A stretch of DNA of 64,000 nucleotides from an uncultured Bacteroidales bacterium (GTDB taxonomy: Bacteria > Bacteroidota > Bacteroidia > Bacteroidales > VadinHA17). The position numbers and the translations under genes were made by a program. This document shows, piece after piece, positions 1-64,000 of the stretch. The DNA lies in assembly GCA_963736735.1 (NCBI GenBank), contig CAVTPX010000008.1, positions 62,183-126,182 on the forward strand. Direction: 5' to 3'. The notes beneath the pieces were generated by a model. It was not told where the DNA came from, did no database searches, and saw only the letters and a program-made list of their open reading frames with translations. Within the stretch, counting starts at the first letter, position 1; each line of letters begins with the position of its first letter.

Positions 1-1171
1 TTCCAGTTCAGCCGCTTTCCTCACAGAAACATCACGACAAACAATTAACATTTCTGCAGGAGTCCCGTTTGCACCTTTAAGCGGTGAGGAGGAGAGTTCT
101 CCCCAGAAAATTGTACCGTCAAATTTCCGTAGTTCGTATTCCCTGGTCTCGGGTGCTGTATTTCCAGAAACAATATCATTGAATCGTTCAATTACCAGGT
201 TATGACGAATCAGGCGCCAGCCAGTTCAGGATTGGTGTTCCGACAGCTTTTACACCGGGAGGAACGCCAAATATTTCAAGGGCCTTAATTGAGCAGTAGG
301 AGACAATTCCGGCGAGATCAGTAATAATAATCCCGTCTGGTGACACATCAATCAGGGTACGGTAATAAGCTTCAGATTCAATTACTTTTTGCTCCATTTG
401 CTTGCGTTCCGTAATATCCCTCATGCTTCCGATAATTTTTACCGGATGTCCGTCAGAACCAAACAGCAACTTTGCAGAGACAGAGCAGGAAACCAGTGAT
501 CCGTCACGGTTCCTCAGGGTAATTTCGTAGTCAGAGATGCTTCCCTTCTCACCCAACTTGTCCACCAACAATTGACGTTCCTCGGGAAAGGAGTAAATTT
601 CAGACATAGACTTACCGATGAGGTCCTCCCTTTTATACTGTCCCCGTGAAAGCGCCAGGATCGAAGGGCTGATTTCAAGGAGGGTGCCATCGAGTGAAGA
701 CTCGTAATAGAGATCCTGCACATTTTCAAATATACTGCGGAACTTTTCTTCGCTTTCCCTCAGTTCCTTTTCTGCTGCTTTCTTCTCCAGGAGCATCTCT
801 ATCTTGGACATGGCTGCCCGTATGGATGGAATAAGGCGTGACAGGTTCTGTTTGAGGACATAATCATCGGCTCCGGCTTTCATGCATTCAACAGCAATCT
901 CTTCATTCACTGAACCTGTAACAAGTATGAACGGGGTAAGCGGACTTAAATCATTTTTAAGTAAGAGAGCTTCCATTCCGTCAAACTGAGGCAGTGCATA
1001 ATCGGAAATGATCAGATCAGGTACGAAAGACATTAATTCATTTACATAATCCTTCCGGTTTTCGACGTGTCTCTTTTCAAAGTTTATACCGTTTCTGGAT
1101 AACTCATGCCAAAGTATCTCTGCATCTGAGGGCAAGTCTTCCACAAGAAGGATCTTTATAAGGTCTTTCAT
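1..1171 (-). pseudogene. Response-regulator receiver (REC) + PAS signalling protein; C-terminal part runs off the left edge; reading frame broken near 200-212
   Basis: ORF 200..1171 begins MKDLIKILLVEDLPSD...IISDYALPQFDG (REC), followed by PAS-like segments. After the stop at 200-202 the minus strand continues in another frame with the rest of the same PAS fold (RHNLVIERFNDIVSGNTAPETREYELRKFDGTIFWGELSSSPL...VCRDVSVRKAAELE) down to base 1. Confidence 0.8.
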
Positions 1172-1230
1172 ATCACTGTTCTTAAAAAAAATACTATTTC
1201 AAATTGCTGCCGCTGCCCGTCAGGATTATA

Positions 1231-1674
1231 TTACTTCAGCGGCTGATTCACCAGCAGCCAGTATAACCCCAGGCTGCTCATTGCACTTACAAACTGATCA
1301 AAGTCGACAGGCTTAACCACATAACTGTTAACACCCAGGTCATAGGCTTCCTTCATGTCAGGCGCCTCACGCGATGAGGTTACAATTACGATGGGGATGT
1401 GAGTTGTCTTTTTATCTCCCTTTACAAGCCTGAGAATTTCAAGCCCGCCCACCTTCGGAAGTTTAAGGTCAAGCAGGATCACTTTGGGTGGATTATTAAA
1501 ATTCCTGTTTTCGAATTTACCCTTGCAAAAAATAAATTCAAGTGCTTCTTCTCCGTCTTTGGCAACAAAAACATTATTTGCAAGGTTGTTTTTCTTCAGT
1601 GCCCGCAGAGTCAGTTCTGCATCCCTGGGATCATCTTCCACGATCAGAATTTCAACAGCATCAATCTCATTCAT
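1231..1674 (-). CDS. Single-domain CheY-like response regulator
   Basis: 147 aa. ILIVEDDPRDAELTLRAL...VILLDLKLPKVGG...PIVIVTSS...NSYVVKP are the canonical receiver motifs (DD, D, T, K). No output domain. Confidence 0.9.
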   Translation of the reverse strand: MNEIDAVEILIVEDDPRDAELTLRALKKNNLANNVFVAKDGEEALEFIFCKGKFENRNFNNPPKVILLDLKLPKVGGLEILRLVKGDKKTTHIPIVIVTSSREAPDMKEAYDLGVNSYVVKPVDFDQFVSAMSSLGLYWLLVNQPLK

Positions 1675-1700
1675 TTGATTTAGTTTAAATTTTATTCAAA

Positions 1701-4109
1701 TTAAACAAGTTTCTTTTCAACCGGCAAGGTAAAAAAGAATGTAGCGCCTTTTTCAGGTTCCCCCTCAGCCCATACCCTTCCTCTGTGACGAAGGATAATT
1801 CGCTTAACAATAGCCAGTCCCACCCCATTGCCTTCAAATTCCATGGTGCTGTGAAGCCTCTGGAAAACACCAAAGAGCTTGTTTACATATTTCATGTCGA
1901 ATCCTACACCATTGTCTCTGACATAATAAACGGTTTCATCTTTTTCCTGATATGAACCAATGATTATTTCGGATTTCTCCTCCTTCGCCGAGTACTTTAA
2001 AGCGTTTGAAATAAGATTAGTCATTACCTGCTTTATCAGCACTGAATCTCCGAATGCCGGTGGAAGTTTCATTACGGAGAATGAGATCCACTCCCTCTCT
2101 TCAGGCAAGGTAAGTTCCTGGAAAACTGAACTGGAGAGTTGTACCATACCGATCCTGAAAAAATTCAGATGGCTCCTGCCTATCCGTGAAAAAGCCAGCA
2201 GGTCATCAATAAGCTGGCCCATGCGGCTTGAACTAGATTCAATTATTCCACAGATTCTTTTGCCTTCATTATCAAGCACTTTCCCATAGTCCTCCTTCAG
2301 TATCGATGTAAAGCTGTGAATAGATCTGAGAGGCGCCCTCAAATCGTGAGAGACAGAATAACTGAAAGCTTCAAGTTCTTTGTTTGCAGCCTGCAAAAGT
2401 AACTTTGACTTCTCCAGATCTGCAGTAATTTTTTCCCGGAGAGTAATGTCTGTCATGTTCACAAGCACAATTCCTGAATCCGATTCCGGTGCTGGGAAAA
2501 CCATGCGGATAAGTACATGGATCAGATCCTGGTTCAGAGTCCTTAGTGCATGGTCTGTTTCAAAGATCTCAGATCCGCTGCAAAGAGCTGTCAGCTCATC
2601 TGCGAACCCCGGAAGGACGTCAGGTGTAGAAAATATTGCTGAAAGAGATTCCAGCAGTTGCTCTTTGTTTTGTGCCCCGAAAAGTACAAGTGTAGCCGGA
2701 TTCACATCAATAATTCTCACGCTCAACAATGCAGAGCTTATAAAATCAGGATGTAAATCGAAATAGGATTTAAAGTCTGTTACTCCATTCTCCTTAAGTT
2801 TTTTCACGGCAGAAATTAAATCTGACCAGTCTTCTTTCCAGATCGAGACCGGTGACACTTCAAAAATCTCCTTGTAGTTTTGCTGACTTATCTCCAGTTT
2901 TTTCGTGCGGTCGGATACGCGCTGTTCGAGCTCCTCATTGAGCGATCTGATCTCATCCTCCGCCCCTTTCCTTGCCGTTATATCATTGACTGCAGTAATG
3001 AACCACATGGGATCTCCCTTTTCGTTCCTTTCCAGGTAGACAGAGACTTCAGCCCAGATAATGCTGCCATTCTTATGGATAAATCTTTTTTCAAAACTGG
3101 TACGGTCTTTCTTCCCGTTAAGCAGCATACCGGCCTCTTCTTCACTCTTCTTAATATCATCAGGATGGGTAATATTATGCCAGGTCCCGGATCGCAACTC
3201 CTCTGCGGTATAACCCAGAAGGTCACAGAAACTCTGATTAACATCCAGGGATCCGTCGATGCCGGTCATGGATTTGCCAAGCGGAGATTTATCAAAGAGA
3301 TTTCTGAATTTCTTCTCACTTTTTTGCAGGTCTTCCCTGGCCTGTTTTTGTTCAGTGATATCCAGGATGGCGCCAATGATTCCTGTAACCTCATTCAGGC
3401 TGTTTTTACAGACGGCTTTATGGAACTGCACATCATGCTCCCTGCCATTACTGTCGACAAGCCTTGACTCATAAACCTGAGTGGCGCTGGCGTTAAACAA
3501 TTTATTGTCCATTTCGGAATACTTCATTGCCAGTTCGGGAGGATGAAACTCAAATACAGTTTTACCGGAAAGCTGCTCTCTTGTATAACCAAAAAGAGAG
3601 ACAAAGGAATCATTTGCGTCGAGGTATCTTCCGTTAATGTCTTTATAGAAAACCGGAATCGGGATTGTGTTGAGAAGGTTGCTTAAAAAGGCTTCGCTTT
3701 CCCTGAGAGCATTCTCGGCTTTCCTTCTTTCTGTTATATCCTGGATTACACCGAACACTATCCGGTTTTTTCTGTCATACTGACTTATTGAATGAATATC
3801 TCTAATCTCACCGGTATCAGCGGTTCTTATTTTAAATTCAATGTCATAAGGTTCATCCTTTTCGATCAGATTCTTAAGTGCTGCATCGAGCGGCTGACGA
3901 TATTCGGGCAGGGGGATTGTTTTAATTGTCTCATAATCAAGCATTCCCTCCGCCAGGCCATATAATTTATTTGCGCCATCAGATGCAATAATCCTGTTTG
4001 ATTCAAGATGGAGTTCCCAGTGGCCTGATTTGAATGTAAGTTCAGCCCTTTTTAATCTTGCTTCGCTAATACGGATTGCTTCTGCAGCTTCAATGCTTTT
4101 TAATTTCAA
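1701..4109 (-). CDS. Multi-PAS sensor histidine kinase (HisKA + HATPase_c)
   Basis: 802 aa. Several PAS/PAC repeats (DITERRKAE, DITEQKQA, DITARKGAE). H-box SYSVSHDLRAPLRSI. N/G boxes LISNALKYS, VRDNGVGFD, GNGVGLAIV. TTG start, no TM segment. Confidence 0.9.
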   Translation of the reverse strand: MKLKSIEAAEAIRISEARLKRAELTFKSGHWELHLESNRIIASDGANKLYGLAEGMLDYETIKTIPLPEYRQPLDAALKNLIEKDEPYDIEFKIRTADTGEIRDIHSISQYDRKNRIVFGVIQDITERRKAENALRESEAFLSNLLNTIPIPVFYKDINGRYLDANDSFVSLFGYTREQLSGKTVFEFHPPELAMKYSEMDNKLFNASATQVYESRLVDSNGREHDVQFHKAVCKNSLNEVTGIIGAILDITEQKQAREDLQKSEKKFRNLFDKSPLGKSMTGIDGSLDVNQSFCDLLGYTAEELRSGTWHNITHPDDIKKSEEEAGMLLNGKKDRTSFEKRFIHKNGSIIWAEVSVYLERNEKGDPMWFITAVNDITARKGAEDEIRSLNEELEQRVSDRTKKLEISQQNYKEIFEVSPVSIWKEDWSDLISAVKKLKENGVTDFKSYFDLHPDFISSALLSVRIIDVNPATLVLFGAQNKEQLLESLSAIFSTPDVLPGFADELTALCSGSEIFETDHALRTLNQDLIHVLIRMVFPAPESDSGIVLVNMTDITLREKITADLEKSKLLLQAANKELEAFSYSVSHDLRAPLRSIHSFTSILKEDYGKVLDNEGKRICGIIESSSSRMGQLIDDLLAFSRIGRSHLNFFRIGMVQLSSSVFQELTLPEEREWISFSVMKLPPAFGDSVLIKQVMTNLISNALKYSAKEEKSEIIIGSYQEKDETVYYVRDNGVGFDMKYVNKLFGVFQRLHSTMEFEGNGVGLAIVKRIILRHRGRVWAEGEPEKGATFFFTLPVEKKLV

Positions 4110-4307
4110 CAGTCATGCCTTCAGTATTGTTTTTTGAGGCCATCCATGTTGCTTACGGGCCAATGTTTTATTAATGATTGAATTACAATAATATTCACAA
4201 TGGGAAGGTACTGGAATACAATAAAATAAGTTGTAAGGGTTTGACTGAAAATATTGTAGGGGATTGCCTACAGGCGCCGGGCCAAAGAATCAGTAATAGT
4301 GATACTG

Positions 4308-4943
4308 TTATACCAGACCTTCCTTTATTGCATATACAATTATATCGGATGTGGTCTTAAGGTTCAGTTTACCAAGTATCCTTTCCCTGTAAGTGCTTAT
4401 AGTTTTTGGACTCAAAGACAATTCTTTCCCAATGCTGCTTATTGTTTTTCCGGAAGCAAGAAGTGCAAGAACCTCAAGTTCCCGGGCTGACAACTCGGCA
4501 TATAACGGCTTATCCTTGTCAGTTATAAAGTCCAGTGTAATCCTGTCAGCGAGAGAGGCAGTAATATATCGGGTACCCCTGGCTGTTTTTACAACGGCAT
4601 CAATAAGCTCCTCAGGGGCACTTGCTTTTGTAAGATACCCCATAGCCCCAAGCTTCAGGGCCCTCAGGGCATACTGTTCCTCTGGATATATACTCAGGAT
4701 CAAGACAGATGTGGCGGGTTTTAATTTTTTAACTTCACTGATAAGTTCCAGTCCGCTCCTCCCCGGCAGTGATATGTCAAGGAGAACAACGTCAAAATCC
4801 TTTTCACCTATCTTTTCGAGAAGTTCCTTACCGTTGCAGGCTTCTTCTATCAACCCGAATCTCAGGTCCTTATCATCTTCAAGAATCTGTCTGATTCCCT
4901 GGCGGACAATAGGGTGGTCATCTGTTATCAGTACCCGTATCAT
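4308..4943 (-). CDS. NarL/FixJ-family response regulator (REC + LuxR HTH)
   Basis: 211 aa. IRVLITDDHPIVRQG...VVLLDISLPGRSG receiver, and C-terminal LSARELEVLALLASGKTISSIGKELSLSPKTISTYR LuxR-type HTH. Confidence 0.92.
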   Translation of the reverse strand: MIRVLITDDHPIVRQGIRQILEDDKDLRFGLIEEACNGKELLEKIGEKDFDVVLLDISLPGRSGLELISEVKKLKPATSVLILSIYPEEQYALRALKLGAMGYLTKASAPEELIDAVVKTARGTRYITASLADRITLDFITDKDKPLYAELSARELEVLALLASGKTISSIGKELSLSPKTISTYRERILGKLNLKTTSDIIVYAIKEGLV

Positions 4944-4980
4944 AATATATCAGATATGTAAATGCATCACTGTTCATATC

Positions 4981-6833
4981 TCAACTTAAAGGTAACACAT
5001 TTGGAATTACCACCAGGACCCTTGTACCAATTCCCTTCTTTCCTGTAATATTCAATTCACCCCCAAAGGCTCTTGCCCTTTCTCTCAACCCCATCAGTCC
5101 AAATGATTTAGGGTCAGTCAATTTTGCCTTATCAATTCCAATCCCATTGTCTCTTACAGTTAACTTGAGCTGGTCTTTGCCTGATTCAATTGTTATCCAG
5201 ACATTTTTTGCCCTGGAGTGCCTTGAAACATTTGTAAGTGACTCCTGAATTATCCTGTAAAGCATAATAGACAACTTGTCTTCAACCTGGAATTCTGAGG
5301 GTAAAGTTTTGAATGCGGCTTTTATACCGGTATTCTTTGTAAACTGCTCCAGCTGCCACTCAACCGCTGTTTTCAAACCAAGATTATAAAGCATCCCCGG
5401 CCACAGATCTGCTGAGATATTCTGAACAGTTGCAACAGTGTCATCAATCATTCCGAGAATGCCGGTAAGTTTGTTCACAACCAGTGGCGATTGTACCCCT
5501 ATTCTGGTTTTCAGCCATGAAAAATCCATTTTAAGGGCAGTCAGTTTCTGGCCAAGGTCATCATGCAGATTAAGTGAAATTCTTATCCTTTCATTTTCAC
5601 GGGCTTCCTCAATATGCTGTTCAGCTCCCGGAGAGCATCGCTTGACTTTTTCAGGTTCTCCTCATAATTCATCCTGTCAGATATGTCTAACCAGGTAACA
5701 ATTACCCTTGAGAGGCTGTAGAAACTGTCAGACATTACCTGAAGCCGGAGATTCAGGTGTTTCAATTTGCCATCGGGGGTTTTTAACTGAATATCCCTCT
5801 CGGCACGTTTCCTTCCCTCAGCCAATAATGCCAGTAATTCTGCAAAAATGATAATTGATTTCCTGTTAAAAAGCGTTGGAAGCTTAAGGGTAAGGTCAGA
5901 AATATCCTTTACCCCAAAATAATTCAGTGATGTCACGTTGACATCTGTTATTCTCACCAGTGAAATGCAATAGACAGTTTTTTCCGGATTTTCCCTGAAG
6001 TAGGAAAGAAAATCATGTACATCCCTCTTTTTCAGATTTTCAAGACATTCCTTTACCCTTGAAAAGTCAGCTTCCCATGTTGGAATGGTTGAGTGATTAA
6101 AAAGCATGCGATACCTGGCCTCACTCTTCCGCAGAGACATTTCCAACACTTTCCGGTCTGTTATATTAACTGCCAAACCTACTATTCCTGTCACCTCGTC
6201 CTTCTCATTGATTATCGGGGCTATATGATTCTCGAAGAACACACTGTTCAACTCATTGGTTAAAGTCATAGTTTCACCGGAAAGTGCACGGTCAAGTACT
6301 TCTTTTCCCGTTATCTTATTCCCTGAATTTTCTATAAAAGAAAGAGATCCGTAGAGTTTATAGGCAGACACCCCGATGTTCTCTCCGGATCTTAATCCTG
6401 CCTTCGTCAGTTCGCGGCCTTCTGATAAAGTAAAAATGCCCTTATTGTCTGTAGCAAAAAAAGTTACAGGTGCATTTGAAAGAACGCTTTTCAATAATAA
6501 CTCAGATTTGAGCTCTTTTGTAATATCACGGATAATTATCACCGTTCTCTGCTTGCCGTCCTCAGCCTTATATACGGTAGAGGAAATGTCGACCGGAAAA
6601 AGTGAACCGTCTTTCCTGATCATTCTGATCACCCCCCTGGCTTTTCCGCTTCTTTCCCTTTCCTCAAGCAGTTTCGGTAGCCGTTCATCAGTCAGGTCAA
6701 CCACTCCGTAACGTCCCTGCTTTATAATCTCTGCCTCGGACCTGCCAAGAATTGTGCAGGCGACGGGGTTGGCAGCGAGGATGCTCCCGTCAGGTGCTGT
6801 AATTAGAATACCGTCCATGCTGTTTTGAAACAC
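4981..6833 (-). pseudogene. PAS sensor histidine kinase of the HisKA_3 (NarX/DegS-like) type, split by a frameshift near 5612-5620
   Basis: ORF 5583..6833 (PAS domains) ends ...ALRELNSILRKPVKMKG*. A different frame reads EQHIEEARENERIRISLNLHDDLGQKLTALKMDF (HisKA_3 H-box) and runs straight into ORF 4981..5529 (HATPase: VRDNGIGID, GLMGLRERA). The ORF opens with GTG at 6833. A natural ATG at 6879 (MKKVKQPENETFFDAV...) is out of frame by one base across a T7 run at 6870-6876. Confidence 0.8.
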
Positions 6834-6937
6834 GGCATCGAAGAAGGTCTCATTCTCCGGTTGTTTGACTTTTTTTCATTCTTTCGGCCGGCATCAGTGG
6901 AAATGTTTCCGTCTTTAGTCACAACAGATTCCCGATA

Positions 6938-6945
6938 CAAAAATA
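6938..6945 (-). promoter_or_regulatory. Candidate Bacteroidota -7 box (TATTTTTG on minus strand) upstream of the HisKA_3 kinase
   Basis: Plus-strand caaaaata is an exact TAnnTTTG on the gene strand, 59 nt upstream of ATG 6879. Confidence 0.25.
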
Positions 6946-7037
6946 CTCATATTATTCCGGACACTCTATTTTAATTGCCACGTGTAAAAATCCGACAGCC
7001 TCTGACAGGTATAATCAGGCCCTGCAATATTTTGCTT

Positions 7038-7057
7038 TTGACGAATTTAATCGTCAA
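7038..7057. promoter_or_regulatory. Perfect 7-bp inverted repeat TTGACGA-N6-TCGTCAA; candidate operator upstream of the PTPS-folE pair
   Basis: ttgacgaatttaatcgtcaa lies 29 nt upstream of the ATG at 7086, followed by a direct repeat of gtcaatt (7052-7058, 7064-7070). Confidence 0.3.
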
Positions 7058-7085
7058 TTTTACTGTCAATTAAACCACACGAGGC

Positions 7086-7496
7086 ATGATCTACCTGACA
7101 AGGAGAGAAAGGTTCTGCGCAGCGCACAGGATGTACCGCGAAGAGCTGAGTGACGAAGAGAACCAGAAGATATACGGAAAGTGCTCCAATCCCCTGTGGC
7201 ACGGTCATAACTATGTACTGAAAGTGACCGTCAGGGGTGATGCCGACCCGCAGGTCGGGTATTTTATGAATGCAACCAGGCTGAAGGAGATAATTGCAGA
7301 GAAGGTTATCGTGAAACTCGACCACAAAAACATGAACCTGGAGACTGACTTCATGAAGGGCAGGGTGGCAACCACGGAGAACCTTGCCATGGCAATATGG
7401 GGTGAACTCGAGGCCCCTCTCAGGGTTGAGGGTGCGACGCTTCACTGCGTGAGAATTGAAGAGACAGAAAATAACTTTGTTGACTATTACGGATAA
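7086..7496 (+). CDS. queD: 6-pyruvoyl-tetrahydropterin synthase family protein (PTPS/QueD)
   Basis: 136 aa. RERFCAAHRM...GKCSNPLWHGHNYVLKVTVRG is the Cys/His-Gly-His zinc site and spacing of PTPS-type enzymes. Sits 3 nt upstream of folE. Confidence 0.85.
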   Translation: MIYLTRRERFCAAHRMYREELSDEENQKIYGKCSNPLWHGHNYVLKVTVRGDADPQVGYFMNATRLKEIIAEKVIVKLDHKNMNLETDFMKGRVATTENLAMAIWGELEAPLRVEGATLHCVRIEETENNFVDYYG

Positions 7497-7499
7497 CAT

Positions 7500-8135
7500 A
7501 TGGAAAAATTGAATGACGGCGGCGGAAAGCTGTCCGACGGTTACAACAAGATCGAACGCTGGGACCCGGAAACCATAAAGGAGATTTCAGGGTATTATTA
7601 CAGGATTCTGCAACTGTTGGGTGAAGACCCTGACAGGGAGGGACTTCTGAACACTCCCGCGAGGGTTGCAAAGGCGCTAAGCTTCCTGACAAGGGGTTAC
7701 AACCAGGACCCGGAACAGATCCTCAAGGGAGCCATTTTCAAGGAGGAATACCGGCAGATGGTCATCGTGAAGGATATTGACATTTACTCTATGTGTGAAC
7801 ATCATATGCTGCCTTTCTTCGGCAAGGCCCATGTTGCATATATCCCTGACGGATACATCACAGGCCTGAGCAAGATAGCACGTGTGGTCGACGCCTTTGC
7901 ATCGAGACTGCAGGTGCAGGAGCGGCTGACGACACAGATACGCAACTGCCTGCAGGAGAATCTTAAACCTCTGGGAGTCGCGGTTGTAATCGAGGCACAA
8001 CATATGTGCATGCAGATACGGGGCGTGCAGAAACAGAACTCGGTCACAACTACTTCGGCTTTCACAGGATGCTTCCTCTCCAACCTTAATACACGGGAAG
8101 AATTCATTCACCTGATAGGCAATAAGTTGCACTAA
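7500..8135 (+). CDS. folE: GTP cyclohydrolase I
   Basis: 211 aa. [46 protein letters not shown] are hallmark FolE motifs. Confidence 0.95.
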
Positions 8136-8185
8136 CAGTTACAACATTTATGCCGGTGCAATTGCACAGATAATTTCAATTTGTG

Positions 8186-8193
8186 TATTTTTG
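8186..8193 (+). promoter_or_regulatory. Candidate -7 box TATTTTTG for fabD
   Basis: Exact TAnnTTTG, 24 nt upstream of ATG 8217. Confidence 0.3.
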
Positions 8194-8216
8194 CGCCATT
8201 AAAAACTGTATATAAT

Positions 8217-9107
8217 ATGAAAGCATATGTATTTCCCGGGCAGGGTGCGCAGTATCCGGGAATGGGCAAAGACCTGTACGATAATTCTCCATTGGCCCAT
8301 GAGATGTTTGAAAAAGCAAATGAGCTGCTGGGTTTTCGCATAACTGACACTATGTTCAGCGGGACTGAAGATGAGCTTCGCCAGACCAGGGTGACACAGC
8401 CCGCAATATTTCTGCATTCCGTGATCCTGGCAGCGGTGCTTGGCAAGGATTTCAATCCGTCAATGGTGGCCGGACACTCCCTGGGGGAGCTGTCGGCACT
8501 AGTAGCTTCCGGGGCCCTCTCTTTTGAAGAAGGTCTGACTCTCGTTGCAGGAAGGGCCAGGGCTATGCAGAAGGCGTGTGAGCTGGTACCTTCGACAATG
8601 GCTGCAATCCTCGGTATGGATGATGCAGTTGTTGAGGAAGTATGCCGCGAGATACCCGGAACCGTAGTACCTGCCAACTACAACAGTCCTGGTCAGATAG
8701 TGATCTCCGGAACTGTTGAAAGTGTTGATGCTGCCATCGAATTGCTAAAGGCCAGGGGGGCAAAACGCGCCATTCCGCTTGCCGTGAGCGGCGGTTTTCA
8801 CTCGCCTTGCATGGAGCCGGCCCGTGCAGAACTTGAAGCTGCAATCAAAGTTGCAAAGTTCAGCACTCCCCGCTGCCCGGTGTACCAGAATGCAACTGCC
8901 AAACCATCGGCTGACCCGGAAGTGATAAAGGCAAACCTGATCGCACAGCTTACTTCTCCGGTACGCTGGACGCAGAGCGTTCAGAATATGATCGCTGACG
9001 GCGCCACTGAATTCACTGAGGTGGGTCCCGGAGCAGTGCTGCAGGGGCTGATTAAAAAAGTAAACAGGGATATGCTGACAGAGAGCGCTCTTTTCAGTGC
9101 GTCATAG
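8217..9107 (+). CDS. fabD: Malonyl-CoA:ACP transacylase
   Basis: MKAYVFPGQGAQYPGMG..., active-site GHSLGE, QTRVTQPA. Start moved to the internal ATG at 8217, since the ORF-track start at 8181 lies inside the promoter region. Confidence 0.93.
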   Translation: MKAYVFPGQGAQYPGMGKDLYDNSPLAHEMFEKANELLGFRITDTMFSGTEDELRQTRVTQPAIFLHSVILAAVLGKDFNPSMVAGHSLGELSALVASGALSFEEGLTLVAGRARAMQKACELVPSTMAAILGMDDAVVEEVCREIPGTVVPANYNSPGQIVISGTVESVDAAIELLKARGAKRAIPLAVSGGFHSPCMEPARAELEAAIKVAKFSTPRCPVYQNATAKPSADPEVIKANLIAQLTSPVRWTQSVQNMIADGATEFTEVGPGAVLQGLIKKVNRDMLTESALFSAS

Positions 9108-12100
9108 ATATTACAGCCATTCGCTTCCTGCCGTCCATCCGGATAAGCAAAGGCTTTTCAAACCTTATGTGCCTGAAGAAACTACCCTTCTCAATCAGTT
9201 TCTGCTTTTTGAGTTTATCCCACGCAATGGATTCTTCTTCAGACTCCTGATCGATTGAAAAGTAACCGATATTCATCGATGTTACATTATGGAAAAAGTG
9301 TGATCCGAGTGATGCGTCTACGTGGAACTTTGGGAAGCTGTATTCGACAATGACCTTGGCATTCGATATCTGAGGCCACTTTACCGGGATGCCCAGGAAC
9401 CTGTCCCTTGTACCCCATCTGCCCGGACCCAGAAGCACATATTTCCGGTTCTCGTGGAGCATTTTGCGGTTGATCATGTCTATCTCCTCAGCCATCTCCT
9501 GTGTCTTCATGTTGCTGCACAGTTCCGGATCAGCATACACAATGTCAGTAATGTCACTTATAACGCCGTTTCCCATGCTTCTGAGGGTTACCATCAGAGT
9601 ATCTTTGGTATTGACAGTATCAGGTTCGATTGTATAACCTGCAATGCTTCCAACCAGCGGTTTTATCTGGAGGAGGTAAAAGGTGGCGTTTCCATCGGCA
9701 TCCTTTGTCAGATCAACGGCATATTCAATTTCGACGGGAGCACCGAATGCTTCCATCACAACATTGAGAACAGCCTTGATTGTCTTTGCCAGTGGTATGT
9801 AGTCATACTTCAGGATATTGGCGAAGTTGACTATCCTCGGACCGGGAAGATCAAGACCCGGAATAACAGTATCATTTTCCGAACTGAGCACCGACGCGCA
9901 GTGCTTAAGGTTACCGTCGTGCTCGGCCTGGCTTATGTCAAGGGTCACAAGCCCGGCACTTTCACCTTCAAGAAGGTCTATCTTTTTCTTCGCCATATCC
10001 ACGGCGTAGAAAGTTCTCTGGGTGCTTCTGGCACAGCTCTTTTACAGGTATTATGTCAAGTGCGGGGTGGGCAGGTGAGAACCTGAAGGCCCTTTCTCCC
10101 TCCAGTACATACTGTCCGAGCCCTACTGCCATGACTGCAAATCCGTCGCCGGTGGTCATATTGGCAACGGGGTAAAAGTTGAACGACTGTGCGGTGCCGC
10201 TGATATGGGGATAAAAGGCGTCGCCGTACCTGTGTCCCACAACCGACTGAATGACTATAGCCATCTTTTCCTGCTCCACTTTGTATCCGATGGCTTCGAA
10301 ATAGGTCCTTGCGTTGACTGAATATATGGAGGCAAAGACCAGCTTGATGGCATCCCTGAGGTGTTTAAGCCTGACATCAGGATCAGGATCATTGTTGGGA
10401 AGGAGGTATGTTCCGAAGACCCCCGAAAAAGGCTGGCTGGTGGAGTCTTCGAAGAGACTCGACGAACGTACTGCAAGCGGGCCTTTGAGAAGTGTCAGCA
10501 GGGTCTTCAGTTTTTTCAGCAACGGAAGACTCAGTGTTCCCTCCAGAAAGCATCTCTGCAGTGTCTTATAGTCTTTCTCCTCTTTAACCTTGTCCCACAA
10601 ATGGTTACGATCCATGAACATATCAAACTCATCGGTGCCAATGATTGCAGTTACCGGGGACTTTATATTCATCTCAGGTAAAAGACGTTTCAGGTCGAAA
10701 CTGTAAATGAGTGTATTTACAAATGCCAGGCCACGGCCCTTACCACCCAGGGAGCCGCTTGACAGGCTCACCACATTTGTCTCGTCAATCACAAGGGTCT
10801 CGTCAAAGTTTATCACTTTGCCTTTGTTTCTCTCGCGCCTTCTCTTACGGATAATATCGATCAGATACTCTCTCAGTTCAGTGAGTGTATCAAAGTCGGA
10901 GATCTTAATGGGGTTTATTATCTTGGCTACCTTCACTTCACCGCGTGCCATAAGCCAGAGTGAGAAGTGGTTCTTCATTGCATGATAAACAAGCGAGTCT
11001 TCCGGTACAGTCCGGAGGTACGACTCGAACTCCTTCATCGACTTCGCCACGGCTATCTGTCGTCCCCTGGTATCCCTGTAGACAAAGTGACCGAAGCCAA
11101 GATAGTAGTTGATGAATGATTTAAGGTCCTGCAGCAGGCTCTCCGAGTTCTTGTTTATGAAGTTGGCCTTCAGTATTTGGGCATATTTAAGGTTCTCCGT
11201 GTCAGACGACTGCAGGACGGTGGGCAGGTTGGGAAGTTCCTGCCTGATTTGCTTTATCAGGTCAAACCCGGCCATATCATTCAGTACGCCGTTCCGGGGA
11301 AACCGCATATCTGAAATTACTCCCAGGAGGCTGTCCTTGTACCTTGTATAATTTGCCATTGCATCCTCATAGTTTGATGCCAGGAGGATCTTGGGCCTTG
11401 CCCTGAGTTTAAGAACCTTGTATAACTCGTCAGAGGATACGTCTTCAATCAGGTTCTTTGTCTGCTCCATTACAAGGGTATAGAGCATGGGCAGGTAGCT
11501 GGAGTAGTATTCGACGGAGTCCTCGATTATCAGGATGACCCTTGTAAGACCAATTTTTGTGTCATTTTCGACATTCACCTTGTCTTCAAGCAGTTTTACC
11601 ATTGCGAAGAAGACTTTGGACTCACCGGTCCACATGAAGTAATTGTCGAATGGCACTCCGAGGCTTTTCTGATTAAGCACAAACGGGATGATTCCCGGGT
11701 TACTTATAAGAAGGTATGCCGGGATATAGGGATATTTGTCCTTCAGCTTCCTGCACAGGTTCATCGGGCTCTCCTTATCGACACCGACCATAATAATTAT
11801 CATGTCATAGTGTCTGACCTCAAGCCGGCTCATGACCTCTTCCTCTCCATAGACACCGGTGACCCGTGGAATAGAGGTGAGACTCAGCTGGTAGTATACA
11901 CCCAGTATATAGTCAGAAAAGCGGCCCTCGCCTTCAATTGAATATGCATCATAGAGGTTTGCTACAAGGAGTATCTCCCTGACCATAAAGGGCATCAGGT
12001 CATGAAAGACATCCCTCTCGGCATTGTGCCTGTCAAGGAATTTCTGAAGCATTCTCCTGCTTGAGGCTACCTGATCCTCTTCTTCCTCATTATGGGTTAT

Positions 12101-12541
12101 CTTTTCAGCCAGGGTGAGCGACCTTGCAAGGTAGCCGTTAATGTACCTTGTCACGAGGTGGGTAATATTACGGATCAGGTCCCGCTCCTCCTTCAGGAAC
12201 GGTCCTTCACTTTCGGCAGGGAAATCACATGTATAGAAGATTTCTATCGCACCCTTTGAATTATCCATCGCGGTAAAGTCCTGCACCAGTCTCCATTCGG
12301 ATACCTGAAACCCTGCGGTTTCAAAGGAGTTGCTGCGAAAGGTGATTCGTACTGCAGTGAAGGCCGGAAACTGGAAGGCGTCAGGAAGAAGGAGCGTTAT
12401 CTGCTGAAGAGTGGTGTCAATGGGTTTGCCCTCCCTGAGTATCAGGGTAGTGGCGCTGATGCATGCCAGCTCTTTCAGTCTCTCATTCTGCTGGACCTGT
12501 GAGGGGTCAAGTTCCGGATTTTTTTGGGTCAGTTCATCCAT
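9094..12541 (-). pseudogene. Large REC-domain / PEP-pyruvate-binding (PPDK_N-type ATP-grasp) protein, split by a frameshift near 10020-10042
   Basis: The N-terminus is a sensor-like domain. It is followed by a receiver-like segment and a clearer REC (RVILIIEDSVEYYS...GVISDMRFPRNG...TVLQSS). Next comes GSLGGKGRGLAFVN...VRSSSLFEDS..., typical of PPDK/PpsA N-terminal nucleotide-binding domains. ORF 9968..12580 ends ...KELCQKHPENF...*, and the next frame continues STQRTFYAVDMAKKK... into ORF 9094..10002 (LLQIKPL, GPGRWGTRD). The ATG at 12541 is preferred over the TTG at 12580, which lies in the korB terminator T-tract. Confidence 0.75.
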
Positions 12542-12568
12542 TGGCTGAAAGTCGGTCTGATCAGGGGA

Positions 12569-12576
12569 CAAAAATA
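12569..12576 (-). promoter_or_regulatory. Candidate -7 box (TATTTTTG) for the REC/PPDK_N gene, fused to the korB terminator T-tract
   Basis: Plus-strand caaaaata is an exact TAnnTTTG on the minus strand, 28 nt upstream of ATG 12541. Confidence 0.35.
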
Positions 12577-12602
12577 ACAAAAACCCCCGTTGGCAGCGGG
12601 GG
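12574..12602 (-). terminator. Rho-independent terminator after korB
   Basis: Minus strand reads cccccg-ctgccaa-cggggg followed by tttttgttattttt. The 6-bp GC stem spans 12584-12602, 58 nt downstream of the korB stop. Confidence 0.7.
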
Positions 12603-12659
12603 TCATGTTATTAAAATATCTATTCATACCGGCAGGCTGTTGCCTTGCTTTACAGAAAT

Positions 12660-13679
12660 CTATACTTCCCAGGTAGAGCCCTCACGGAGCAGGTCGTCAA
12701 CACATTTGATTTTCGACTTGGCCTGTATTGCTACATGCTGTGCGATCATTGCACCGTCATAGGTCTGGGTTTCCACGGCACGGATAATTCCGAGTGCAAC
12801 AGGGTATTCGGGATATGACATTCCGGCAAGCATGTAATGGATCCCGGGGTTTGGCTCGTGGGCGTCGTGCACCAGAAGGTCCTTTTCGGTGATCCCGTTC
12901 TCTCCAAGCTTTACGACCTTCAGCTTCAATCCTTCGAGCATGATCCCCTTGTCCTTCTCCTTACCGAATATCATTGGCTTGCCGTGTTGCAGCAATATTG
13001 TCCTGTCATCCCTGGTCTCCTTGTCGGTAATCTCGTCGTGCACTCCGTCATTGAAGATGACACAGTTCTGCAAAACTTCAACAACCGATGTGCCATGGAA
13101 CATGGCAGCCGCCTTATAAACCTCGGTTGAGACCTGAACACTATAGTCAACTGTGCGGGCAAAGAAGCGTCCGTTGGCACCAAGGACCAGTTCACCTATC
13201 TTGAAAGGCTCTTCAATTGTGCCGTATGGTGATGTTTTGGTGACAAGGCCCTTGCGGGAGGTTGGTGAATACTGCCCTTTTGTAAGGCCATAGATCTCGT
13301 TGTTGAACAGGATCAGGTTAATGTCTATGTTTCTTCTTACGGCGTGAATGAAGTGGTTTCCTCCGATTGCAAGAGCATCGCCGTCACCGGTCATTTCCCA
13401 TACCATCAGGTCAGGATTTGCTATCTTGACTCCGGTGGCAATTGCAGCAGCCCGTCCGTGGATGCTGTGGAATCCGTATGTATTCATATAATACGGCAGT
13501 CTTGACGAGCAACCTATTCCCGAGACGAAAACATTATTCTCTTTCGGAATATTAAGCTCCGCCATTGCTTTCTGTATAGATGCAAGGATGCCGTGATCAC
13601 CGCAACCAGGGCACCATCTGACTTCCTGGTCGCTTTTAAAATCCTTAGCGGTATACTGTACTGTATTTGTCTCAGTCAT
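12660..13679 (-). CDS. korB: 2-oxoacid:ferredoxin oxidoreductase, beta (TPP-binding) subunit
   Basis: 339 aa. WCPGCGDHGIL, GIGCSSR, GDGDALAIGGNHFIHA are the TPP/Fe-S motifs of KorB/OorB-type subunits. Confidence 0.9.
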   Translation of the reverse strand: MTETNTVQYTAKDFKSDQEVRWCPGCGDHGILASIQKAMAELNIPKENNVFVSGIGCSSRLPYYMNTYGFHSIHGRAAAIATGVKIANPDLMVWEMTGDGDALAIGGNHFIHAVRRNIDINLILFNNEIYGLTKGQYSPTSRKGLVTKTSPYGTIEEPFKIGELVLGANGRFFARTVDYSVQVSTEVYKAAAMFHGTSVVEVLQNCVIFNDGVHDEITDKETRDDRTILLQHGKPMIFGKEKDKGIMLEGLKLKVVKLGENGITEKDLLVHDAHEPNPGIHYMLAGMSYPEYPVALGIIRAVETQTYDGAMIAQHVAIQAKSKIKCVDDLLREGSTWEV

Positions 13680-13680
13680 C

Positions 13681-15528
13681 TTATTTACCCTCCAATAATT
13701 TAATGCAATAATCCTTGATCTCCTGCACCGTGAACGGCAGGCCCTGAATCTTGTTACACTGATGATATGTGAATCCGGGATGCTTCATCCGGAGATAATT
13801 TGCAAACTGTCCGTAGTTCAGTTCGCAGACCACAAGCTTCTTATAGTTTGCAAATATTTTTGCGGTGTTCTTCGGCAGCGGCCTTATATAGTTAAATTGT
13901 GCCGCGCTTACGTTGTAACCTTCTTTCAGCAGTTCATCAAGGGCTGTGATGATATGGCCATAGGTGCTGCCCCATCCAATCATGAGAAGGTCTCCCTTCT
14001 TTTCGCCTGAGACTTTCAGATCAGGAACCCCGGACACTATTCTTTCTACCTTCTCGTCCCTTATCTTCACCATATACTCATGGTTTTCAGGAGTATAGGA
14101 GACATTGCCCTTCGCTGTCTTTTCAAGGCCGCCAATGCGGTGCTCCAATCCTGGTGTACCGGGTATTGCCCATTTACGGGCGAGAGTATCCTTATCCCTT
14201 GCATAGGCCTGGAATTCCTTGTCGTCCTTAACAGCAAACGGAGGATGAATGGCCGGCAGGTCTTTCATTTCCGGTATCTTCCATGGTTCCGAGCCGTTGG
14301 CGAGGAAGCTGTCAGTAAGAAGTATGACAGGAGTCATATGTTCAAGGGCTATACGACCTGCCTCGAATGCATAGTGGAAGCAGTCTGACGGGGTGCTCGC
14401 GGCAATCACCGCCACCGGACTCTCGCCGTTGCGGCCATACAGTGCCTGCATCAAATCACTCTGCTCGGTCTTTGTGGGAAGTCCTGTTGATGGTCCGCCG
14501 CGCTGCACGTTTACAATTACTATGGGCAGTTCCGTCATCACGGCAAGGCCTATCGCTTCTGACTTAAGCGCCAGACCGGGGCCTGAGGTCGAAGTCACTG
14601 CAAGCCGTCCGGCAAAGCTGGCCCCTATTGCTGTGCATATACCTGCTATCTCATCCTCCGCCTGAATGCTTTTAGCTCCCAGATCCTTACGCATGGCAAG
14701 CTCTTCAAGTACACCTGTTGCAGGTGTTATGGGATATGATCCGATAAAGAGCTTCAGTCCTGCCTTTTCTGCTGCGGCCAGTAATCCCCAGGCTGTTGCA
14801 GTGTTACCGTTGATATTCCTGTATGTGCCTTTGGCTATGGGCGCGGGGTTTACCTTGAATGAGGGTGTAAGTGCCTCAATTGTCTCAGCGTAATAATAAC
14901 CCGCCCGTAAAACTATCTTGTTCGCCTCTGCTACAAGCGGTTTTTTGCCGCCAAACTTTTCGTCTACATAATCCTCTGTGTACTTAAGTTCACTGTCAAA
15001 GAGCCAGTAGAGCATCCCGAGGGCAAACATGTTCTTGGTTTTTAGAACAGTCTTGGGATCGAGATCAAGGTCCTTCAGAGCCTCCTTCACAAGTGAGGTT
15101 ATGGGTGCGGCAATAAGGTTGCGGTCTTCAAGTTTGTCCTCCTTGAAAGGATCCGACTGGTATCCTGCCCGGAGAATATGTTTCTCAGTGAAATTATCCG
15201 AGTCGAAAATAATTGTGGCGTGCGGTTGTACCCATCTTGCATTTGCCCTGACAGCTGCCGGATTCATTGCAATCAGCACATCTGCATAGTCACCCGGTGT
15301 ATTGATATGTTTCCTTCCGATGTGTACCTGAAATCCTGATACACCTCCGACGGTCCCCTGGGGGGCCCTGATCTCTGCAGGATAGTCCGGGAAGGTGGAG
15401 AGGTCGTTTCCGAAGAGCGCCGAGGTGTTTGAAAATAGTGTGCCTGTAAGTTGCATCCCGTCACCGGAGTCGCCCGAGAACCTGATCACAACGGCATCTT
15501 TTTCTATGACCTTTGATCTTTTTGCCAT
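13681..15528 (-). CDS. korA: 2-oxoacid:ferredoxin oxidoreductase, alpha subunit (fused gamma-alpha type)
   Basis: 615 aa. VIRFSGDSGDGMQLTG (gamma-like N-terminus), GSYPITPAT, STSGPGLALK. Its stop is 1 nt from the korB start. Confidence 0.9.
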   Translation of the reverse strand: MAKRSKVIEKDAVVIRFSGDSGDGMQLTGTLFSNTSALFGNDLSTFPDYPAEIRAPQGTVGGVSGFQVHIGRKHINTPGDYADVLIAMNPAAVRANARWVQPHATIIFDSDNFTEKHILRAGYQSDPFKEDKLEDRNLIAAPITSLVKEALKDLDLDPKTVLKTKNMFALGMLYWLFDSELKYTEDYVDEKFGGKKPLVAEANKIVLRAGYYYAETIEALTPSFKVNPAPIAKGTYRNINGNTATAWGLLAAAEKAGLKLFIGSYPITPATGVLEELAMRKDLGAKSIQAEDEIAGICTAIGASFAGRLAVTSTSGPGLALKSEAIGLAVMTELPIVIVNVQRGGPSTGLPTKTEQSDLMQALYGRNGESPVAVIAASTPSDCFHYAFEAGRIALEHMTPVILLTDSFLANGSEPWKIPEMKDLPAIHPPFAVKDDKEFQAYARDKDTLARKWAIPGTPGLEHRIGGLEKTAKGNVSYTPENHEYMVKIRDEKVERIVSGVPDLKVSGEKKGDLLMIGWGSTYGHIITALDELLKEGYNVSAAQFNYIRPLPKNTAKIFANYKKLVVCELNYGQFANYLRMKHPGFTYHQCNKIQGLPFTVQEIKDYCIKLLEGK

Positions 15529-15629
15529 GGTTTGTAATAAGATTTTGATATTGATTTAAACGAGTATAAAAGTAACCAAATTAACACCCCGAAGTTCATC
15601 AATATGATTACAACAGGTTATGATTTTGG

Positions 15630-16439
15630 TCATGTCCAGATGTCTGCCTTTTCGAGGTAAAGATTACCCTCGAAAAACATCCTGGCAATCTTTTCGAAGT
15701 ACTCTGTGTAGTCTGATACAAAAAAGAGGTCGTGTCCGGCTGCCGGTCCGTCATTTATAAGACTGTGTTTTTCGAGTACCTCACGGAGCCTGGCCGCCAC
15801 AATACGGGCGGAGTCGATAATCTCCAGGTTGAAGTTGAAGAATTTGCTGATCTGGTTCCTGATGATCGGATAATGGGTGCATCCGAGGATCAGCGCCTCA
15901 ATATTTTTCAGATTGCTGTCAGAGAGATATGTGCGGATGATTGCATTGCTTATATCATCAAAAATAAAACCCTCTTCAATCATGGGTACCAGCAGCGGGG
16001 TAGCCAGGGAGCAAACCTCTGTAGAGGGTGAGGTGTCACGGATCATCCTGTCATATGTCCCTGAGATAATAGTCCTTTTTGTTCCGATGACCCCTACTCT
16101 CTTGAAATTTCTGGATGCTGCATATTCAACCACGGGGTTTATTACGTCGAGAATTATGATCCTGTCACTGAACTCCTTAAGAATGGTCTCATAGGCTGAA
16201 GCTGAGGCTGAGTTACAGGCTATAAGTACCATTTTAACATCATAGCCGAGCAGAAAATTTGTTATACCCCGTGAATAGGATTTAATGGCTTCTTCAGATT
16301 TGTCGCCGTATGGAAGGTGGGCGGTATCGCCGAAATAGATGATTGTCTCGCCGGGCAGTGTCTGCCTTATGGCATGAGCAACCGTCAGGCCCCCTACACC
16401 TGAGTCGAAGATGCCTATCGGCCGTTTCACGCTTTCCAT
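15630..16439 (-). CDS. murI: Glutamate racemase
   Basis: 269 aa. IGIFDSGVGGLTV, IACNSASA, LGCTHYP are the two catalytic-Cys motifs. Confidence 0.95.
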   Translation of the reverse strand: MESVKRPIGIFDSGVGGLTVAHAIRQTLPGETIIYFGDTAHLPYGDKSEEAIKSYSRGITNFLLGYDVKMVLIACNSASASAYETILKEFSDRIIILDVINPVVEYAASRNFKRVGVIGTKRTIISGTYDRMIRDTSPSTEVCSLATPLLVPMIEEGFIFDDISNAIIRTYLSDSNLKNIEALILGCTHYPIIRNQISKFFNFNLEIIDSARIVAARLREVLEKHSLINDGPAAGHDLFFVSDYTEYFEKIARMFFEGNLYLEKADIWT

Positions 16440-16445
16440 CTGCTT

Positions 16446-16483
16446 TTTAAAATAAAGGCTGCCCGCCGGTTGGAGGGCAGCCC
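16446..16483 (-). terminator. Hairpin plus T-tract after the second skp gene, ending 7 nt before the murI ATG
   Basis: Minus strand reads ggctgccc-tccaaccggc-gggcagcc followed by tttattttaaaaagcag-ATG(murI). 8-bp stem. Confidence 0.55.
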
Positions 16484-16502
16484 TGTAACCTGTATATATG
16501 AA

Positions 16503-17015
16503 TTACTTCAAACCGAGCTTGGTCTTAACCAGCGGGGTAAGATCAGTACTTTTCACCGGGTCAAAATAGACGAGGGTGCGAACATCATATACATATATGA
16601 AACCACCGTCCTTTGCTACCTGAGAAATTGCAGCACCGGCCTTCTCAATTATGGGATTAAGAAGTTCGGCCTGTTTTTCCTGAAGCTGAACCTGTGCCTG
16701 CTGCTGGAAGTTGTTGATTCTGTTCTGCATGTCACCAAGTTCCTGCTCTTTGTTTGCCTTTACGAGTTCGGTGTAATTCTTGCTCTCCTTTACAAACTGG
16801 TCAAGTTTGTTATTATACTCGACCTGCATCAGCTCCAAAGCATTGGTTAGCTCCTGTCCGAAGGCGTTATACTGTTTCATTGCTGTGTCATAGTCAGGCA
16901 TAGCCATTATGACGTCATCGCGGTTGATGTGCCCTGTCTTGAATGACTGTGCAGCCGCTTCCTGTGCTGATAACATCATGGCAGCGAACAGGAGTATTCC
17001 GAATACTTTTTTCAT
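16503..17015 (-). CDS. OmpH/Skp-family periplasmic chaperone
   Basis: 170 aa. Signal peptide MKKVFGILLFAAMMLSAQEAAAQ. Helical, Q/E/K-rich middle and a position downstream of bamA, as in other Bacteroidota. Confidence 0.85.
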   Translation of the reverse strand: MKKVFGILLFAAMMLSAQEAAAQSFKTGHINRDDVIMAMPDYDTAMKQYNAFGQELTNALELMQVEYNNKLDQFVKESKNYTELVKANKEQELGDMQNRINNFQQQAQVQLQEKQAELLNPIIEKAGAAISQVAKDGGFIYVYDVRTLVYFDPVKSTDLTPLVKTKLGLK

Positions 17016-17054
17016 GTCTTTTCTGTGAATTTTAAATCGTGCAAATGTAATTAT

Positions 17055-17570
17055 TTATTTTTTGTAACCTAATTTCTCAAGGACCTGATCGGAGAGATCG
17101 AATTTCGGATTTGCAAAGAGGATGTTCGAACCTGTTGAGGTGTCAAATATCACAGCGTAGCTTCCTTCGACCGATATCTCTTTAATGGCTTTCAGTATCT
17201 CATCCTGGATAGGCTTAACGAGCTCTTCACGTTTCTTGTAGAGTTCTCCCTCCATTCCAAAATACTTATTCTGAAGGTCTTTTATCTCCTTCTCTTTTGC
17301 TATGATTGCGTCTTCCCTTTTCTTCTTCTGATCCTGTGAAAGAAGGACCACCTCTGCCTGGTAATTCTTATACAGTGACTCCACAGCTGCATAGCCGTCG
17401 GCAACCTCTTTTTCCCATCCTTCGGAAAGCTTGTCAAGCTGCTGCTGGGCGGCAGTGAAGGCAGGTATATTATTGCGTATATATTCGCTGTCGACAAATG
17501 CGAACTTCTGTGCGGCGCCACTGAGGGTGGCTGCAAGCACCAGGACTGTCAAAACAATAATCTTCTTCAT
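17055..17570 (-). CDS. OmpH/Skp-family periplasmic chaperone
   Basis: 171 aa. Signal peptide, KFAFVDSEYI start of the mature protein, coiled-coil middle. Paralogue of the neighbouring gene. Confidence 0.85.
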   Translation of the reverse strand: MKKIIVLTVLVLAATLSGAAQKFAFVDSEYIRNNIPAFTAAQQQLDKLSEGWEKEVADGYAAVESLYKNYQAEVVLLSQDQKKKREDAIIAKEKEIKDLQNKYFGMEGELYKKREELVKPIQDEILKAIKEISVEGSYAVIFDTSTGSNILFANPKFDLSDQVLEKLGYKK

Positions 17571-17600
17571 AACCTTTTTGTTTATTTGATTTGTTGTTTT

Positions 17601-20102
17601 TTAGAATTGCTGACCTATTACGAAGTGAAACTGGCTTCCGGATGCATCAGGATTGCCTGGAATATCGTCAAACCCGTAGGCCCAGTCTATTCCGAGGAGC
17701 CCGAACATCGGGAGGTTGGCCCTGAGGCCGAATCCTGCCGAGCGGTTCATCCTGAAAGGATTGTACTCCTTCAGGCTGTACCATGCTTTTCCGGCTTCAA
17801 GAAAGGCTAGTCCGTATATTGTTGCCTGCGGATTCAGTGAGACGGGGTAACGAAGTTCAAGTGTCAGCTTGGAGTAGACGTTACCAACCTCAACCCTCCT
17901 GTCTCCCTTTATAACTGTAGGTGTGAGCGAACCGTTTTCATAACCCCTCAGGGCAATGACCTCACGACCGTAAAAGCTGTATCCGGTCATACCGTCGCCG
18001 CCCACATAAAAGTTTTCGAACGGTGAGGGCCCGATATCCTTATTATAGAATCCCAGATATCCGAAGGCTGCCCTGGCGTTAAGCACAAGCTTGTCATTCG
18101 GTGAAAGAGGATAATAGTAATCAGCTTTGAATACAGTTTTATAAAATTCAATCCATCTGTACTTATCCTGGTCACTGGCAGTTGAGAAATCCTTGCCGCT
18201 GATGACTGAATAAGGAGGAGTGGCCTGCAGAGAGAGCGAGAAAGTCGACCCGCTGCGGGGATAAATTGTATTTGGTCCGGCGGAGAATCTTGTGATCCTT
18301 GCGGTAAGTGATGCAAGGTTCGATACACCATTATCAAAAAGGAACTGGAACTGGGTGTAGTTGAGCATGCTGTAACGCTGGAAGCTGCCTTCATAATAGA
18401 CTGAAAAAAAGTCGTCAGGCCATTCCAGCCTCTTTCCAAAACCCACTGAGCCTCCGTCAATTATCATATGCTGCCTTCCGTCTTCATCCATCCGTTTTGC
18501 ATTGGTCATTACAGAACGGAAGTAAGAAAGTGAAAGGGTATTTGGTTTTTTGCCGCCCAGCCATGGTTCTATGAAAGAGAGGTTGTACGACTGGTAAATG
18601 CGGCCGTTTGACTGTGCCCTGATGCTCAGCGACTGACCGTCGCCTGAGGGATAGGGTCTCCATTCGTTCCATTTGAAGAAGTTGCGGATCGCGAAGTTGT
18701 TAAACTTTACTCCCACAGTTCCGACGAGCATCTGTGCGCCCCAGCCTCCGGAAATCTCAAACTGGTCATTCGCCTTTTCCTCCAGTTCGTAAAGCAGGTC
18801 GACGGTACCGTTGATCTGGTCAGGTATAGGAAGCGGGTTGATCTTCTCAGGGTCAAAGTGACCCAACACTGCCACCTGTCTCACGGAGCGGATGATCTTC
18901 TCCTTGCTGAACAGGTCGCCGGGGTTCGTAAACAGTTCACGCCTGGCTACATGTTCATTGGTGCGGGTGTTGCCCGAAATAATTACATCATTAAGGTTTG
19001 CAGGATCGCCCTCGAAAATCCTCACCTCAAGGTCAATGGAGTCACCCTCCACCTTCTGTTCAACAGGTGTAAGCCTCGAGAAGAGGTATCCGTAGTCAAG
19101 ATAAAGTGAGTTAACGGCATCCTGATCCTCGGTAAGCCTCTTGTTGATCATTGTCTGGTTATAGACTTCACCCGAAGGGAAGTTGAACACCCTTGTGAGC
19201 TGATCCTTTGAATAGATGCTGTTTCCCACCCAGTCAACATTGCGGAGGTAATACTGATTGCCTTCGTTAACCTTCATGACCAGGACTATCTTCCCATCCT
19301 CAATTGCATATGTTGAATCTGCAACAAGCCTGAAGTCGCGGAAACCATTCTCATTATAAAAACTCACAAGGCTTTCACGGTCTTCATCGAGCTTGGCCTC
19401 AATGTATTTCGATCCCTTGAAGATGTTGAGGTCCTTCTGTTTGGTGTTTTTCATCACCCGGCGGAGCCGTTTGGCATCGAAATATTCATTTCCCGCAAAC
19501 TGTATTTCGTCGATCTTGACCTTCTCATTCTTTTTGACCACAACATTGAGAGTCACGTTATTGGGCATATCAGGGTCATCTTTCTGGATGATGTCAACCT
19601 CAGTGTTCAGAAATCCCTTTTCGACATAATGTTCGGTGATTATCCTTTTTGCCTTATTGAGCAGGTGGGCTGTTACCTGTGATCCGTTGGGAAGACTCAG
19701 TTTTTCAATTATATCCGTCTCTTCAGACTTCCTGATGCCTTCGAAATTCAATGAGGAAAGCCTGGGTCTTTCCTGCAGGTAAATGTCAAGCCAGATATTG
19801 TCTCCTTCCCTGTTTGTTATTGTAATCTTAACGTCAGAGAAGAGCCCCTGGGCCCACAGTTTTTTTACCGATGATGTAATCTGTTCTCCCGGTATATCTA
19901 TCTTCTGGCCGATCCTGAGTCCTGATATTCCTATCAGTGCGTTAGGTTCAAGGTATTTGACCCCTGAAATGGTTATACCTGCGATTGTATATTCCTCAGG
20001 ATAAAGGAAATTGACAATTTTTTCGGTTGTCTGACCTGAGGAGGCCGCTCCGGGAATTATCAAAACGAAAAGGATAAGTAGTCTCCTGATTTTTTCTCTC
20101 AT
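17601..20102 (-). CDS. bamA: Outer-membrane protein assembly factor BamA
   Basis: 833 aa. Signal peptide, repeated POTRA-like segments, C-terminal beta-barrel ending ...FHFVIGQQF (aromatic terminus). Confidence 0.92.
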   Translation of the reverse strand: MREKIRRLLILFVLIIPGAASSGQTTEKIVNFLYPEEYTIAGITISGVKYLEPNALIGISGLRIGQKIDIPGEQITSSVKKLWAQGLFSDVKITITNREGDNIWLDIYLQERPRLSSLNFEGIRKSEETDIIEKLSLPNGSQVTAHLLNKAKRIITEHYVEKGFLNTEVDIIQKDDPDMPNNVTLNVVVKKNEKVKIDEIQFAGNEYFDAKRLRRVMKNTKQKDLNIFKGSKYIEAKLDEDRESLVSFYNENGFRDFRLVADSTYAIEDGKIVLVMKVNEGNQYYLRNVDWVGNSIYSKDQLTRVFNFPSGEVYNQTMINKRLTEDQDAVNSLYLDYGYLFSRLTPVEQKVEGDSIDLEVRIFEGDPANLNDVIISGNTRTNEHVARRELFTNPGDLFSKEKIIRSVRQVAVLGHFDPEKINPLPIPDQINGTVDLLYELEEKANDQFEISGGWGAQMLVGTVGVKFNNFAIRNFFKWNEWRPYPSGDGQSLSIRAQSNGRIYQSYNLSFIEPWLGGKKPNTLSLSYFRSVMTNAKRMDEDGRQHMIIDGGSVGFGKRLEWPDDFFSVYYEGSFQRYSMLNYTQFQFLFDNGVSNLASLTARITRFSAGPNTIYPRSGSTFSLSLQATPPYSVISGKDFSTASDQDKYRWIEFYKTVFKADYYYPLSPNDKLVLNARAAFGYLGFYNKDIGPSPFENFYVGGDGMTGYSFYGREVIALRGYENGSLTPTVIKGDRRVEVGNVYSKLTLELRYPVSLNPQATIYGLAFLEAGKAWYSLKEYNPFRMNRSAGFGLRANLPMFGLLGIDWAYGFDDIPGNPDASGSQFHFVIGQQF

Positions 20103-20106
20103 TTGT

Positions 20107-20904
20107 TCAGTTGTTTTCCGCTATCTGCTCACTTGTCTTTCCGAATCTTCGTTCCCTTTTCTGGAAGTTGGCAACTGCCTTATAAAAATCTTCCTTACCA
20201 AAATCGGGCCAAAGTTTTTCGGTAAAATATAATTCTGAATACGCCAGTTGCCAGAGGAGGAAATTGCTTATACGCTTTTCCCCGCTGGTACGGATCATCA
20301 GTTCAGGGTCAGGGATACCTGCGGTAGAAAGGTTTTCTGCCAGGGTATCTTCCGTTATATCTGATATGTCAATTTTTTTATCCTGCACATCCGCTGCTAT
20401 TCTGCGGCACGCTTCAGTTATCTCCCATTTTGATGAGTAGCTGAGTGCAACTATCAGCGTCATCCGGCTGCCTGCGGCAGTCAGGCTGATAGTTTCGATT
20501 AGCCTGTCGCGTACAACCGGCGAGAGCCTGTCAAGATCACCAATCACCTTGAGGGCTATTTCGTTTTTCAGCAGTGTTTCAGTCTCGTTATTGAGCGAGT
20601 CGACCATCAGGTCCATCAGCGCCGATACCTCTTCACCGGGTCTGTTCCAGTTCTCAGTCGAGAATGCGTAGAGAGTCAGATAACTGATGCCTGTTTCAGC
20701 AGCAGCTTCAATGACCTTACGTACGGCGCCAACACCATGCTGGTGTCCGTAGACCCTTTCCCGGCCCCGGCGGTGCGCCCACCTGCCGTTGCCGTCCATG
20801 ATTACTGCAACATGCTTCGGAAGCTTGTTCTTGTCTATTTGTTCCCTGAAGGTCAATTCTGTTTCTTTCTTTTTTTCTCCACGTCTCCTGCAAACGCCGG
20901 ACAA
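20107..20904 (-). CDS. uppS: Isoprenyl transferase (undecaprenyl-diphosphate synthase)
   Basis: HVAVIMDGNGRWA, FSTENWNRP, RTSGEKRISNFLLWQ. The ATG at 20904 overlaps the upstream gene by 52 nt. An in-frame TTG at 20856 overlapping that gene's stop would give a more typical ~250-aa protein. Confidence 0.9.
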   Translation of the reverse strand: MSGVCRRRGEKKKETELTFREQIDKNKLPKHVAVIMDGNGRWAHRRGRERVYGHQHGVGAVRKVIEAAAETGISYLTLYAFSTENWNRPGEEVSALMDLMVDSLNNETETLLKNEIALKVIGDLDRLSPVVRDRLIETISLTAAGSRMTLIVALSYSSKWEITEACRRIAADVQDKKIDISDITEDTLAENLSTAGIPDPELMIRTSGEKRISNFLLWQLAYSELYFTEKLWPDFGKEDFYKAVANFQKRERRFGKTSEQIAENN

Positions 20905-21542
20905 CCGACCAGTTTATTGTAAATCTTCCAGGTGAATGAAACACCCATAAAACTGTACCAGTCATTGTTATGCATCCATGTCAGATCTTCAGGATCCACC
21001 ATGTCAGTCAGGCCGTCAAAGTTATCATAAAATGTTTTACGAAAACCATATTCGAATTCAAGACCGATATTGTTGCCAACATTTATCTTGAATCCGGCAG
21101 AGAATGGTATTGAAGGAAAGATCGAAAGATCCGCGGTGTTAACAAGCGTTACCGCAGCTCCGGCAGCTATGTAAGGAGTATAGTCAATACGGCGGCTGCG
21201 TTGTGTCGAGTAAGGGAAGAAGTTATATTCGTAGGTTAGTCCAAATTCACCAAGCATACCCGAGAAAGAGTCGTCGCCGGGGGGAGTCCAGAGATTATTA
21301 ATATCGATGTCTTTCCCCCTGATCTGCCCGCCGAGAAGGTTTGCCCTCACCGCCTGCCTCGGGTTGAAGTTGTACCTGTAAAACAGGCTGGCAGCAGGTC
21401 CGGGGTTTGAAAAGAGGCTGACGGGGTTGAGTTCACCAAGGTAATTCAGTATACCTGCAGAGAAGCCGTAGTCAGCTGAACGCTGGCCATTCGCAGACAT
21501 CAGGGATGCGAGCAGAAAAAGTGATATAAAGGTTTTCCTCAT
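20853..21542 (-). CDS. Outer-membrane beta-barrel protein (DUF6089-like)
   Basis: 229 aa. Signal peptide MRKTFISLFLLASLMSANGQ, alternating beta-strand pattern with aromatic girdle residues. Sits upstream of uppS-bamA. Confidence 0.6.
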   Translation of the reverse strand: MRKTFISLFLLASLMSANGQRSADYGFSAGILNYLGELNPVSLFSNPGPAASLFYRYNFNPRQAVRANLLGGQIRGKDIDINNLWTPPGDDSFSGMLGEFGLTYEYNFFPYSTQRSRRIDYTPYIAAGAAVTLVNTADLSIFPSIPFSAGFKINVGNNIGLEFEYGFRKTFYDNFDGLTDMVDPEDLTWMHNNDWYSFMGVSFTWKIYNKLVGCPAFAGDVEKKRKKQN

Positions 21543-21566
21543 GCCTCTGATGGTGTCATTTGATAA

Positions 21567-22334
21567 TCATCTGAAACTCGGGAGTCCGTTACGGGCAGTC
21601 TTGATCCTGTAGTTGAAGGTAAAACTGAAGGTATGATACACATCATTGCGAGCAGAGAACCTCGGGCTGTGATATCCGTCAAGATAATCCGAAAATGAAT
21701 AACGGCCGCAAAATTCAACCCCGAAGAGGATATTTGGATCGAATGTCACCTTGGCTCCGATTCCAAGCGGAATCACTGCCGTAAATCCGCTGTTTTTCTG
21801 ATCACGGAGGTCAAGAGCCTCATTTACTCTCGCATTGTATGAAGTTCCTCCCACACCCGCAAGTGCATATAAATCAATGCTGTTGAAAAAGTCTTTCAGA
21901 TGATTTCTTGACCGGCCACGGTAAGTCTGAAAACTGTAGCTGTTTCGTTCCCTGTTCCTGATTATATAGTATTCACCTATCAGTGCCGGTTCAAACAGAG
22001 AGGTCAGCGCCTCATACCCGCGGTCTTCATTCGAGCCTCTTAAATCAGTTGCGTGAAGCATTATATAAGCCAACGAAAGCCTTACGGCAACCTCATCAAG
22101 AACATAATACCTGAAAGCTCCTGACACGTTGAACCGTGTCTGTTTAAAAGTTATGTCCTTGAATCCCAGAGCGTTCTCCCCAATCGTAAACCCTCCTACA
22201 TCACCGTAGAACTGTGATGTGCCTAATCCGGCCGAAGCCTCATACCTTTTACTCTTCCAGAGCTGTGCCTCTGCATGGGGCATTACAAGTAACCCCAGCA
22301 TTAACAGGAGAATGAGACGTTTCATTTTTAACAT
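21567..22334 (-). CDS. Outer-membrane beta-barrel protein (porin-fold, function unknown)
   Basis: 255 aa. Signal peptide ...VMPHAEAQ, amphipathic beta-strand periodicity, C-terminal ...NGLPSFR. Confidence 0.55.
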   Translation of the reverse strand: MLKMKRLILLLMLGLLVMPHAEAQLWKSKRYEASAGLGTSQFYGDVGGFTIGENALGFKDITFKQTRFNVSGAFRYYVLDEVAVRLSLAYIMLHATDLRGSNEDRGYEALTSLFEPALIGEYYIIRNRERNSYSFQTYRGRSRNHLKDFFNSIDLYALAGVGGTSYNARVNEALDLRDQKNSGFTAVIPLGIGAKVTFDPNILFGVEFCGRYSFSDYLDGYHSPRFSARNDVYHTFSFTFNYRIKTARNGLPSFR

Positions 22335-22351
22335 TATGACAGTTCTGGCTA

Positions 22352-22359
22352 CAAAGATA
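22352..22359 (-). promoter_or_regulatory. Candidate -7 box (TATCTTTG) for the envelope gene cluster
   Basis: Plus-strand caaagata is an exact TAnnTTTG on the minus strand, 18 nt upstream of ATG 22334. Confidence 0.3.
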
Positions 22360-22402
22360 ATTATTGTACAATATTAAAAACTTAATAATTCCTTAATTAT
22401 TG

Positions 22403-23282
22403 TCAGTTACGGGGGTCAGCACCCCACATCAGCTTATCGCGGATAGTTGAGAAAAAATCATTTCCGTTGAGTGTTACAGTTTGCAGTTTCCTCGAAGGCT
22501 GCCTTATCGACAGTCTTGTTCCCATCGGTGTTTTTATGGCTTTCGAGTCACAGGTTATCAGGTATTCGCTGCATCTCCCTTCGGTCTTCAAGGGTGATCC
22601 GGCTTCCGCCTGTGACAATTATCGGCCTGACAGTCAGGTTATGAGGCGACATTGGTACGATGATTATGCTTTCATCGGAAGGTGAGAGTATAGGACCTCC
22701 CACACTCAGGTTATAGGCAGTGGAGCCTGTGGATGATGAAATTATCAGTCCGTCAGCACGGTATGTATTCAGAAATATGTCGTTGACATGAACCGTGATT
22801 GTGATCATCCTCTGGTCAGCCTTCTGTACTGTCACTTCATTCAGTGCCAGGGATGTCAAATCGCCAAAGAGGTTTTCGGGCTCTGCTACTTCCAGCAATG
22901 ACCTGTGAATGATCTCATAATGCCCGGAGCATAGCATCCCGACAGCAGCCGGGATATCATCATCAGGAATATTTGCCAGGAACCCCAGTCTGCCCGTATT
23001 TATGCCTGCAACAGGGATATCCGTATCTCTTACCTTCAGGGCAGTCTCAAGGAAGGTGCCGTCACCGCCAACGCTTATTATGAGATGAACGTCGGCAGGC
23101 ACCTGCGAAACATCATCGATGAGGGTGACGCGGGTGTCAGCTGCAAATTTCGCCTTACCGTTGCCCATAATATTCAGCCAGATACCAGCTCCCCTGCCGT
23201 CAAGGGCATCAATGAGACGCAGCAGACCCGCCATCGTCTTCTCAGTCAGGTCTTTGCTGAACAGTGCTATTTTTCTTGACAT
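22403..23282 (-). pseudogene. nadK: NAD kinase, split by a frameshift near 22585-22600
   Basis: ORF 22548..23282 has GGDGTFL, NTGRLGFL and TGSTAYNLS, then ends ...GGSRITLEDRREMQRIPDNL*. ORF 22403..22618 in another frame supplies the missing C-terminus (LKTEGRCSEYLITCDSKAI...NDFFSTIRDKLMWGADPRN). Confidence 0.85.
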
Positions 23283-23290
23283 CTTACCGG

Positions 23291-23968
23291 TTAAATATTA
23301 AGGTACTTCATAAGCATGTTGTACCTGTCAGTGTAAAATCGGTCCAGCTCATCATTCTCTGTGACCCAGGTGGTGACTTCGTAGGAGTACCTTTCAAATG
23401 TTTTAATTATCGAAGCCAGGTTTACAGTATTCACCTTGAGAGTTATCTCCAGGCTTGTGGATTCAGGCTTCGAGGTAATGTACATACTCAGTATCCTGGC
23501 ATCATTGCTCTCTATGATCTGGGAGATGCGGCTCATCGAGTAATCACGCTCCAGTACCTGGAGTATGACCAGACCACCAGGTTGTTCAATTGATGCAAGT
23601 GAAGCCATCTGGCTGATAATCTCATTGTAGGTGATTGATCCCCTGTAATGGCTGTTTTCATCGAGCACCGGCACCACTGTAAGCTTGTGCCGCGCAGCCA
23701 GGGATATTACTTCGTATATATGGCGTGAGTCTACGACGAAAGGCCTGGGGAGAGAGAGCTCGTGGTTCCCGATGGGCTCCTCAGGCTGGTTCATGTCATA
23801 GATATCACTGTCAGATATCAGGCCGAGGTAGTCAAGCTCGTTCACGATGGGAAGGTGCGACACCCTGAATATCTCCATCCAGTTCAGCGCTGTCTGCGCC
23901 GTATCTGATGTCTTCAGGGAAGGAATCACATCTGATATCATCTCTTTTGCAACCATTGCCAGCTTCAA
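23291..23968 (-). CDS. CBS-domain pair protein
   Basis: 225 aa. Two CBS-like units (VSHLPIVNELDYLGLISDSDI, KLTVVPVLDENSHYRGSITYNEI) plus a C-terminal extension. Its stop is 8 nt from the nadK start. Confidence 0.75.
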   Translation of the reverse strand: MKLAMVAKEMISDVIPSLKTSDTAQTALNWMEIFRVSHLPIVNELDYLGLISDSDIYDMNQPEEPIGNHELSLPRPFVVDSRHIYEVISLAARHKLTVVPVLDENSHYRGSITYNEIISQMASLASIEQPGGLVILQVLERDYSMSRISQIIESNDARILSMYITSKPESTSLEITLKVNTVNLASIIKTFERYSYEVTTWVTENDELDRFYTDRYNMLMKYLNI

Positions 23969-24004
23969 TTAAGGAATAAAAGTACAAAAAACTGCGGATC
24001 GTTA

Positions 24005-24012
24005 TAACTTTG
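24005..24012 (+). promoter_or_regulatory. Candidate -7 box TAACTTTG for pdxJ
   Basis: Exact TAnnTTTG, 25 nt upstream of ATG 24037. Confidence 0.3.
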
Positions 24013-24036
24013 CAGCCATAATAAGAAAACGGCAGA

Positions 24037-24759
24037 ATGACAAGATTAAGTGTAAACATCAATAAGATTGCGACAATAAGAAATGCACGCGGTGGTAACG
24101 TTCCGGACGTTAAGCTTGCTGCCGTGAAATGCCAGAGCTTTGGTGCTGAAGGCATTACAGTGCACCCAAGACCTGATGAACGTCATATCAGATACCGTGA
24201 TGTATATGAAATCAGGGATATTGTAACAACTGAATTCAACATCGAGGGCAATCCGGGCAGGGAGTTCATCAAACTTGTGTACGATGTCAGGCCTGATCAG
24301 GTAACGCTGGTGCCTGATGCTCATGATGCAGTAACTTCGAATGCAGGATGGGATACTAAGACCAATCTGTCATTTCTGCAGGATGTAATTGCCGGCTTCA
24401 GGGAAAAGGGCATTCGCACCTCAATATTTGTGGGCACCGATGATGAGATGATCAGGTATGCTGCACAGACCGGCACAGACCGTGTTGAGCTGTACACAGA
24501 GCCATATGCTACAATGTACCCTGCCGACAGGGAGGCTGCCGTGGCTCCGTTTGTAAGGGCTGCAGAACTTGCCCGGTCACTGGGGATGGGGCTGAATGCC
24601 GGACATGACCTCGACCTGAACAACCTGCGCTGGCTGCATAAGCATATTCCTTTTCTGATGGAGGTATCTATTGGACATGCACTGATTGCCGACGCCCTTT
24701 ACCTGGGCCTGGAGAACACTATACAGATGTATCTCAGAGAGTTGAAATACAACGTCTGA
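24037..24759 (+). CDS. pdxJ: Pyridoxine 5'-phosphate synthase
   Basis: 240 aa. [54 protein letters not shown]. Confidence 0.95.
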
Positions 24760-25368
24760 CTATTTCAGGTGTTTTTCAACAATGGTTCGCAGCACCTCGA
24801 TCCCGACCACATTGTCTCCTCCTCCCGGAATAATTATGTCAGCGTAGCGCTTTGACGGTTCAATGAACTGCAGGTGTGAAGGTTTGACAGTCTCGCCGTA
24901 ACGCGCCAGTACCTGCAGTACAGACCTGCCGCGTTCTATGATGTCACGCTGTATGACTCTTCCGAGTCTGTCATCGGCGTCAGCATCAACAAAAACCTTA
25001 ATATCAAGCATTGACCGCAGGCCCGGATCGGTAAGAATCAGGATGCCCTCGACAACAACCACATGTGCAGGGGAGACAGAAATTGTCTCCTTCGAACGGA
25101 GGCAGGTGAGATACGAATATATTGGCATCTCTATCGGCCGGCCGGCTCTAAGTTCGGCAAGGTGTGCCATCAGCAGCGGCCACTCCACGGATTCGGGATG
25201 GTCAAAATTGATTTTCTGACGCTCCTCAATCGATATTCCCTGGTTATCCTTATAGTAGGCGTCCTGCGGAAGGATCACCACCTCACCGGGAGGAAGCATT
25301 TCGATCAGTTTACGAACCACTGTTGTCTTTCCCGAGCCCGTGCCTCCGGCAATTCCTACGATAAGCAT
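24760..25368 (-). CDS. udk: Uridine kinase
   Basis: 202 aa. P-loop GIAGGTGSGKTT, NFDHPES, VVVVEGIL, RVIQRDIIERGR. Confidence 0.93.
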   Translation of the reverse strand: MLIVGIAGGTGSGKTTVVRKLIEMLPPGEVVILPQDAYYKDNQGISIEERQKINFDHPESVEWPLLMAHLAELRAGRPIEMPIYSYLTCLRSKETISVSPAHVVVVEGILILTDPGLRSMLDIKVFVDADADDRLGRVIQRDIIERGRSVLQVLARYGETVKPSHLQFIEPSKRYADIIIPGGGDNVVGIEVLRTIVEKHLK

Positions 25369-25376
25369 AAAATGAT

Positions 25377-25384
25377 TATTTTTG
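25377..25384 (+). promoter_or_regulatory. Candidate -7 box TATTTTTG for the Dabb/PMI genes
   Basis: Exact TAnnTTTG, 49 nt upstream of ATG 25433, in the 64-nt divergent region shared with udk. Confidence 0.25.
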
Positions 25385-25411
25385 TACTGATTCCGTTTGT
25401 CAACTTATTCT

Positions 25412-25419
25412 CAAAAGTA
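25412..25419 (-). promoter_or_regulatory. Candidate -7 box (TACTTTTG) for udk
   Basis: Plus-strand caaaagta is an exact TAnnTTTG on the minus strand, 44 nt upstream of ATG 25368. Confidence 0.25.
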
Positions 25420-25432
25420 GCAAATTAAATAA

Positions 25433-25735
25433 ATGATAAAACATATTGTCATCTTCAGGCTGACACCACCTTTCACACCCGAAGAAAAGGAGGCCTCGGT
25501 AAACAGACTCAGGGAGATTTTCGAGCCCCTGGGCACGAGTCTGAAGTTCCCGCTTGAATACAGAACAGGAGTAAACGTCCTGGATGCAGAGCATGCCGGT
25601 GACTTTGTGATTGACTCACTCTTTGCCAGTGAAGATGACCTGAAGCGGTATATCCTTAGTGCAGAACACGTGGCGGCAGTCAATGCAGCTTCTTATTTAA
25701 AAAAAACGAAGGTCACAGTTGACTACCTGATTTGA
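25433..25735 (+). CDS. Dabb-family (stress-responsive alpha/beta barrel) protein
   Basis: 100 aa. MIKHIVIFRL...HAGDFVIDSLFASEDDLKRYILSAEHV is typical of the Dabb domain. Confidence 0.75.
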   Translation: MIKHIVIFRLTPPFTPEEKEASVNRLREIFEPLGTSLKFPLEYRTGVNVLDAEHAGDFVIDSLFASEDDLKRYILSAEHVAAVNAASYLKKTKVTVDYLI

Positions 25736-25738
25736 AGC

Positions 25739-26719
25739 ATGAACACACTCTATCCAATTAAATTCAAGCCTGTTCTCAGGGAGGCAATCTGGGGAGGCAG
25801 CGCTCTGCACGAACGCTTTGGCAAGGAGGCCAAACCCGGGAAAAAAATAGGTGAAAGCTGGGAAATAACGGGGATGACCGGAGAGAGTTCGGTAGTTGCC
25901 AACGGTTTTCTGAAGGGCAACACCCTCGAGGAGATCATCGAAATTTATATGGGTGACCTCATCGGTGACGGCCCATTTGAGAAGTTTGGCACTGAGTTCC
26001 CGCTACTGATAAAATTCATCGATGCACGTGATAAACTGTCGATACAGGTGCATCCGGGAGATCAGCTTGCCTTTGAACGTCATCACGCGTGGGGTAAAAC
26101 CGAGATGTGGTATATTCTTGATGCTGTGAATAATGCCGTGATATACACGGGATTCAGACACAAGACGTCAAAGGAAGAATATCTGAAGCATCTTGACGCC
26201 AGGAGTCTCGAGTCATTAATCAATGTAACCCCGGTAAAGGCCGGCGATGCCTTTTTCATTCCGGCAGGAATGGTACATTCAATTGGTGCCGGGGTCATCC
26301 TCACCGAAATACAGCAAACATCGGATGTAACCTACCGCATCTATGACTGGGACAGGGTCGATGCCTCGGGGAAGAGGCGGGAGATGCACACTGAGCTTGC
26401 ACTCGATGCTATAAATTTCGATCTTGACACTACAGGACTCACCAGGGAGATTCCCGAGGTCAACCGTCCTTTGAAACTTGCCGGTTGCAGGTATTTCCAG
26501 ACCAACCTGATCCGGATAAACGTCCCGGTGATCAAAGACTACAGCCTGATTGACTCGTTTGTAATTTATATCTGCACCGAAAGCACCATGCTTGTTGAGT
26601 GCTTCGGCAACACAGAAAAAATCAGCGCCGGGGAGACTGTTATGATACCGGCTTCCGCAGACAGCGTGACCCTGATACCGGTGGGCACGGCAACAATTCT
26701 AGAAGTATTCATACCCTAA
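25739..26719 (+). CDS. manA: Type I phosphomannose isomerase (cupin)
   Basis: 326 aa. PIKFKPVLREAIWGG, LSIQVHPGD, GKTEMWYIL, FFIPAGMVHSIG, SDVTYRIYDWDR. Confidence 0.85.
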   Translation: MNTLYPIKFKPVLREAIWGGSALHERFGKEAKPGKKIGESWEITGMTGESSVVANGFLKGNTLEEIIEIYMGDLIGDGPFEKFGTEFPLLIKFIDARDKLSIQVHPGDQLAFERHHAWGKTEMWYILDAVNNAVIYTGFRHKTSKEEYLKHLDARSLESLINVTPVKAGDAFFIPAGMVHSIGAGVILTEIQQTSDVTYRIYDWDRVDASGKRREMHTELALDAINFDLDTTGLTREIPEVNRPLKLAGCRYFQTNLIRINVPVIKDYSLIDSFVIYICTESTMLVECFGNTEKISAGETVMIPASADSVTLIPVGTATILEVFIP

Positions 26720-26730
26720 AACAAAATAAC

Positions 26731-27489
26731 ATGAAACCTGTAATCACATTCTTATTGACAGCATTGATCGTGGCAGCGTTTTCCTGCACCGGGGGAAATC
26801 CGGGCGACGGAGGAGGACAAAAAGAAAAGCAGGCGGCGGACACAGGTTATACCGGGATGAAAAATTACATGAGAGACGGTGTAAAGGTCAAGGAGGTGCA
26901 CTTCACCAACGGGATCAGGGAAGGGATGACACGAACCTTTTACCGTGGGGGAGTCACGGAGCAGGAGATACCATACAGAGACGGTGCCCGGAACGGAGAG
27001 GCAAAATGGTTCTATCCTGACAGCAAACTCTTCAGGGTCACTCCTTATGAAAATGACACAATCAACGGTGCCCAGATACAGTATTACAAGAGCGGAAGGG
27101 TCAAGGCAAGGATAAACTACGTCAACGGGGACAGGTCACCCCTGCTTGATGAATATGAAATGTCAGGGGTCAAGGTCACTGATTATCCGGAAGTAACTTA
27201 CAGGGTGACAGACCTGTACAAGGAAAGGGGCGTTTATAAGATCTTCGTGGAAATGTCAGATCTGACTGAAAATGTAAATTACTACAGGGGCGACTTCGTC
27301 AACGGTCTTGTTGACCTCTCAGCCTGCAAACCATTGCTTCAGACGGCAACCACAGGCTACCTCGATATGAAAAAGAGTGACAATCCAGGGGCAGATTCTG
27401 TTGTTGTAATTGCGGCTTATCTTACGGGTTTCGGCAACAGGCTATACTACAGAATAGCAATCCCTCTTCCGTATAAAGACCTTAACTGA
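26731..27489 (+). CDS. Lipoprotein with MORN/YwqK-type repeats
   Basis: MKPVITFLLTALIVAAFSC lipobox, then repeats of the G-x-x-x-G-x-x-x-x-Y/F type (REGMTRTFYRGG, RNGEAKWFYPDS, INGAQIQYYKSG). Start set at the ATG at 26731. The longer ORF (26599) overlaps manA and reads as basic junk. Confidence 0.7.
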   Translation: MKPVITFLLTALIVAAFSCTGGNPGDGGGQKEKQAADTGYTGMKNYMRDGVKVKEVHFTNGIREGMTRTFYRGGVTEQEIPYRDGARNGEAKWFYPDSKLFRVTPYENDTINGAQIQYYKSGRVKARINYVNGDRSPLLDEYEMSGVKVTDYPEVTYRVTDLYKERGVYKIFVEMSDLTENVNYYRGDFVNGLVDLSACKPLLQTATTGYLDMKKSDNPGADSVVVIAAYLTGFGNRLYYRIAIPLPYKDLN

Positions 27490-27521
27490 TGTGGTCGATG
27501 CGGGAATAAAAGAGAAGGAAA

Positions 27522-28130
27522 ATGATAATCAAGAGCGCTATATACGTTACCAGCAGTGCCAAAATAAGCCAGTGCCCCTCCCCTGACATGCCGGAGTATG
27601 CATTTATTGGCCGTTCCAATGTTGGCAAGTCTTCACTTATCAATATGATTGTAACGAAGAAGGGTCTGGCGAAGATCTCAGGCACCCCGGGTAAGACCCG
27701 CACAGTCAATCATTTTATAATTAATGACAGCTGGTATCTTGTCGACCTTCCGGGTTACGGGTATGCACGGGCATCGCAGAAGCAGAGAGAGGAATGGAGC
27801 AGGCTCATTAACACCTATGTCACTAAACGCGAGAATCTGATTTCGCTGTTTGTGCTGATTGATGCCAGACATGAGCCTATCGCCTCCGACCTTGAGTTCA
27901 TGGAGAAAATGGCGCTGAACGGTGTTCCATTTGCCAGGGTATTCACAAAAGCTGACAAGGCCGGGCAGCGGGAGACAGAAAAGAATCTGGCACTCCACAA
28001 TAAAATAATGCTTGAGAGGTGGGAGAGCCTTCCTGTTACCTTCGTCACCTCGGCTACCAAAGGAAAAGGACGTGATGAGTTACTTGACTATATTTCGGAG
28101 ACAATGAAATTTTTCAAAAAGGAACAATGA
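27522..28130 (+). CDS. engB: Ribosome-biogenesis GTPase YihA/EngB
   Basis: 202 aa. FIGRSNVGKSSLIN (G1), DLPGYGYA (G3), TKADK (G4). Confidence 0.92.
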   Translation: MIIKSAIYVTSSAKISQCPSPDMPEYAFIGRSNVGKSSLINMIVTKKGLAKISGTPGKTRTVNHFIINDSWYLVDLPGYGYARASQKQREEWSRLINTYVTKRENLISLFVLIDARHEPIASDLEFMEKMALNGVPFARVFTKADKAGQRETEKNLALHNKIMLERWESLPVTFVTSATKGKGRDELLDYISETMKFFKKEQ

Positions 28131-28190
28131 TTGGACCTTAAATGCTATTTTTACAGCGCCTAGATTTAATAACCTATTACCTCCTCAAAT

Positions 28191-29129
28191 ATGATCGGTA
28201 GAGCTCCCTTCAAGATTTTTTCGTGCCGTTCTTCCATTGGCATTGCAGAAACAATTGCAAAACATCTGGAGATTGAACTTGGCATCAGTTCACTTACCCG
28301 GTTCAGTGACGGTGAATTTCAACCCTGCTTCGATGAGTCAGTAAGAGGCTGCCACGTTTTCATTGTTCAGTCCACCAATCCGCCTGCAGAGAACCTGATG
28401 GAGCTGTTGCTGATGATTGATGCCGCAAAGAGGGCATCGGCATACAAGGTTAACGCGGTAATTCCCTATTACGGGTATGCCAGGCAGGACCGCAAGGACA
28501 GGCCGCGTGTCTCGCTGGGTGCGAAGCTGACGGCTGACATGCTTACGAAGGCAGGTGTAGACCGCATCATAACGATGGATCTGCACGCTGACCAGATACA
28601 GGGCTTCTTTGACGTGCCTGTCGATCACCTCTTCGGCTCAGCCCTTTTCGCTCCCTACATCAGGAGTCTCGGTCTGCCGAACCTCACAATATCAGCGCCG
28701 GATATGGGCGGTTCAAAAAGAGCCAATGCCTATGCCAGGTTCCTGCAGAGCGAAATGGTCCTTTGTTACAAGCTGAGGAAGAAGCCGAACATCGTGGAAG
28801 AGATATCCATAATTGGAGAAGTTGAGGGGCGTAATGTTGTCATAATCGACGACATGGTCGATACCGCCGGCACCCTGACATTCGCAGCCAGAGTTATGAA
28901 AGACCGCGGAGCCATAAGCGTAAGGGCAGTGGCCACCCACCCCGTACTTTCGGGTGACGCCATAGAAAAAATAGACAGTTCTCCGCTTGAGGAACTGGTG
29001 GTTACTGACAGTATTCCAATTGTCAACAGTTCGCCTAAAATCAAGATCCTTCCGGTCGGAAATATCTTTGCCGAGGCAATAAAAGCCGTTTATAGCAACA
29101 GTTCAATAAGCACCGGTTTTTTATTTTAA
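28191..29129 (+). CDS. prs: Ribose-phosphate pyrophosphokinase
   Basis: 312 aa. PYYGYARQDRK, TMDLHADQIQGFF, VIIDDMVDTAGT. Confidence 0.95.
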   Translation: MIGRAPFKIFSCRSSIGIAETIAKHLEIELGISSLTRFSDGEFQPCFDESVRGCHVFIVQSTNPPAENLMELLLMIDAAKRASAYKVNAVIPYYGYARQDRKDRPRVSLGAKLTADMLTKAGVDRIITMDLHADQIQGFFDVPVDHLFGSALFAPYIRSLGLPNLTISAPDMGGSKRANAYARFLQSEMVLCYKLRKKPNIVEEISIIGEVEGRNVVIIDDMVDTAGTLTFAARVMKDRGAISVRAVATHPVLSGDAIEKIDSSPLEELVVTDSIPIVNSSPKIKILPVGNIFAEAIKAVYSNSSISTGFLF

Positions 29130-29139
29130 GGTTTTTCAC

Positions 29140-29147
29140 TATATTTG
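29140..29147 (+). promoter_or_regulatory. Candidate -7 box TATATTTG for rplY-pth
   Basis: Exact TAnnTTTG, 83 nt upstream of ATG 29230. This leaves room for a short leader. Confidence 0.3.
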
Positions 29148-29229
29148 CAGGCCAATTTTAAAAAATGTCCAACGTGCAATGGGAGGTTGCCTGGCATGTA
29201 ACCTTGAGTAGCACAACTAATTAAAGACA

Positions 29230-29859
29230 ATGAAAACTATTGAAATCAAAGCCGTACCAAGGGAAATTTTTGGAAAGAAAGACACAAAGAGCCTGCGTGT
29301 CAAAGACAATGTTCCGTGTGTAATGTACGGCGGCAAGGAGAATATTCACTTCTATGCTCATGAAAATGAATTTCGCTCACTGATTTATACCCCGGATGTG
29401 CACCTTGTTAACCTGCAGGTAGGCGGGGTTAGCTACAAAGTGGTGTTGAAGGACCTTCAGTTTCACCCGGTTTCAGATAAGCTGCTTCATATAGATTTTA
29501 TTCAGGTATTTGAAGACAAACCTGTGACTATTGCCATCCCGATCCTCATCACCGGAGTATCCCCCGGAGTGAAGGCAGGCGGCAGACTTAACATTAAACG
29601 CAGAAGCCTGAAGATTAAGGGATTCACAAAAGATTTCCCGGAACATCTGGAGATTGACATCACGAGTCTCGAGATTGGCCAGTCATTAAAGATCGGCGAT
29701 CTGAGTTATGACAATCTTGAGATAATGGAGAACAAGAAGTCAATGATAGTCAGCGTGGCTACCTCACGCGTCGTACAGAAAGAAGAAGGAGCCGAAGGCG
29801 CTGTTGCTGCTGAAGGCGCTGAAGCACCCGCAGAACCGGCTGCTGCCGCTGCTAAATAA
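29230..29859 (+). CDS. rplY: 50S ribosomal protein L25 / general stress protein Ctc
   Basis: 209 aa. PREIFGKKDTKSLR, VPCVMYGG, QFHPVSDKLLHIDF, plus an Ala/Glu-rich C-terminal tail. Confidence 0.92.
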   Translation: MKTIEIKAVPREIFGKKDTKSLRVKDNVPCVMYGGKENIHFYAHENEFRSLIYTPDVHLVNLQVGGVSYKVVLKDLQFHPVSDKLLHIDFIQVFEDKPVTIAIPILITGVSPGVKAGGRLNIKRRSLKIKGFTKDFPEHLEIDITSLEIGQSLKIGDLSYDNLEIMENKKSMIVSVATSRVVQKEEGAEGAVAAEGAEAPAEPAAAAAK

Positions 29860-29867
29860 GGAGCACC

Positions 29868-30473
29868 TTGAAATATCTTATCGCCGGTCTTGGCAACATA
29901 GGCGAAGAGTACGAAAATACACGACACAATGTCGGATTTATGATATTGGATGCACTTGCAGGTGCGTCCAATATCTCTTTTACAGACCGCCGTTACGGGG
30001 CAGTGGCCGAACTGAAGCACAGAGGCAGGATTATTGTGCTGCTTAAACCTTCTACATTCATGAACCGCAGCGGGAATGCCGTGGATTACTGGCTGAAAAA
30101 GGAAAAGATACCACTTGAAAATTTCCTCGTTGTAACTGATGACCTGGCCATCCCGACGGGAAGCATACGTCTAAGAATCAGGGGAAGTCACGGAGGGCAC
30201 AATGGCCTTGCAAGCATAAGTGAGACCCTGGGTACAGATGACTACGCCCGCCTGAGGGTGGGCATAGGAAGCGAATTCCCGAGAGGCAGGCAGGTTGACT
30301 ATGTGCTCGGAAAATGGTCGGATGAGGAGATGTCAGTGATTAAAAAAAGAGTGCCGCTGGCAATTGAAATGGTTAAATCATTTGCGATTGTTGGGTGTGA
30401 GCTGACAATGACGGCATTCAATAAATCGGGTAAAACGCTGTCTGACGATGGAGACAAAGGGAGACAAGGATAG
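29868..30473 (+). CDS. pth: Peptidyl-tRNA hydrolase
   Basis: TTG start. KYLIAGLGNIGEEYENTRHNVGF, STFMNRSG, GSHGGHNGL. Confidence 0.93.
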   Translation: MKYLIAGLGNIGEEYENTRHNVGFMILDALAGASNISFTDRRYGAVAELKHRGRIIVLLKPSTFMNRSGNAVDYWLKKEKIPLENFLVVTDDLAIPTGSIRLRIRGSHGGHNGLASISETLGTDDYARLRVGIGSEFPRGRQVDYVLGKWSDEEMSVIKKRVPLAIEMVKSFAIVGCELTMTAFNKSGKTLSDDGDKGRQG

Positions 30474-30490
30474 ATAAATACCTGTGGGCC

Positions 30491-30826
30491 GTGCGATTGT
30501 TCAAATCCAGAAGCACCGCCTCGGAAGCATGCAGAAAGGGCAGGGTGACAATCGGAGGCAATCCCGTCAAACCTTCTCACAGTGTAACAACGGGAGATAC
30601 AATCATAATCAGGAAACCGCCCGTCACTTATACATATCTTGTAAGGGGACTCATTGAAAACAGGGTGGGTGCCAAACTGGTTGCTGAGTATATTACAGAC
30701 CTTACTCCTGAAGAAGAGAAGAACAAATTAAAGCCCGAAAGCGGGTCTTTTTTCGGGTACAGACCAAGAGGCTCAGGGCGCCCCACAAAGAGAGAGCGAA
30801 GAGACCTCGGAAACTTCCTGGATTAA
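30491..30826 (+). CDS. S4-domain RNA-binding protein (Hsp15/HslR-like); true start probably upstream
   Basis: RLFKSRSTASEACRKGRVTIGGNPVKPSHSVTTGDTI is an S4 fold. The same frame is open upstream and reads RIDKYLWAV (the conserved S4 N-terminus) but has no start codon. An ATG at 30448 is one frame off. Confidence 0.7.
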   Translation: MRLFKSRSTASEACRKGRVTIGGNPVKPSHSVTTGDTIIIRKPPVTYTYLVRGLIENRVGAKLVAEYITDLTPEEEKNKLKPESGSFFGYRPRGSGRPTKRERRDLGNFLD

Positions 30827-30994
30827 AACTTCACACTGCCTCTTTCATGGTGGTATAAATACCTAAAAACAGCACCCCGGCTTTAAGAAATTCATTCACC
30901 TTAAGCGTCGGGATTATTCTTTTTCTACCTTCGGGAGTCGGATTGGCTCTGCGTTGGAGTCCGCTTATTCAATTATAAAAAACCTGCTTCGGGT

Positions 30995-32323
30995 ATGGGT
31001 AAAAGTAATATCGAGAGATTTGATTTTTTTTATCATCTTCTCAGGTCATATGTTGGTTTCTGGCATAACTATATATACTACCGGAAAGTCATTGTCTTCG
31101 GTAAGGAACGCATAGACTGGTCAGTCCCGAATATATTCGCCCCGAATCACCAGAATGCCCTCATGGATGCTCTTGCAGTACTGTGTACACTGAAGAAGCA
31201 GCTTATTTTCCTTGCCCGGGCAGATATATTCAAAAAGAAATTCATTGCACGCATCCTGTATGCCTTTAAGATGCTGCCGGTTTTCAGGATCAGGGACGGT
31301 TACGAAAACCTTAAACAGAATGACGATACCTTCCATGACACTTTCAGGGTCATGCAGCACAACACCGGAATTGCAATCCTGCCTGAAGGCAACCATGCAG
31401 GTTTCAGAAGACTTCGCCAGCTGAAAAAGGGCATTTGCCGGATAGCATTCCAGGCCGGGGAGGCATCTGATTTCAAGATGGATGTTAAAATTGTTCCTGT
31501 AGGACTGGAATTCTCTCACTACTGGCTTTTCAGGCAGGTGCTTACAGTGGTCTACGGTCATCCCATCTCGGTTTCAGAGTATTATGACACATACAGGGAG
31601 AATCCTACAAAGGGTCTGCTGGATCTTCGTGACAGACTCTCGCTGGAACTGAAGAAAGTCATGGTTCATATAGAAGACGAGGAGGATTATGAGGCAATCG
31701 ATGAACTGAGGAGCATCATAAACGGAAAATACAGTGACAGTATTCGCTACCCGAAGCTTTTCCGTGACAACAGGCTTATCAGCAGGGTAAATGAACTCAG
31801 GGTGAATGATCCTGAAGAGTTCCGTAAGATATGCGGGGAAAGTCTGGATGTCAGGGATCTCTCTTCCAGGCTGAAGCTCACCTACCGTCAGCTGAGCAAG
31901 AAAAAGCATCCCCTCGGATGGCTTGTAGCAGCTTCGCTGTTTCTGTTTGCCACCCTTCCGGTATTTCTTGCAGGCTCCCTTCTCAACTTTGTAATTTTCC
32001 AGGTACCTGCCATTCAGGCTCTCAAGATGAAAGACAAGGCATTTATAAGCACTGCAAGGTACGGAATCACTCTCGGATTAAGTTTCATAATTGTTCCGCT
32101 GTATGTTGTCGTGGCATTTGTTTTCATCAGCCCATGGTGGATTGCCCTGGCAGCATTGGTGGCAGTGCCTGTTCTGGGGATACTCGCCTGGAACTGGCTT
32201 ATGCTTATGAGAAGAACGGTTGGCGGACTCAGAATATGGAATTTCAGACGTAAAAATAACCGCCAGTATATTGAACTGCAAAATACTTTTGACGACCTCA
32301 GGTTAAGAATGGTAAGGATTTAA
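30995..32323 (+). CDS. Lysophospholipid (1-acyl-sn-glycerol-3-phosphate-type) acyltransferase with C-terminal membrane domain
   Basis: 442 aa. FAPNHQNALMDAL (acyltransferase His/Asp block), ILPEGNH, then 3-4 TM helices at the C-terminus. Confidence 0.75.
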   Translation: MGKSNIERFDFFYHLLRSYVGFWHNYIYYRKVIVFGKERIDWSVPNIFAPNHQNALMDALAVLCTLKKQLIFLARADIFKKKFIARILYAFKMLPVFRIRDGYENLKQNDDTFHDTFRVMQHNTGIAILPEGNHAGFRRLRQLKKGICRIAFQAGEASDFKMDVKIVPVGLEFSHYWLFRQVLTVVYGHPISVSEYYDTYRENPTKGLLDLRDRLSLELKKVMVHIEDEEDYEAIDELRSIINGKYSDSIRYPKLFRDNRLISRVNELRVNDPEEFRKICGESLDVRDLSSRLKLTYRQLSKKKHPLGWLVAASLFLFATLPVFLAGSLLNFVIFQVPAIQALKMKDKAFISTARYGITLGLSFIIVPLYVVVAFVFISPWWIALAALVAVPVLGILAWNWLMLMRRTVGGLRIWNFRRKNNRQYIELQNTFDDLRLRMVRI

Positions 32324-32324
32324 G

Positions 32325-33125
32325 ATGGAGATTTTTTTTTCAGACAGGGTTGTGTGGATTACAGGAGCATCATCTGGTATAGGTGAAGCACTGGTATATG
32401 CTTTTGTCAAAGGCGGAAGCAGGGTTATTGCCTCATCAAATAATCCCGCGGAGCTTGCACGGGTGGCTGAAAAATGCACCGGGATGCGGGGCAGCATACA
32501 CCGCGGTAGCCTTTGACCTGGCTGATACCTCTGAAATTGAAAAGACTGTTGCCGGAGTAATTGAAAAGGAAGGAAAGATTGATATACTTCTGAATATCGG
32601 GGGTGTGAGCCAGAGGGCCCTGATAAGGGAGACACCGCTCTCACTCGACCGGCGGATCATGGAAATAAATTACTTCGGTACCGTAGCGCTTACCAAGGCT
32701 GTGCTGCCGTATATGATAAGTAACGGCGGAGGCCAGATTGCTGCCACAAGTTCAATATCAGGCCGCTTCGGGTTTCCACTGAGGTCAGCCTATTCGGCAT
32801 CCAAACATGCACTTCACGGGTTCTTCGAGACCCTGCTACTGGAACACCACCGGACAATATAAGGGTTTCCGTCATAATTCCCGGGAGAGTCAGAACCTCA
32901 ATATCAGTTCACGCACTTACAGCATCAGGTACCGAGCACGGTAAGATGGACGCGGGACAGGCAGGTGGCATCACTGCTGAGAAAGCCGCAGAGCAGATAA
33001 TAAGGGGTCTGAAACGCCACAGGCGTGAGATACTTGTCGGCAGCAGCGAACTGCTCATGCTTGCGATAAGAAAGTATATACCGGCACTGTTTTTCAAAAT
33101 GGCAGGCCGAATGAACCCAATGTAA
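32325..33125 (+). pseudogene. Short-chain dehydrogenase/reductase (SDR), interrupted by two frameshifts (~32480-32500 and ~32850-32862)
   Basis: Three consecutive frames together give a complete SDR. They read VVWITGASSGIGEAL...AEKCTG / AAYTAVAFDLAD...NIGGVSQ...SSISG...YSASKHALHGFFETL / DNIRVSVIIPGRVRTSIS...IPALFFKMAGRMNPM*. Confidence 0.8.
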
Positions 33126-33139
33126 ATCAGTAAATTGCA

Positions 33140-34216
33140 ATGAAAGGTTATAATATAAACGGCATTCAGCAAATGGGTGTGGGGGTCGCAGATCTACGGA
33201 AGGCATGGGCATGGTACATCGGGGCCTTCGGAATGGACTGCCCTATTTTTGAGGAAGAGGCTGAGGCCAGGCTCATGCTTCCCTACACCGGGGGAAAACC
33301 GAGGAGCAGGCATGCCGTGCTTGCAATGAATCTTCAGAGCGGGGGCGGATTCGAGGTGTGGCAGTATAAGGGCCGCGAACCGCAATACAGTAAGAAAGAG
33401 ATAAAAGCCGGCGACCTTGGTATCTTTTCATGCAAGATGAAGGTGAGGGATGTCGAGACGGCATATAAAAACTTTTTAAAGTCCGGGGTCAATGTATTGG
33501 GGGCCCCTTCCCCGGATCCCTCCGGGAAAATGAGCTTTTTCATAAGTGATCCATTCGGAAACATTTTCCATATGGTTGAAGCCAAGGACTGGCTGATGAA
33601 TCTGAAGAAGGACTCAGGAGGCTCTTACGGAGCCATAATCGGCGTTTCAGATATTGAAAAAGCCCTGGCGCTCTACTCCGGCGTACTGGGTTATAACAGG
33701 GTTATTTATGACAGTACCGGAAGATTTGACGACTTCGCTGCCGTTCCCGGGGGGCAGGGTACTTTCAGACGCGTAATGCTGGCCCCGTCGACACCCTTTC
33801 ACGGCGGGTTCAGTCCGCTGCTCGGACAGAGTGTCATAGAGCTTATAGAGTCAAAAGAGAGGCAAGGCACAAAAATATTTGAAGGAAGATACTGGGGTGA
33901 TCCGGGATTCATACACCTTTGTTATGATATCAGTGGAATGGATAATCTCCGTAAGTACTGCACGAATGCAGGATTTCCATTTACTGTCGACAGCCAGAAG
34001 AGCCGCGAGGGAGACAGCTTCGACATGGGAGAGGCTGCGGGTCACTTCGCCTATATCGAGGACCCTGACGGCACACTTATAGAGTTCGTGGAAACGCATA
34101 AGGTAGCCATTCTTAAAAAGCTTGGATGGTATCTTGACATGAGGAAGAGAAATCCTCACAAGCCGCTCCCCCTGTGGATGATCAGGACTCTGAAATACTC
34201 AAGGGTCAAGGGGTAG
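33140..34216 (+). CDS. VOC-family (glyoxalase/bleomycin-resistance/dioxygenase fold) protein
   Basis: 358 aa. Two VOC-like halves (GIQQMGVGVADLRKAWAWY..., GAIIGVSDIEKALALYSGVLGY...) and FAYIEDPDGTLIEFVE. Confidence 0.7.
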   Translation: MKGYNINGIQQMGVGVADLRKAWAWYIGAFGMDCPIFEEEAEARLMLPYTGGKPRSRHAVLAMNLQSGGGFEVWQYKGREPQYSKKEIKAGDLGIFSCKMKVRDVETAYKNFLKSGVNVLGAPSPDPSGKMSFFISDPFGNIFHMVEAKDWLMNLKKDSGGSYGAIIGVSDIEKALALYSGVLGYNRVIYDSTGRFDDFAAVPGGQGTFRRVMLAPSTPFHGGFSPLLGQSVIELIESKERQGTKIFEGRYWGDPGFIHLCYDISGMDNLRKYCTNAGFPFTVDSQKSREGDSFDMGEAAGHFAYIEDPDGTLIEFVETHKVAILKKLGWYLDMRKRNPHKPLPLWMIRTLKYSRVKG

Positions 34217-34233
34217 CAGAAGAAAGGATAGGT

Positions 34234-35430
34234 TTAAATTTCTGCCGCTGCAGCGGTCATGACCCTCATCACATTGCCTCCCCAGATCTTCGCAATGTCT
34301 TCATTACTGTAGCCTCTGCGGATAAGCTCTTTCGTGATATTCTTCATCATTGAAACGTCTGTACATCCCTCGATGCCGCCGCCGCCGTCAAAGTCTGAGC
34401 CGATACCAACATAGTCCACCCCTATTACATCTACCACATGCTGAATATGATTGACAGCGTCAGCCACTGTAGCCAGTTTGGTGTATTTCTCCCGAAGGGT
34501 TGAAAACTCGCTCCAACGCTGCTCCTGCTGTGCTTCGGTAAGCTCACCCATAGCCTTCCATTTCTCGCGCAGCTCCTTAACCTTCTCATCGAATTCAGGA
34601 TTGGGCTCAGGCTGTTTGAGGTAGTCACTGAGGATGCATATCTGTATCACACCGCCGTTTTTCTTCAGTGCCAGCAGCATGTCATCATTCAGGTTGCGGG
34701 GACTTTCGCAAAGTGCCCGGCAGGACGAATGAGAAGCAATTACAGGTGATTTGGTGATCGCAAGGACATCATAGAAAGACTGGTCGGATATGTGAGAAAC
34801 ATCAACCATCATTCCTAATCTGTTCATCTCCCTGACAACCTCCTCACCGAAGGGAGAGAGTCCCTGATGTTCCGGGCCGGCGGGGTCAGTGGATGAATCG
34901 CATATGTCATTGTTTGACGAATGGCAGAGTGTTATATACCTGGCACCCAGATCATAGTACTGTTTCACTTTTGTAATGTCAAGTCCTATCGGGTAACCGT
35001 TCTCGATTCCGATGAACGCGGCTATCCTGCCCTCAGCCTTCAGTCGTGATGCATCCGCCGGGGTAAGTGCCAGTCCGGCCATCTCAGGATAACGTGCAAC
35101 ACTTTTAAGGATGGAATCGAATGTTGTCAGGGTATTCTGGTGTTCGATAGCATATGCCTCCGGTGTTCTGGGTCCCTGTCCGATGAAGATCGCAAAAAAC
35201 TCCGCATCCAGTCCTCCTTCCTTCATCCTTGGAAAGTCAACACAACCATTGTCGTTGCGCGCTCCAAGGTCGTAACCGTTACGTGTGAGTCTCATCGGAG
35301 TATCACAGTGTGTATCAACTGTGAGCATATTCATATGAAGCTTGTCAGCCTTGCGGTCAATCTTCTCTTCGTCACTGATACACCCGGCAGTGAGCCCGGC
35401 AAGGGTCAGCAGCATAATTAACATTTTCAT
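34234..35430 (-). CDS. Membrane dipeptidase (peptidase M19), lipoprotein
   Basis: 398 aa. LTLAGLTAGC lipobox, VDTHCDTP, ITLCHSSNN, VDVSHIS, VIASHSS, GIGSDFDGGGG. Confidence 0.9.
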   Translation of the reverse strand: MKMLIMLLTLAGLTAGCISDEEKIDRKADKLHMNMLTVDTHCDTPMRLTRNGYDLGARNDNGCVDFPRMKEGGLDAEFFAIFIGQGPRTPEAYAIEHQNTLTTFDSILKSVARYPEMAGLALTPADASRLKAEGRIAAFIGIENGYPIGLDITKVKQYYDLGARYITLCHSSNNDICDSSTDPAGPEHQGLSPFGEEVVREMNRLGMMVDVSHISDQSFYDVLAITKSPVIASHSSCRALCESPRNLNDDMLLALKKNGGVIQICILSDYLKQPEPNPEFDEKVKELREKWKAMGELTEAQQEQRWSEFSTLREKYTKLATVADAVNHIQHVVDVIGVDYVGIGSDFDGGGGIEGCTDVSMMKNITKELIRRGYSNEDIAKIWGGNVMRVMTAAAAEI

Positions 35431-35531
35431 TTAATAAGGTTTTAGCAATGGTAAAGATAATCGATTGAGTGACGGGTGTTCCAACTGCGGGGGCAATATA
35501 AACTTAAAAAACGTTAAGAAGCAAGGAGCAT

Positions 35532-35586
35532 GGGGACCGAGCGTAAAGAAATTGCCCAGTGGGCATTTTTAGCGAGGGGACAGACA
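35532..35586 (+). repeat. 55-nt module, copy 1 (contains A-tract/stem/T-tract hairpin 35549-35570)
   Basis: ggggaccgagcgtaaagaaattgcccagtgggcatttttagcgaggggacagaca. 50/55 identical to copy 2. Confidence 0.9.
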
Positions 35587-35596
35587 GTGGGGTGGC

Positions 35597-35661
35597 AGCA
35601 TGGAGCATGGGGCATGGAGCATGGGGGAGCATGGAGCATGGAGCATGGAGCAAGGGGCATG
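35597..35661 (+). repeat. Heptamer array 1 (~9 units of RGCAWGG)
   Basis: agcatgg agcatgg ggcatgg agcatgg (ggg) agcatgg agcatgg agcatgg agcaagg ggcatg. Confidence 0.9.
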
Positions 35662-35682
35662 TGGAACGCCGCAAGGGGGGAC
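35659..35682 (+). repeat. Degenerate copy of the GGAAC...GGGG hairpin module
   Basis: atgtggaacgccgcaaggggggac, compared with ctgtggaaccccgaaggggggac. Its centre is cc-GCAA-gg. Confidence 0.6.
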
Positions 35683-35805
35683 ATGGAGCATGGAGCATGG
35701 GGAATGGCGCATGGGGCATGGTAGCACGGAGCACGGAGCAAGGGGCATGGAGCAAGGGCATGGAGCAAGGGGCATGGAGCAAGGAGCATGGAGCACGGAG
35801 CAAGG
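35683..35805 (+). repeat. Heptamer array 2 (~17 units; partly a 14-nt agcaagg-ggcatgg super-unit)
   Basis: atgg agcatgg agcatgg ggaatgg cgcatgg ggcatgg tagcacgg agcacgg agcaagg ggcatgg agcaagg gcatgg agcaagg ggcatgg agcaagg agcatgg agcacgg agcaagg. Confidence 0.9.
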
Positions 35806-35830
35806 GGCTGTGGAACCCCGAAGGGGGGAC
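35806..35830 (+). repeat. GGAACCCCGAAGGGG hairpin module, copy a (overlaps the start of 55-nt module copy 2)
   Basis: ggctgtggaaccccgaaggggggac. cccc-gaa-gggg is a hairpin. Confidence 0.85.
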
Positions 35831-35879
35831 CGAGCGTATGGAAAATGCCCTGTGGGCATTTTTAGCAAGGGGACAGACA
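35825..35879 (+). repeat. 55-nt module, copy 2 (perfect 9-bp hairpin aaaatgccc-tgt-gggcatttt at 35842-35863)
   Basis: ggggaccgagcgtatggaaaatgccctgtgggcatttttagcaaggggacagaca. Confidence 0.9.
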
Positions 35880-35884
35880 TGTGG

Positions 35885-35953
35885 GCATGGAGCATGGAGC
35901 ATGGGGCATGGAGCATGGGGCATGGAGCAAGGAGCAAGGGGCATGGAGCAAGG
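35885..35953 (+). repeat. Heptamer array 3 (~10 units)
   Basis: gcatgg agcatgg agcatgg ggcatgg agcatgg ggcatgg agcaagg agcaagg ggcatgg agcaagg. Confidence 0.9.
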
Positions 35954-35988
35954 GGCTGTGGAACCCCGAAGGGGTGACATTATGATAG
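35954..35988 (+). repeat. GGAACCCCGAAGGGG hairpin module, copy b, with 3' extension tgacattatgatag
   Basis: ggctgtggaaccccgaaggggtgacattatgatag. The last 28 nt are repeated exactly at 36010-36037. Confidence 0.9.
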
Positions 35989-36008
35989 ATTGACAGAAAG
36001 AATACCAC

Positions 36009-36037
36009 AGAACCCCGAAGGGGTGACATTATGATAG
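36009..36037 (+). repeat. GGAACCCCGAAGGGG hairpin module, copy c (28-nt perfect direct repeat of copy b)
   Basis: agaaccccgaaggggtgacattatgatag. It directly abuts the LysE-gene terminator. Confidence 0.9.
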
Positions 36038-36071
36038 CAAAAGCCCCGTCCGCCAATTGGCGGATCGGGGC
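36037..36071 (-). terminator. Rho-independent terminator after the LysE-family gene
   Basis: Minus strand reads gccccgatccgcc-aatt-ggcggacggggc followed by ttttg. 12-bp stem with one bulge, about 120 nt downstream of the stop at 36194. Confidence 0.7.
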
Positions 36072-36193
36072 AGCCATGAAAAGAATGAAAATTTGCTTTT
36101 GGACAGTAAAAGCACAGTAAAATTAACATTTTTAAGTACCGAAAACAAGAAAAACCGGCGATTTTACACTCACCGCAAGCAGAAATGGAATAA

Positions 36194-36841
36194 TTAGTAT
36201 CTGACAGATATGAAAAGGGTTAGCAGCACCATTATGCCAATTATAATGATGAAAGCACCTGTAAAACGTGTCAGAACAACAATATTCCTCAGTCTCATGG
36301 TACGGCTGAAACGGCTTACAGTATAGCTGAATGCCAGCCACCACGCCGATGCACCGGTGAAAATGCCTGTGACAATTATCAACGGGATCAGGTACCATGG
36401 ACCCGTGAAACTGACATTCATACCCGGAAACATAGCAAGAAATATAAATATCGAAAAGGGATTTGTCAGCGCAAGACCGAATACCGAAAAGAAATCCTGA
36501 GCCGGCGTGCCCTGAATGTCATCACGGGCTCTTCTGCGGATATCCCCAACAGGATTCGACAGGAAAAGCTTCAGTCCTATCGAGGCCACAAGCACACCTG
36601 CAATAAGCTTAATCCAGAAAGCCTCTTCATTTATAAAGCCAATAATGAATGAAAATCCGAGTCCCGCAATGATTGCAAAAATTGTATCAGCAGCCGCAAC
36701 CCCCATGCCTGTCATGAATCCGGAAAAATGTCCCTTGCGAAGGGTTCGGTTAATCATAAGCATTGCATTGGGTCCAGGAGGTGCAGAAACACTCAGGCCC
36801 ATTATGAAACTCTTAAAAAACAGCAACAATGCCGGAAACAT
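36194..36841 (-). CDS. LysE/RhtB-family amino-acid exporter
   Basis: 215 aa, ~6 TM helices, N-terminal GLSVSAPPGPNAMLMINRTLRKG is characteristic of LysE-type translocators. Confidence 0.8.
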   Translation of the reverse strand: MFPALLLFFKSFIMGLSVSAPPGPNAMLMINRTLRKGHFSGFMTGMGVAAADTIFAIIAGLGFSFIIGFINEEAFWIKLIAGVLVASIGLKLFLSNPVGDIRRRARDDIQGTPAQDFFSVFGLALTNPFSIFIFLAMFPGMNVSFTGPWYLIPLIIVTGIFTGASAWWLAFSYTVSRFSRTMRLRNIVVLTRFTGAFIIIIGIMVLLTLFISVRY

Positions 36842-36864
36842 ATACTTACTCCCCTTAAGGTGGG

Positions 36865-36872
36865 CAAATATA
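36865..36872 (-). promoter_or_regulatory. Candidate -7 box (TATATTTG) for the LysE-family gene
   Basis: Plus-strand caaatata is an exact TAnnTTTG on the minus strand, 24 nt upstream of ATG 36841. Confidence 0.3.
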
Positions 36873-36882
36873 ATAAATTATA

Positions 36883-36890
36883 TATTTTTG
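36883..36890 (+). promoter_or_regulatory. Candidate -7 box TATTTTTG for the EamA-family gene
   Basis: Exact TAnnTTTG, 11 nt upstream of ATG 36901. This implies a very short or absent leader. Confidence 0.25.
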
Positions 36891-36900
36891 GCCTGCACTT

Positions 36901-37812
36901 ATGAAAAGATCCGGAGAAACACTCTATGCTTCCATTCTTGCACTCCTTGCACTTACCTGGGGCTCATCGTATTTTCTCATGCGCGAAGCACTTGAATCGT
37001 TTACCCCGGTTCAGGTAGCAGGATTCAGGATTTTTTTTACCTGGCTCTGCTTTCTTCCCATCGCATTGAGAAACATGAAATACATTACCCGCAAGAATCT
37101 CAAAAGCTTCCTCATTATCGGCGTGCTGGGTAATGCGATCCCCAACTTTCTGTTTCCGTTTGCCCAGACCCGTATTGAAAGTTCCCTTGCCGGAATGCTG
37201 AATTCGCTCTCGCCGGTTTTTACACTTATTGTGGGCGCGCTCTTTTACTCGCGCAAAATAAGGCCGCTACAGACTGCAGGAGTTGCACTTGGTCTTCTGG
37301 GAGCACTCGGGCTCCTCTACCAGGGATCTTTAAACTTTAATTTCTACGGCCTCTTCGTGATTCTGGCTACCCTCCTTTACGGCATAAGTGCAAACGAAAT
37401 AGGGACACTGAAAGGCATAAGCGGATTCGGAATCATGTCACTAGCATTCTTTTTTATAGGTCCCATTGCAGGCGTAGTGCTTGCATTCTCAGACCTCCCC
37501 TCGTCATTCAGATCCGAAGGATGGCAGATCAACCTTGCCGGCATTGTACTGCTGGCTGTGGCAGGTACCTTCCTTGCCAACAGTCTCTATTCCTACCTGA
37601 TCGTACGCAAGTCGCCCATGTATGCAGTCTCTGTGACATATCTCAGTCCCGTTGTTTCCACCGGCTGGGGATTCTTCCTGCATGAGTCAGTCAGAGTGTC
37701 AATGATAATCTCAATCACTGTGATACTCGCAGGAGTCTACATTATTACACGTGCCGGAAATAAAAACCAGAAAAACAAGGTGCTGAAAGAAGATCATGCA
37801 ACCTCTGCATAA
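36901..37812 (+). CDS. EamA/DMT-superfamily transporter
   Basis: 303 aa, ~10 TM helices in two homologous halves (two EamA domains). Confidence 0.8.
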   Translation: MKRSGETLYASILALLALTWGSSYFLMREALESFTPVQVAGFRIFFTWLCFLPIALRNMKYITRKNLKSFLIIGVLGNAIPNFLFPFAQTRIESSLAGMLNSLSPVFTLIVGALFYSRKIRPLQTAGVALGLLGALGLLYQGSLNFNFYGLFVILATLLYGISANEIGTLKGISGFGIMSLAFFFIGPIAGVVLAFSDLPSSFRSEGWQINLAGIVLLAVAGTFLANSLYSYLIVRKSPMYAVSVTYLSPVVSTGWGFFLHESVRVSMIISITVILAGVYIITRAGNKNQKNKVLKEDHATSA

Positions 37813-37817
37813 TTTTG
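37810..37817 (+). promoter_or_regulatory. Candidate -7 box TAATTTTG for the ECF sigma operon
   Basis: Exact TAnnTTTG, overlapping the EamA stop codon and 29 nt upstream of the sigma-factor start at 37846. Confidence 0.3.
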
Positions 37818-37845
37818 TTGTCTGTTTTAGATATTGAACTGAGAT

Positions 37846-38400
37846 TTGAGCAACCCGGATTTTCATATTCACGACTCACTCATAGGCGAGTGCCGGAGGG
37901 GCAGCAGAAAAGCCCAGTTCAGGATATATGAACTCTATTCAAAAGCCATGTTCAATGCTGCTTACCGCATTGTGAACAGCAGAGAGGAGGCTGAGGATGT
38001 ACTCCAGGAGGCATTCACCGACTGCTTCAGGAACATCAGCACATTCAGGTCTGATTCCACTTTCGGTGCATGGCTGAAGACAATTGTTATAAACAAATGC
38101 ATAAACAGGTTACGTAAAAGGGAAGCTGACCTGTTATACATTGACGACTACAAAGTATTCGAAAGGCCTGAAGAGGAACCCCCTCCGCCGGTGTGGCCCG
38201 ACACTGCCACAATAGCCAGGGCCGTGGAAAAACTGCCTGACGGCTACAGGGTCGTATTAAGCCTTTACCTCCTTGAAGGGTATGACCACGCCGAGATTTC
38301 CCAGATAATGAATATCTCGGAGTCGACTTCAAAGACACAGTACCTCAGGGCAAAAGATAAACTCAGAAAAATACTTCAAACAATTCAGAGAGATGGATGA
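37846..38400 (+). CDS. ECF-type RNA polymerase sigma-70 factor
   Basis: TTG start. Region 2 is EEAEDVLQEAFTDCFRNISTFRSDSTFGAWLKTIVINKCIN. Region 4 is LPDGYRVVLSLYLLEGYDHAEISQIMNISESTSKTQYLRAK. Confidence 0.9.
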   Translation: MSNPDFHIHDSLIGECRRGSRKAQFRIYELYSKAMFNAAYRIVNSREEAEDVLQEAFTDCFRNISTFRSDSTFGAWLKTIVINKCINRLRKREADLLYIDDYKVFERPEEEPPPPVWPDTATIARAVEKLPDGYRVVLSLYLLEGYDHAEISQIMNISESTSKTQYLRAKDKLRKILQTIQRDG

Positions 38401-38917
38401 GCTGGAGAAACAGATAAGGAACAACAGGGATGCGATGGATATCCACGATCCTGATCCCAGAGTGTGGGACAGGATAGAGTCACAGCTACCCCGTAAACAC
38501 AGGACTTCGGTACCGCAAATATGGAAGGCGGCAGCGGCGGTAATTGTTGCCGTGGCTTCACTGACCCTCATACTGAAAATGACAGGCACACCAGGCACCC
38601 GTGACAATTCTGCACAAACCATTGTAAGGGAGACAGAACAGTATTACAACAGTCTGTTAGCCTCGCTTTACAGCGAAGCTGAACCACTGCTGACTGCTAA
38701 TCCCGTTATCAGAACCGAACTGGAGGCAGGAATGAGTGAACTCGATACAATCTCGATGAGCATTAAGGAAGACCTTAAAGATAATGTTGCCACCGGCGAA
38801 GTGATAGAAGCACTTATCCGGAACTACAGGCTGAGGATCGAGCTTCTCGAAGACATGCTCAGCTTAATGAACGAGAAAAATTCTGACATTGAAAGAACCG
38901 GAGAATATGAATTATAA
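38393..38917 (+). CDS. Putative anti-sigma factor (single-pass membrane protein)
   Basis: 174 aa. ATGA-type overlap with the sigma gene. One TM helix (AAAAVIVAVASLTLIL) and a helical C-terminal domain. Confidence 0.6.
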   Translation: MDELEKQIRNNRDAMDIHDPDPRVWDRIESQLPRKHRTSVPQIWKAAAAVIVAVASLTLILKMTGTPGTRDNSAQTIVRETEQYYNSLLASLYSEAEPLLTANPVIRTELEAGMSELDTISMSIKEDLKDNVATGEVIEALIRNYRLRIELLEDMLSLMNEKNSDIERTGEYEL

Positions 38918-39998
38918 AATATATATGACGGCAGCGCTGCTCATTTGCAGCATTGTGACTGTAAGTGGTCAGCAGACCACCAGCAGCAGGACTTATATGA
39001 AGTCGTTCCGGGTCGGTGATGGTCCTACTCTCGACGTATCCAATAAATACGGAAACATACACATCACGCATGCCGGAAATGATTCGATCTCGATCAGGGT
39101 CGAGGTGACAGCATCTTCGGGAAATGAATCCAGGCTTGAGGGAATGATGGGTGACGTCGAAATAAGTATGACAATGACCAATCGGACCGTGCGGGCGCAA
39201 ACTGTCTTCGGCAAGAGTGTGAATACAGTCCTCGAAACTTTCAAGGGACTGACCAAGAACATAATAAACTATGATTCCAGAATTCAGGTAGATTACTTCA
39301 TCGAATGTCCTCCTTCAACGTTACTCAGACTGTCGAACAGTTACGGCGACGTGTATTTAGGTGAGGTTACGGAAGAACTTACAATGACTCTCTCGAACGG
39401 ATCATTTGATGCAGACGCAATAAAAAATGCTGTCTCTCTTGATATGACATTCTGTAAGGCTGACATCGGGTCAGTTGACAAGGGCAGGGTCTCGGTTTCA
39501 TTTGGTGAACTCAGAGTAAAAAGGGCCGGGAATGTCTCTGTTACTGCAAGATCATCAAAGGTGCGCCTGGAGAATGCCGTGGCAATAAATCTTGATTCGA
39601 AGCGTGATGTTTTCAATATCGGAACCGCAGCTACAGTAACAGGTACCACCTATTTCTCAGATATCAGTGCCGAAAAACTGACCGGTGAGTTAAGCCTTGT
39701 GACAAAGTATGGAAATATTTCATTTGAGGATGTTTCAGCCGAATTTTCACTTATCGATATCAACTCGTCATATGCAGATGTTGACCTGTCAATGGATGCG
39801 GGGGCATCGTACAGCCTCGAGATAAGGCATACAAATGCCTTTGTCTCGCTTCCCGGTGTCTCCCCGGAGCCCGAAAAGACTGAAATCAGTGCCGAGAACA
39901 AAGTTTTTCTCACCACCGGAAAAACAGGGTCATCTCCTGAGAGGGCGCGCATAAGAATTGAGGCAGTAAAGGGTGAAATTCGCCTTCTTCAGAAATAA
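38907..39998 (+). CDS. DUF4097-like beta-strand-repeat (putative adhesin-fold) protein
   Basis: MNYKIYMTAALLICSIVTVSGQQ signal peptide. Repeated NxYGDV/YGNI...-type strands (SNKYGNIHI, SNSYGDVYL, TKYGNISF, SSYADVDL). Start set at the ATG at 38907. Confidence 0.65.
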   Translation: MNYKIYMTAALLICSIVTVSGQQTTSSRTYMKSFRVGDGPTLDVSNKYGNIHITHAGNDSISIRVEVTASSGNESRLEGMMGDVEISMTMTNRTVRAQTVFGKSVNTVLETFKGLTKNIINYDSRIQVDYFIECPPSTLLRLSNSYGDVYLGEVTEELTMTLSNGSFDADAIKNAVSLDMTFCKADIGSVDKGRVSVSFGELRVKRAGNVSVTARSSKVRLENAVAINLDSKRDVFNIGTAATVTGTTYFSDISAEKLTGELSLVTKYGNISFEDVSAEFSLIDINSSYADVDLSMDAGASYSLEIRHTNAFVSLPGVSPEPEKTEISAENKVFLTTGKTGSSPERARIRIEAVKGEIRLLQK

Positions 39999-40063
39999 TT
40001 TTATTCCAGATGCAACTCAAAGGCATGTCGGTTGTCTATTATTAAGTAACTAAAAAGACTTTT

Positions 40064-40843
40064 ATGAGAACACATGTATTAATACTTTTGGCAGTATTGA
40101 CAGGCATAGCCTCATCTTGCATAATGATCGGCAACTGCATAGATGGTAACGGTGATACTACAACCGAGGAGAGGACAGTGGCCACTTTCACTTCGGTCTC
40201 CAACGAGACCTCCTTCGAGGTGATCTACAGGCGAAGTGATGTTGTTTCAGTGACAGTTGAAGCTGAGAGCAATATCATTCCCTACATAGAGACCGACGTT
40301 CACAGCGGATCGCTCGAAGTAAGGACAACCAGGGGAACACGGTGCATTGATTATACCGTAAAACCGGTAATTGTTGTCACTGCGCCCTTTGTAGACGAAC
40401 TTGTCAATGCCGGATCAGGCGATATAGTAGCCGGACCTCTGGAAGGCGAGGAGGTGCGGTTAATAGTCAGCGGATCAGGTGATATAGTGACAGGATCTGT
40501 CTCATGCACCTCTTCCACCCTGATAATCTCCGGGTCGGGTGAACTGAAGACGGGGGCAATGGAGACTGATGACATTAAAGTAACTATGTCAGGTTCAGGG
40601 AATCTGGAGACAAGGGGCAACACTCTCACTGCAAGGTACGTTCTTTCAGGTTCAGGAATTCTTTTCGCTGAAAACATGGTTACCGATGATGCCAATGTTA
40701 CAATCTCGGGGTCAGGATCAGTGTATACAACCGTTTTACAGTCACTTGATGCGGTGCTCAGTGGCAGCGGAAACATATATCTTTACGGAGATCCTGATGT
40801 AAGCGTCTCCCGTACTGGATCAGGAAAGGTCATCAACCTTTAA
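40064..40843 (+). CDS. DUF2807 / head GIN-domain protein (lipoprotein)
   Basis: 259 aa. LTGIASSC lipobox. Seven or more repeats of the SGSGDIV/SGSGEL/SGSGNL/SGSGSV motif typical of DUF2807. Confidence 0.7.
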   Translation: MRTHVLILLAVLTGIASSCIMIGNCIDGNGDTTTEERTVATFTSVSNETSFEVIYRRSDVVSVTVEAESNIIPYIETDVHSGSLEVRTTRGTRCIDYTVKPVIVVTAPFVDELVNAGSGDIVAGPLEGEEVRLIVSGSGDIVTGSVSCTSSTLIISGSGELKTGAMETDDIKVTMSGSGNLETRGNTLTARYVLSGSGILFAENMVTDDANVTISGSGSVYTTVLQSLDAVLSGSGNIYLYGDPDVSVSRTGSGKVINL

Positions 40844-40879
40844 AAAAAAAGCCCCGTCGAACTGCCGGGGCTTTTTTTT
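40842..40879. terminator. Bidirectional rho-independent terminator between convergent genes
   Basis: aaaaaaaaa-gccccg-tcgaactgc-cggggc-tttttttt. A-tract and T-tract flank a 6-bp GC stem. Confidence 0.85.
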
Positions 40880-40882
40880 ATT

Positions 40883-42439
40883 TCATGATAGATCTATCTC
40901 GTTTCCCTGCCTGTCAAAGAAACGGAATTCAAGGAAGTGATACGAAAGACTTCCCCTGACCTTGATGCTTACCTTATATTTTTTGTCGATTTTGCCTATG
41001 AGCGAGAAGAATCCCTCGTTGAGGTAGGCAGCTACGAAGGGGTGAACCATCAGAAGGAGCTTACGGGTCTTTACCCGTTCGAGTATCTGTACCAGATGAC
41101 GTTCAATGTCATCGGTAAGGAGCACTGTGGGACCGATTTTGCCTTCACCGCGGCAGACCGGGCACTTTTCGTCAGTGCTGATGCTCATCTCCGGCCTGAC
41201 CCGCTGCCGGGTGATCTGCATAAGACCAAACTTACTGAGAGGAAGAATGTTGTGCTTAGCCCTGTCTTCAGCCATCAGGTCTTTCATCTTGTCAAACAGG
41301 ATCTGCCTGTTTTCATTCGACTGCAGGTCAATGAAGTCGATTACTATTATCCCGCCCATATCCCTGAGGCGCAGCTGCCTGGCTATTTCGCGGGCAGCCT
41401 CCATGTTTACCGAGAGGGCATTGGCTTCCTGGTCATTACCTGTCTTCGACCTGTTACCGCTGTTTACATCGACCACATGAAGCGCCTCAGTATGCTCGAT
41501 AATAAGATATGATCCTCCCTTAAACGAAATAGTCCGGCCAAACAAGCCCTTGATCTGCCTGCTTACACCGAAGTGATCGAAAATGGGAATCTGATCCTTG
41601 TATACCTTTACGATCTTTTCCTTATCGGACGCAATTTCTCTCAGATAACTGCGAAGGTCGTCAGCCATCACCTCGTCATCGGTAACAATATTGCTGAAAT
41701 CGGGATTAAGAATATCCCTCAGGATGGTTGTTGTGCGGTTCCTCTCTCCCACCAGCAATTTCGGTGTCTTCGTCTCCTTGTGGATTGTGAGGAGCGCTGT
41801 CTCCCACCTGCTCACAAGTTCCTTGAGTTCCACGTCAAGCACAGCAACCTTCTTTCCTTCTGCAACCGTGCGGACAATCACTCCGTAGTTCTTCGGCTTG
41901 ATGCTCTGAATGAGGAGCTTCAAACGGTTCCGTTCGTCGGCATTCTCAATCTTCGAGGAGACCGAGACCTTGTCAGAAAAAGGCATAAGAACCAGGTTGC
42001 GTCCGGCAATTGACACTTCCGAGGCCAGCCTGGGCCCTTTGGTTGAGATGGGTTCCTTGGTTATCTGTACAATTACTGTCTGACCGGTGGTCAGAACATC
42101 GGAAATCTTTCCATCCTTGTCAATGTCAGGCTCCGGTTTGAACTTCGAAACCGGAGTCAGTTTGCCCTTGTTCTGCGTTGCCAGACTGTAATAACGGTGG
42201 AGAGTCTTAAACTGTGCCCCGAGGTCCAGATAGTGAAGAAAGGCATCTTTCTCAAATCCAACATTTATGAACGCTGCGTTCAATCCCGGCATTATCTTCT
42301 TTACCTTGCCGAGATAAATATCACCTACCGAAAACTGTACGTTACGCTTCTCCTTATTCAGTTCAACAAGCTGCTTCTCTTCAAGTAACGCTATAGATAT
42401 CTCAGAATCACTTACACTGATTATTAAATCCTTACTCAC
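40883..42439 (-). CDS. rng: Ribonuclease E/G family protein
   Basis: 518 aa. N-terminal S1 domain (GDIYLGKVKKIMPGLNAAFINVG), IVQITKEPISTKGPRL, TEALHVVDVNSG, GGIIVIDFID, Zn-link CPVCRGEG. Confidence 0.92.
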   Translation of the reverse strand: MSKDLIISVSDSEISIALLEEKQLVELNKEKRNVQFSVGDIYLGKVKKIMPGLNAAFINVGFEKDAFLHYLDLGAQFKTLHRYYSLATQNKGKLTPVSKFKPEPDIDKDGKISDVLTTGQTVIVQITKEPISTKGPRLASEVSIAGRNLVLMPFSDKVSVSSKIENADERNRLKLLIQSIKPKNYGVIVRTVAEGKKVAVLDVELKELVSRWETALLTIHKETKTPKLLVGERNRTTTILRDILNPDFSNIVTDDEVMADDLRSYLREIASDKEKIVKVYKDQIPIFDHFGVSRQIKGLFGRTISFKGGSYLIIEHTEALHVVDVNSGNRSKTGNDQEANALSVNMEAAREIARQLRLRDMGGIIVIDFIDLQSNENRQILFDKMKDLMAEDRAKHNILPLSKFGLMQITRQRVRPEMSISTDEKCPVCRGEGKIGPTVLLTDDIERHLVQILERVKTRKLLLMVHPFVAAYLNEGFFSLIGKIDKKYKVSIKVRGSLSYHFLEFRFFDRQGNEIDLS

Positions 42440-42487
42440 ATTCCGGAATTTATAATATTTTGGCTAAAGCCTGTCTAAAATGCAACT

Positions 42488-42515
42488 AACCTAAAGACTC
42501 CCAGGACTTTAGGTT
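42488..42515 (-). terminator. Putative terminator hairpin after the hup / mini-ORF pair
   Basis: Minus strand reads aacctaaag-tcctgggagt-ctttaggtt (9-bp stem) followed by agttgcatttta. The U-tract is weak. Confidence 0.45.
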
Positions 42516-42545
42516 AGATTCAGATGTTCAGACTATGCATTACTG

Positions 42546-42638
42546 CTATTTCTTCTTCTTATGCCTGTCTTTCCGCAAACGCTTCTTGCGTTTGTGGGTA
42601 GCCATCTTATGCCTCTTTCTCTTTTTTCCGCTTGGCAT
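42546..42638 (-). CDS. 30-aa extremely basic mini-protein (bS22-like / AURKAIP1-COX24-like ribosomal-protein candidate)
   Basis: Hand-translated as MPSGKKRKRHKMATHKRKKRLRKDRHKKKK* (21 of 30 residues are K/R/H). The ATG is 5 nt downstream of the hup stop, on the same strand. It is below the 60-aa cut-off of the ORF track. Confidence 0.6.
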   Translation of the reverse strand: MPSGKKRKRHKMATHKRKKRLRKDRHKKKK

Positions 42639-42643
42639 GTTAC

Positions 42644-42931
42644 TTATTTCTTAGCGTGTGATTTAACTTTTGTAATGAATGTTTTGGCAGGTTTGAATGC
42701 CGGAATGTTATGGGCAGGAATGATGATGGTTGTATTCTTTGAAATGTTCCTGGCTGTTTTCTTAGCGCGTTTCTTAACAATAAAACTGCCGAAACCCCTG
42801 AGGTATACATTGTTTCCGGTTACCATTGAGTCTTTTACTGATTCCATAAAAGCTTCAACAGTTTTCTGTACTGTTACTTTTTCAATTCCAGTGTTCTTGG
42901 CAATTTCATTAACGATGTCTGCTTTTGTCAT
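42644..42931 (-). CDS. hup: HU-family DNA-binding protein
   Basis: 95 aa. MTKADIVNEIAKNTG...LRGFGSFIVKKRAKKTARNISKNTTIIIPAHNIPAFKPAK. Confidence 0.93.
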   Translation of the reverse strand: MTKADIVNEIAKNTGIEKVTVQKTVEAFMESVKDSMVTGNNVYLRGFGSFIVKKRAKKTARNISKNTTIIIPAHNIPAFKPAKTFITKVKSHAKK

Positions 42932-42986
42932 TTTGCATGAATTTTAAATTCAACAAATTATTTTGTATTCTGTTTTTTCAATGGTG

Positions 42987-42994
42987 CAAATATA
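42987..42994 (-). promoter_or_regulatory. Candidate -7 box (TATATTTG) for hup
   Basis: Plus-strand caaatata is an exact TAnnTTTG on the minus strand, 56 nt upstream of ATG 42931. Confidence 0.3.
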
Positions 42995-43217
42995 AAATAT
43001 TATTTCTCAAATATGGCTGACAATATATTTTTTTAACTCCGAATAAGCTGATTTTTTGATAACTATAAATTTTCAGGTACAATATGAGCCCGTAAAAGTT
43101 ATGATTATGCCCCTTTCTATGCTTTGACCTTCAGGTTCTGTGAATAAGTCCTTATCCCCTTTCAACGGTTTTTTTTATAACTTTACATCCGGCACAAAAC
43201 ATCAAAACCAACATAAT

Positions 43218-43697
43218 ATGTCATTCAATAAAGTAATACTGGTCGGAAATGTGGGCAAAGACCCCGAGATCAGACGATTCGAAAATAATATAAAAGCTTC
43301 ATTTTCTCTCGCCACCAGTGAAACATATACCCCCAAGGGCGGGGATAAGGTCACACAGACCGAATGGCATAACATAGTAGCCTGGAGAAGGCTTGCGGAA
43401 CTGTCAGAGAATTATATCCGTAAAGGATCACAGATACTTATTGAGGGGAAGCTTCGCTACCGTTCCTATGATGACAAGGATGGCAACAAGCGATATATAG
43501 TTGAAGTTGAAGCGGAGGTAATACAGCTTCTGGGTCGTAAATCCGATGGTACGGGTACCCAGCCATCAGGCAGCCAGCCGGCGCAGAACAATACAGGCGG
43601 TTACACTGCACCGCAGAGTCAGAGTCAATCCATGCCTGACACTAACCCGGGTGAGGACCTTTCTGCACGTGAGGGTGTTGACGACCTCCCGTTTTAG
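43218..43697 (+). CDS. ssb: Single-stranded DNA-binding protein
   Basis: MSFNKVILVGNVGKDPEIRRF...TEWHNIVAWRRLAE..., Gly/Gln/Pro-rich linker, acidic tail DDLPF. Start set at the internal ATG at 43218. Confidence 0.93.
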   Translation: MSFNKVILVGNVGKDPEIRRFENNIKASFSLATSETYTPKGGDKVTQTEWHNIVAWRRLAELSENYIRKGSQILIEGKLRYRSYDDKDGNKRYIVEVEAEVIQLLGRKSDGTGTQPSGSQPAQNNTGGYTAPQSQSQSMPDTNPGEDLSAREGVDDLPF

Positions 43698-43716
43698 TTA
43701 AATAAATTCCGGGCCA

Positions 43717-45046
43717 TTGGAGACAATTCTGCCAGTTCTACAGACAGGTATATTTCAGGTGTCAGCCATTGCGGTCTCCGATATCAGTGTGATTATTGAA
43801 TTTGTCATCCTGCTGCTCCTGCTCTTCTCTTCCGCTTTCATCTCCGGATCCGAGGTTGCATATTTTTCACTTTCACCCTCAGATCTTGACAGTCTCAGGG
43901 AAAAGAAGGGCAAACGCCCGGCGATGGCACTGAAGCTGCTCTCCAACCCCGAACGGCTGCTCAGCACAATTCTGGTCACAAACAATACTGTCAATATTGC
44001 TGTAATTATTCTTGCAGCCTTCATAAGTTCACAACTCTTCGACTTTTCTGACAACCCGGTACTTGGATTCATAATTGAAGCGGTAGTCATAACCTTCATC
44101 CTGCTGCTGTTCGGGGAGATTATGCCAAAGGTCTATGCCTCACACAATCAGCTCAGATTCTCCTTAATTATGGCACCGGCACTGACACTGTGCGTCAGTA
44201 TCTTCAAGCCCCTGGCCTCACTCCTGATGCTTTCATCCGTTTTTGTCAGGAAGAGAACAGTGCTCAGACAGAAAAACATAAGCATTGATGACCTGTCTGA
44301 CGCCCTGGACCTTACCTCGGTCGGTATTAAGGAAGACGAAGAGATTCTAAAGGGAATCGTCAGATTCGGGAACATCAGCGTCAGTGGTATAATGTGCCCC
44401 AGGATTGATGTCTTCGCACTTGATTTACGGGAAGGATTCAAGACGTGTCCTGCCCAAAGTAATTGAATCAGGATTTTCAAGGATTCCTGTTCATTCAGGA
44501 TCATTTGACAATGTTAAAGGTGTTCTCTTCGTCAAGGACCTCCTTCCCCACCTTGAAAAACCCGATGCATTCAAATGGCAGTCCCTCATAAGACCTCCGT
44601 ATGTAGTTCCTGCAACGAAAAAGATAAATGACCTCCTGAAGGAGTTTCAGGAAAAGAAAATCCATATTGCAATCGTAGTTGACGAATACGGTGGCACCAG
44701 CGGCATTGTGACACTCGAGGACATCCTCGAAGAAATCGTGGGAGAAATCACTGATGAGACGGATGAGGATCTTCCTCTCTACAGGAAAACTGCCGATGGT
44801 GCCTGGATCTTTGACGGGAAGATACTTATAAACGACTTTTATAAGATCACAGACACGGATGAAGATCCGTTCGATGATTTCATTGGTGAATCAGAGACCC
44901 TGGCCGGTCTGCTGCTTGAGTTACTCGGTGAAATACCTCAGAAAGGCAGAGTCATTACCCTCGGCGATTTCAATTTCACTATCGAGTCGGTAGAAAAGAG
45001 GCGTATCCGCGAGATCCATGTGGTCAAGAAGGGGGGCTCTGAATGA
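43717..45046 (+). pseudogene. gldE: Gliding-motility protein GldE (CNNM/DUF21 + CBS pair + CorC_HlyC), split by a frameshift near 44425-44450
   Basis: ORF 43717..44466 carries the DUF21 TM domain (SGSEVAYFSLS) and ends ...IDVFALDLREGFKTCPAQSN*. ORF 44405..45046 in another frame continues VLPKVIESGFSRIPV...[25 protein letters not shown]. gldD follows with an ATGA overlap. Confidence 0.85.
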
Positions 45047-45615
45047 AACCAGTATGGGTATCTTTGATTTGCGCCGCTGCATTGCTTCTGACATGCTGCG
45101 GTAGTCCGGCAGTACCAAAACCGGCAGGTTATTTCAGGATTGACCTTCCGGAAAAACAATATGCCCGTTATGATGCACCATGTTCATATTCCTTAGAGTA
45201 TCCCGTTTACGGAAAAGTCAATCCGAAACCGGGTCAGACCAGCGATACCTGCTGGATGGACATTGAATTCCCCGCTTTCAGAGCCAAAATACATCTTACC
45301 TATTTCACTGTCGCCGGCAATCTCGCTTCTCTGACGGAGTCGGCACGCGAGCTGGCATACAAGCACACCGTCAAGGCTGATGCAATTGACGAGAAGGTAT
45401 GGTCAAACGACTCAGCCCGTGTCTACGGCATTCTTTATGACCTTAAGGGCAATACCGCCTCTGCGGTACAGTTTTACATGACTGACAGCACTCGCCATTA
45501 CCTTCGCGGCTCACTCTACTTTACCGCACAGCCAAATGAGGACTCACTCCTGCCTGTAATCACTTTTCTGCGGGAAGATATTATCAGGATGATTGAAACA
45601 ATTACCTGGCGGTAA
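45043..45615 (+). CDS. gldD: Gliding-motility lipoprotein GldD
   Basis: 190 aa. Lipobox LLLTCC, PKPAGYFRIDLPEKQY. Sits immediately downstream of gldE, as in Flavobacterium. Confidence 0.8.
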   Translation: MKPVWVSLICAAALLLTCCGSPAVPKPAGYFRIDLPEKQYARYDAPCSYSLEYPVYGKVNPKPGQTSDTCWMDIEFPAFRAKIHLTYFTVAGNLASLTESARELAYKHTVKADAIDEKVWSNDSARVYGILYDLKGNTASAVQFYMTDSTRHYLRGSLYFTAQPNEDSLLPVITFLREDIIRMIETITWR

Positions 45616-45617
45616 CC

Positions 45618-46271
45618 ATGGGCTGCATCACCAAACACTACCTGAACAAGGATACCGTACTCGGAGCCTGGAAGATCGAAGAGGACCTTCCGGCACTGCT
45701 CGAACTGGTTGAGATGAACGCAGAAGACAGGAAGAGGTATGATATCTTCCGGAGCACCTCGCGAAAGACAGAGTTCCTCAGTGTCAGGGCACTTCTGGCT
45801 GAACTCCTCGGAAAAGAGGCCAAAATAGTATACAACAAGAACAACAAACCATTCATCAGGGACGGGTCACATTTCATAAGTATCACCCATTCGAACAAAC
45901 TCACCGCAATACTTATAAGCAAGAGTGAAAGAGTGGGTATAGACCTCGAATTTATGCGCTCGAACATCGGTACAGTGGCGTTCAAGTTCCTGAATAAAAA
46001 GGAAAAGATCACCCGCAACCGGAGCCTTCGCACATATAACCTCTATATAATATGGTGCGCCAAGGAGGCTATTTACAAGATCTGTGACAAGGAAGGCATT
46101 AATATTGTAAAGGATATCACAATTGATCCTTTTGAAATCAGGGAATCAGGTGAGATAACCGGATCTGTGAAGAATGAACGGATAGACGACAAGTTCACCC
46201 TCTTCTATTCAAAGTATGACAACTACACAATTGTCTGGACCAAGAAAAAGCATGAAGAGCAGCATCCTTGA
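45618..46271 (+). CDS. 4'-phosphopantetheinyl transferase superfamily protein
   Basis: 217 aa. SITHSNKL, VGIDLEFM, IWCAKEAIYK (Sfp/EntD-type motifs). Confidence 0.8.
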   Translation: MGCITKHYLNKDTVLGAWKIEEDLPALLELVEMNAEDRKRYDIFRSTSRKTEFLSVRALLAELLGKEAKIVYNKNNKPFIRDGSHFISITHSNKLTAILISKSERVGIDLEFMRSNIGTVAFKFLNKKEKITRNRSLRTYNLYIIWCAKEAIYKICDKEGINIVKDITIDPFEIRESGEITGSVKNERIDDKFTLFYSKYDNYTIVWTKKKHEEQHP

Positions 46272-46992
46272 CGGCAGGAGAAAGAGAGTCGGGCAGCTGA
46301 TCGATCCGGACAAATACAGTGATGAATCACTGTCTGTAATTGCCGGAAATGCTGAAACGGCCGGTGTCAACTTTGTCCTGGCCGGTGGGAGCCTTACGTC
46401 AAGACCTATAAATACAATGATTGAAAAGCTCAGGAAGCTGTCAGCCATTCCCGTAATCCTGTTTCCGGGAAATCTGATGCAGCTCACTGATGCTGCAGAT
46501 GCCGTATTTCTCCTGTCACTCATAAGCGGGCGCAACCCTGAGTTGCTTATCGGTAACCATGTGGTGGCAGCGCCCTTCCTCAAACACATACGTGAGAGAC
46601 TGATACCCGTGGGATACATGCTAATCGACTGCGGAGGGAGTACTTCTGTAGGGTATATGAGTCAGACATCGCCAATCCCCTGGGACAAGAATGACATCGC
46701 AGTTGCAACAGCTCTGGCCGGCGAGATGCTGGGCATGAAGGCTGTATATCTTGAGGGAGGAAGCGGTGCGTCAAGGCCTGTAAGCCCTTCGATGATCAGA
46801 GCCGTCAGGGAGGAAGTATCCGTTCCTGTCATAACGGGCGGGGGCCTCGATACACCGGCAAAGATCGATGCAGCATTTTCAGCCGGAGCTGATATGGTGG
46901 TTATCGGAAACGGCTGTGAGAAAGACCCCGGTCTTATTGTTGAAGCCTGCAGAATCAGGGACGGTTATAACAAAAAGATCACGACTACCTGA
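46252..46992 (+). CDS. Geranylgeranylglyceryl/heptaprenylglyceryl phosphate synthase family protein (PcrB/GGGPS)
   Basis: LIDPDK, VLAGGS, ILFPGN, YLEGGSGA, ITGGGL, ADMVVIGN are the TIM-barrel motifs of the PcrB/GGGPS family. Start set at the ATG at 46252, a 20-nt overlap with the PPTase gene. Confidence 0.8.
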   Translation: MKSSILDGRRKRVGQLIDPDKYSDESLSVIAGNAETAGVNFVLAGGSLTSRPINTMIEKLRKLSAIPVILFPGNLMQLTDAADAVFLLSLISGRNPELLIGNHVVAAPFLKHIRERLIPVGYMLIDCGGSTSVGYMSQTSPIPWDKNDIAVATALAGEMLGMKAVYLEGGSGASRPVSPSMIRAVREEVSVPVITGGGLDTPAKIDAAFSAGADMVVIGNGCEKDPGLIVEACRIRDGYNKKITTT

Positions 46993-47014
46993 AATCTTAA
47001 CCTAAACGTCTGTA

Positions 47015-48664
47015 TTACCTGAAGAGCTCCTGCAGCGGTTCGCCGGTGGCGGCATTCGGCAGCGGCACTTTGCAAAGGACGGAAAGCGTCACGGCAACAT
47101 CCCGGATACTGATTTTCCTGGTAACCGATGCCCTGCTGGCTGTCCAGCCGTACCAGATGAGGGGCACATGGCTGTCATATTCATAAGGTGAGTTATGACC
47201 CGTTGCATTGTCGTTTTTCTCGATCCATCCCGGATTAAGTGAGATCATAACGTCGCCGGACCTCTGGGAGGTGTAGCTGTTACTCATTTTAAGCAGTATA
47301 CCGCCTGTGAAATCACTCATCTCGAAAGAAGAGCATGGGACCGCCGATGCAATGCCCGAAAACTGAACCATGAACCTTGCAACTTTTTTCTGTATATCCT
47401 CAAGACTGATGTCGGCATCCTCTATCAGGGCCCTGTTCAGGTAAATCTGGTTGTCATAAAACCCTTTCACCCAGTCGCCCTGACCATATATTGCATTAAG
47501 GTAGCTTCTCAGGAGCTGCAACGACTGGTTAACTTTGAAATATCCCGAGGGTATGCGGCTGGCTTCAAGTACCGCCGGTATCTCTGACACACCGTGTGCC
47601 GAAACGAAGTAGACGAGAACGTTTTTTTTGCCGAGATTCTTGTCTATCATATCCAGCAACAGTCCTATGTTTTTGTCGAGGCGCACGATGGCATCGGCTG
47701 TTTCTACCGATGAAGGACCGAAGCGGTGTCCTATGTAGTCGGTTGCAGTATAGTTAATTGCCAGGAAATCAGTGATGTCATCCTGTCCGAGCTGCTCGCC
47801 GGTGATCAGCCTCATGGCAAGTTCAGTTGTGAAATCATCGGAAAAAGGGGTCTCCCTGAGCAGGGCTAAATTACGTTTGACATTCAGGAGCTTTCCTTCA
47901 GTGGACATTGCCTTGAGATCATAGGGGAACCATGTCCGTCCGTTGAACCCGCGTTCCATGCCGCTGGAGTCTATCTGGCATCCGGGATACCGGAGTGGAT
48001 CCATCAGCGGTGTCCAGGGCTGGTTGAGATATTGTCCGGGCATCGTAAGTGCATTGAGGTCCTTCAGCCATGATGGAAGGTCATTAATATAATAGGTGCT
48101 GCTCATCCAGGTGCCGGTCCTGTCGTCATACCAGAAAGCACCGTCAGCGGCATGCCCTGCGGTGATTATGGCTCCCATCTCGCGGACACCTATCCCGTAT
48201 ACCTTTGCAGCCCCACATGAGGCCATCTGAAGCTCGTCGGCGAACGTTGAAGAGAGCAGGTTCACAGGTGAAAAGAGTCCTGTCTCAAAGCTGCCCCCTA
48301 CAGGGCTGACCTTGGGATCCTGCACGCAGTATATCATCTGATCATTGAAAGGGTGGTACCAGCTGTCAGATGTGATACCGTGAAATGCCGGGGAGGTTCC
48401 GGTGGAGACTGTTGCATAACCCGGGCCGGCCTGGGTAAGAAGATAATCATAGGATGCGTTCCGGTAGTAGGTCCCTTCGTTTATCAGGCGTTTGATCCCG
48501 TTCTCGGGGAGTATGTCGCGCAGCCGTTCGAGCTGGTCATACCTTAGCTGCTCAACCATTATCCCGATTACAAGCCTGGGTTTGTCAGGCGGAATGTAAG
48601 CCGACTGGCCGGTGAGATTAAGTGAGATCAGAAGAGAGGCAAGTATAATTAGTGTATTTTTCAT
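47015..48664 (-). CDS. Alkaline-phosphatase-superfamily enzyme (nucleotide pyrophosphatase/phosphodiesterase type)
   Basis: Signal peptide MKNTLIILASLLISLNLTGQ. TVSTGTSPAFHGI (nucleophile-Thr region), ATDYIGHRFGP, SAHG. The start at 48664 is supported by a -7 box at 48699-48706. Confidence 0.8.
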   Translation of the reverse strand: MKNTLIILASLLISLNLTGQSAYIPPDKPRLVIGIMVEQLRYDQLERLRDILPENGIKRLINEGTYYRNASYDYLLTQAGPGYATVSTGTSPAFHGITSDSWYHPFNDQMIYCVQDPKVSPVGGSFETGLFSPVNLLSSTFADELQMASCGAAKVYGIGVREMGAIITAGHAADGAFWYDDRTGTWMSSTYYINDLPSWLKDLNALTMPGQYLNQPWTPLMDPLRYPGCQIDSSGMERGFNGRTWFPYDLKAMSTEGKLLNVKRNLALLRETPFSDDFTTELAMRLITGEQLGQDDITDFLAINYTATDYIGHRFGPSSVETADAIVRLDKNIGLLLDMIDKNLGKKNVLVYFVSAHGVSEIPAVLEASRIPSGYFKVNQSLQLLRSYLNAIYGQGDWVKGFYDNQIYLNRALIEDADISLEDIQKKVARFMVQFSGIASAVPCSSFEMSDFTGGILLKMSNSYTSQRSGDVMISLNPGWIEKNDNATGHNSPYEYDSHVPLIWYGWTASRASVTRKISIRDVAVTLSVLCKVPLPNAATGEPLQELFR

Positions 48665-48698
48665 TTTCAGATTTTGATAAAGAATATTAACCAAGCCG

Positions 48699-48706
48699 CA
48701 AAAGTA
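48699..48706 (-). promoter_or_regulatory. Candidate -7 box (TACTTTTG) for the AlkP-family gene
   Basis: Plus-strand caaaagta is an exact TAnnTTTG on the minus strand, 35 nt upstream of ATG 48664 and only 5 nt from the longer ORF start at 48694. Confidence 0.3.
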
Positions 48707-48759
48707 TCAGTTTTGTCATAAAATAAACAGTGCTAATCACAAAGAAATCAACATCCGGC

Positions 48760-50472
48760 TTAACGGGGCATGAATTTGTTGACAATCAGTTTTCCCCTGA
48801 CTGCCGGTCCGAGCGGCATTTTTTGTACAGAAATGATATAAACACCGTCACCCAGAAAACTGAAATCGGTATTTATCGGGATCCCGGGTAATGAAACTGT
48901 TGTAAAAGATGCAACCAGTGTTCCGCTAATGGATGTAACCCTGACAGTGACATTTCCGGAAAGTGTTACAGGGGTAATAATTCTGACCCTGCCAGAAGTA
49001 GGCACAGGGTATATCAGGAGGCCTGATAAGGGAGGAACGGGCAGTGTGTCAGCGGGAACGAGCTCAACATTCAGCTCAGTTCGCTGATTCCATATTACAT
49101 TTACGTTTTCGGCCGTATATGTCTCATAACCAGGTGAGATAATGTTGAGTGTATGTAGTCCCGGGGAGAGGAATCTGTAATATCTCCCGGTAATTGTATC
49201 AGAATAAACGTGTGAAGAGTCAGCATCATGTCCGGTTACAAATATCTTCGCCGCTACCGGCAGTCCTGTTTCAGCGTCGGTGACACAACCACTGACTCCG
49301 TATAGCGCCTCTTCGAGGTAACGGAGAAGTGACCTGTGGTTAGAGTTCCAGAGTGACTCCAGCTCTGTTGCCGGAGTCTGCTTTGTGTCATCAAGTTCCA
49401 TTGTCACTTCCCTCCCGCCAATCTCATATGTTATGTAATCCTGACGTCCTCCCCTGATTAAGTACCACACTGACCCGCGGGTAACGCCGTTGTCAAGGAA
49501 TGTAAGGTATCCGGGAAGAGCATTCAGATGAACAGTATCTGCATATCTCCTGCTCACCTCATTGAACCACTGATCATCGGAATGCAGCCTGTCCCATTTG
49601 TCCCACGGGTAATTTATTACCTCGGCTCCCGCGTGGAGGTTTGCTGACAGCACGAAGTGCTTTTCACGCATATAAGACATCATGGCGATTGTCTCCGGCT
49701 GGAGCGGAGGCGGAGAAGAAACCTCAGGGTCAGGGAAGTTGCGGTTTACATCATACCCGTTGTCGTTCGTCCTCACAGGATTTATGATTGTGTCACCATC
49801 CCTGTATGTCCCGTCAGGATTTGAAAGCGGGTTTATGTAAATATCGAGTCCTGAGGTAAGTCTCTGGCGGAGCCCTCCGTCATTACTGCCTGATGCAAGG
49901 TGTTCGGCAAGTCGCATCAGAAGGACGAAGCCCCCCAGTTCATCGCCATGGATTGTAGCGCTGAGCATTACAGCCGGTTCATCTTCCTCCGAGGCAGGAT
50001 TGTCAGTTATCCTGAGGGCAAGAATAGCCCTTCCGAGAACACTGAAACCAATTGTGTCAAGGACACATACATCAGGCCACCGGTCAGCCAGCCGGTGCAT
50101 TATTGTATCATAATGTTTCCAGGTGGGGTATGATTGCCATTGCATCGCTTCGTCAGCGGAAGATGCCGTAAGCACACTCTTGGAGCTTTCGGGAATTACA
50201 ATTTTATACTTTATTCCTGCCCTGGCAAACACCGGCGCAGTAAGCGGGGAAAGAGAAAGAATTGCAGTTTTTCCGTCGCATGACGATACAGAATATTGAG
50301 TGGCAAGCTTTGACATGGCATCAAAGCCGGGATAGTCAATTACTACCTCAGCCTGCCCGTAATTCCTGACAAGAGCAGGTATATCATAACCTGCCTCCTG
50401 AGCGGACACATTTACCCGCAGGATAAGTAAGAGAATTGCAGCTGTCAGAAGTTTGTTACTCAAAGTCAGCAC
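48760..50472 (-). CDS. M14-family zinc carboxypeptidase with T9SS C-terminal sorting domain
   Basis: 570 aa, GTG start. ATIHGDELGG (HxxE zinc site), NRNFPDP, SANLHAG. The C-terminus LLIYPVPTSGRVRI...GDGVYIISVQ...GKLIVNK matches the T9SS type-A CTD pattern. Confidence 0.85.
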   Translation of the reverse strand: MLTLSNKLLTAAILLLILRVNVSAQEAGYDIPALVRNYGQAEVVIDYPGFDAMSKLATQYSVSSCDGKTAILSLSPLTAPVFARAGIKYKIVIPESSKSVLTASSADEAMQWQSYPTWKHYDTIMHRLADRWPDVCVLDTIGFSVLGRAILALRITDNPASEEDEPAVMLSATIHGDELGGFVLLMRLAEHLASGSNDGGLRQRLTSGLDIYINPLSNPDGTYRDGDTIINPVRTNDNGYDVNRNFPDPEVSSPPPLQPETIAMMSYMREKHFVLSANLHAGAEVINYPWDKWDRLHSDDQWFNEVSRRYADTVHLNALPGYLTFLDNGVTRGSVWYLIRGGRQDYITYEIGGREVTMELDDTKQTPATELESLWNSNHRSLLRYLEEALYGVSGCVTDAETGLPVAAKIFVTGHDADSSHVYSDTITGRYYRFLSPGLHTLNIISPGYETYTAENVNVIWNQRTELNVELVPADTLPVPPLSGLLIYPVPTSGRVRIITPVTLSGNVTVRVTSISGTLVASFTTVSLPGIPINTDFSFLGDGVYIISVQKMPLGPAVRGKLIVNKFMPR

Positions 50473-51560
50473 TATACGTTAAACCTGATATTAAGGATAT
50501 CACCGTCACCCACGACATAACTCTTTCCCTCGATCATAAACCTGCCGGCTTCCTTGCAGGCGTGTTCTGAGCCCAGTCTCATGAAGTCATTGTATTTCAT
50601 CACCTCAGCCCTTATGAAACCCCGCTCCAGGTCAGAGTGAATGACGCCAGCGGCCTGTGGTGCAGTCATGCCGTCAGTGATTGTCCATGCGCGTATCTCC
50701 TTGGGCCCCACAGTAAAGAAGGTGAGGAGGTTCAGCATCGAATAGGCAGCCCTGACAAGCTTGTTCACACCAGGTTCCGACAATCCGGCGGCCTGCAGGA
50801 ACTCCATCCTGTCCGCCTCATCAGCCAGAGTTGCTATTTCGGCTTCCACTGCTCCTGCGATCACAAGAGGAGTTTTACCACGTTCCTTCAGAAATGCTGT
50901 CACCGCATCAACATATTTGTTCCCGCTGACTGCAGAGCCCTCGTCAACATTGCATACATAAAGCACAGGTTTCATTGTAAGCAGGAAGATATCGTCTGTA
51001 TATCTCTTCTCTTCAGGTTTCGCTTCAAGGGTTACAGCATTTTGGAAGCCTTCAAGATGGTCCTTGTAACGGTTGAGCACTTCGATCCCGTGTTTTGCTT
51101 CCTTGTCACCGGTCTTTGCCGCTCTTTCAAGACGTTGCAGCTTTTTCTCCACTGACTCGATATCCTTTACCTGAAGCTCGAACTCCACGTTTTCGAGGTC
51201 TCTGACCGGGTCAACTGAACCGTCTATATGCGGCAGTGTGTCATTGTCAAAGCAACGGAGCACATGTATCAGGGCATCGGTATTGCGGATATCGCCAAGA
51301 AGCCTGTTCCCTGAGCCGTCGCCCTTACCCCTTACCAGCCCGGGGATATCGACTATCTCGACGGTGGTCGGCACAAGCTTTTCAGTGACCTGGTGCTTCT
51401 CCAGCTCCCTGAGACGCGGATCAGGTACCTGAATGATGCCAAGGTTTGCTTTTGCAACAGCTCCGAAAGTGCCTGTCTCGCCCCGCGAATTGGAGATGCA
51501 GTTGAAGATTGTAGTCTTTCCGACGCTTGTGATACCTATTATGCCGCATTTAAGTGCCAT
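50472..51560 (-). CDS. ychF: Redox-regulated ATPase YchF
   Basis: 362 aa. GIIGITSVGKTTIFN, DIPGLVRG, TMKPVLYVCN, C-terminal TGS-like ...YVVGDGDILNIRFNV. Confidence 0.95.
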   Translation of the reverse strand: MALKCGIIGITSVGKTTIFNCISNSRGETGTFGAVAKANLGIIQVPDPRLRELEKHQVTEKLVPTTVEIVDIPGLVRGKGDGSGNRLLGDIRNTDALIHVLRCFDNDTLPHIDGSVDPVRDLENVEFELQVKDIESVEKKLQRLERAAKTGDKEAKHGIEVLNRYKDHLEGFQNAVTLEAKPEEKRYTDDIFLLTMKPVLYVCNVDEGSAVSGNKYVDAVTAFLKERGKTPLVIAGAVEAEIATLADEADRMEFLQAAGLSEPGVNKLVRAAYSMLNLLTFFTVGPKEIRAWTITDGMTAPQAAGVIHSDLERGFIRAEVMKYNDFMRLGSEHACKEAGRFMIEGKSYVVGDGDILNIRFNV

Positions 51561-51586
51561 TGATCCTGATTTTTTTCGTTATGCCA

Positions 51587-51594
51587 CAAAGGTA
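51587..51594 (-). promoter_or_regulatory. Candidate -7 box (TACCTTTG) for ychF
   Basis: Plus-strand caaaggta is an exact TAnnTTTG on the minus strand, 27 nt upstream of ATG 51560. Confidence 0.3.
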
Positions 51595-51748
51595 CCAAAA
51601 AGTGCCACTCTGCATCAATCAGGCGGAGTGTGATGGTCTCTTTTTACTAATTTTGATGTCAGGATTAAACCTTAACCCCGTTTTTACGTCTCAATAACAA
51701 ATACTGATCTGAAGGTGAAGCTCTTACGCCTCTGAAGATGAAATAAAA

Positions 51749-52258
51749 ATGCTGCTGAAGAGTGAGCCTGAAAAGGCTTTCAGGCTGATTGTCGAAAAAT
51801 TCGGCTCGAAGCTCTACTGGCATATCAGGCGCCTGGTGATAATCCATGCTGATGCAGATGATGCATTGCAGAACACATTCATAAATGCCTGGAAAGGTTT
51901 GGGAGGGTTCCGGAGCGAGAGTTCCCTTTATACCTGGCTCTACTCAATTGCCACCAATGAGGCTCTGACACTCATAAGAAAAAGAGAGAAGACAAGCGGC
52001 GTCTCACTTGATGATGTTGAATCAATAATCTCAGTTTCAACCGAGGGAGACTCGTATTTTGACGGTAATGAGGCGACCCTGAAACTTCAGAATGCAATCC
52101 TGAAACTGCCTGAAAAACAGCGTACAGTATTCAATATGAAGTATTTTGACGATATGAGCTATGAGGAAATCAGTCTTGCACTGGGCACGTCAGTGGGCGC
52201 ACTCAAGGCTTCCTATCACCATGCTGTTAAAAAAATTGAAAGATTTATAATTGAGTAA
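51749..52258 (+). CDS. ECF-type RNA polymerase sigma-70 factor
   Basis: 169 aa. DADDALQNTFINAWKGLGGFRSESSLYTWLYSIATNEAL (region 2). LPEKQRTVFNMKYFDDMSYEEISLALGTSVGALKASYHHA (region 4). Confidence 0.9.
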   Translation: MLLKSEPEKAFRLIVEKFGSKLYWHIRRLVIIHADADDALQNTFINAWKGLGGFRSESSLYTWLYSIATNEALTLIRKREKTSGVSLDDVESIISVSTEGDSYFDGNEATLKLQNAILKLPEKQRTVFNMKYFDDMSYEEISLALGTSVGALKASYHHAVKKIERFIIE

Positions 52259-52295
52259 TTAAACCTCTGACGATTAAACTCATCAAAGAAAAAGT

Positions 52296-52751
52296 ATGAA
52301 GTCAATCGACGAAATAAAAAAAGTGAATCCCTTCAGGGTGCCTGACGGCTACTTTGAGTCTCTGACTGAAAGAACAATGTCGGCTGTTAAGGATATCCCC
52401 GTGTCAGAGGAGTCCCCGGCTGAAAAACAAGGCGGTAAGGTAAGGATAATGCCTTTTCTTGCGCTGGCTGCCGCCATAATAGGTTTTGCAATCCTGGCTG
52501 CCGGTATGGTCAGGCTGGTGACCCGTGATTCCGGCGGTTTAATCCAGGAGACTCAGGACGGGATTTATGCTGACCTCATGGCCGGAGAAATAGACACATA
52601 TTTAATTGAAAATGAGTGGGCCGTTTCGGAAGACATTACAGAAAGTGAACCTGATGTTCAGGTTGGCGAAACGGAGGTTCAGAGTGAAGCCATCATCGAT
52701 TACCTGCTCCTTGAAAATGTGGAACTGACAGATATATACGAACTTCTATAA
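52296..52751 (+). CDS. Putative anti-sigma / membrane protein of the ECF module
   Basis: 151 aa. One TM helix (MPFLALAAAIIGFAILAAGMV) and an acidic C-terminal region. The role is assigned from position only. Confidence 0.45.
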   Translation: MKSIDEIKKVNPFRVPDGYFESLTERTMSAVKDIPVSEESPAEKQGGKVRIMPFLALAAAIIGFAILAAGMVRLVTRDSGGLIQETQDGIYADLMAGEIDTYLIENEWAVSEDITESEPDVQVGETEVQSEAIIDYLLLENVELTDIYELL

Positions 52752-52761
52752 AAATATAAAA

Positions 52762-53250
52762 ATGAAAAAAGTACTTACAGCAATCATTGTCTTACTGATT
52801 GTCTCGGCTTTCGAAGTAAATGCACAGGGTCAGGAAGATCTTGACAAACTCACGGCTTACAAGATCGCTTTCTTTACTCAGAAACTGAACCTTTCATCAT
52901 CAGAGGCAGAGAAATTCTGGCCTGTTTACAATGACTATTCGGCACGCAAAAGCAAGATCCAGCTTGAGAGAGTGGCACTGATGCGTTACGCCATGCAGAA
53001 CGAAGCTAATCTCAGCGAACAGGAACTCTCTTCAACGGCAGATAAACTTGCACAGTCTTTTGCTGATGAAGCCAATCTTACGGTAACCTTCAATGCGGAT
53101 ATTAAGAAGATTCTGCCTCCGGCAAAGATGATCAAACTGTTTCAGTCAGAGACCCAGTACAAGCAGCAGCTTCTGAGGGAGTTGAACCAGCGCAGACAGG
53201 GGCAGGGAGCAGGACAGGGCAATTCCGGGATCCGCCGGAAGCCGCTATAG
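52762..53250 (+). CDS. Secreted helical protein, Spy/CpxP-like candidate (third gene of the ECF module)
   Basis: 162 aa. Signal peptide ...SAFEVNAQ, predicted all-helical, LTAYKIAFFTQKLNLSSSEAEKFWPVY, basic Gln/Gly-rich tail. The functional label is tentative. Confidence 0.45.
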   Translation: MKKVLTAIIVLLIVSAFEVNAQGQEDLDKLTAYKIAFFTQKLNLSSSEAEKFWPVYNDYSARKSKIQLERVALMRYAMQNEANLSEQELSSTADKLAQSFADEANLTVTFNADIKKILPPAKMIKLFQSETQYKQQLLRELNQRRQGQGAGQGNSGIRRKPL

Positions 53251-53317
53251 GGAGAAAAGTAACCTTTTCAAATGGCAATTTACCTCCCCGTCCGCCCAGT
53301 CACCTGGCGTAAGGACA

Positions 53318-53338
53318 CCCCTCCCCGAAAAGGAGGGG
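53318..53338. terminator. Hairpin between convergent genes (no clear U-tract)
   Basis: cccctcc-ccgaaaa-ggagggg, a 7-bp GC stem between the stop at 53250 (+) and the hisS stop at 53353 (-). Confidence 0.3.
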
Positions 53339-53352
53339 AAAACCCCTTATAA

Positions 53353-54732
53353 TTAATTACCCCCTTTTTCTGTCTTTATTAAGGCTGCCAGGGCAGAAAT
53401 ATCAACTTTCTGCTGCCCGCCTGTCTGCATCTCTTTGACTGTCACCTGACCTGCAGCAAGTTCTTCACTACCGGCAATGATGACCCACGGTATTTTGCGG
53501 GCATCAGCGTATGCGAACTGCTTTTTAAGTCTGGCGACATCGGGGTATAGCTCTGAGCTTATTCCGGCATCGCGTAGTGAGCGTGTAATCTGCACCAGTT
53601 CAGGCAATTCCTTTCCGCCGAAGTTGATTACAAGGGCTTTGGTACCTGAGGCTGCAGCCTCCGGGAACAGACCCAGCTGCAACATTACATCATAAATCCT
53701 GTCTGCACCGAATGAGACTCCTACTCCGGATACCCCCGGGAGGCCGAAGATACCGGTAAGATCATCATACCTGCCGCCGCCGCATATGCTTCCGATGGCT
53801 GCATCATCAGCCTTAACCTCTATTATTGCACCGGTATAGTAATTCAGACCCCTGGCAAGGGAAAGATCGAGCTCCACACGTGCCGCCAACGATTCTGATT
53901 CTAAATATCCGAAGAGTTCCTCCATCTCGGCTATTCCCCTCATTCCGACCTGTGAAGACTGCATTATTACTCCCAGCTCATTGAGCTTCGAGGCTGTTGA
54001 GCCGCCCAGACCTAAAATCGGCTCAAGACGCAAGACAGTTTGTTCGGAAATACCTTTCTGAATCAGCTCCTGCCTGACCCCCTCCTTCCCTATTTTGTCA
54101 AGCTTGTCAATTGCTACGGTGATGTCAGTGATCCTCTCCGTTTCACCAACTGTCTCGGCTATACCGCTGAGTATTTTACGGTTGTTGATCTTCACTGTAA
54201 TGTTAATCTTCAGGTCTCTGAAGATGCGGTCAATTATCTGAACCAGTTCGAGTTCATTCAGAAGTGAATCGCTCCCAATCACATCCACATCACACTGAAA
54301 AAACTCGCGGTACCTCCCCTTCTGGGGCCTGTCGGCCCGCCACACCGGCTGTACCTGGTACCTTCTGAAGGGAAATGTGATCTCATCGCGGTGCTGGACC
54401 ACATACCTTGCAAATGGAACGGTGAGGTCATACCTCAATCCCTTTTCACATATCCCGGAAGAGAGGGAAGAACTGTCAGCGGTGGCTAAAGACGAGCGGT
54501 CAACGGCTGAAAGAAAGTCTCCGGAGTTGAGGATTCTGAACAGAAGCTTGTCACCTTCCTCTCCATATTTACCAAGCAGCGTAGAAAGGTTTTCCATTGC
54601 CGGTGTCTCAATTGGCAGATAACCGTAGAGGGAGAAGGTTCTTCTGACAGTGTCAAAAATATAATTTCGCCGGAGCATCTCCACCGGGGAGAAGTCGCGG
54701 GTGCCCTTGGGAACAGACGGTTTCTGAGACAT
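53353..54732 (-). CDS. hisS: Histidine--tRNA ligase
   Basis: MSQKPSVPKGTRDFSP..., FRYQVQPVWRADRPQKGRYREFFQCD, GGGRYD, GVGVSFG. Start set at the ATG at 54732. The longer ORF runs through a terminator and promoter. Confidence 0.95.
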   Translation of the reverse strand: MSQKPSVPKGTRDFSPVEMLRRNYIFDTVRRTFSLYGYLPIETPAMENLSTLLGKYGEEGDKLLFRILNSGDFLSAVDRSSLATADSSSLSSGICEKGLRYDLTVPFARYVVQHRDEITFPFRRYQVQPVWRADRPQKGRYREFFQCDVDVIGSDSLLNELELVQIIDRIFRDLKINITVKINNRKILSGIAETVGETERITDITVAIDKLDKIGKEGVRQELIQKGISEQTVLRLEPILGLGGSTASKLNELGVIMQSSQVGMRGIAEMEELFGYLESESLAARVELDLSLARGLNYYTGAIIEVKADDAAIGSICGGGRYDDLTGIFGLPGVSGVGVSFGADRIYDVMLQLGLFPEAAASGTKALVINFGGKELPELVQITRSLRDAGISSELYPDVARLKKQFAYADARKIPWVIIAGSEELAAGQVTVKEMQTGGQQKVDISALAALIKTEKGGN

Positions 54733-54750
54733 TCTTACCTTATTATGAGA

Positions 54751-54758
54751 CAAAAATA
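54751..54758 (-). promoter_or_regulatory. Candidate -7 box (TATTTTTG) for hisS, continuous with the upstream terminator T-tract
   Basis: Plus-strand caaaaata is an exact TAnnTTTG on the minus strand, 19 nt upstream of ATG 54732. Confidence 0.35.
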
Positions 54759-54790
54759 AAAAAAAAGAGGCTGTCACGTTTGTGGCAGCC
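54759..54790 (-). terminator. Rho-independent terminator after the DUF4870 gene
   Basis: Minus strand reads ggctgccac-aaac-gtgacagcc (9-bp stem including one G-U) followed by tctttttttt. Confidence 0.75.
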
Positions 54791-54814
54791 CTTATGTTAT
54801 TAACGTATGGCAGA

Positions 54815-55171
54815 TTATTGCAGGAACGGTATTGAAATCGGATACTTGAAAACCTCACCCCTGGCTGATCTTATGGAAGCCACAACTATGCAGACCAGTT
54901 TGAGCACGATCAGGAACAATATTATCGGAAAACCGATAAGTATGAAGCAAAGAGGTATTGCAAGCACAATGTACATCAACATCGAGAGTTGGAAATTGAG
55001 CGATGCCTTTCCGTTTATATCAACCCAGGCTGACTCCTGTTTGCGAGATATCCAGCAAACCATCGGACCGATAATGCCTCCGAAGGGGAAGAAATACCCG
55101 GCAAAGGCGGAAAGGTGACAGAACATTGCCCAGTCTCGCTCTGACTGTGTGTACGATTTGATCTCTTCCAT
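54815..55171 (-). CDS. DUF4870-family small membrane protein
   Basis: 118 aa. ERDWAMFCHLSAFAGYFFPFGGIIGPMVCW...NGKASLNFQLS, then two more TM helices. Confidence 0.7.
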   Translation of the reverse strand: MEEIKSYTQSERDWAMFCHLSAFAGYFFPFGGIIGPMVCWISRKQESAWVDINGKASLNFQLSMLMYIVLAIPLCFILIGFPIILFLIVLKLVCIVVASIRSARGEVFKYPISIPFLQ

Positions 55172-55215
55172 GGCTTTTTTCTTTAAAGACGAAATAAATA
55201 GTTAAATGCTGCTTT

Positions 55216-56067
55216 TCAGAAACGTGCTATTCTCTTCAGGTCACTAATAAGCATACCGTTTGCATTCTTACTGTCAACCATATGTATATCATGGTAATAC
55301 ATTACTGCATCATCAGTACCGATAAGCATCTTCAGGCATGTACCGGTCTGCTTAGACCCGTCAGGACCGACCTTATGGAATATCAGGACGTCCTTTTCCC
55401 TGTTTTCAACCGCACTTATAATCGCATCCTCATCCACAATCTTAACAGCGTAAGGGTAATATGCCTTGATTTTCTCCTCAGTGTCAATCTCAGGTGCCAG
55501 GTCTTCAATCCTGACCAGGATAGTCTTTTTACCTATCTCAGGCACATTTTTATTATAGTATTTGAGATACCTGAGGGCTGAAAGGGTCGGATTCTTTGTA
55601 ACAAGGTCGGCATGATACTGCATAAACCGCACGATGAGGCCCATCTTGTAACTGTATTCACCTTCGTCGGCGCCGGCAAAAGAGAGGGGTATGGCACAAA
55701 ATTCCGGTAATTCATCAAGATTGTCCACATCGGCCCCGAGGAGCAGGTTCAGAAAATCATATGCTGATCCGGATTTGTCGTTACTGAAGTTAGTGATTGT
55801 CAGAACTATGAATGAAAATGCAGGATCAGTGCGCATTACATTGAATTCATTGACTGTAATGAACCTGAATGGGGTCACCTTCCAGTACTTCTCAACCGCA
55901 GTCTTTAGTTCGGCATTATAGAATGAAAAGGGGTTGTCTTCAACAACAATGCATGTTGTAGAAGCAAAAAATTTCTTAGCGTCATCAAGTGTGGGATAAG
56001 GCCGTACCTGCCCTGAAAGGGTGACTGTGGCAAGTATAATTAAGACTGCAAGGGAAGCTTTTTTCAT
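55216..56067 (-). CDS. Secreted hypothetical protein
   Basis: Signal peptide MKKASLAVLIILATVTLSGQ. No motif I recognise. Its start is 7 nt after the upstream gene's stop (operon). Start set at the ATG at 56067. Confidence 0.6.
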   Translation of the reverse strand: MKKASLAVLIILATVTLSGQVRPYPTLDDAKKFFASTTCIVVEDNPFSFYNAELKTAVEKYWKVTPFRFITVNEFNVMRTDPAFSFIVLTITNFSNDKSGSAYDFLNLLLGADVDNLDELPEFCAIPLSFAGADEGEYSYKMGLIVRFMQYHADLVTKNPTLSALRYLKYYNKNVPEIGKKTILVRIEDLAPEIDTEEKIKAYYPYAVKIVDEDAIISAVENREKDVLIFHKVGPDGSKQTGTCLKMLIGTDDAVMYYHDIHMVDSKNANGMLISDLKRIARF

Positions 56068-56074
56068 ACAGTGA

Positions 56075-56848
56075 CTATTTGCCTGAAGGCATAAAAACAG
56101 GGTGTTTTTCATTGAATTTCCGAAGGTAAACAAACATCATCTTCTTCTGGTTCTTGTTCCTCATTGAGACAAACTCCTCGTATAGTTCAGGATCTTTCAT
56201 GAGCAGCACCTCAAGGTTCTTGAGGTCGTATTCATAGTCCTTGCCCGTCTCAAAATCTATCATATACATCTGCAGGTCAGTCCTGGAAGCGGATGACCTG
56301 TAAGGATTTCCATAGGAATAGGGCGAATTGTAAGGAGAATAATATGGCGAGTAGTACGGAGAATAATAGGAAGAGCGGTATGGTGAATAATACGGATCAT
56401 AATATCCGTAAGGGTTATAGCCGGGATCATTTCTCGTAACGTCTGCCACGAAGTGAATTATGCTGCCGAAAAAAGTGATCCTGTTGTAGTTTTCCTGTAC
56501 CTTTCTGTAGAGAACACCATTTCGGGCGAACCCCCATATTGTTGTCTTGTCAATTTCCTGCCTTACTCCCATGTTATCATAGAAATAGATCTTGTCGCCC
56601 GAAAGGACCTGTGCGAAAAAATCCTTGTCGTTATAGTCCACAGATGTCAGGAGCTTGGCTTTCGGTATCGGACCGTTGGCGCGGACCATGTCGAAGTTGA
56701 GGTAGATACCGTCTCTGAATTTGAAGTCGGGAGTGTACTGCACAAGCGTATCAGGCTTCTGACCTGAAGCAGTGCCAAGGGTAATCAAACCCAGGATAAG
56801 GGTCAGTGCGGCCGTTTTCATATCTCTCGTTTTCAAAAACATCATCAA
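56075..56848 (-). CDS. Secreted hypothetical protein with a Tyr/Ser/Pro low-complexity insert
   Basis: Signal peptide (MMMFLKTRD)MKTAALTLILGLITLGTASGQ. Internal NPYGYYDPYYSPYRSSYYSPYYSPYYSPYNSPYSYGNPY. Alternative start is the ATG at 56821. Confidence 0.6.
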   Translation of the reverse strand: MMMFLKTRDMKTAALTLILGLITLGTASGQKPDTLVQYTPDFKFRDGIYLNFDMVRANGPIPKAKLLTSVDYNDKDFFAQVLSGDKIYFYDNMGVRQEIDKTTIWGFARNGVLYRKVQENYNRITFFGSIIHFVADVTRNDPGYNPYGYYDPYYSPYRSSYYSPYYSPYYSPYNSPYSYGNPYRSSASRTDLQMYMIDFETGKDYEYDLKNLEVLLMKDPELYEEFVSMRNKNQKKMMFVYLRKFNEKHPVFMPSGK

Positions 56849-56864
56849 ATATTATACCGTAAGG

Positions 56865-56872
56865 CAAAAATA
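56865..56872 (-). promoter_or_regulatory. Candidate -7 box (TATTTTTG) for the two secreted hypothetical genes
   Basis: Plus-strand caaaaata is an exact TAnnTTTG on the minus strand, 17 nt upstream of ATG 56848. Confidence 0.3.
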
Positions 56873-56925
56873 ATCTTTTAACCCGAAGCACCTCCATACG
56901 GTCACTTTCTTTATTGAATTTGGCG

Positions 56926-56933
56926 TATATTTG
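56926..56933 (+). promoter_or_regulatory. Candidate -7 box TATATTTG for the hybrid kinase gene
   Basis: Exact TAnnTTTG, 28 nt upstream of ATG 56961. It overlaps the ORF-track TTG start at 56931, which is therefore rejected. Confidence 0.3.
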
Positions 56934-56960
56934 AGTGAGATTTTCTACTGTATCTGCAAA

Positions 56961-58292
56961 ATGGCCAGGAAATACAAAGTTGGTGCTACACCGCAATCTG
57001 AACTGATGACAAGGAGGATAAGAAAACGGATCCTTTTGCCGGTTGCCCTTGCATCACTCTTTGCTATTATTTCTGTTGCTGCGGCTGTTGCGGGAATGAT
57101 CCTCCTGCCGGTAATAGCAGGTGTCATTACAATTATCGCACTGTTTGTTTCAATTATCGAGCTCAGGAGCCTGATTGCGGAAACGAGGGCAATCATGAGG
57201 GAACTGTCATTTATTGCTGAGAGGCACGAGGAGGTAATAAACAGTTTTTCACACAAGATCAGGGAGCCTCTGAACAACCTGGTACTGCTCAGCGGCATGC
57301 TGCGCGATTCCACTGCACCCGGGAAACAGCAGGAACTCATTGAGACATTCGTGGCCTCCACAGATTCTATGGTTGAGGTGGTTAATGAACTTACCATGGA
57401 GACTGCCGGCAACGCCACTTTTGAGTCGCGCAGTGACATCATGTTCAGGCTTGGCCCCATTATCCGTGATACGATTGAGCTTCTGAAGCTGAACCGTCGT
57501 CATGAGCACAGCATGATCATTTACGACGATAAGGGAGAGGGCGCCACAGAATTAAGGGGCAATCCGATCATAATAAAACAGATACTTATAGACCTTCTGA
57601 GTACGGCCATTTCAGCGGCAACAGGAAATCTGACCCTGAAAATCGAAGCCCGCGAAACATCGGAGCGCGAAGGAGCACAACTCATTGAGTTCACCCTTTC
57701 GACCAACCACCCTGTTATTTTTATCGGCGAGGGAAGGCAACCTTACAATCTTGCCTCCAAACTGATATCGGGGGCAGGCGGGACCTGGCAGGAGAACTCG
57801 TCAGGTTCAGGATCATACTTTGTCTTTACAGTAAGGTCGCAGAAAAACAGAAAAGTAGAGCGGCCCGAGGCAGCAAGCACTCTCATCAAAGGCATCAGCA
57901 AAGATACAGGAAAGAAGGAACTGAAAGACGTGAGCATCCTGCTTGTTGAGGATAATCCTATCAATCAGCGTATTACGCAGCTCATGCTGGAACCCCTTGT
58001 AAAAAGGATAGAGATAGCACGAAACGGGAAGGAAGCTCTTGATATGTTCGGCACCTCGAGATATGATCTGATACTGATGGATATCCAGATGCCTGTAATG
58101 AACGGGCTTGTCTCAGCTGAAAAGATCAGGGCACTGGAGACCAGCACTCATATGCATACCCCTATTATAGCGATCACGGCCAATGCCATGCTGGGTGACA
58201 GGGAGCAGTGCCTTGCTGTAGGTATGGATGATTATATCAGCAAGCCCATAGAGCCGGAACTCCTGATTGAAAAGATAAGTGCCCTTATTTAG
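56961..58292 (+). CDS. Hybrid sensor kinase / response regulator with a degenerate ATP-binding domain
   Basis: Two TM helices. H-box-like SFSHKIREPLNNL. The HATPase region lacks recognisable N, G1 and G2 boxes (LLSTAISAA, TLSTNHPV, GAGGTW). The C-terminal REC is intact (ILLVEDNPINQ...LILMDIQMPVMNG...IIAITANA...YISKP). Confidence 0.8.
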   Translation: MARKYKVGATPQSELMTRRIRKRILLPVALASLFAIISVAAAVAGMILLPVIAGVITIIALFVSIIELRSLIAETRAIMRELSFIAERHEEVINSFSHKIREPLNNLVLLSGMLRDSTAPGKQQELIETFVASTDSMVEVVNELTMETAGNATFESRSDIMFRLGPIIRDTIELLKLNRRHEHSMIIYDDKGEGATELRGNPIIIKQILIDLLSTAISAATGNLTLKIEARETSEREGAQLIEFTLSTNHPVIFIGEGRQPYNLASKLISGAGGTWQENSSGSGSYFVFTVRSQKNRKVERPEAASTLIKGISKDTGKKELKDVSILLVEDNPINQRITQLMLEPLVKRIEIARNGKEALDMFGTSRYDLILMDIQMPVMNGLVSAEKIRALETSTHMHTPIIAITANAMLGDREQCLAVGMDDYISKPIEPELLIEKISALI

Positions 58293-58294
58293 TT

Positions 58295-59275
58295 TCAGAA
58301 AGGCCTGAAACCCATCACCATCATGTCATCGATCTGCTCACAACCCTCCATCCAGGTGGTAATAGTCTCATCCAGAATACGCTCCTGATCAGGCAGGGGG
58401 TACTTACTAATTGTCAGCAGTATATGTCTGAGCCTGCGATACATGAACTTCTTGTTTTCCGGTCCGCCAAACTGGTCAGCATACCCGTCTGAGAAGAGGT
58501 AAAGGATGTCTCCTCTCTCAAGGGTAAAGGTGCTCTTATTGAAAGAAACACCGTTTACATAAGTCTGCCCGACGTTTATCTTATCACCCTTGATCTCGAT
58601 CAGTTTGTCATTGCGGACAATATAAACCGGGAGAAAAGCCCCGGAGAACTGCATCTCCCTTGACTCACGGTTAATTACACAAATACTCATTTCAATACCG
58701 TCCTTGATGAGTGCCCTGCCGTCCTCCTCCTTATAAAATGATGACTCCAGTTCGCGGTTCAGGGTCATTAGTATGCTGTCACTTGTTTCTACTTTCATTT
58801 CATTGATGATCTTCTGGAGCAGTTCAAGTCCGATCATTGACATGAGTGCTCCGGGAACACCGTGCCCTGTGCAGTCTGCAGCTGCAATATAGTATTTCCC
58901 ACCGCGCTGGCTCACCCAGTAGAAGTCGCCACTGACTATGTGCTTGGGTTTATAAAAGATAAAATAATTCGGGAAAATGCGTCTTATGAAATGCTCGGCA
59001 GGCAGCAGTGCCGACTGGATCCTTCTTGCATAGTTCAGACTGTCTGTAATATCCTTGTTTTTTACCTGAAGCTCCTCCCGCTGATCATTAATCTCCGAAT
59101 ATGCCGACTTCATCTCGGTGAGGTGCTTCTTGGTACGTAAGAGCACCCAGAACTGCAGGATGGCCAGATATACCAACGCAGCAACGACAAAGGCGGCTAT
59201 CAGATAATTTATGACAATGTTGTTCACGTCATAATCATTTAGACTTTTGAACCGCGGCACCGCCCGGCTGTACAA
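58295..59275 (-). CDS. PP2C-family (SpoIIE/RsbU-type) serine phosphatase with N-terminal TM helix
   Basis: NYARRIQSALLP, VSGDFYW, AAADCTGHGVPGA, LFSDGYADQFG, DDMMVMGF. The TTG start at 59275 overlaps the ubiD-like gene. An in-frame GTG at 59227 (just after that gene's stop) is an alternative. Confidence 0.85.
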   Translation of the reverse strand: MYSRAVPRFKSLNDYDVNNIVINYLIAAFVVAALVYLAILQFWVLLRTKKHLTEMKSAYSEINDQREELQVKNKDITDSLNYARRIQSALLPAEHFIRRIFPNYFIFYKPKHIVSGDFYWVSQRGGKYYIAAADCTGHGVPGALMSMIGLELLQKIINEMKVETSDSILMTLNRELESSFYKEEDGRALIKDGIEMSICVINRESREMQFSGAFLPVYIVRNDKLIEIKGDKINVGQTYVNGVSFNKSTFTLERGDILYLFSDGYADQFGGPENKKFMYRRLRHILLTISKYPLPDQERILDETITTWMEGCEQIDDMMVMGFRPF

Positions 59276-61112
59276 GTGGAAAGAGTTTCAGAGAAGGTGA
59301 TTTTATGAATTCACCGGCATTGTACTCATTCCATCGGCGGTCGACCCTTTCTATCGTTTCAATGTCAGAACATACGACATTTGGCCACTCTCTGGGGAAG
59401 GAAGGCAGAGATCCCGATTTCGAAGTGGCATCGATGAACAGTCCTCCGCCGGCAGGCTTATAGATATCCCGTGCCGGATCACTGTTCCCTGTGATAAGCC
59501 ATACTATCATGCCGAGATCAGCAGTATCAGTGCCATCATCAACAGCGACAGAAATTATGCCGTCATTCTGTATCGGTACCGGGAGTGATGACACGAGCTC
59601 TTTCATATCGAAACCTTCAGCGGGCTTTCTGACTGTAATTATTACAACCGGAAGGGCCAGATCGGAGAGGGTCTTTATCGCTGTGACAACCTCGTTCCGG
59701 ATGCCCTCCACAGCTACCAGCCGCAGCGGAACAGCGCTGAATTCCGGATTCTTTTCCTCGTTATGCTTCACAGTGGCATCAATTCCCATCTTACCTCCCA
59801 TGCTGAATGTGTCTGAGGAGTGGTCAAGAACATCAAGCGGGCCCCGTGTTACCATCAGATCGGTTCCAAACCTGACATTCTCAAAGAGAGCTTCAGCCAC
59901 TTTCCCGTAGTCATGAAGCGGCACCCCGCTGTTCAGAACTACAATGTATTTGCTGAACATCATCTGCCCTGCGCCGAAGAGTGCATTGAGGACCTTCATT
60001 CCCTGGCCGGGGTAAGTTTTATCAATGCTCACAAGCACAAGGTTATGGGCTACCCCTGACACCGGCATATGAAGGTCCGTTATCTCCGGTGTGATCGCAA
60101 GTTTAAGTGGGGCAAGGAATATCTTTTCTGTCGCTCTGCCTATCCATGCGTCCTCCATGGGAGGAACCCCCACGATAGTAGAAGGATAAACAGCATTTTT
60201 GCGGTGAGTGATGCAGGTTACGTGAAAGCCGGGGTAGTAATCGGCAAGCGAATAGAAACCGGTATGGTCACCAAATGGTCCTTCCAGCAGCAGTTCTTCA
60301 GAAGGGTCTACATATCCTTCGATAACTATGTCAGAATCAGCAGGTATCCAGAGATCATTCGTAATACATTTTACCAAATCCACTCTTCGGCCGCGAAGGA
60401 ATCCTGCCAGCAGGTACTCATCGATGTTTTCAGGCATAGGTGCCGTGGCAGAGTAAGTATATACGGGGTCGCCACCCAGGGTAACCGTGACAGGCATCCT
60501 GCTGCCTGTCTCCTTCCATGCCTTAAAGTGCCGGGCACCCGTCTTGTGTCTGTGCCAGTGCATTCCGGTCAGGTCAGGGCCCATAATCTGCATCCTGTAC
60601 ATTCCCAGGTTTGGCTTTCCGGTTTCAGGGTGTTTGGTATGGACAAGCGGCAGGGTGATGAATTTTCCTCCGTCATGCGGCCAGCATTTCATCACGGGCA
60701 GTATTGAAAGGTCAGGCTTGCCGGTTACTACTTCCTGGCATATGCCCCTGCCTCTCTTTTTCCGTGGAGTCAGTTTAAGCAGCCTGAGCAGGCGCGGCAG
60801 CTGGCTTATCTTGCTCAGAAGGTTTTTATCCCCGCTGATGGCGTCAAAAAGTGAAAGGATCTCATTACTCGCATCCTCAGGGGAGAAGCGTCCGAGGGCC
60901 GCTGTCATGCGGCTGTCAGAGGCAAGAAAATTAATCAGGAGAGGAAATTTTGAACCGGTATTTTCAAACAGAAGCGCCTTACCCCCTGACTTAACCATTC
61001 GGTCAGCTATCTCGGTCATCTCAAGGTCCGGATCTACGAGGCATTTAACACGGCAGAGATCGCCGCATGTTTCAAGATGGCTGATATAGTCTGAAAGGCC
61101 GGAAAATGTCAT
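59235..61112 (-). CDS. UbiD-family (prenylated-FMN) decarboxylase, menaquinone/ubiquinone-biosynthesis type, with C-terminal extension
   Basis: LSDYISHLETCGDLCRV, GKALLFEN, NLGMYRMQ, GGDP, EGPFGDHTGFY. The start at 61112 is supported by a -7 box at 61130-61137; the ATG at 61142 lies upstream of that box. Confidence 0.85.
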   Translation of the reverse strand: MTFSGLSDYISHLETCGDLCRVKCLVDPDLEMTEIADRMVKSGGKALLFENTGSKFPLLINFLASDSRMTAALGRFSPEDASNEILSLFDAISGDKNLLSKISQLPRLLRLLKLTPRKKRGRGICQEVVTGKPDLSILPVMKCWPHDGGKFITLPLVHTKHPETGKPNLGMYRMQIMGPDLTGMHWHRHKTGARHFKAWKETGSRMPVTVTLGGDPVYTYSATAPMPENIDEYLLAGFLRGRRVDLVKCITNDLWIPADSDIVIEGYVDPSEELLLEGPFGDHTGFYSLADYYPGFHVTCITHRKNAVYPSTIVGVPPMEDAWIGRATEKIFLAPLKLAITPEITDLHMPVSGVAHNLVLVSIDKTYPGQGMKVLNALFGAGQMMFSKYIVVLNSGVPLHDYGKVAEALFENVRFGTDLMVTRGPLDVLDHSSDTFSMGGKMGIDATVKHNEEKNPEFSAVPLRLVAVEGIRNEVVTAIKTLSDLALPVVIITVRKPAEGFDMKELVSSLPVPIQNDGIISVAVDDGTDTADLGMIVWLITGNSDPARDIYKPAGGGLFIDATSKSGSLPSFPREWPNVVCSDIETIERVDRRWNEYNAGEFIKSPSLKLFPLVQPGGAAVQKSK

Positions 61113-61129
61113 CGAATAGTAGATTTCTG

Positions 61130-61137
61130 CAAAGATA
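61130..61137 (-). promoter_or_regulatory. Candidate -7 box (TATCTTTG) for the UbiD-family gene
   Basis: Plus-strand caaagata is an exact TAnnTTTG on the minus strand, 18 nt upstream of ATG 61112. Confidence 0.3.
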
Positions 61138-61178
61138 AGCATTTCTGTTATGGCAAAAAGCTGCCTGCAGGGTGAGTA

Positions 61179-61209
61179 TAAAAAAGAGGCCCCGGTATCG
61201 CGGGGCCTC
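61179..61209 (-). terminator. Rho-independent terminator after eno
   Basis: Minus strand reads gaggccccg-cgatac-cggggcctc (9-bp stem) followed by ttttttata. It lies 27 nt downstream of the eno stop. Confidence 0.85.
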
Positions 61210-61235
61210 CTGATGCTTGCGTTTACCGTAAGTTT

Positions 61236-62522
<1,287 letters not shown>

Positions 62523-62545
62523 TTAATTTATCAATATGCAATATA

Positions 62546-62580
62546 CAAAAAAAGGGATATAGTCACCCGGACTCTATCCC
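62546..62580 (-). terminator. Rho-independent terminator after rplQ
   Basis: Minus strand reads gggatagagtc-cgggt-gactatatccc followed by ttttttt. It lies 23 nt downstream of the rplQ stop. Confidence 0.75.
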
Positions 62581-62602
62581 TTTAATATTTCAGTGTAAAA
62601 TG

Positions 62603-63106
62603 TTATTCATCTTTCGGCTCAGCAGAATCTTCTTTCTTCGGGGCAGCAGTTTCCTTAACAGCTGTCACAGCCTCTTCGGTTTTCTTCTTCGGGCTGCGGC
62701 GGCGGCGGGTTGCTTTTGCCTTTGTTGCATCTGCTGCAAGCATGTTCTCATTGAAGTCGACGAGCTCAATAAGACACATTTCAGCTGCATCACCAAGACG
62801 GTTGCCCAGTTTCAGTATGCGGGTATAGCCGCCGGGACGGTCAGTGATTTTGGGAGCCACTTCCCTGAACAGTTCTGAGACAGCCTCCTTATTTGCAAGA
62901 TAGCTGAAGACAACTCTGCGCGAATGGGTCGAGTCTTCCTTTGATTTTGTAATCAGCGGCTCGACATATGTGCGCAGCGCACGTGCCTTGGCATTTGTGG
63001 TGGTGATGCGCTTGTGTAGTATTAGTGATGATGCCATGTTGGCCATCATTGCCTTTCTGTCCGCGCTTTTCCTTCCCAGGTGATTTATAACTCTTAAATG
63101 TCGCAT
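62603..63106 (-). CDS. rplQ: 50S ribosomal protein L17 (with Lys/Ala/Glu-rich C-terminal extension)
   Basis: [25 protein letters not shown]..., [17 protein letters not shown]. Confidence 0.95.
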
Positions 63107-63128
63107 TTCTATCTATCCTTACCTGTTA

Positions 63129-64000
63129 TTAATCTTTATCCAGTTTATATTTTGCCACATCCATTCCGAATGAAAGGCTCATTGTCTCAAGCAGCTCGTC
63201 AAGTTCGGTGAGCGACTTCTTGCCGAAGTTGCGGAACTTAAGGAGGTCATTCTTATTGAATTTGACAAGGTCACCCAGTGATTCAACCTCGGCTGCCTTG
63301 AGGCAGTTAAGGGCTCTGACTGAAAGGTCAAGGTCAACAAGTTTGGTTTTGAGAAGCTGGCGCATATGAAGGATCTCCTCATCGAATTCTTCATTTGCCA
63401 TTTTATCCTCATAATCGATTGTTATCTTATCCTCAGAGAAAAGCATAAAATGATATATGAGAATCTTGGCTGCTTCCTTGAGGGCGTCTTTCGGATGAAT
63501 TGAACCGTCTGTGGTTATCTCTATCACGAGCTTCTCATAGTCGGTTTTCTGTTCAACCCTGTAGTTTTCAATTGCATACTTCACATTCCTGATGGGTGTG
63601 AATATCGAGTCTACGGCTATTACTCCGAATTCTGCTTCGGCAGGCTGATTTTCCTCTGCAGGAACATAACCTCTGCCCTTATTGATTGTAACCTCTATCT
63701 GAAGCTTTACATCGGGCTCCATGTGGCATATCACATGGTCAGGATTCAGAACCTCGAAGCTGCTCAGTACATTGTTCAGGTCTCCGGCTTTCAGTATTTC
63801 CTGTCCGGACACTTTTATTACAATTTTCTCACCGTCAACGTCCTCGACCATACGTCTGAAGCGTACCTGTTTCAGGTTCAGGAGGATTTCGGTAACGTCT
63901 TCGATGACTCCGGTGACCGTTGAGAACTCATGGTCAACGCCTTCGATCTTGACAGTGGTGATTGCAAAACCTTCGAGTGATGAAAGCAGTATGCGCCTGA
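63129..64000 (-). CDS. rpoA: DNA-directed RNA polymerase alpha subunit, N-terminus beyond the right edge
   Basis: The frame is open to base 64000 ([43 protein letters not shown]...). C-terminal domain is [23 protein letters not shown]. Followed by rplQ, as in the canonical alpha operon. Confidence 0.95.

Follow-up and report, generated by a model that had tools for sequence, protein, structure and literature searches.

Heptamer array tied to hairpin modules in a Bacteroidales dipeptidase–LysE gap, a probable enlarged copy of a dispersed mosaic repeat

We analyzed a 64-kb stretch of DNA (hereafter the window) from an uncultured Bacteroidales lineage to describe a repeat locus between two genes of the minus strand. 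The intergenic gap between the start of a dipeptidase gene (35430) and the stop codon of a LysE gene (36194) was re-measured at 763 nt, the figure given in a preliminary description of this DNA, and the flanking genes were confirmed with Pfam as Peptidase_M19 and LysE. An exact look-up of the window dipeptidase gave no exact match on record. A stretch of approximately 520 bases in this gap holds 38 heptamers, two copies of a 55-nt module (M55), and four copies of a hairpin module (P), the coordinates of which are summarized in Table 1. Tandem Repeats Finder (TRF) detected two period-7 arrays, one of 28.6 copies at 35597–35802 with the consensus AGCATGG and the other of 9.4 copies at 35885–35950. 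Our own count of xGCAxGG 7-mers on the plus strand was 38 as assembled (13 AGCATGG, 11 AGCAAGG, 9 GGCATGG, 3 AGCACGG, and 2 others), which agrees with the roughly 38 heptamers reported previously, and 28 of the 37 spacings between them were exactly 7. The two-unit 14-mer, with up to 2 mismatches allowed, matched 30 times in the locus and once elsewhere, and approximately 0.8 matches were expected for the whole window. No module of the locus was found again in the rest of the 64-kb window, as had also been noted before.

Table 1. Positions of the heptamer blocks, modules, and flanking hairpin of the dipeptidase–LysE gap in the window.
Feature	Position	Strand	Remarks
Heptamer block 0 (AGCAAGG AGCATGG)	35520..35533	+	Directly after the conserved promoter-proximal flank ...GTTAAGA
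M55 copy 1	35532..35596	+	A-tract, hairpin TGCCCAGTGGGCA (35553–35565), T-tract, then GGGGACAGACAGTGGGGTGGC; terminator-like on both strands
Heptamer block 1, ~9 units	35597..35661	+	TRF and unit count
Degenerate hairpin module P' (TGTGGAACGCCGCAAGGGGGGAC)	35659..35682	+	Aligns with P at 35954–35978
Heptamer block 2, ~17 units including 14-nt AGCAAGG-GGCATGG alternation	35683..35805	+	TRF and unit count
Hairpin module P (GGCTGTGGAACCCCGAAGGGGGGAC)	35806..35830	+	Stem-loop CCCCGAAGGGG at 35816–35826
M55 copy 2	35825..35884	+	Hairpin TGCCCTGTGGGCA at 35846–35858
Heptamer block 3, 10 units	35884..35953	+	TRF and unit count
P and 14-nt tail C	35954..35988	+	Contains the 28-nt end unit GAACCCCGAAGGGGTGACATTATGATAG at 35961–35988
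21-nt spacer D (ATTGACAGAAAGAATACCACA)	35989..36009	+	Separates the two end units
Second 28-nt end unit	36010..36037	+	Right boundary of the element after GATAG
Flanking terminator hairpin GCCCCGATCCGCCAATTGGCGGACGGGGC, then TTTTGC; outside the repeat	36044..36069	-	Context

The two 55-nt modules were found at their previously described coordinates (35532–35586 and 35825–35879) and were 91% identical, and the 28-nt end unit GAACCCCGAAGGGGTGACATTATGATAG occurred exactly twice in the window, at 35961 and 36010. The locus contains three GAACCCCGAAGGGG hairpins, and the GGAAC cores at 35663, 35812, and 35960 reproduced the period of 148–149 nt and, together with the module distance of 293 nt, the regular layout noted before. 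The segments 35531–35684 and 35824–35980 aligned at approximately 88% identity, and the segments 35756–35830 and 35904–35978 aligned at 93% identity. These alignments indicate that the 148- and 293-nt spacings are segmental duplications. The left boundary of block 0 was identical in the relatives L001, L002, L134, and L139, and the right boundary after GATAG was common to the window, L122, L134, and L138. M55 gave a terminator-like score on both strands in a consensus scan, which does not cover the terminators and promoters of Bacteroidota, and looks like a bidirectional terminator as predicted from its sequence. A 16-nt palindrome, TCCGCCANNTGGCGGA, lies within the loop of the older terminator stem at 36044–36069 and also occurs in the M55 copies of relatives.

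The reading frames through the array are open because neither AGCATGG nor CCATGCT has a stop codon in any frame. The ORFs of the array had no Pfam match, the unit length of 7 nt is not divisible by three, and the allele lengths differed by non-multiples of three; a coding reading was rejected, and annotation of the locus as a gene should be avoided despite the 158-aa ORF that runs through it. A CRISPR array was also rejected, as the 7-nt units are contiguous and the larger modules are separated by more repeats and not by unique spacers. Rfam gave nothing at the gathering threshold for the whole window and only chance-level matches for 35380–36250 on both strands at E values up to 10. The unit layout, Pfam, the allele lengths, and the Rfam search on both strands that had been proposed all agree with the preliminary description that the locus does not look like a CRISPR array, a coding repeat, or any RNA family that could be named. 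Its further statement that the locus is not a simple microsatellite does not hold for the heptamer part, which is a microsatellite, long and degenerate.

Metagenome contigs were scanned for the hairpin adjoining a heptamer. In contigs of related Bacteroidales, the scan detected the orthologous dipeptidase–LysE site in another assembly (L134) and three unrelated, non-orthologous intergenic sites, which lie between a carboxyltransferase and a thioredoxin-like gene (L122), between a nitroreductase and an S15 peptidase (L138), and directly after a GSDH-type dehydrogenase (L135, L146, and L151; the GSDH site). Four distinct sites in total are spread over the metagenome contigs of relatives, and the 64-kb window holds one copy. 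The module order and the boundaries were constant at all sites: heptamers, hairpin, an optional terminator-like module, and the 28-nt end unit. The identity of the 28-nt unit across sites was 96–100%; the unit of the window was 100% identical in L138 (two copies) and L134 and matched L122 at 27 of 27 aligned nucleotides (unit positions 2–28). A 79-nt P-C-D-P-C block of the window was 97% identical to that of the non-orthologous site in L138. Homologues of M55 in L122, L134, and L135 had different stems, and their flanks were conserved while the stem varied (TGCCC/GGGCA, TACCC/GGGTA, and TCCGCC/GGCGGA). Comparison of the flanks at the four sites revealed no terminal inverted repeats and no target-site duplications; the left end consists of heptamers and the right end is ...ATGATAG. 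No matches to three patterns were obtained in viral contigs, and BLAST of the whole locus against plasmids and phages gave one weak heptamer-like match, in a Providencia plasmid, and nothing else. Most of the other pattern matches in the metagenomes were dropped as coding (FIMNPEGV in formate-dehydrogenase-like genes) or as unrelated GC-rich DNA, and L130 was not accepted as a family copy, its likeness to the 28-nt unit being too weak. The preliminary description held that the locus fits no recognized class and made this depend on the modules not being a dispersed family. That claim therefore fails, since the modules occur in relatives at the L122, L138, and L135/L146/L151 sites, and intergenic heptamer arrays have been published (PMC4679880, PMC4692102).

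We compared the dipeptidase–LysE site among relatives in which the dipeptidase is 84–95% identical in protein; the nucleotide difference of the dipeptidase gene from that of the window was 9% for L001 and 12% for L002. The number of heptamers at this site was 38 in the window, 8 in L001, about 7 in L134, about 5 and degenerate in L139, about 2 in L002, and 0 in L140, L141, and L003, and the array was missing or vestigial in relatives with a 91–93% identical dipeptidase. The neighboring intergenic gap of relatives holds heptamer arrays of unrelated sequence, which indicates that heptamer slippage is a general trait of the lineage. At the GSDH site, the stop codon is directly followed by heptamers in three lineages, with varying content; a hairpin follows the heptamers in L135 and L146, and the contig of L151 ends inside the hairpin-like GGAACTCCGAA. 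Between L135 and L146, the GSDH genes showed 85% nucleotide identity and 70% identity at third codon positions, and the end unit of L146 matched that of the window at 26 of 27 aligned positions. Judged from these sequences, the end unit is conserved beyond neutral sites, which could mean functional constraint rather than ongoing copying, and the persistence of the element at the GSDH site across approximately 15% nucleotide divergence also fits a function.

Published intergenic heptamer arrays come from Cyanobacteria, Xanthomonas, Beggiatoaceae, and Bacteroidetes (PMC4679880, PMC4692102). They include the TAACTGA arrays of Beggiatoaceae, Cyanobacteria, and Bacteroidetes (PMC4679880), the GGGNATC repeats of Xanthomonas and Nostoc, which are quadruplex-forming heptamers with a position rule (PMC4692102), and the long SSRs of Mrazek et al. 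2007, as summarized in PMC4679880. The 5' end of the G-rich array was near a gene boundary at all four sites of the present family, in agreement with the published position rule (PMC4692102). In the window, L122, and L138, this end faces the start of an opposite-strand gene at a distance of approximately 60–90 nt where measured, and at the GSDH site the array begins 0–3 nt past the stop codon of a same-strand gene. In our own scan, arrays of the RGCAWGG type also turned up in Nostoc, Calothrix, Microcoleus, Saprospiraceae, Vicinamibacterales, and others, and the same position bias was observed for 46 of 62 intergenic RGCAWGG arrays of other phyla (p = 2e-4, with crude ORF calls).

We consider it probable that an uncultured Bacteroidales clade carries a lineage-specific mosaic repeat, comparable to BIME and BOX and dispersed over intergenic sites, and that the locus is one copy of it that has become enlarged. 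The element is polar, with the order on the G-rich strand of a degenerate heptamer microsatellite (RGCAWGG)n, the hairpin module P GGAACCCCGAAGGGG, an optional M55, which is a 55–65-nt module of A-tract, variable GC hairpin, and T-tract, and the end unit GAACCCCGAAGGGGTGACATTATGATAG. The number of 7-nt units is presumed to change by replication slippage, and the duplications of approximately 148 and 293 nt may have arisen from unequal recombination between the internal repeats of the element itself. The two processes combined would account for the 38 heptamers, the two M55 copies, and the four P hairpins. The element appears to occupy dispensable DNA that is bordered on one side by a minus-strand terminator and on the other by the putative dipeptidase promoter. 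Most likely the cell does not need a sequence-specific function of it, and it would persist as selfish or neutral DNA. Side effects only would be expected: the M55 hairpins could be extra bidirectional terminators or insulators, and the array may alter the sequence context upstream of the promoter.

It is extremely unlikely that the array is an artefact, or that its length is wrong through collapsed or over-extended repeats. Degenerate 7-nt repeats over >400 nt are hard to assemble, and the short-read contigs of relatives repeatedly break inside or just past the element, but related arrays and modules were present in independent assemblies, both at the same site (L001, L134) and elsewhere, the degeneracy of the units permits unique paths, and the internal duplications have diverged (88–93%) and are not identical. 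Relatives that were assembled independently have related, shorter arrays at this site, which shows that the window assembly did not create the feature. We regard as rather unlikely the proposal that the locus is a non-autonomous element and that a Y1 (HUH) transposase (IS200/IS605 or RAYT type), encoded elsewhere, moves it in single-stranded form, with hairpin P, which is subterminal at 14 nt from the right end, as the recognition structure and the heptamers as a preferred target or an insertion by-product. The polarity of the element, its sharp right boundary after GATAG, the subterminal hairpin without target-site duplication or terminal inverted repeats, which fits the Y1 mode and not a classical MITE, and the near-identical end units at different sites are in its favor, as are the stop codon of the L122 neighboring gene, which is supplied by the end unit, and the orthologous site in L143/L144, where a diverged version lacks the hairpins. 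However, no clean, high-identity empty site was found among the contigs recovered, the REP-typical GTAG motif is absent, the left end has no hairpin, and just a handful of copies were detected. In a speculative form to which we give similarly little credence, the array and P units would be an undescribed small polar mobile element of Bacteroidales. Its copies would reach gene boundaries through a mechanism that depends on single strands or hairpins and involves neither inverted ends nor target duplications, and it would seed heptamer microsatellites or home to them. If this were true, dispersed hairpin repeats would be linked in mechanism to the polar heptamer arrays that stand unexplained in Cyanobacteria, Bacteroidota, and other phyla, and the end unit would owe its conservation, well beyond that of neutral sites, to recognition by a dedicated protein.

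A role of the transcript or of the DNA structure was also considered. The G-rich strand might yield a regulatory RNA or an mRNA 3' end in which many CAUGGAG/CAAGGAG motifs, as in CsrB/RsmZ, would bind an RNA-binding protein or titrate it, with the 3' end formed by the P hairpin and the M55 terminator. We judge this quite unlikely. The 7-nt motifs contain GGA and are repeated, M55 presents a hairpin and a T-run on the G-rich strand with variable stems and conserved flanks, and protein binding has been proposed for other heptamer arrays by MacGregor (PMC4679880). No promoter-like sequence upstream of the heptamers is common to the copies, however, the G-rich strand is antisense to the adjacent gene at three of the four sites, the array is missing or vestigial in the relatives with a 91–93% identical dipeptidase, and the locus has no Rfam match; the lack of a shared promoter and the absence of the array from these relatives do not fit a sponge of the CsrB/RsmZ type. 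The plus strand folded slightly better than shuffled controls (z = -3.0), but this signal was traced to trivial slipped CAUG:CAUG pairs and to the mutual pairing of the two M55 copies, and the minus strand folded no better than shuffled sequences (z = -0.25); a large RNA structure was rejected. The chance that a non-B DNA or RNA structure, with a G-quadruplex on the G-rich strand and an i-motif on the C-rich strand, tunes the expression of the adjacent gene from a position shortly upstream of the promoter or shortly past a stop codon, as proposed for GGGNATC repeats, seems very small. The position rule is the same as that of the quadruplex-forming heptamers of Xanthomonas and Nostoc (PMC4692102), the G skew is strong (GC skew up to +0.49), and a two-tetrad G2 motif had 61 overlapping matches. 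Against this, the canonical G3+ quadruplex motif was absent with loops of up to 12 nt allowed, the minimum-energy fold calculated by ViennaRNA with quadruplex energies contained no quadruplex, the unit numbers vary widely without preference for four, and relatives manage without the array. The GGGNATC-type quadruplex class requires four or more G3 tracts with short loops, whereas the locus has G2 tracts only, and assignment to it was rejected.

A dispersed mosaic repeat of this kind, which we favor over these alternatives, has practical consequences. The family breaks short-read assemblies of the Bacteroidales clade, and the locus is a ready variable marker for separating close relatives. It adds a case from an uncultured Bacteroidales to the unexplained polar intergenic heptamer arrays, one in which conserved hairpin modules are physically joined to the array, and the 28-nt unit, conserved beyond neutral expectation, offers a handle on the origin of the array and on possible recognition by a protein.

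The BIME and REP sequences of enterobacteria and the BOX elements of Streptococcus pneumoniae are short, non-coding, intergenic mosaics of a few module types in a set order. They form palindromic hairpins, in BOX together with a variable count of tandem internal units, are often located at gene ends, and can serve as terminators or mRNA stabilizers. The window element resembles them as a dispersed intergenic mosaic with ordered modules and palindromic hairpins that is homogeneous within its lineage. It has no sequence similarity to these elements and no GTAG-type REP head, and the stem-loop CCCCGAAGGGG of P is 11 nt, compared with approximately 20–40 nt for a REP palindrome (for background on REP and REPIN, see PMC3116915). 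Its tandem module is a 7-nt microsatellite, whereas boxB is 45 nt, and few copies have been detected so far, unlike BIME and BOX. To our knowledge, no RAYT gene is known for the heptamer-hairpin family. The SDR sequences of filamentous cyanobacteria are reportedly (Elhai et al. 2008, Genome Res 18:1484) very short hairpin-forming units at many intergenic sites and are said to be sometimes nested within other repeats or hairpins. The nesting of TCCGCCANNTGGCGGA in the terminator-stem loop and in M55 is similar to that of SDR, although the phylum and the sequences are different. We know of no transposase for SDR. BrickBuilt (Klein et al. 2015, Mobile DNA) is said to be a minisatellite-containing MITE of Porphyromonas gingivalis. 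Like BrickBuilt, the window element is a dispersed non-coding element of Bacteroidales, and an internal tandem repeat makes its length variable; the ends of BrickBuilt are terminal inverted repeats and its repeat units are tens of bases long, whereas the window element has neither inverted ends nor target-site duplications and was ruled out as a MITE.

In regard to heptanucleotide SSRs, the cyanobacterial STRR sequences are reportedly intergenic heptanucleotide repeats (Mazel et al. 1990). The heptamer part of the window element shares the properties of STRR and long SSRs: the 7-nt units are head-to-tail, non-coding, intergenic, and variable in number, and follow the position rule. As in these repeats, the number and sequence of the units differ between close relatives, some of which have none, several different heptamers can occur in one gap, the array is polar with the gene near the 5' side of the G-rich strand, and slippage is suspected. 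RGCAWGG differs from the GGGNATC type in having no G3 tracts, which are needed for a canonical quadruplex. The window array further differs from heptanucleotide SSRs in being tied in a fixed order to hairpin modules that accompany it to other sites, and the window copy is at the long end of their range with 38 units. This is a kind of DNA that has already been described, though it is poorly understood, and the window locus adds a further example.

The heptamer locus between the M19 dipeptidase and LysE-family genes is real, and its preliminary description was good. The gap between the two genes is 763 nt, as that description gave, and 38 xGCAxGG units were counted on the plus strand against the approximately 38 claimed. 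The spacing of the heptamers is exactly 7 in 28 of 37 cases, and two period-7 arrays were delimited by Tandem Repeats Finder. A two-unit probe (≤2 mismatches) gave 30 matches in the locus, compared with approximately 0.8 expected for the whole window. The two 55-nt modules (91% identical), the 28-nt GAACCCCGAAGGGGTGACATTATGATAG (present exactly twice), and the three GGAAC cores were found where they had been placed, and the modules had no further occurrence in the rest of the 64 kb, in agreement with the earlier claim. The reported 148- and 293-nt spacings are also real, since segments of the locus align with one another in self-comparison (35531–35684 with 35824–35980, ~88% in alignment; 35756–35830 with 35904–35978, 93%), which indicates that the spacings result from segmental duplication.

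Positions of the features in the window and in the compared contigs (L handles, from relatives or other bacteria)
Sequence	Feature	Position	Strand
Window	M19 dipeptidase gene	35430..34234	minus
Window	LysE-family gene	36841..36194	minus
Window	Period-7 arrays	35597-35802; 35885-35950	plus
Window	GGAAC cores	35663; 35812; 35960	
Window	Candidate small RNA	36037-36120	minus
Window	Terminator	36044-36069	minus
Window	Palindrome TCCGCCANNTGGCGGA	36049-36064	
L122	Palindrome TCCGCCANNTGGCGGA	4651-4664	
L134	Palindrome TCCGCCANNTGGCGGA	1876-1889; 1968-1981	
L001	Palindrome TCCGCCANNTGGCGGA	5747-5760	
L139	Palindrome TCCGCCANNTGGCGGA	1920-1933	
Window	Dipeptidase-glyoxalase gap	34217-34233	
L002	Array in dipeptidase-glyoxalase gap	7197-7222	
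L003	Array in dipeptidase-glyoxalase gap	7228-7320	
L134	Array in dipeptidase-glyoxalase gap	431-463	
L141	Array in dipeptidase-glyoxalase gap	~4205-4320	
L140	~47-nt repeat, three copies, in dipeptidase-glyoxalase gap	~3100-3250	
L002	LysE gene call	5127-5534	
L139	Extra ORF in LysE-dipeptidase gap	2049-2765	
L122	Tail of 28-nt end unit	4562-4570	
L019	Saprospiraceae composite repeat	5335-5827	complement
L043	Saprospiraceae composite repeat	3105-4004	complement

The locus had been said to fit no class, which did not hold: its modules are dispersed over at least three unrelated intergenic sites, and heptamer arrays have already been described (PMC4679880). A scan of metagenome contigs for the hairpin adjoining a heptamer recovered the orthologous site and three unrelated sites, namely between carboxyltransferase and thioredoxin-like genes (L122), between nitroreductase and S15 X-Pro dipeptidyl peptidase genes (L138), and directly 3′ of the stop codon of a GSDH-type sugar dehydrogenase gene (L135). 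On the G-rich strand, all copies share the order heptamers, GGAACCCCGAAGGGG, an optional 55-nt module, and a 28-nt unit ending in GATAG. This end unit is identical to that of the window in L138 (two copies) and L134, and matches it at 27/27 positions over the 27 nt aligned in L122 and at 26/27 aligned positions in L146. The window and L138 share a 79-nt block (unit, spacer, unit) at 97% identity; the relatives L143 and L144 (peptidase 91% identical) carry a diverged version at the L138 site, without the hairpins. Neither terminal inverted repeats nor a target-site duplication was seen in the copies compared. The carboxyltransferase gene of L122 takes its last codons and its TAA stop from the tail of the end unit (CTATCATAA on the strand of the gene).

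In three lineages, the heptamers at the GSDH site come right after the stop codon. They are followed by the hairpin in L135 and L146, and the L151 contig ends within a hairpin-like GGAACTCCGAA. The GSDH genes of L135 and L146 share 85% of their nucleotides and 70% of their third codon positions, a divergence despite which the L146 end unit keeps its 26/27 match to that of the window. Short-read contigs of this site from independent assemblies (L135, L146–L149, and L151) all stop inside or just after the element, those of L146–L149 at 74 nt past the GSDH stop, which suggests a multi-copy repeat that interrupts assemblies in this clade.

The best matches of the window dipeptidase were from uncultured Bacteroidales. 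Relatives keep the order RNase G, ECF sigma, EamA, LysE, gap, dipeptidase, and glyoxalase; unlike the gene order, the gap content is not conserved. The window gap holds 38 heptamers and all modules. That of L001 (dipeptidase 95% identical in protein and 91% in nucleotide sequence) holds 8 heptamers, one hairpin, and a shortened module; L134 has approximately 7 heptamers with the modules arranged differently; L139 (91%) has approximately 5 degenerate heptamers without the hairpin; and L002 (93%) has AGCAGGAGCAAG only. No heptamers occur in the gaps of L140 (91%), L141 (84%), and L003 (81%). In every filled allele the array starts immediately 3′ of ...GTTAAGA, which bounds a sequence conserved upstream of the dipeptidase start. 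The minus strand of this sequence contains TAAGTTTA, a 7/8 match to the Bacteroidetes -7 box (consensus TAnnTTTG), from which we infer a putative dipeptidase promoter. In regards to gene calls, the LysE gene call of L002 is just 135 aa long and matches Pfam weakly, so that this gene may be a pseudogene, and the short-chain dehydrogenase and glyoxalase genes of L001 were called as a single 484-aa product. On either side of the extra ORF of L139 (238 aa, no Pfam match) stand copies of the terminator and small-RNA-like element described below, one complete and one partial.

Directly right of the repeat lies a candidate small RNA of ~80 nt, without an Rfam match, in which a hairpin at the 5′ end (GCUUUU/AAAAGC) is connected through 23 invariant, U-rich nucleotides (AAUUUUUCAUUCUUUUCAUGGCU) to a terminator; the terminator stem of L003 differs by compensatory changes. 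The candidate is kept in 7 relatives, including L003, which itself lacks LysE and EamA, and is preceded by a possible Bacteroidetes-type promoter (CTTG, 20 nt, TAATTTTA). The loop of the GCCCCG/CGGGGC terminator stem encloses the 16-nt TCCGCCANNTGGCGGA, which looks like a nested mini-palindrome; the L003 stem is plain, without it. At other sites, this palindrome is the hairpin of the 55-nt module.

Rfam gave no matches at the gathering threshold in the window and only chance-level ones for the locus, which thus belongs to no known RNA family. The longest ORFs across the array had no Pfam match, and all six frames are open only trivially, the heptamer being free of stop codons in every phase; the locus is not coding, in line with the preliminary description. 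No convincing large RNA fold was obtained: the minus strand did not outperform shuffled sequence (z = −0.25), and the plus-strand value (z = −3.0) is attributable to the CAUG palindrome within each unit and to pairing between the two 55-nt modules. The G3-tract motif of canonical quadruplexes was absent, and ViennaRNA with quadruplex energies predicted none.

The locus is most likely one copy, now enlarged, of a mosaic repeat specific to this lineage. The allele series and self-alignments suggest that the heptamer part may have grown and shrunk through replication slippage, and that the 148- and 293-nt duplications may have arisen by unequal recombination between internal repeats of the element. 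The 55-nt module consists of an A-tract, a GC hairpin, and a T-tract, with conserved flanks and a variable stem (TGCCC/GGGCA, TACCC/GGGTA, or TCCGCC/GGCGGA). Both of its strands score as terminator-like, and the module could plausibly be a bidirectional terminator or insulator. Because the element lies between a minus-strand terminator and the putative dipeptidase promoter, and some relatives lack it, we think that no specific cellular function needs to be invoked. The end unit is conserved beyond neutral sites, and this conservation and the persistence at the GSDH site could be explained under an enlarged repeat only by ongoing copying or gene conversion. Both observations also leave room for less probable readings, namely a mobile element of the Y1-transposase type or a protein-binding RNA or DNA.

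When one genome per species was scanned for three RGCAWGG units, the matches listed included arrays in Nostoc, Calothrix, Microcoleus, Saprospiraceae (Ca. Opimibacter), Vicinamibacterales, and several Bacteroidales and Bacteroidia MAGs. Among these matches, the arrays often adjoin an array of a different heptamer, and those of Saprospiraceae adjoin CCCC-NNN-GGGG hairpins. Saprospiraceae MAGs carry composite repeats of their own, for example an 86-nt macro-unit in three copies with AGCATGG/GGCAAGG heptamers and a CCCCATCGGGG hairpin, and their arrays also adjoin CCCCGTAGGGG and CCCCTCTGGGG hairpins; mosaics of heptamers and hairpins may thus be a common feature of Bacteroidota. In the convergent gap on the opposite side of the dipeptidase gene, which is only 17 nt in the window, L002, L003, L134, and L141 have arrays of unrelated heptamers (GATTTGC, AGGCAAT, GAATTAA, and others). 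According to the summary of Mrazek 2007 in PMC4679880, most bacterial genomes have more heptanucleotides than any other type of long simple-sequence repeat, and slippage has been proposed as the cause. Beggiatoaceae, Cyanobacteria, and Bacteroidetes carry TAACTGA arrays and "assemblages of heptamer repeats", which close relatives lack (PMC4679880). The G-rich GGGNATC arrays of Xanthomonas and Nostoc differ between close relatives, with no established function (PMC4692102). The position rule published for GGGNATC, with the array near the gene on the 5′ side of the G-rich strand, is obeyed at all four element sites. Among the matches listed, 46 of 62 intergenic RGCAWGG arrays from many phyla (L004–L120; crude ORF calls) were closer to the 5′-side ORF, with a median distance of 43.5 nt to that ORF and of 174 nt to the one on the 3′ side (p = 2e-4), which extends the published rule to RGCAWGG arrays.

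This particular repeat family appears to be undescribed. The locus itself can be placed among known classes, as a combination of a heptamer microsatellite and dispersed hairpin modules, and is comparable to BIME and BOX mosaics and to the STRR and SDR repeats of cyanobacteria.
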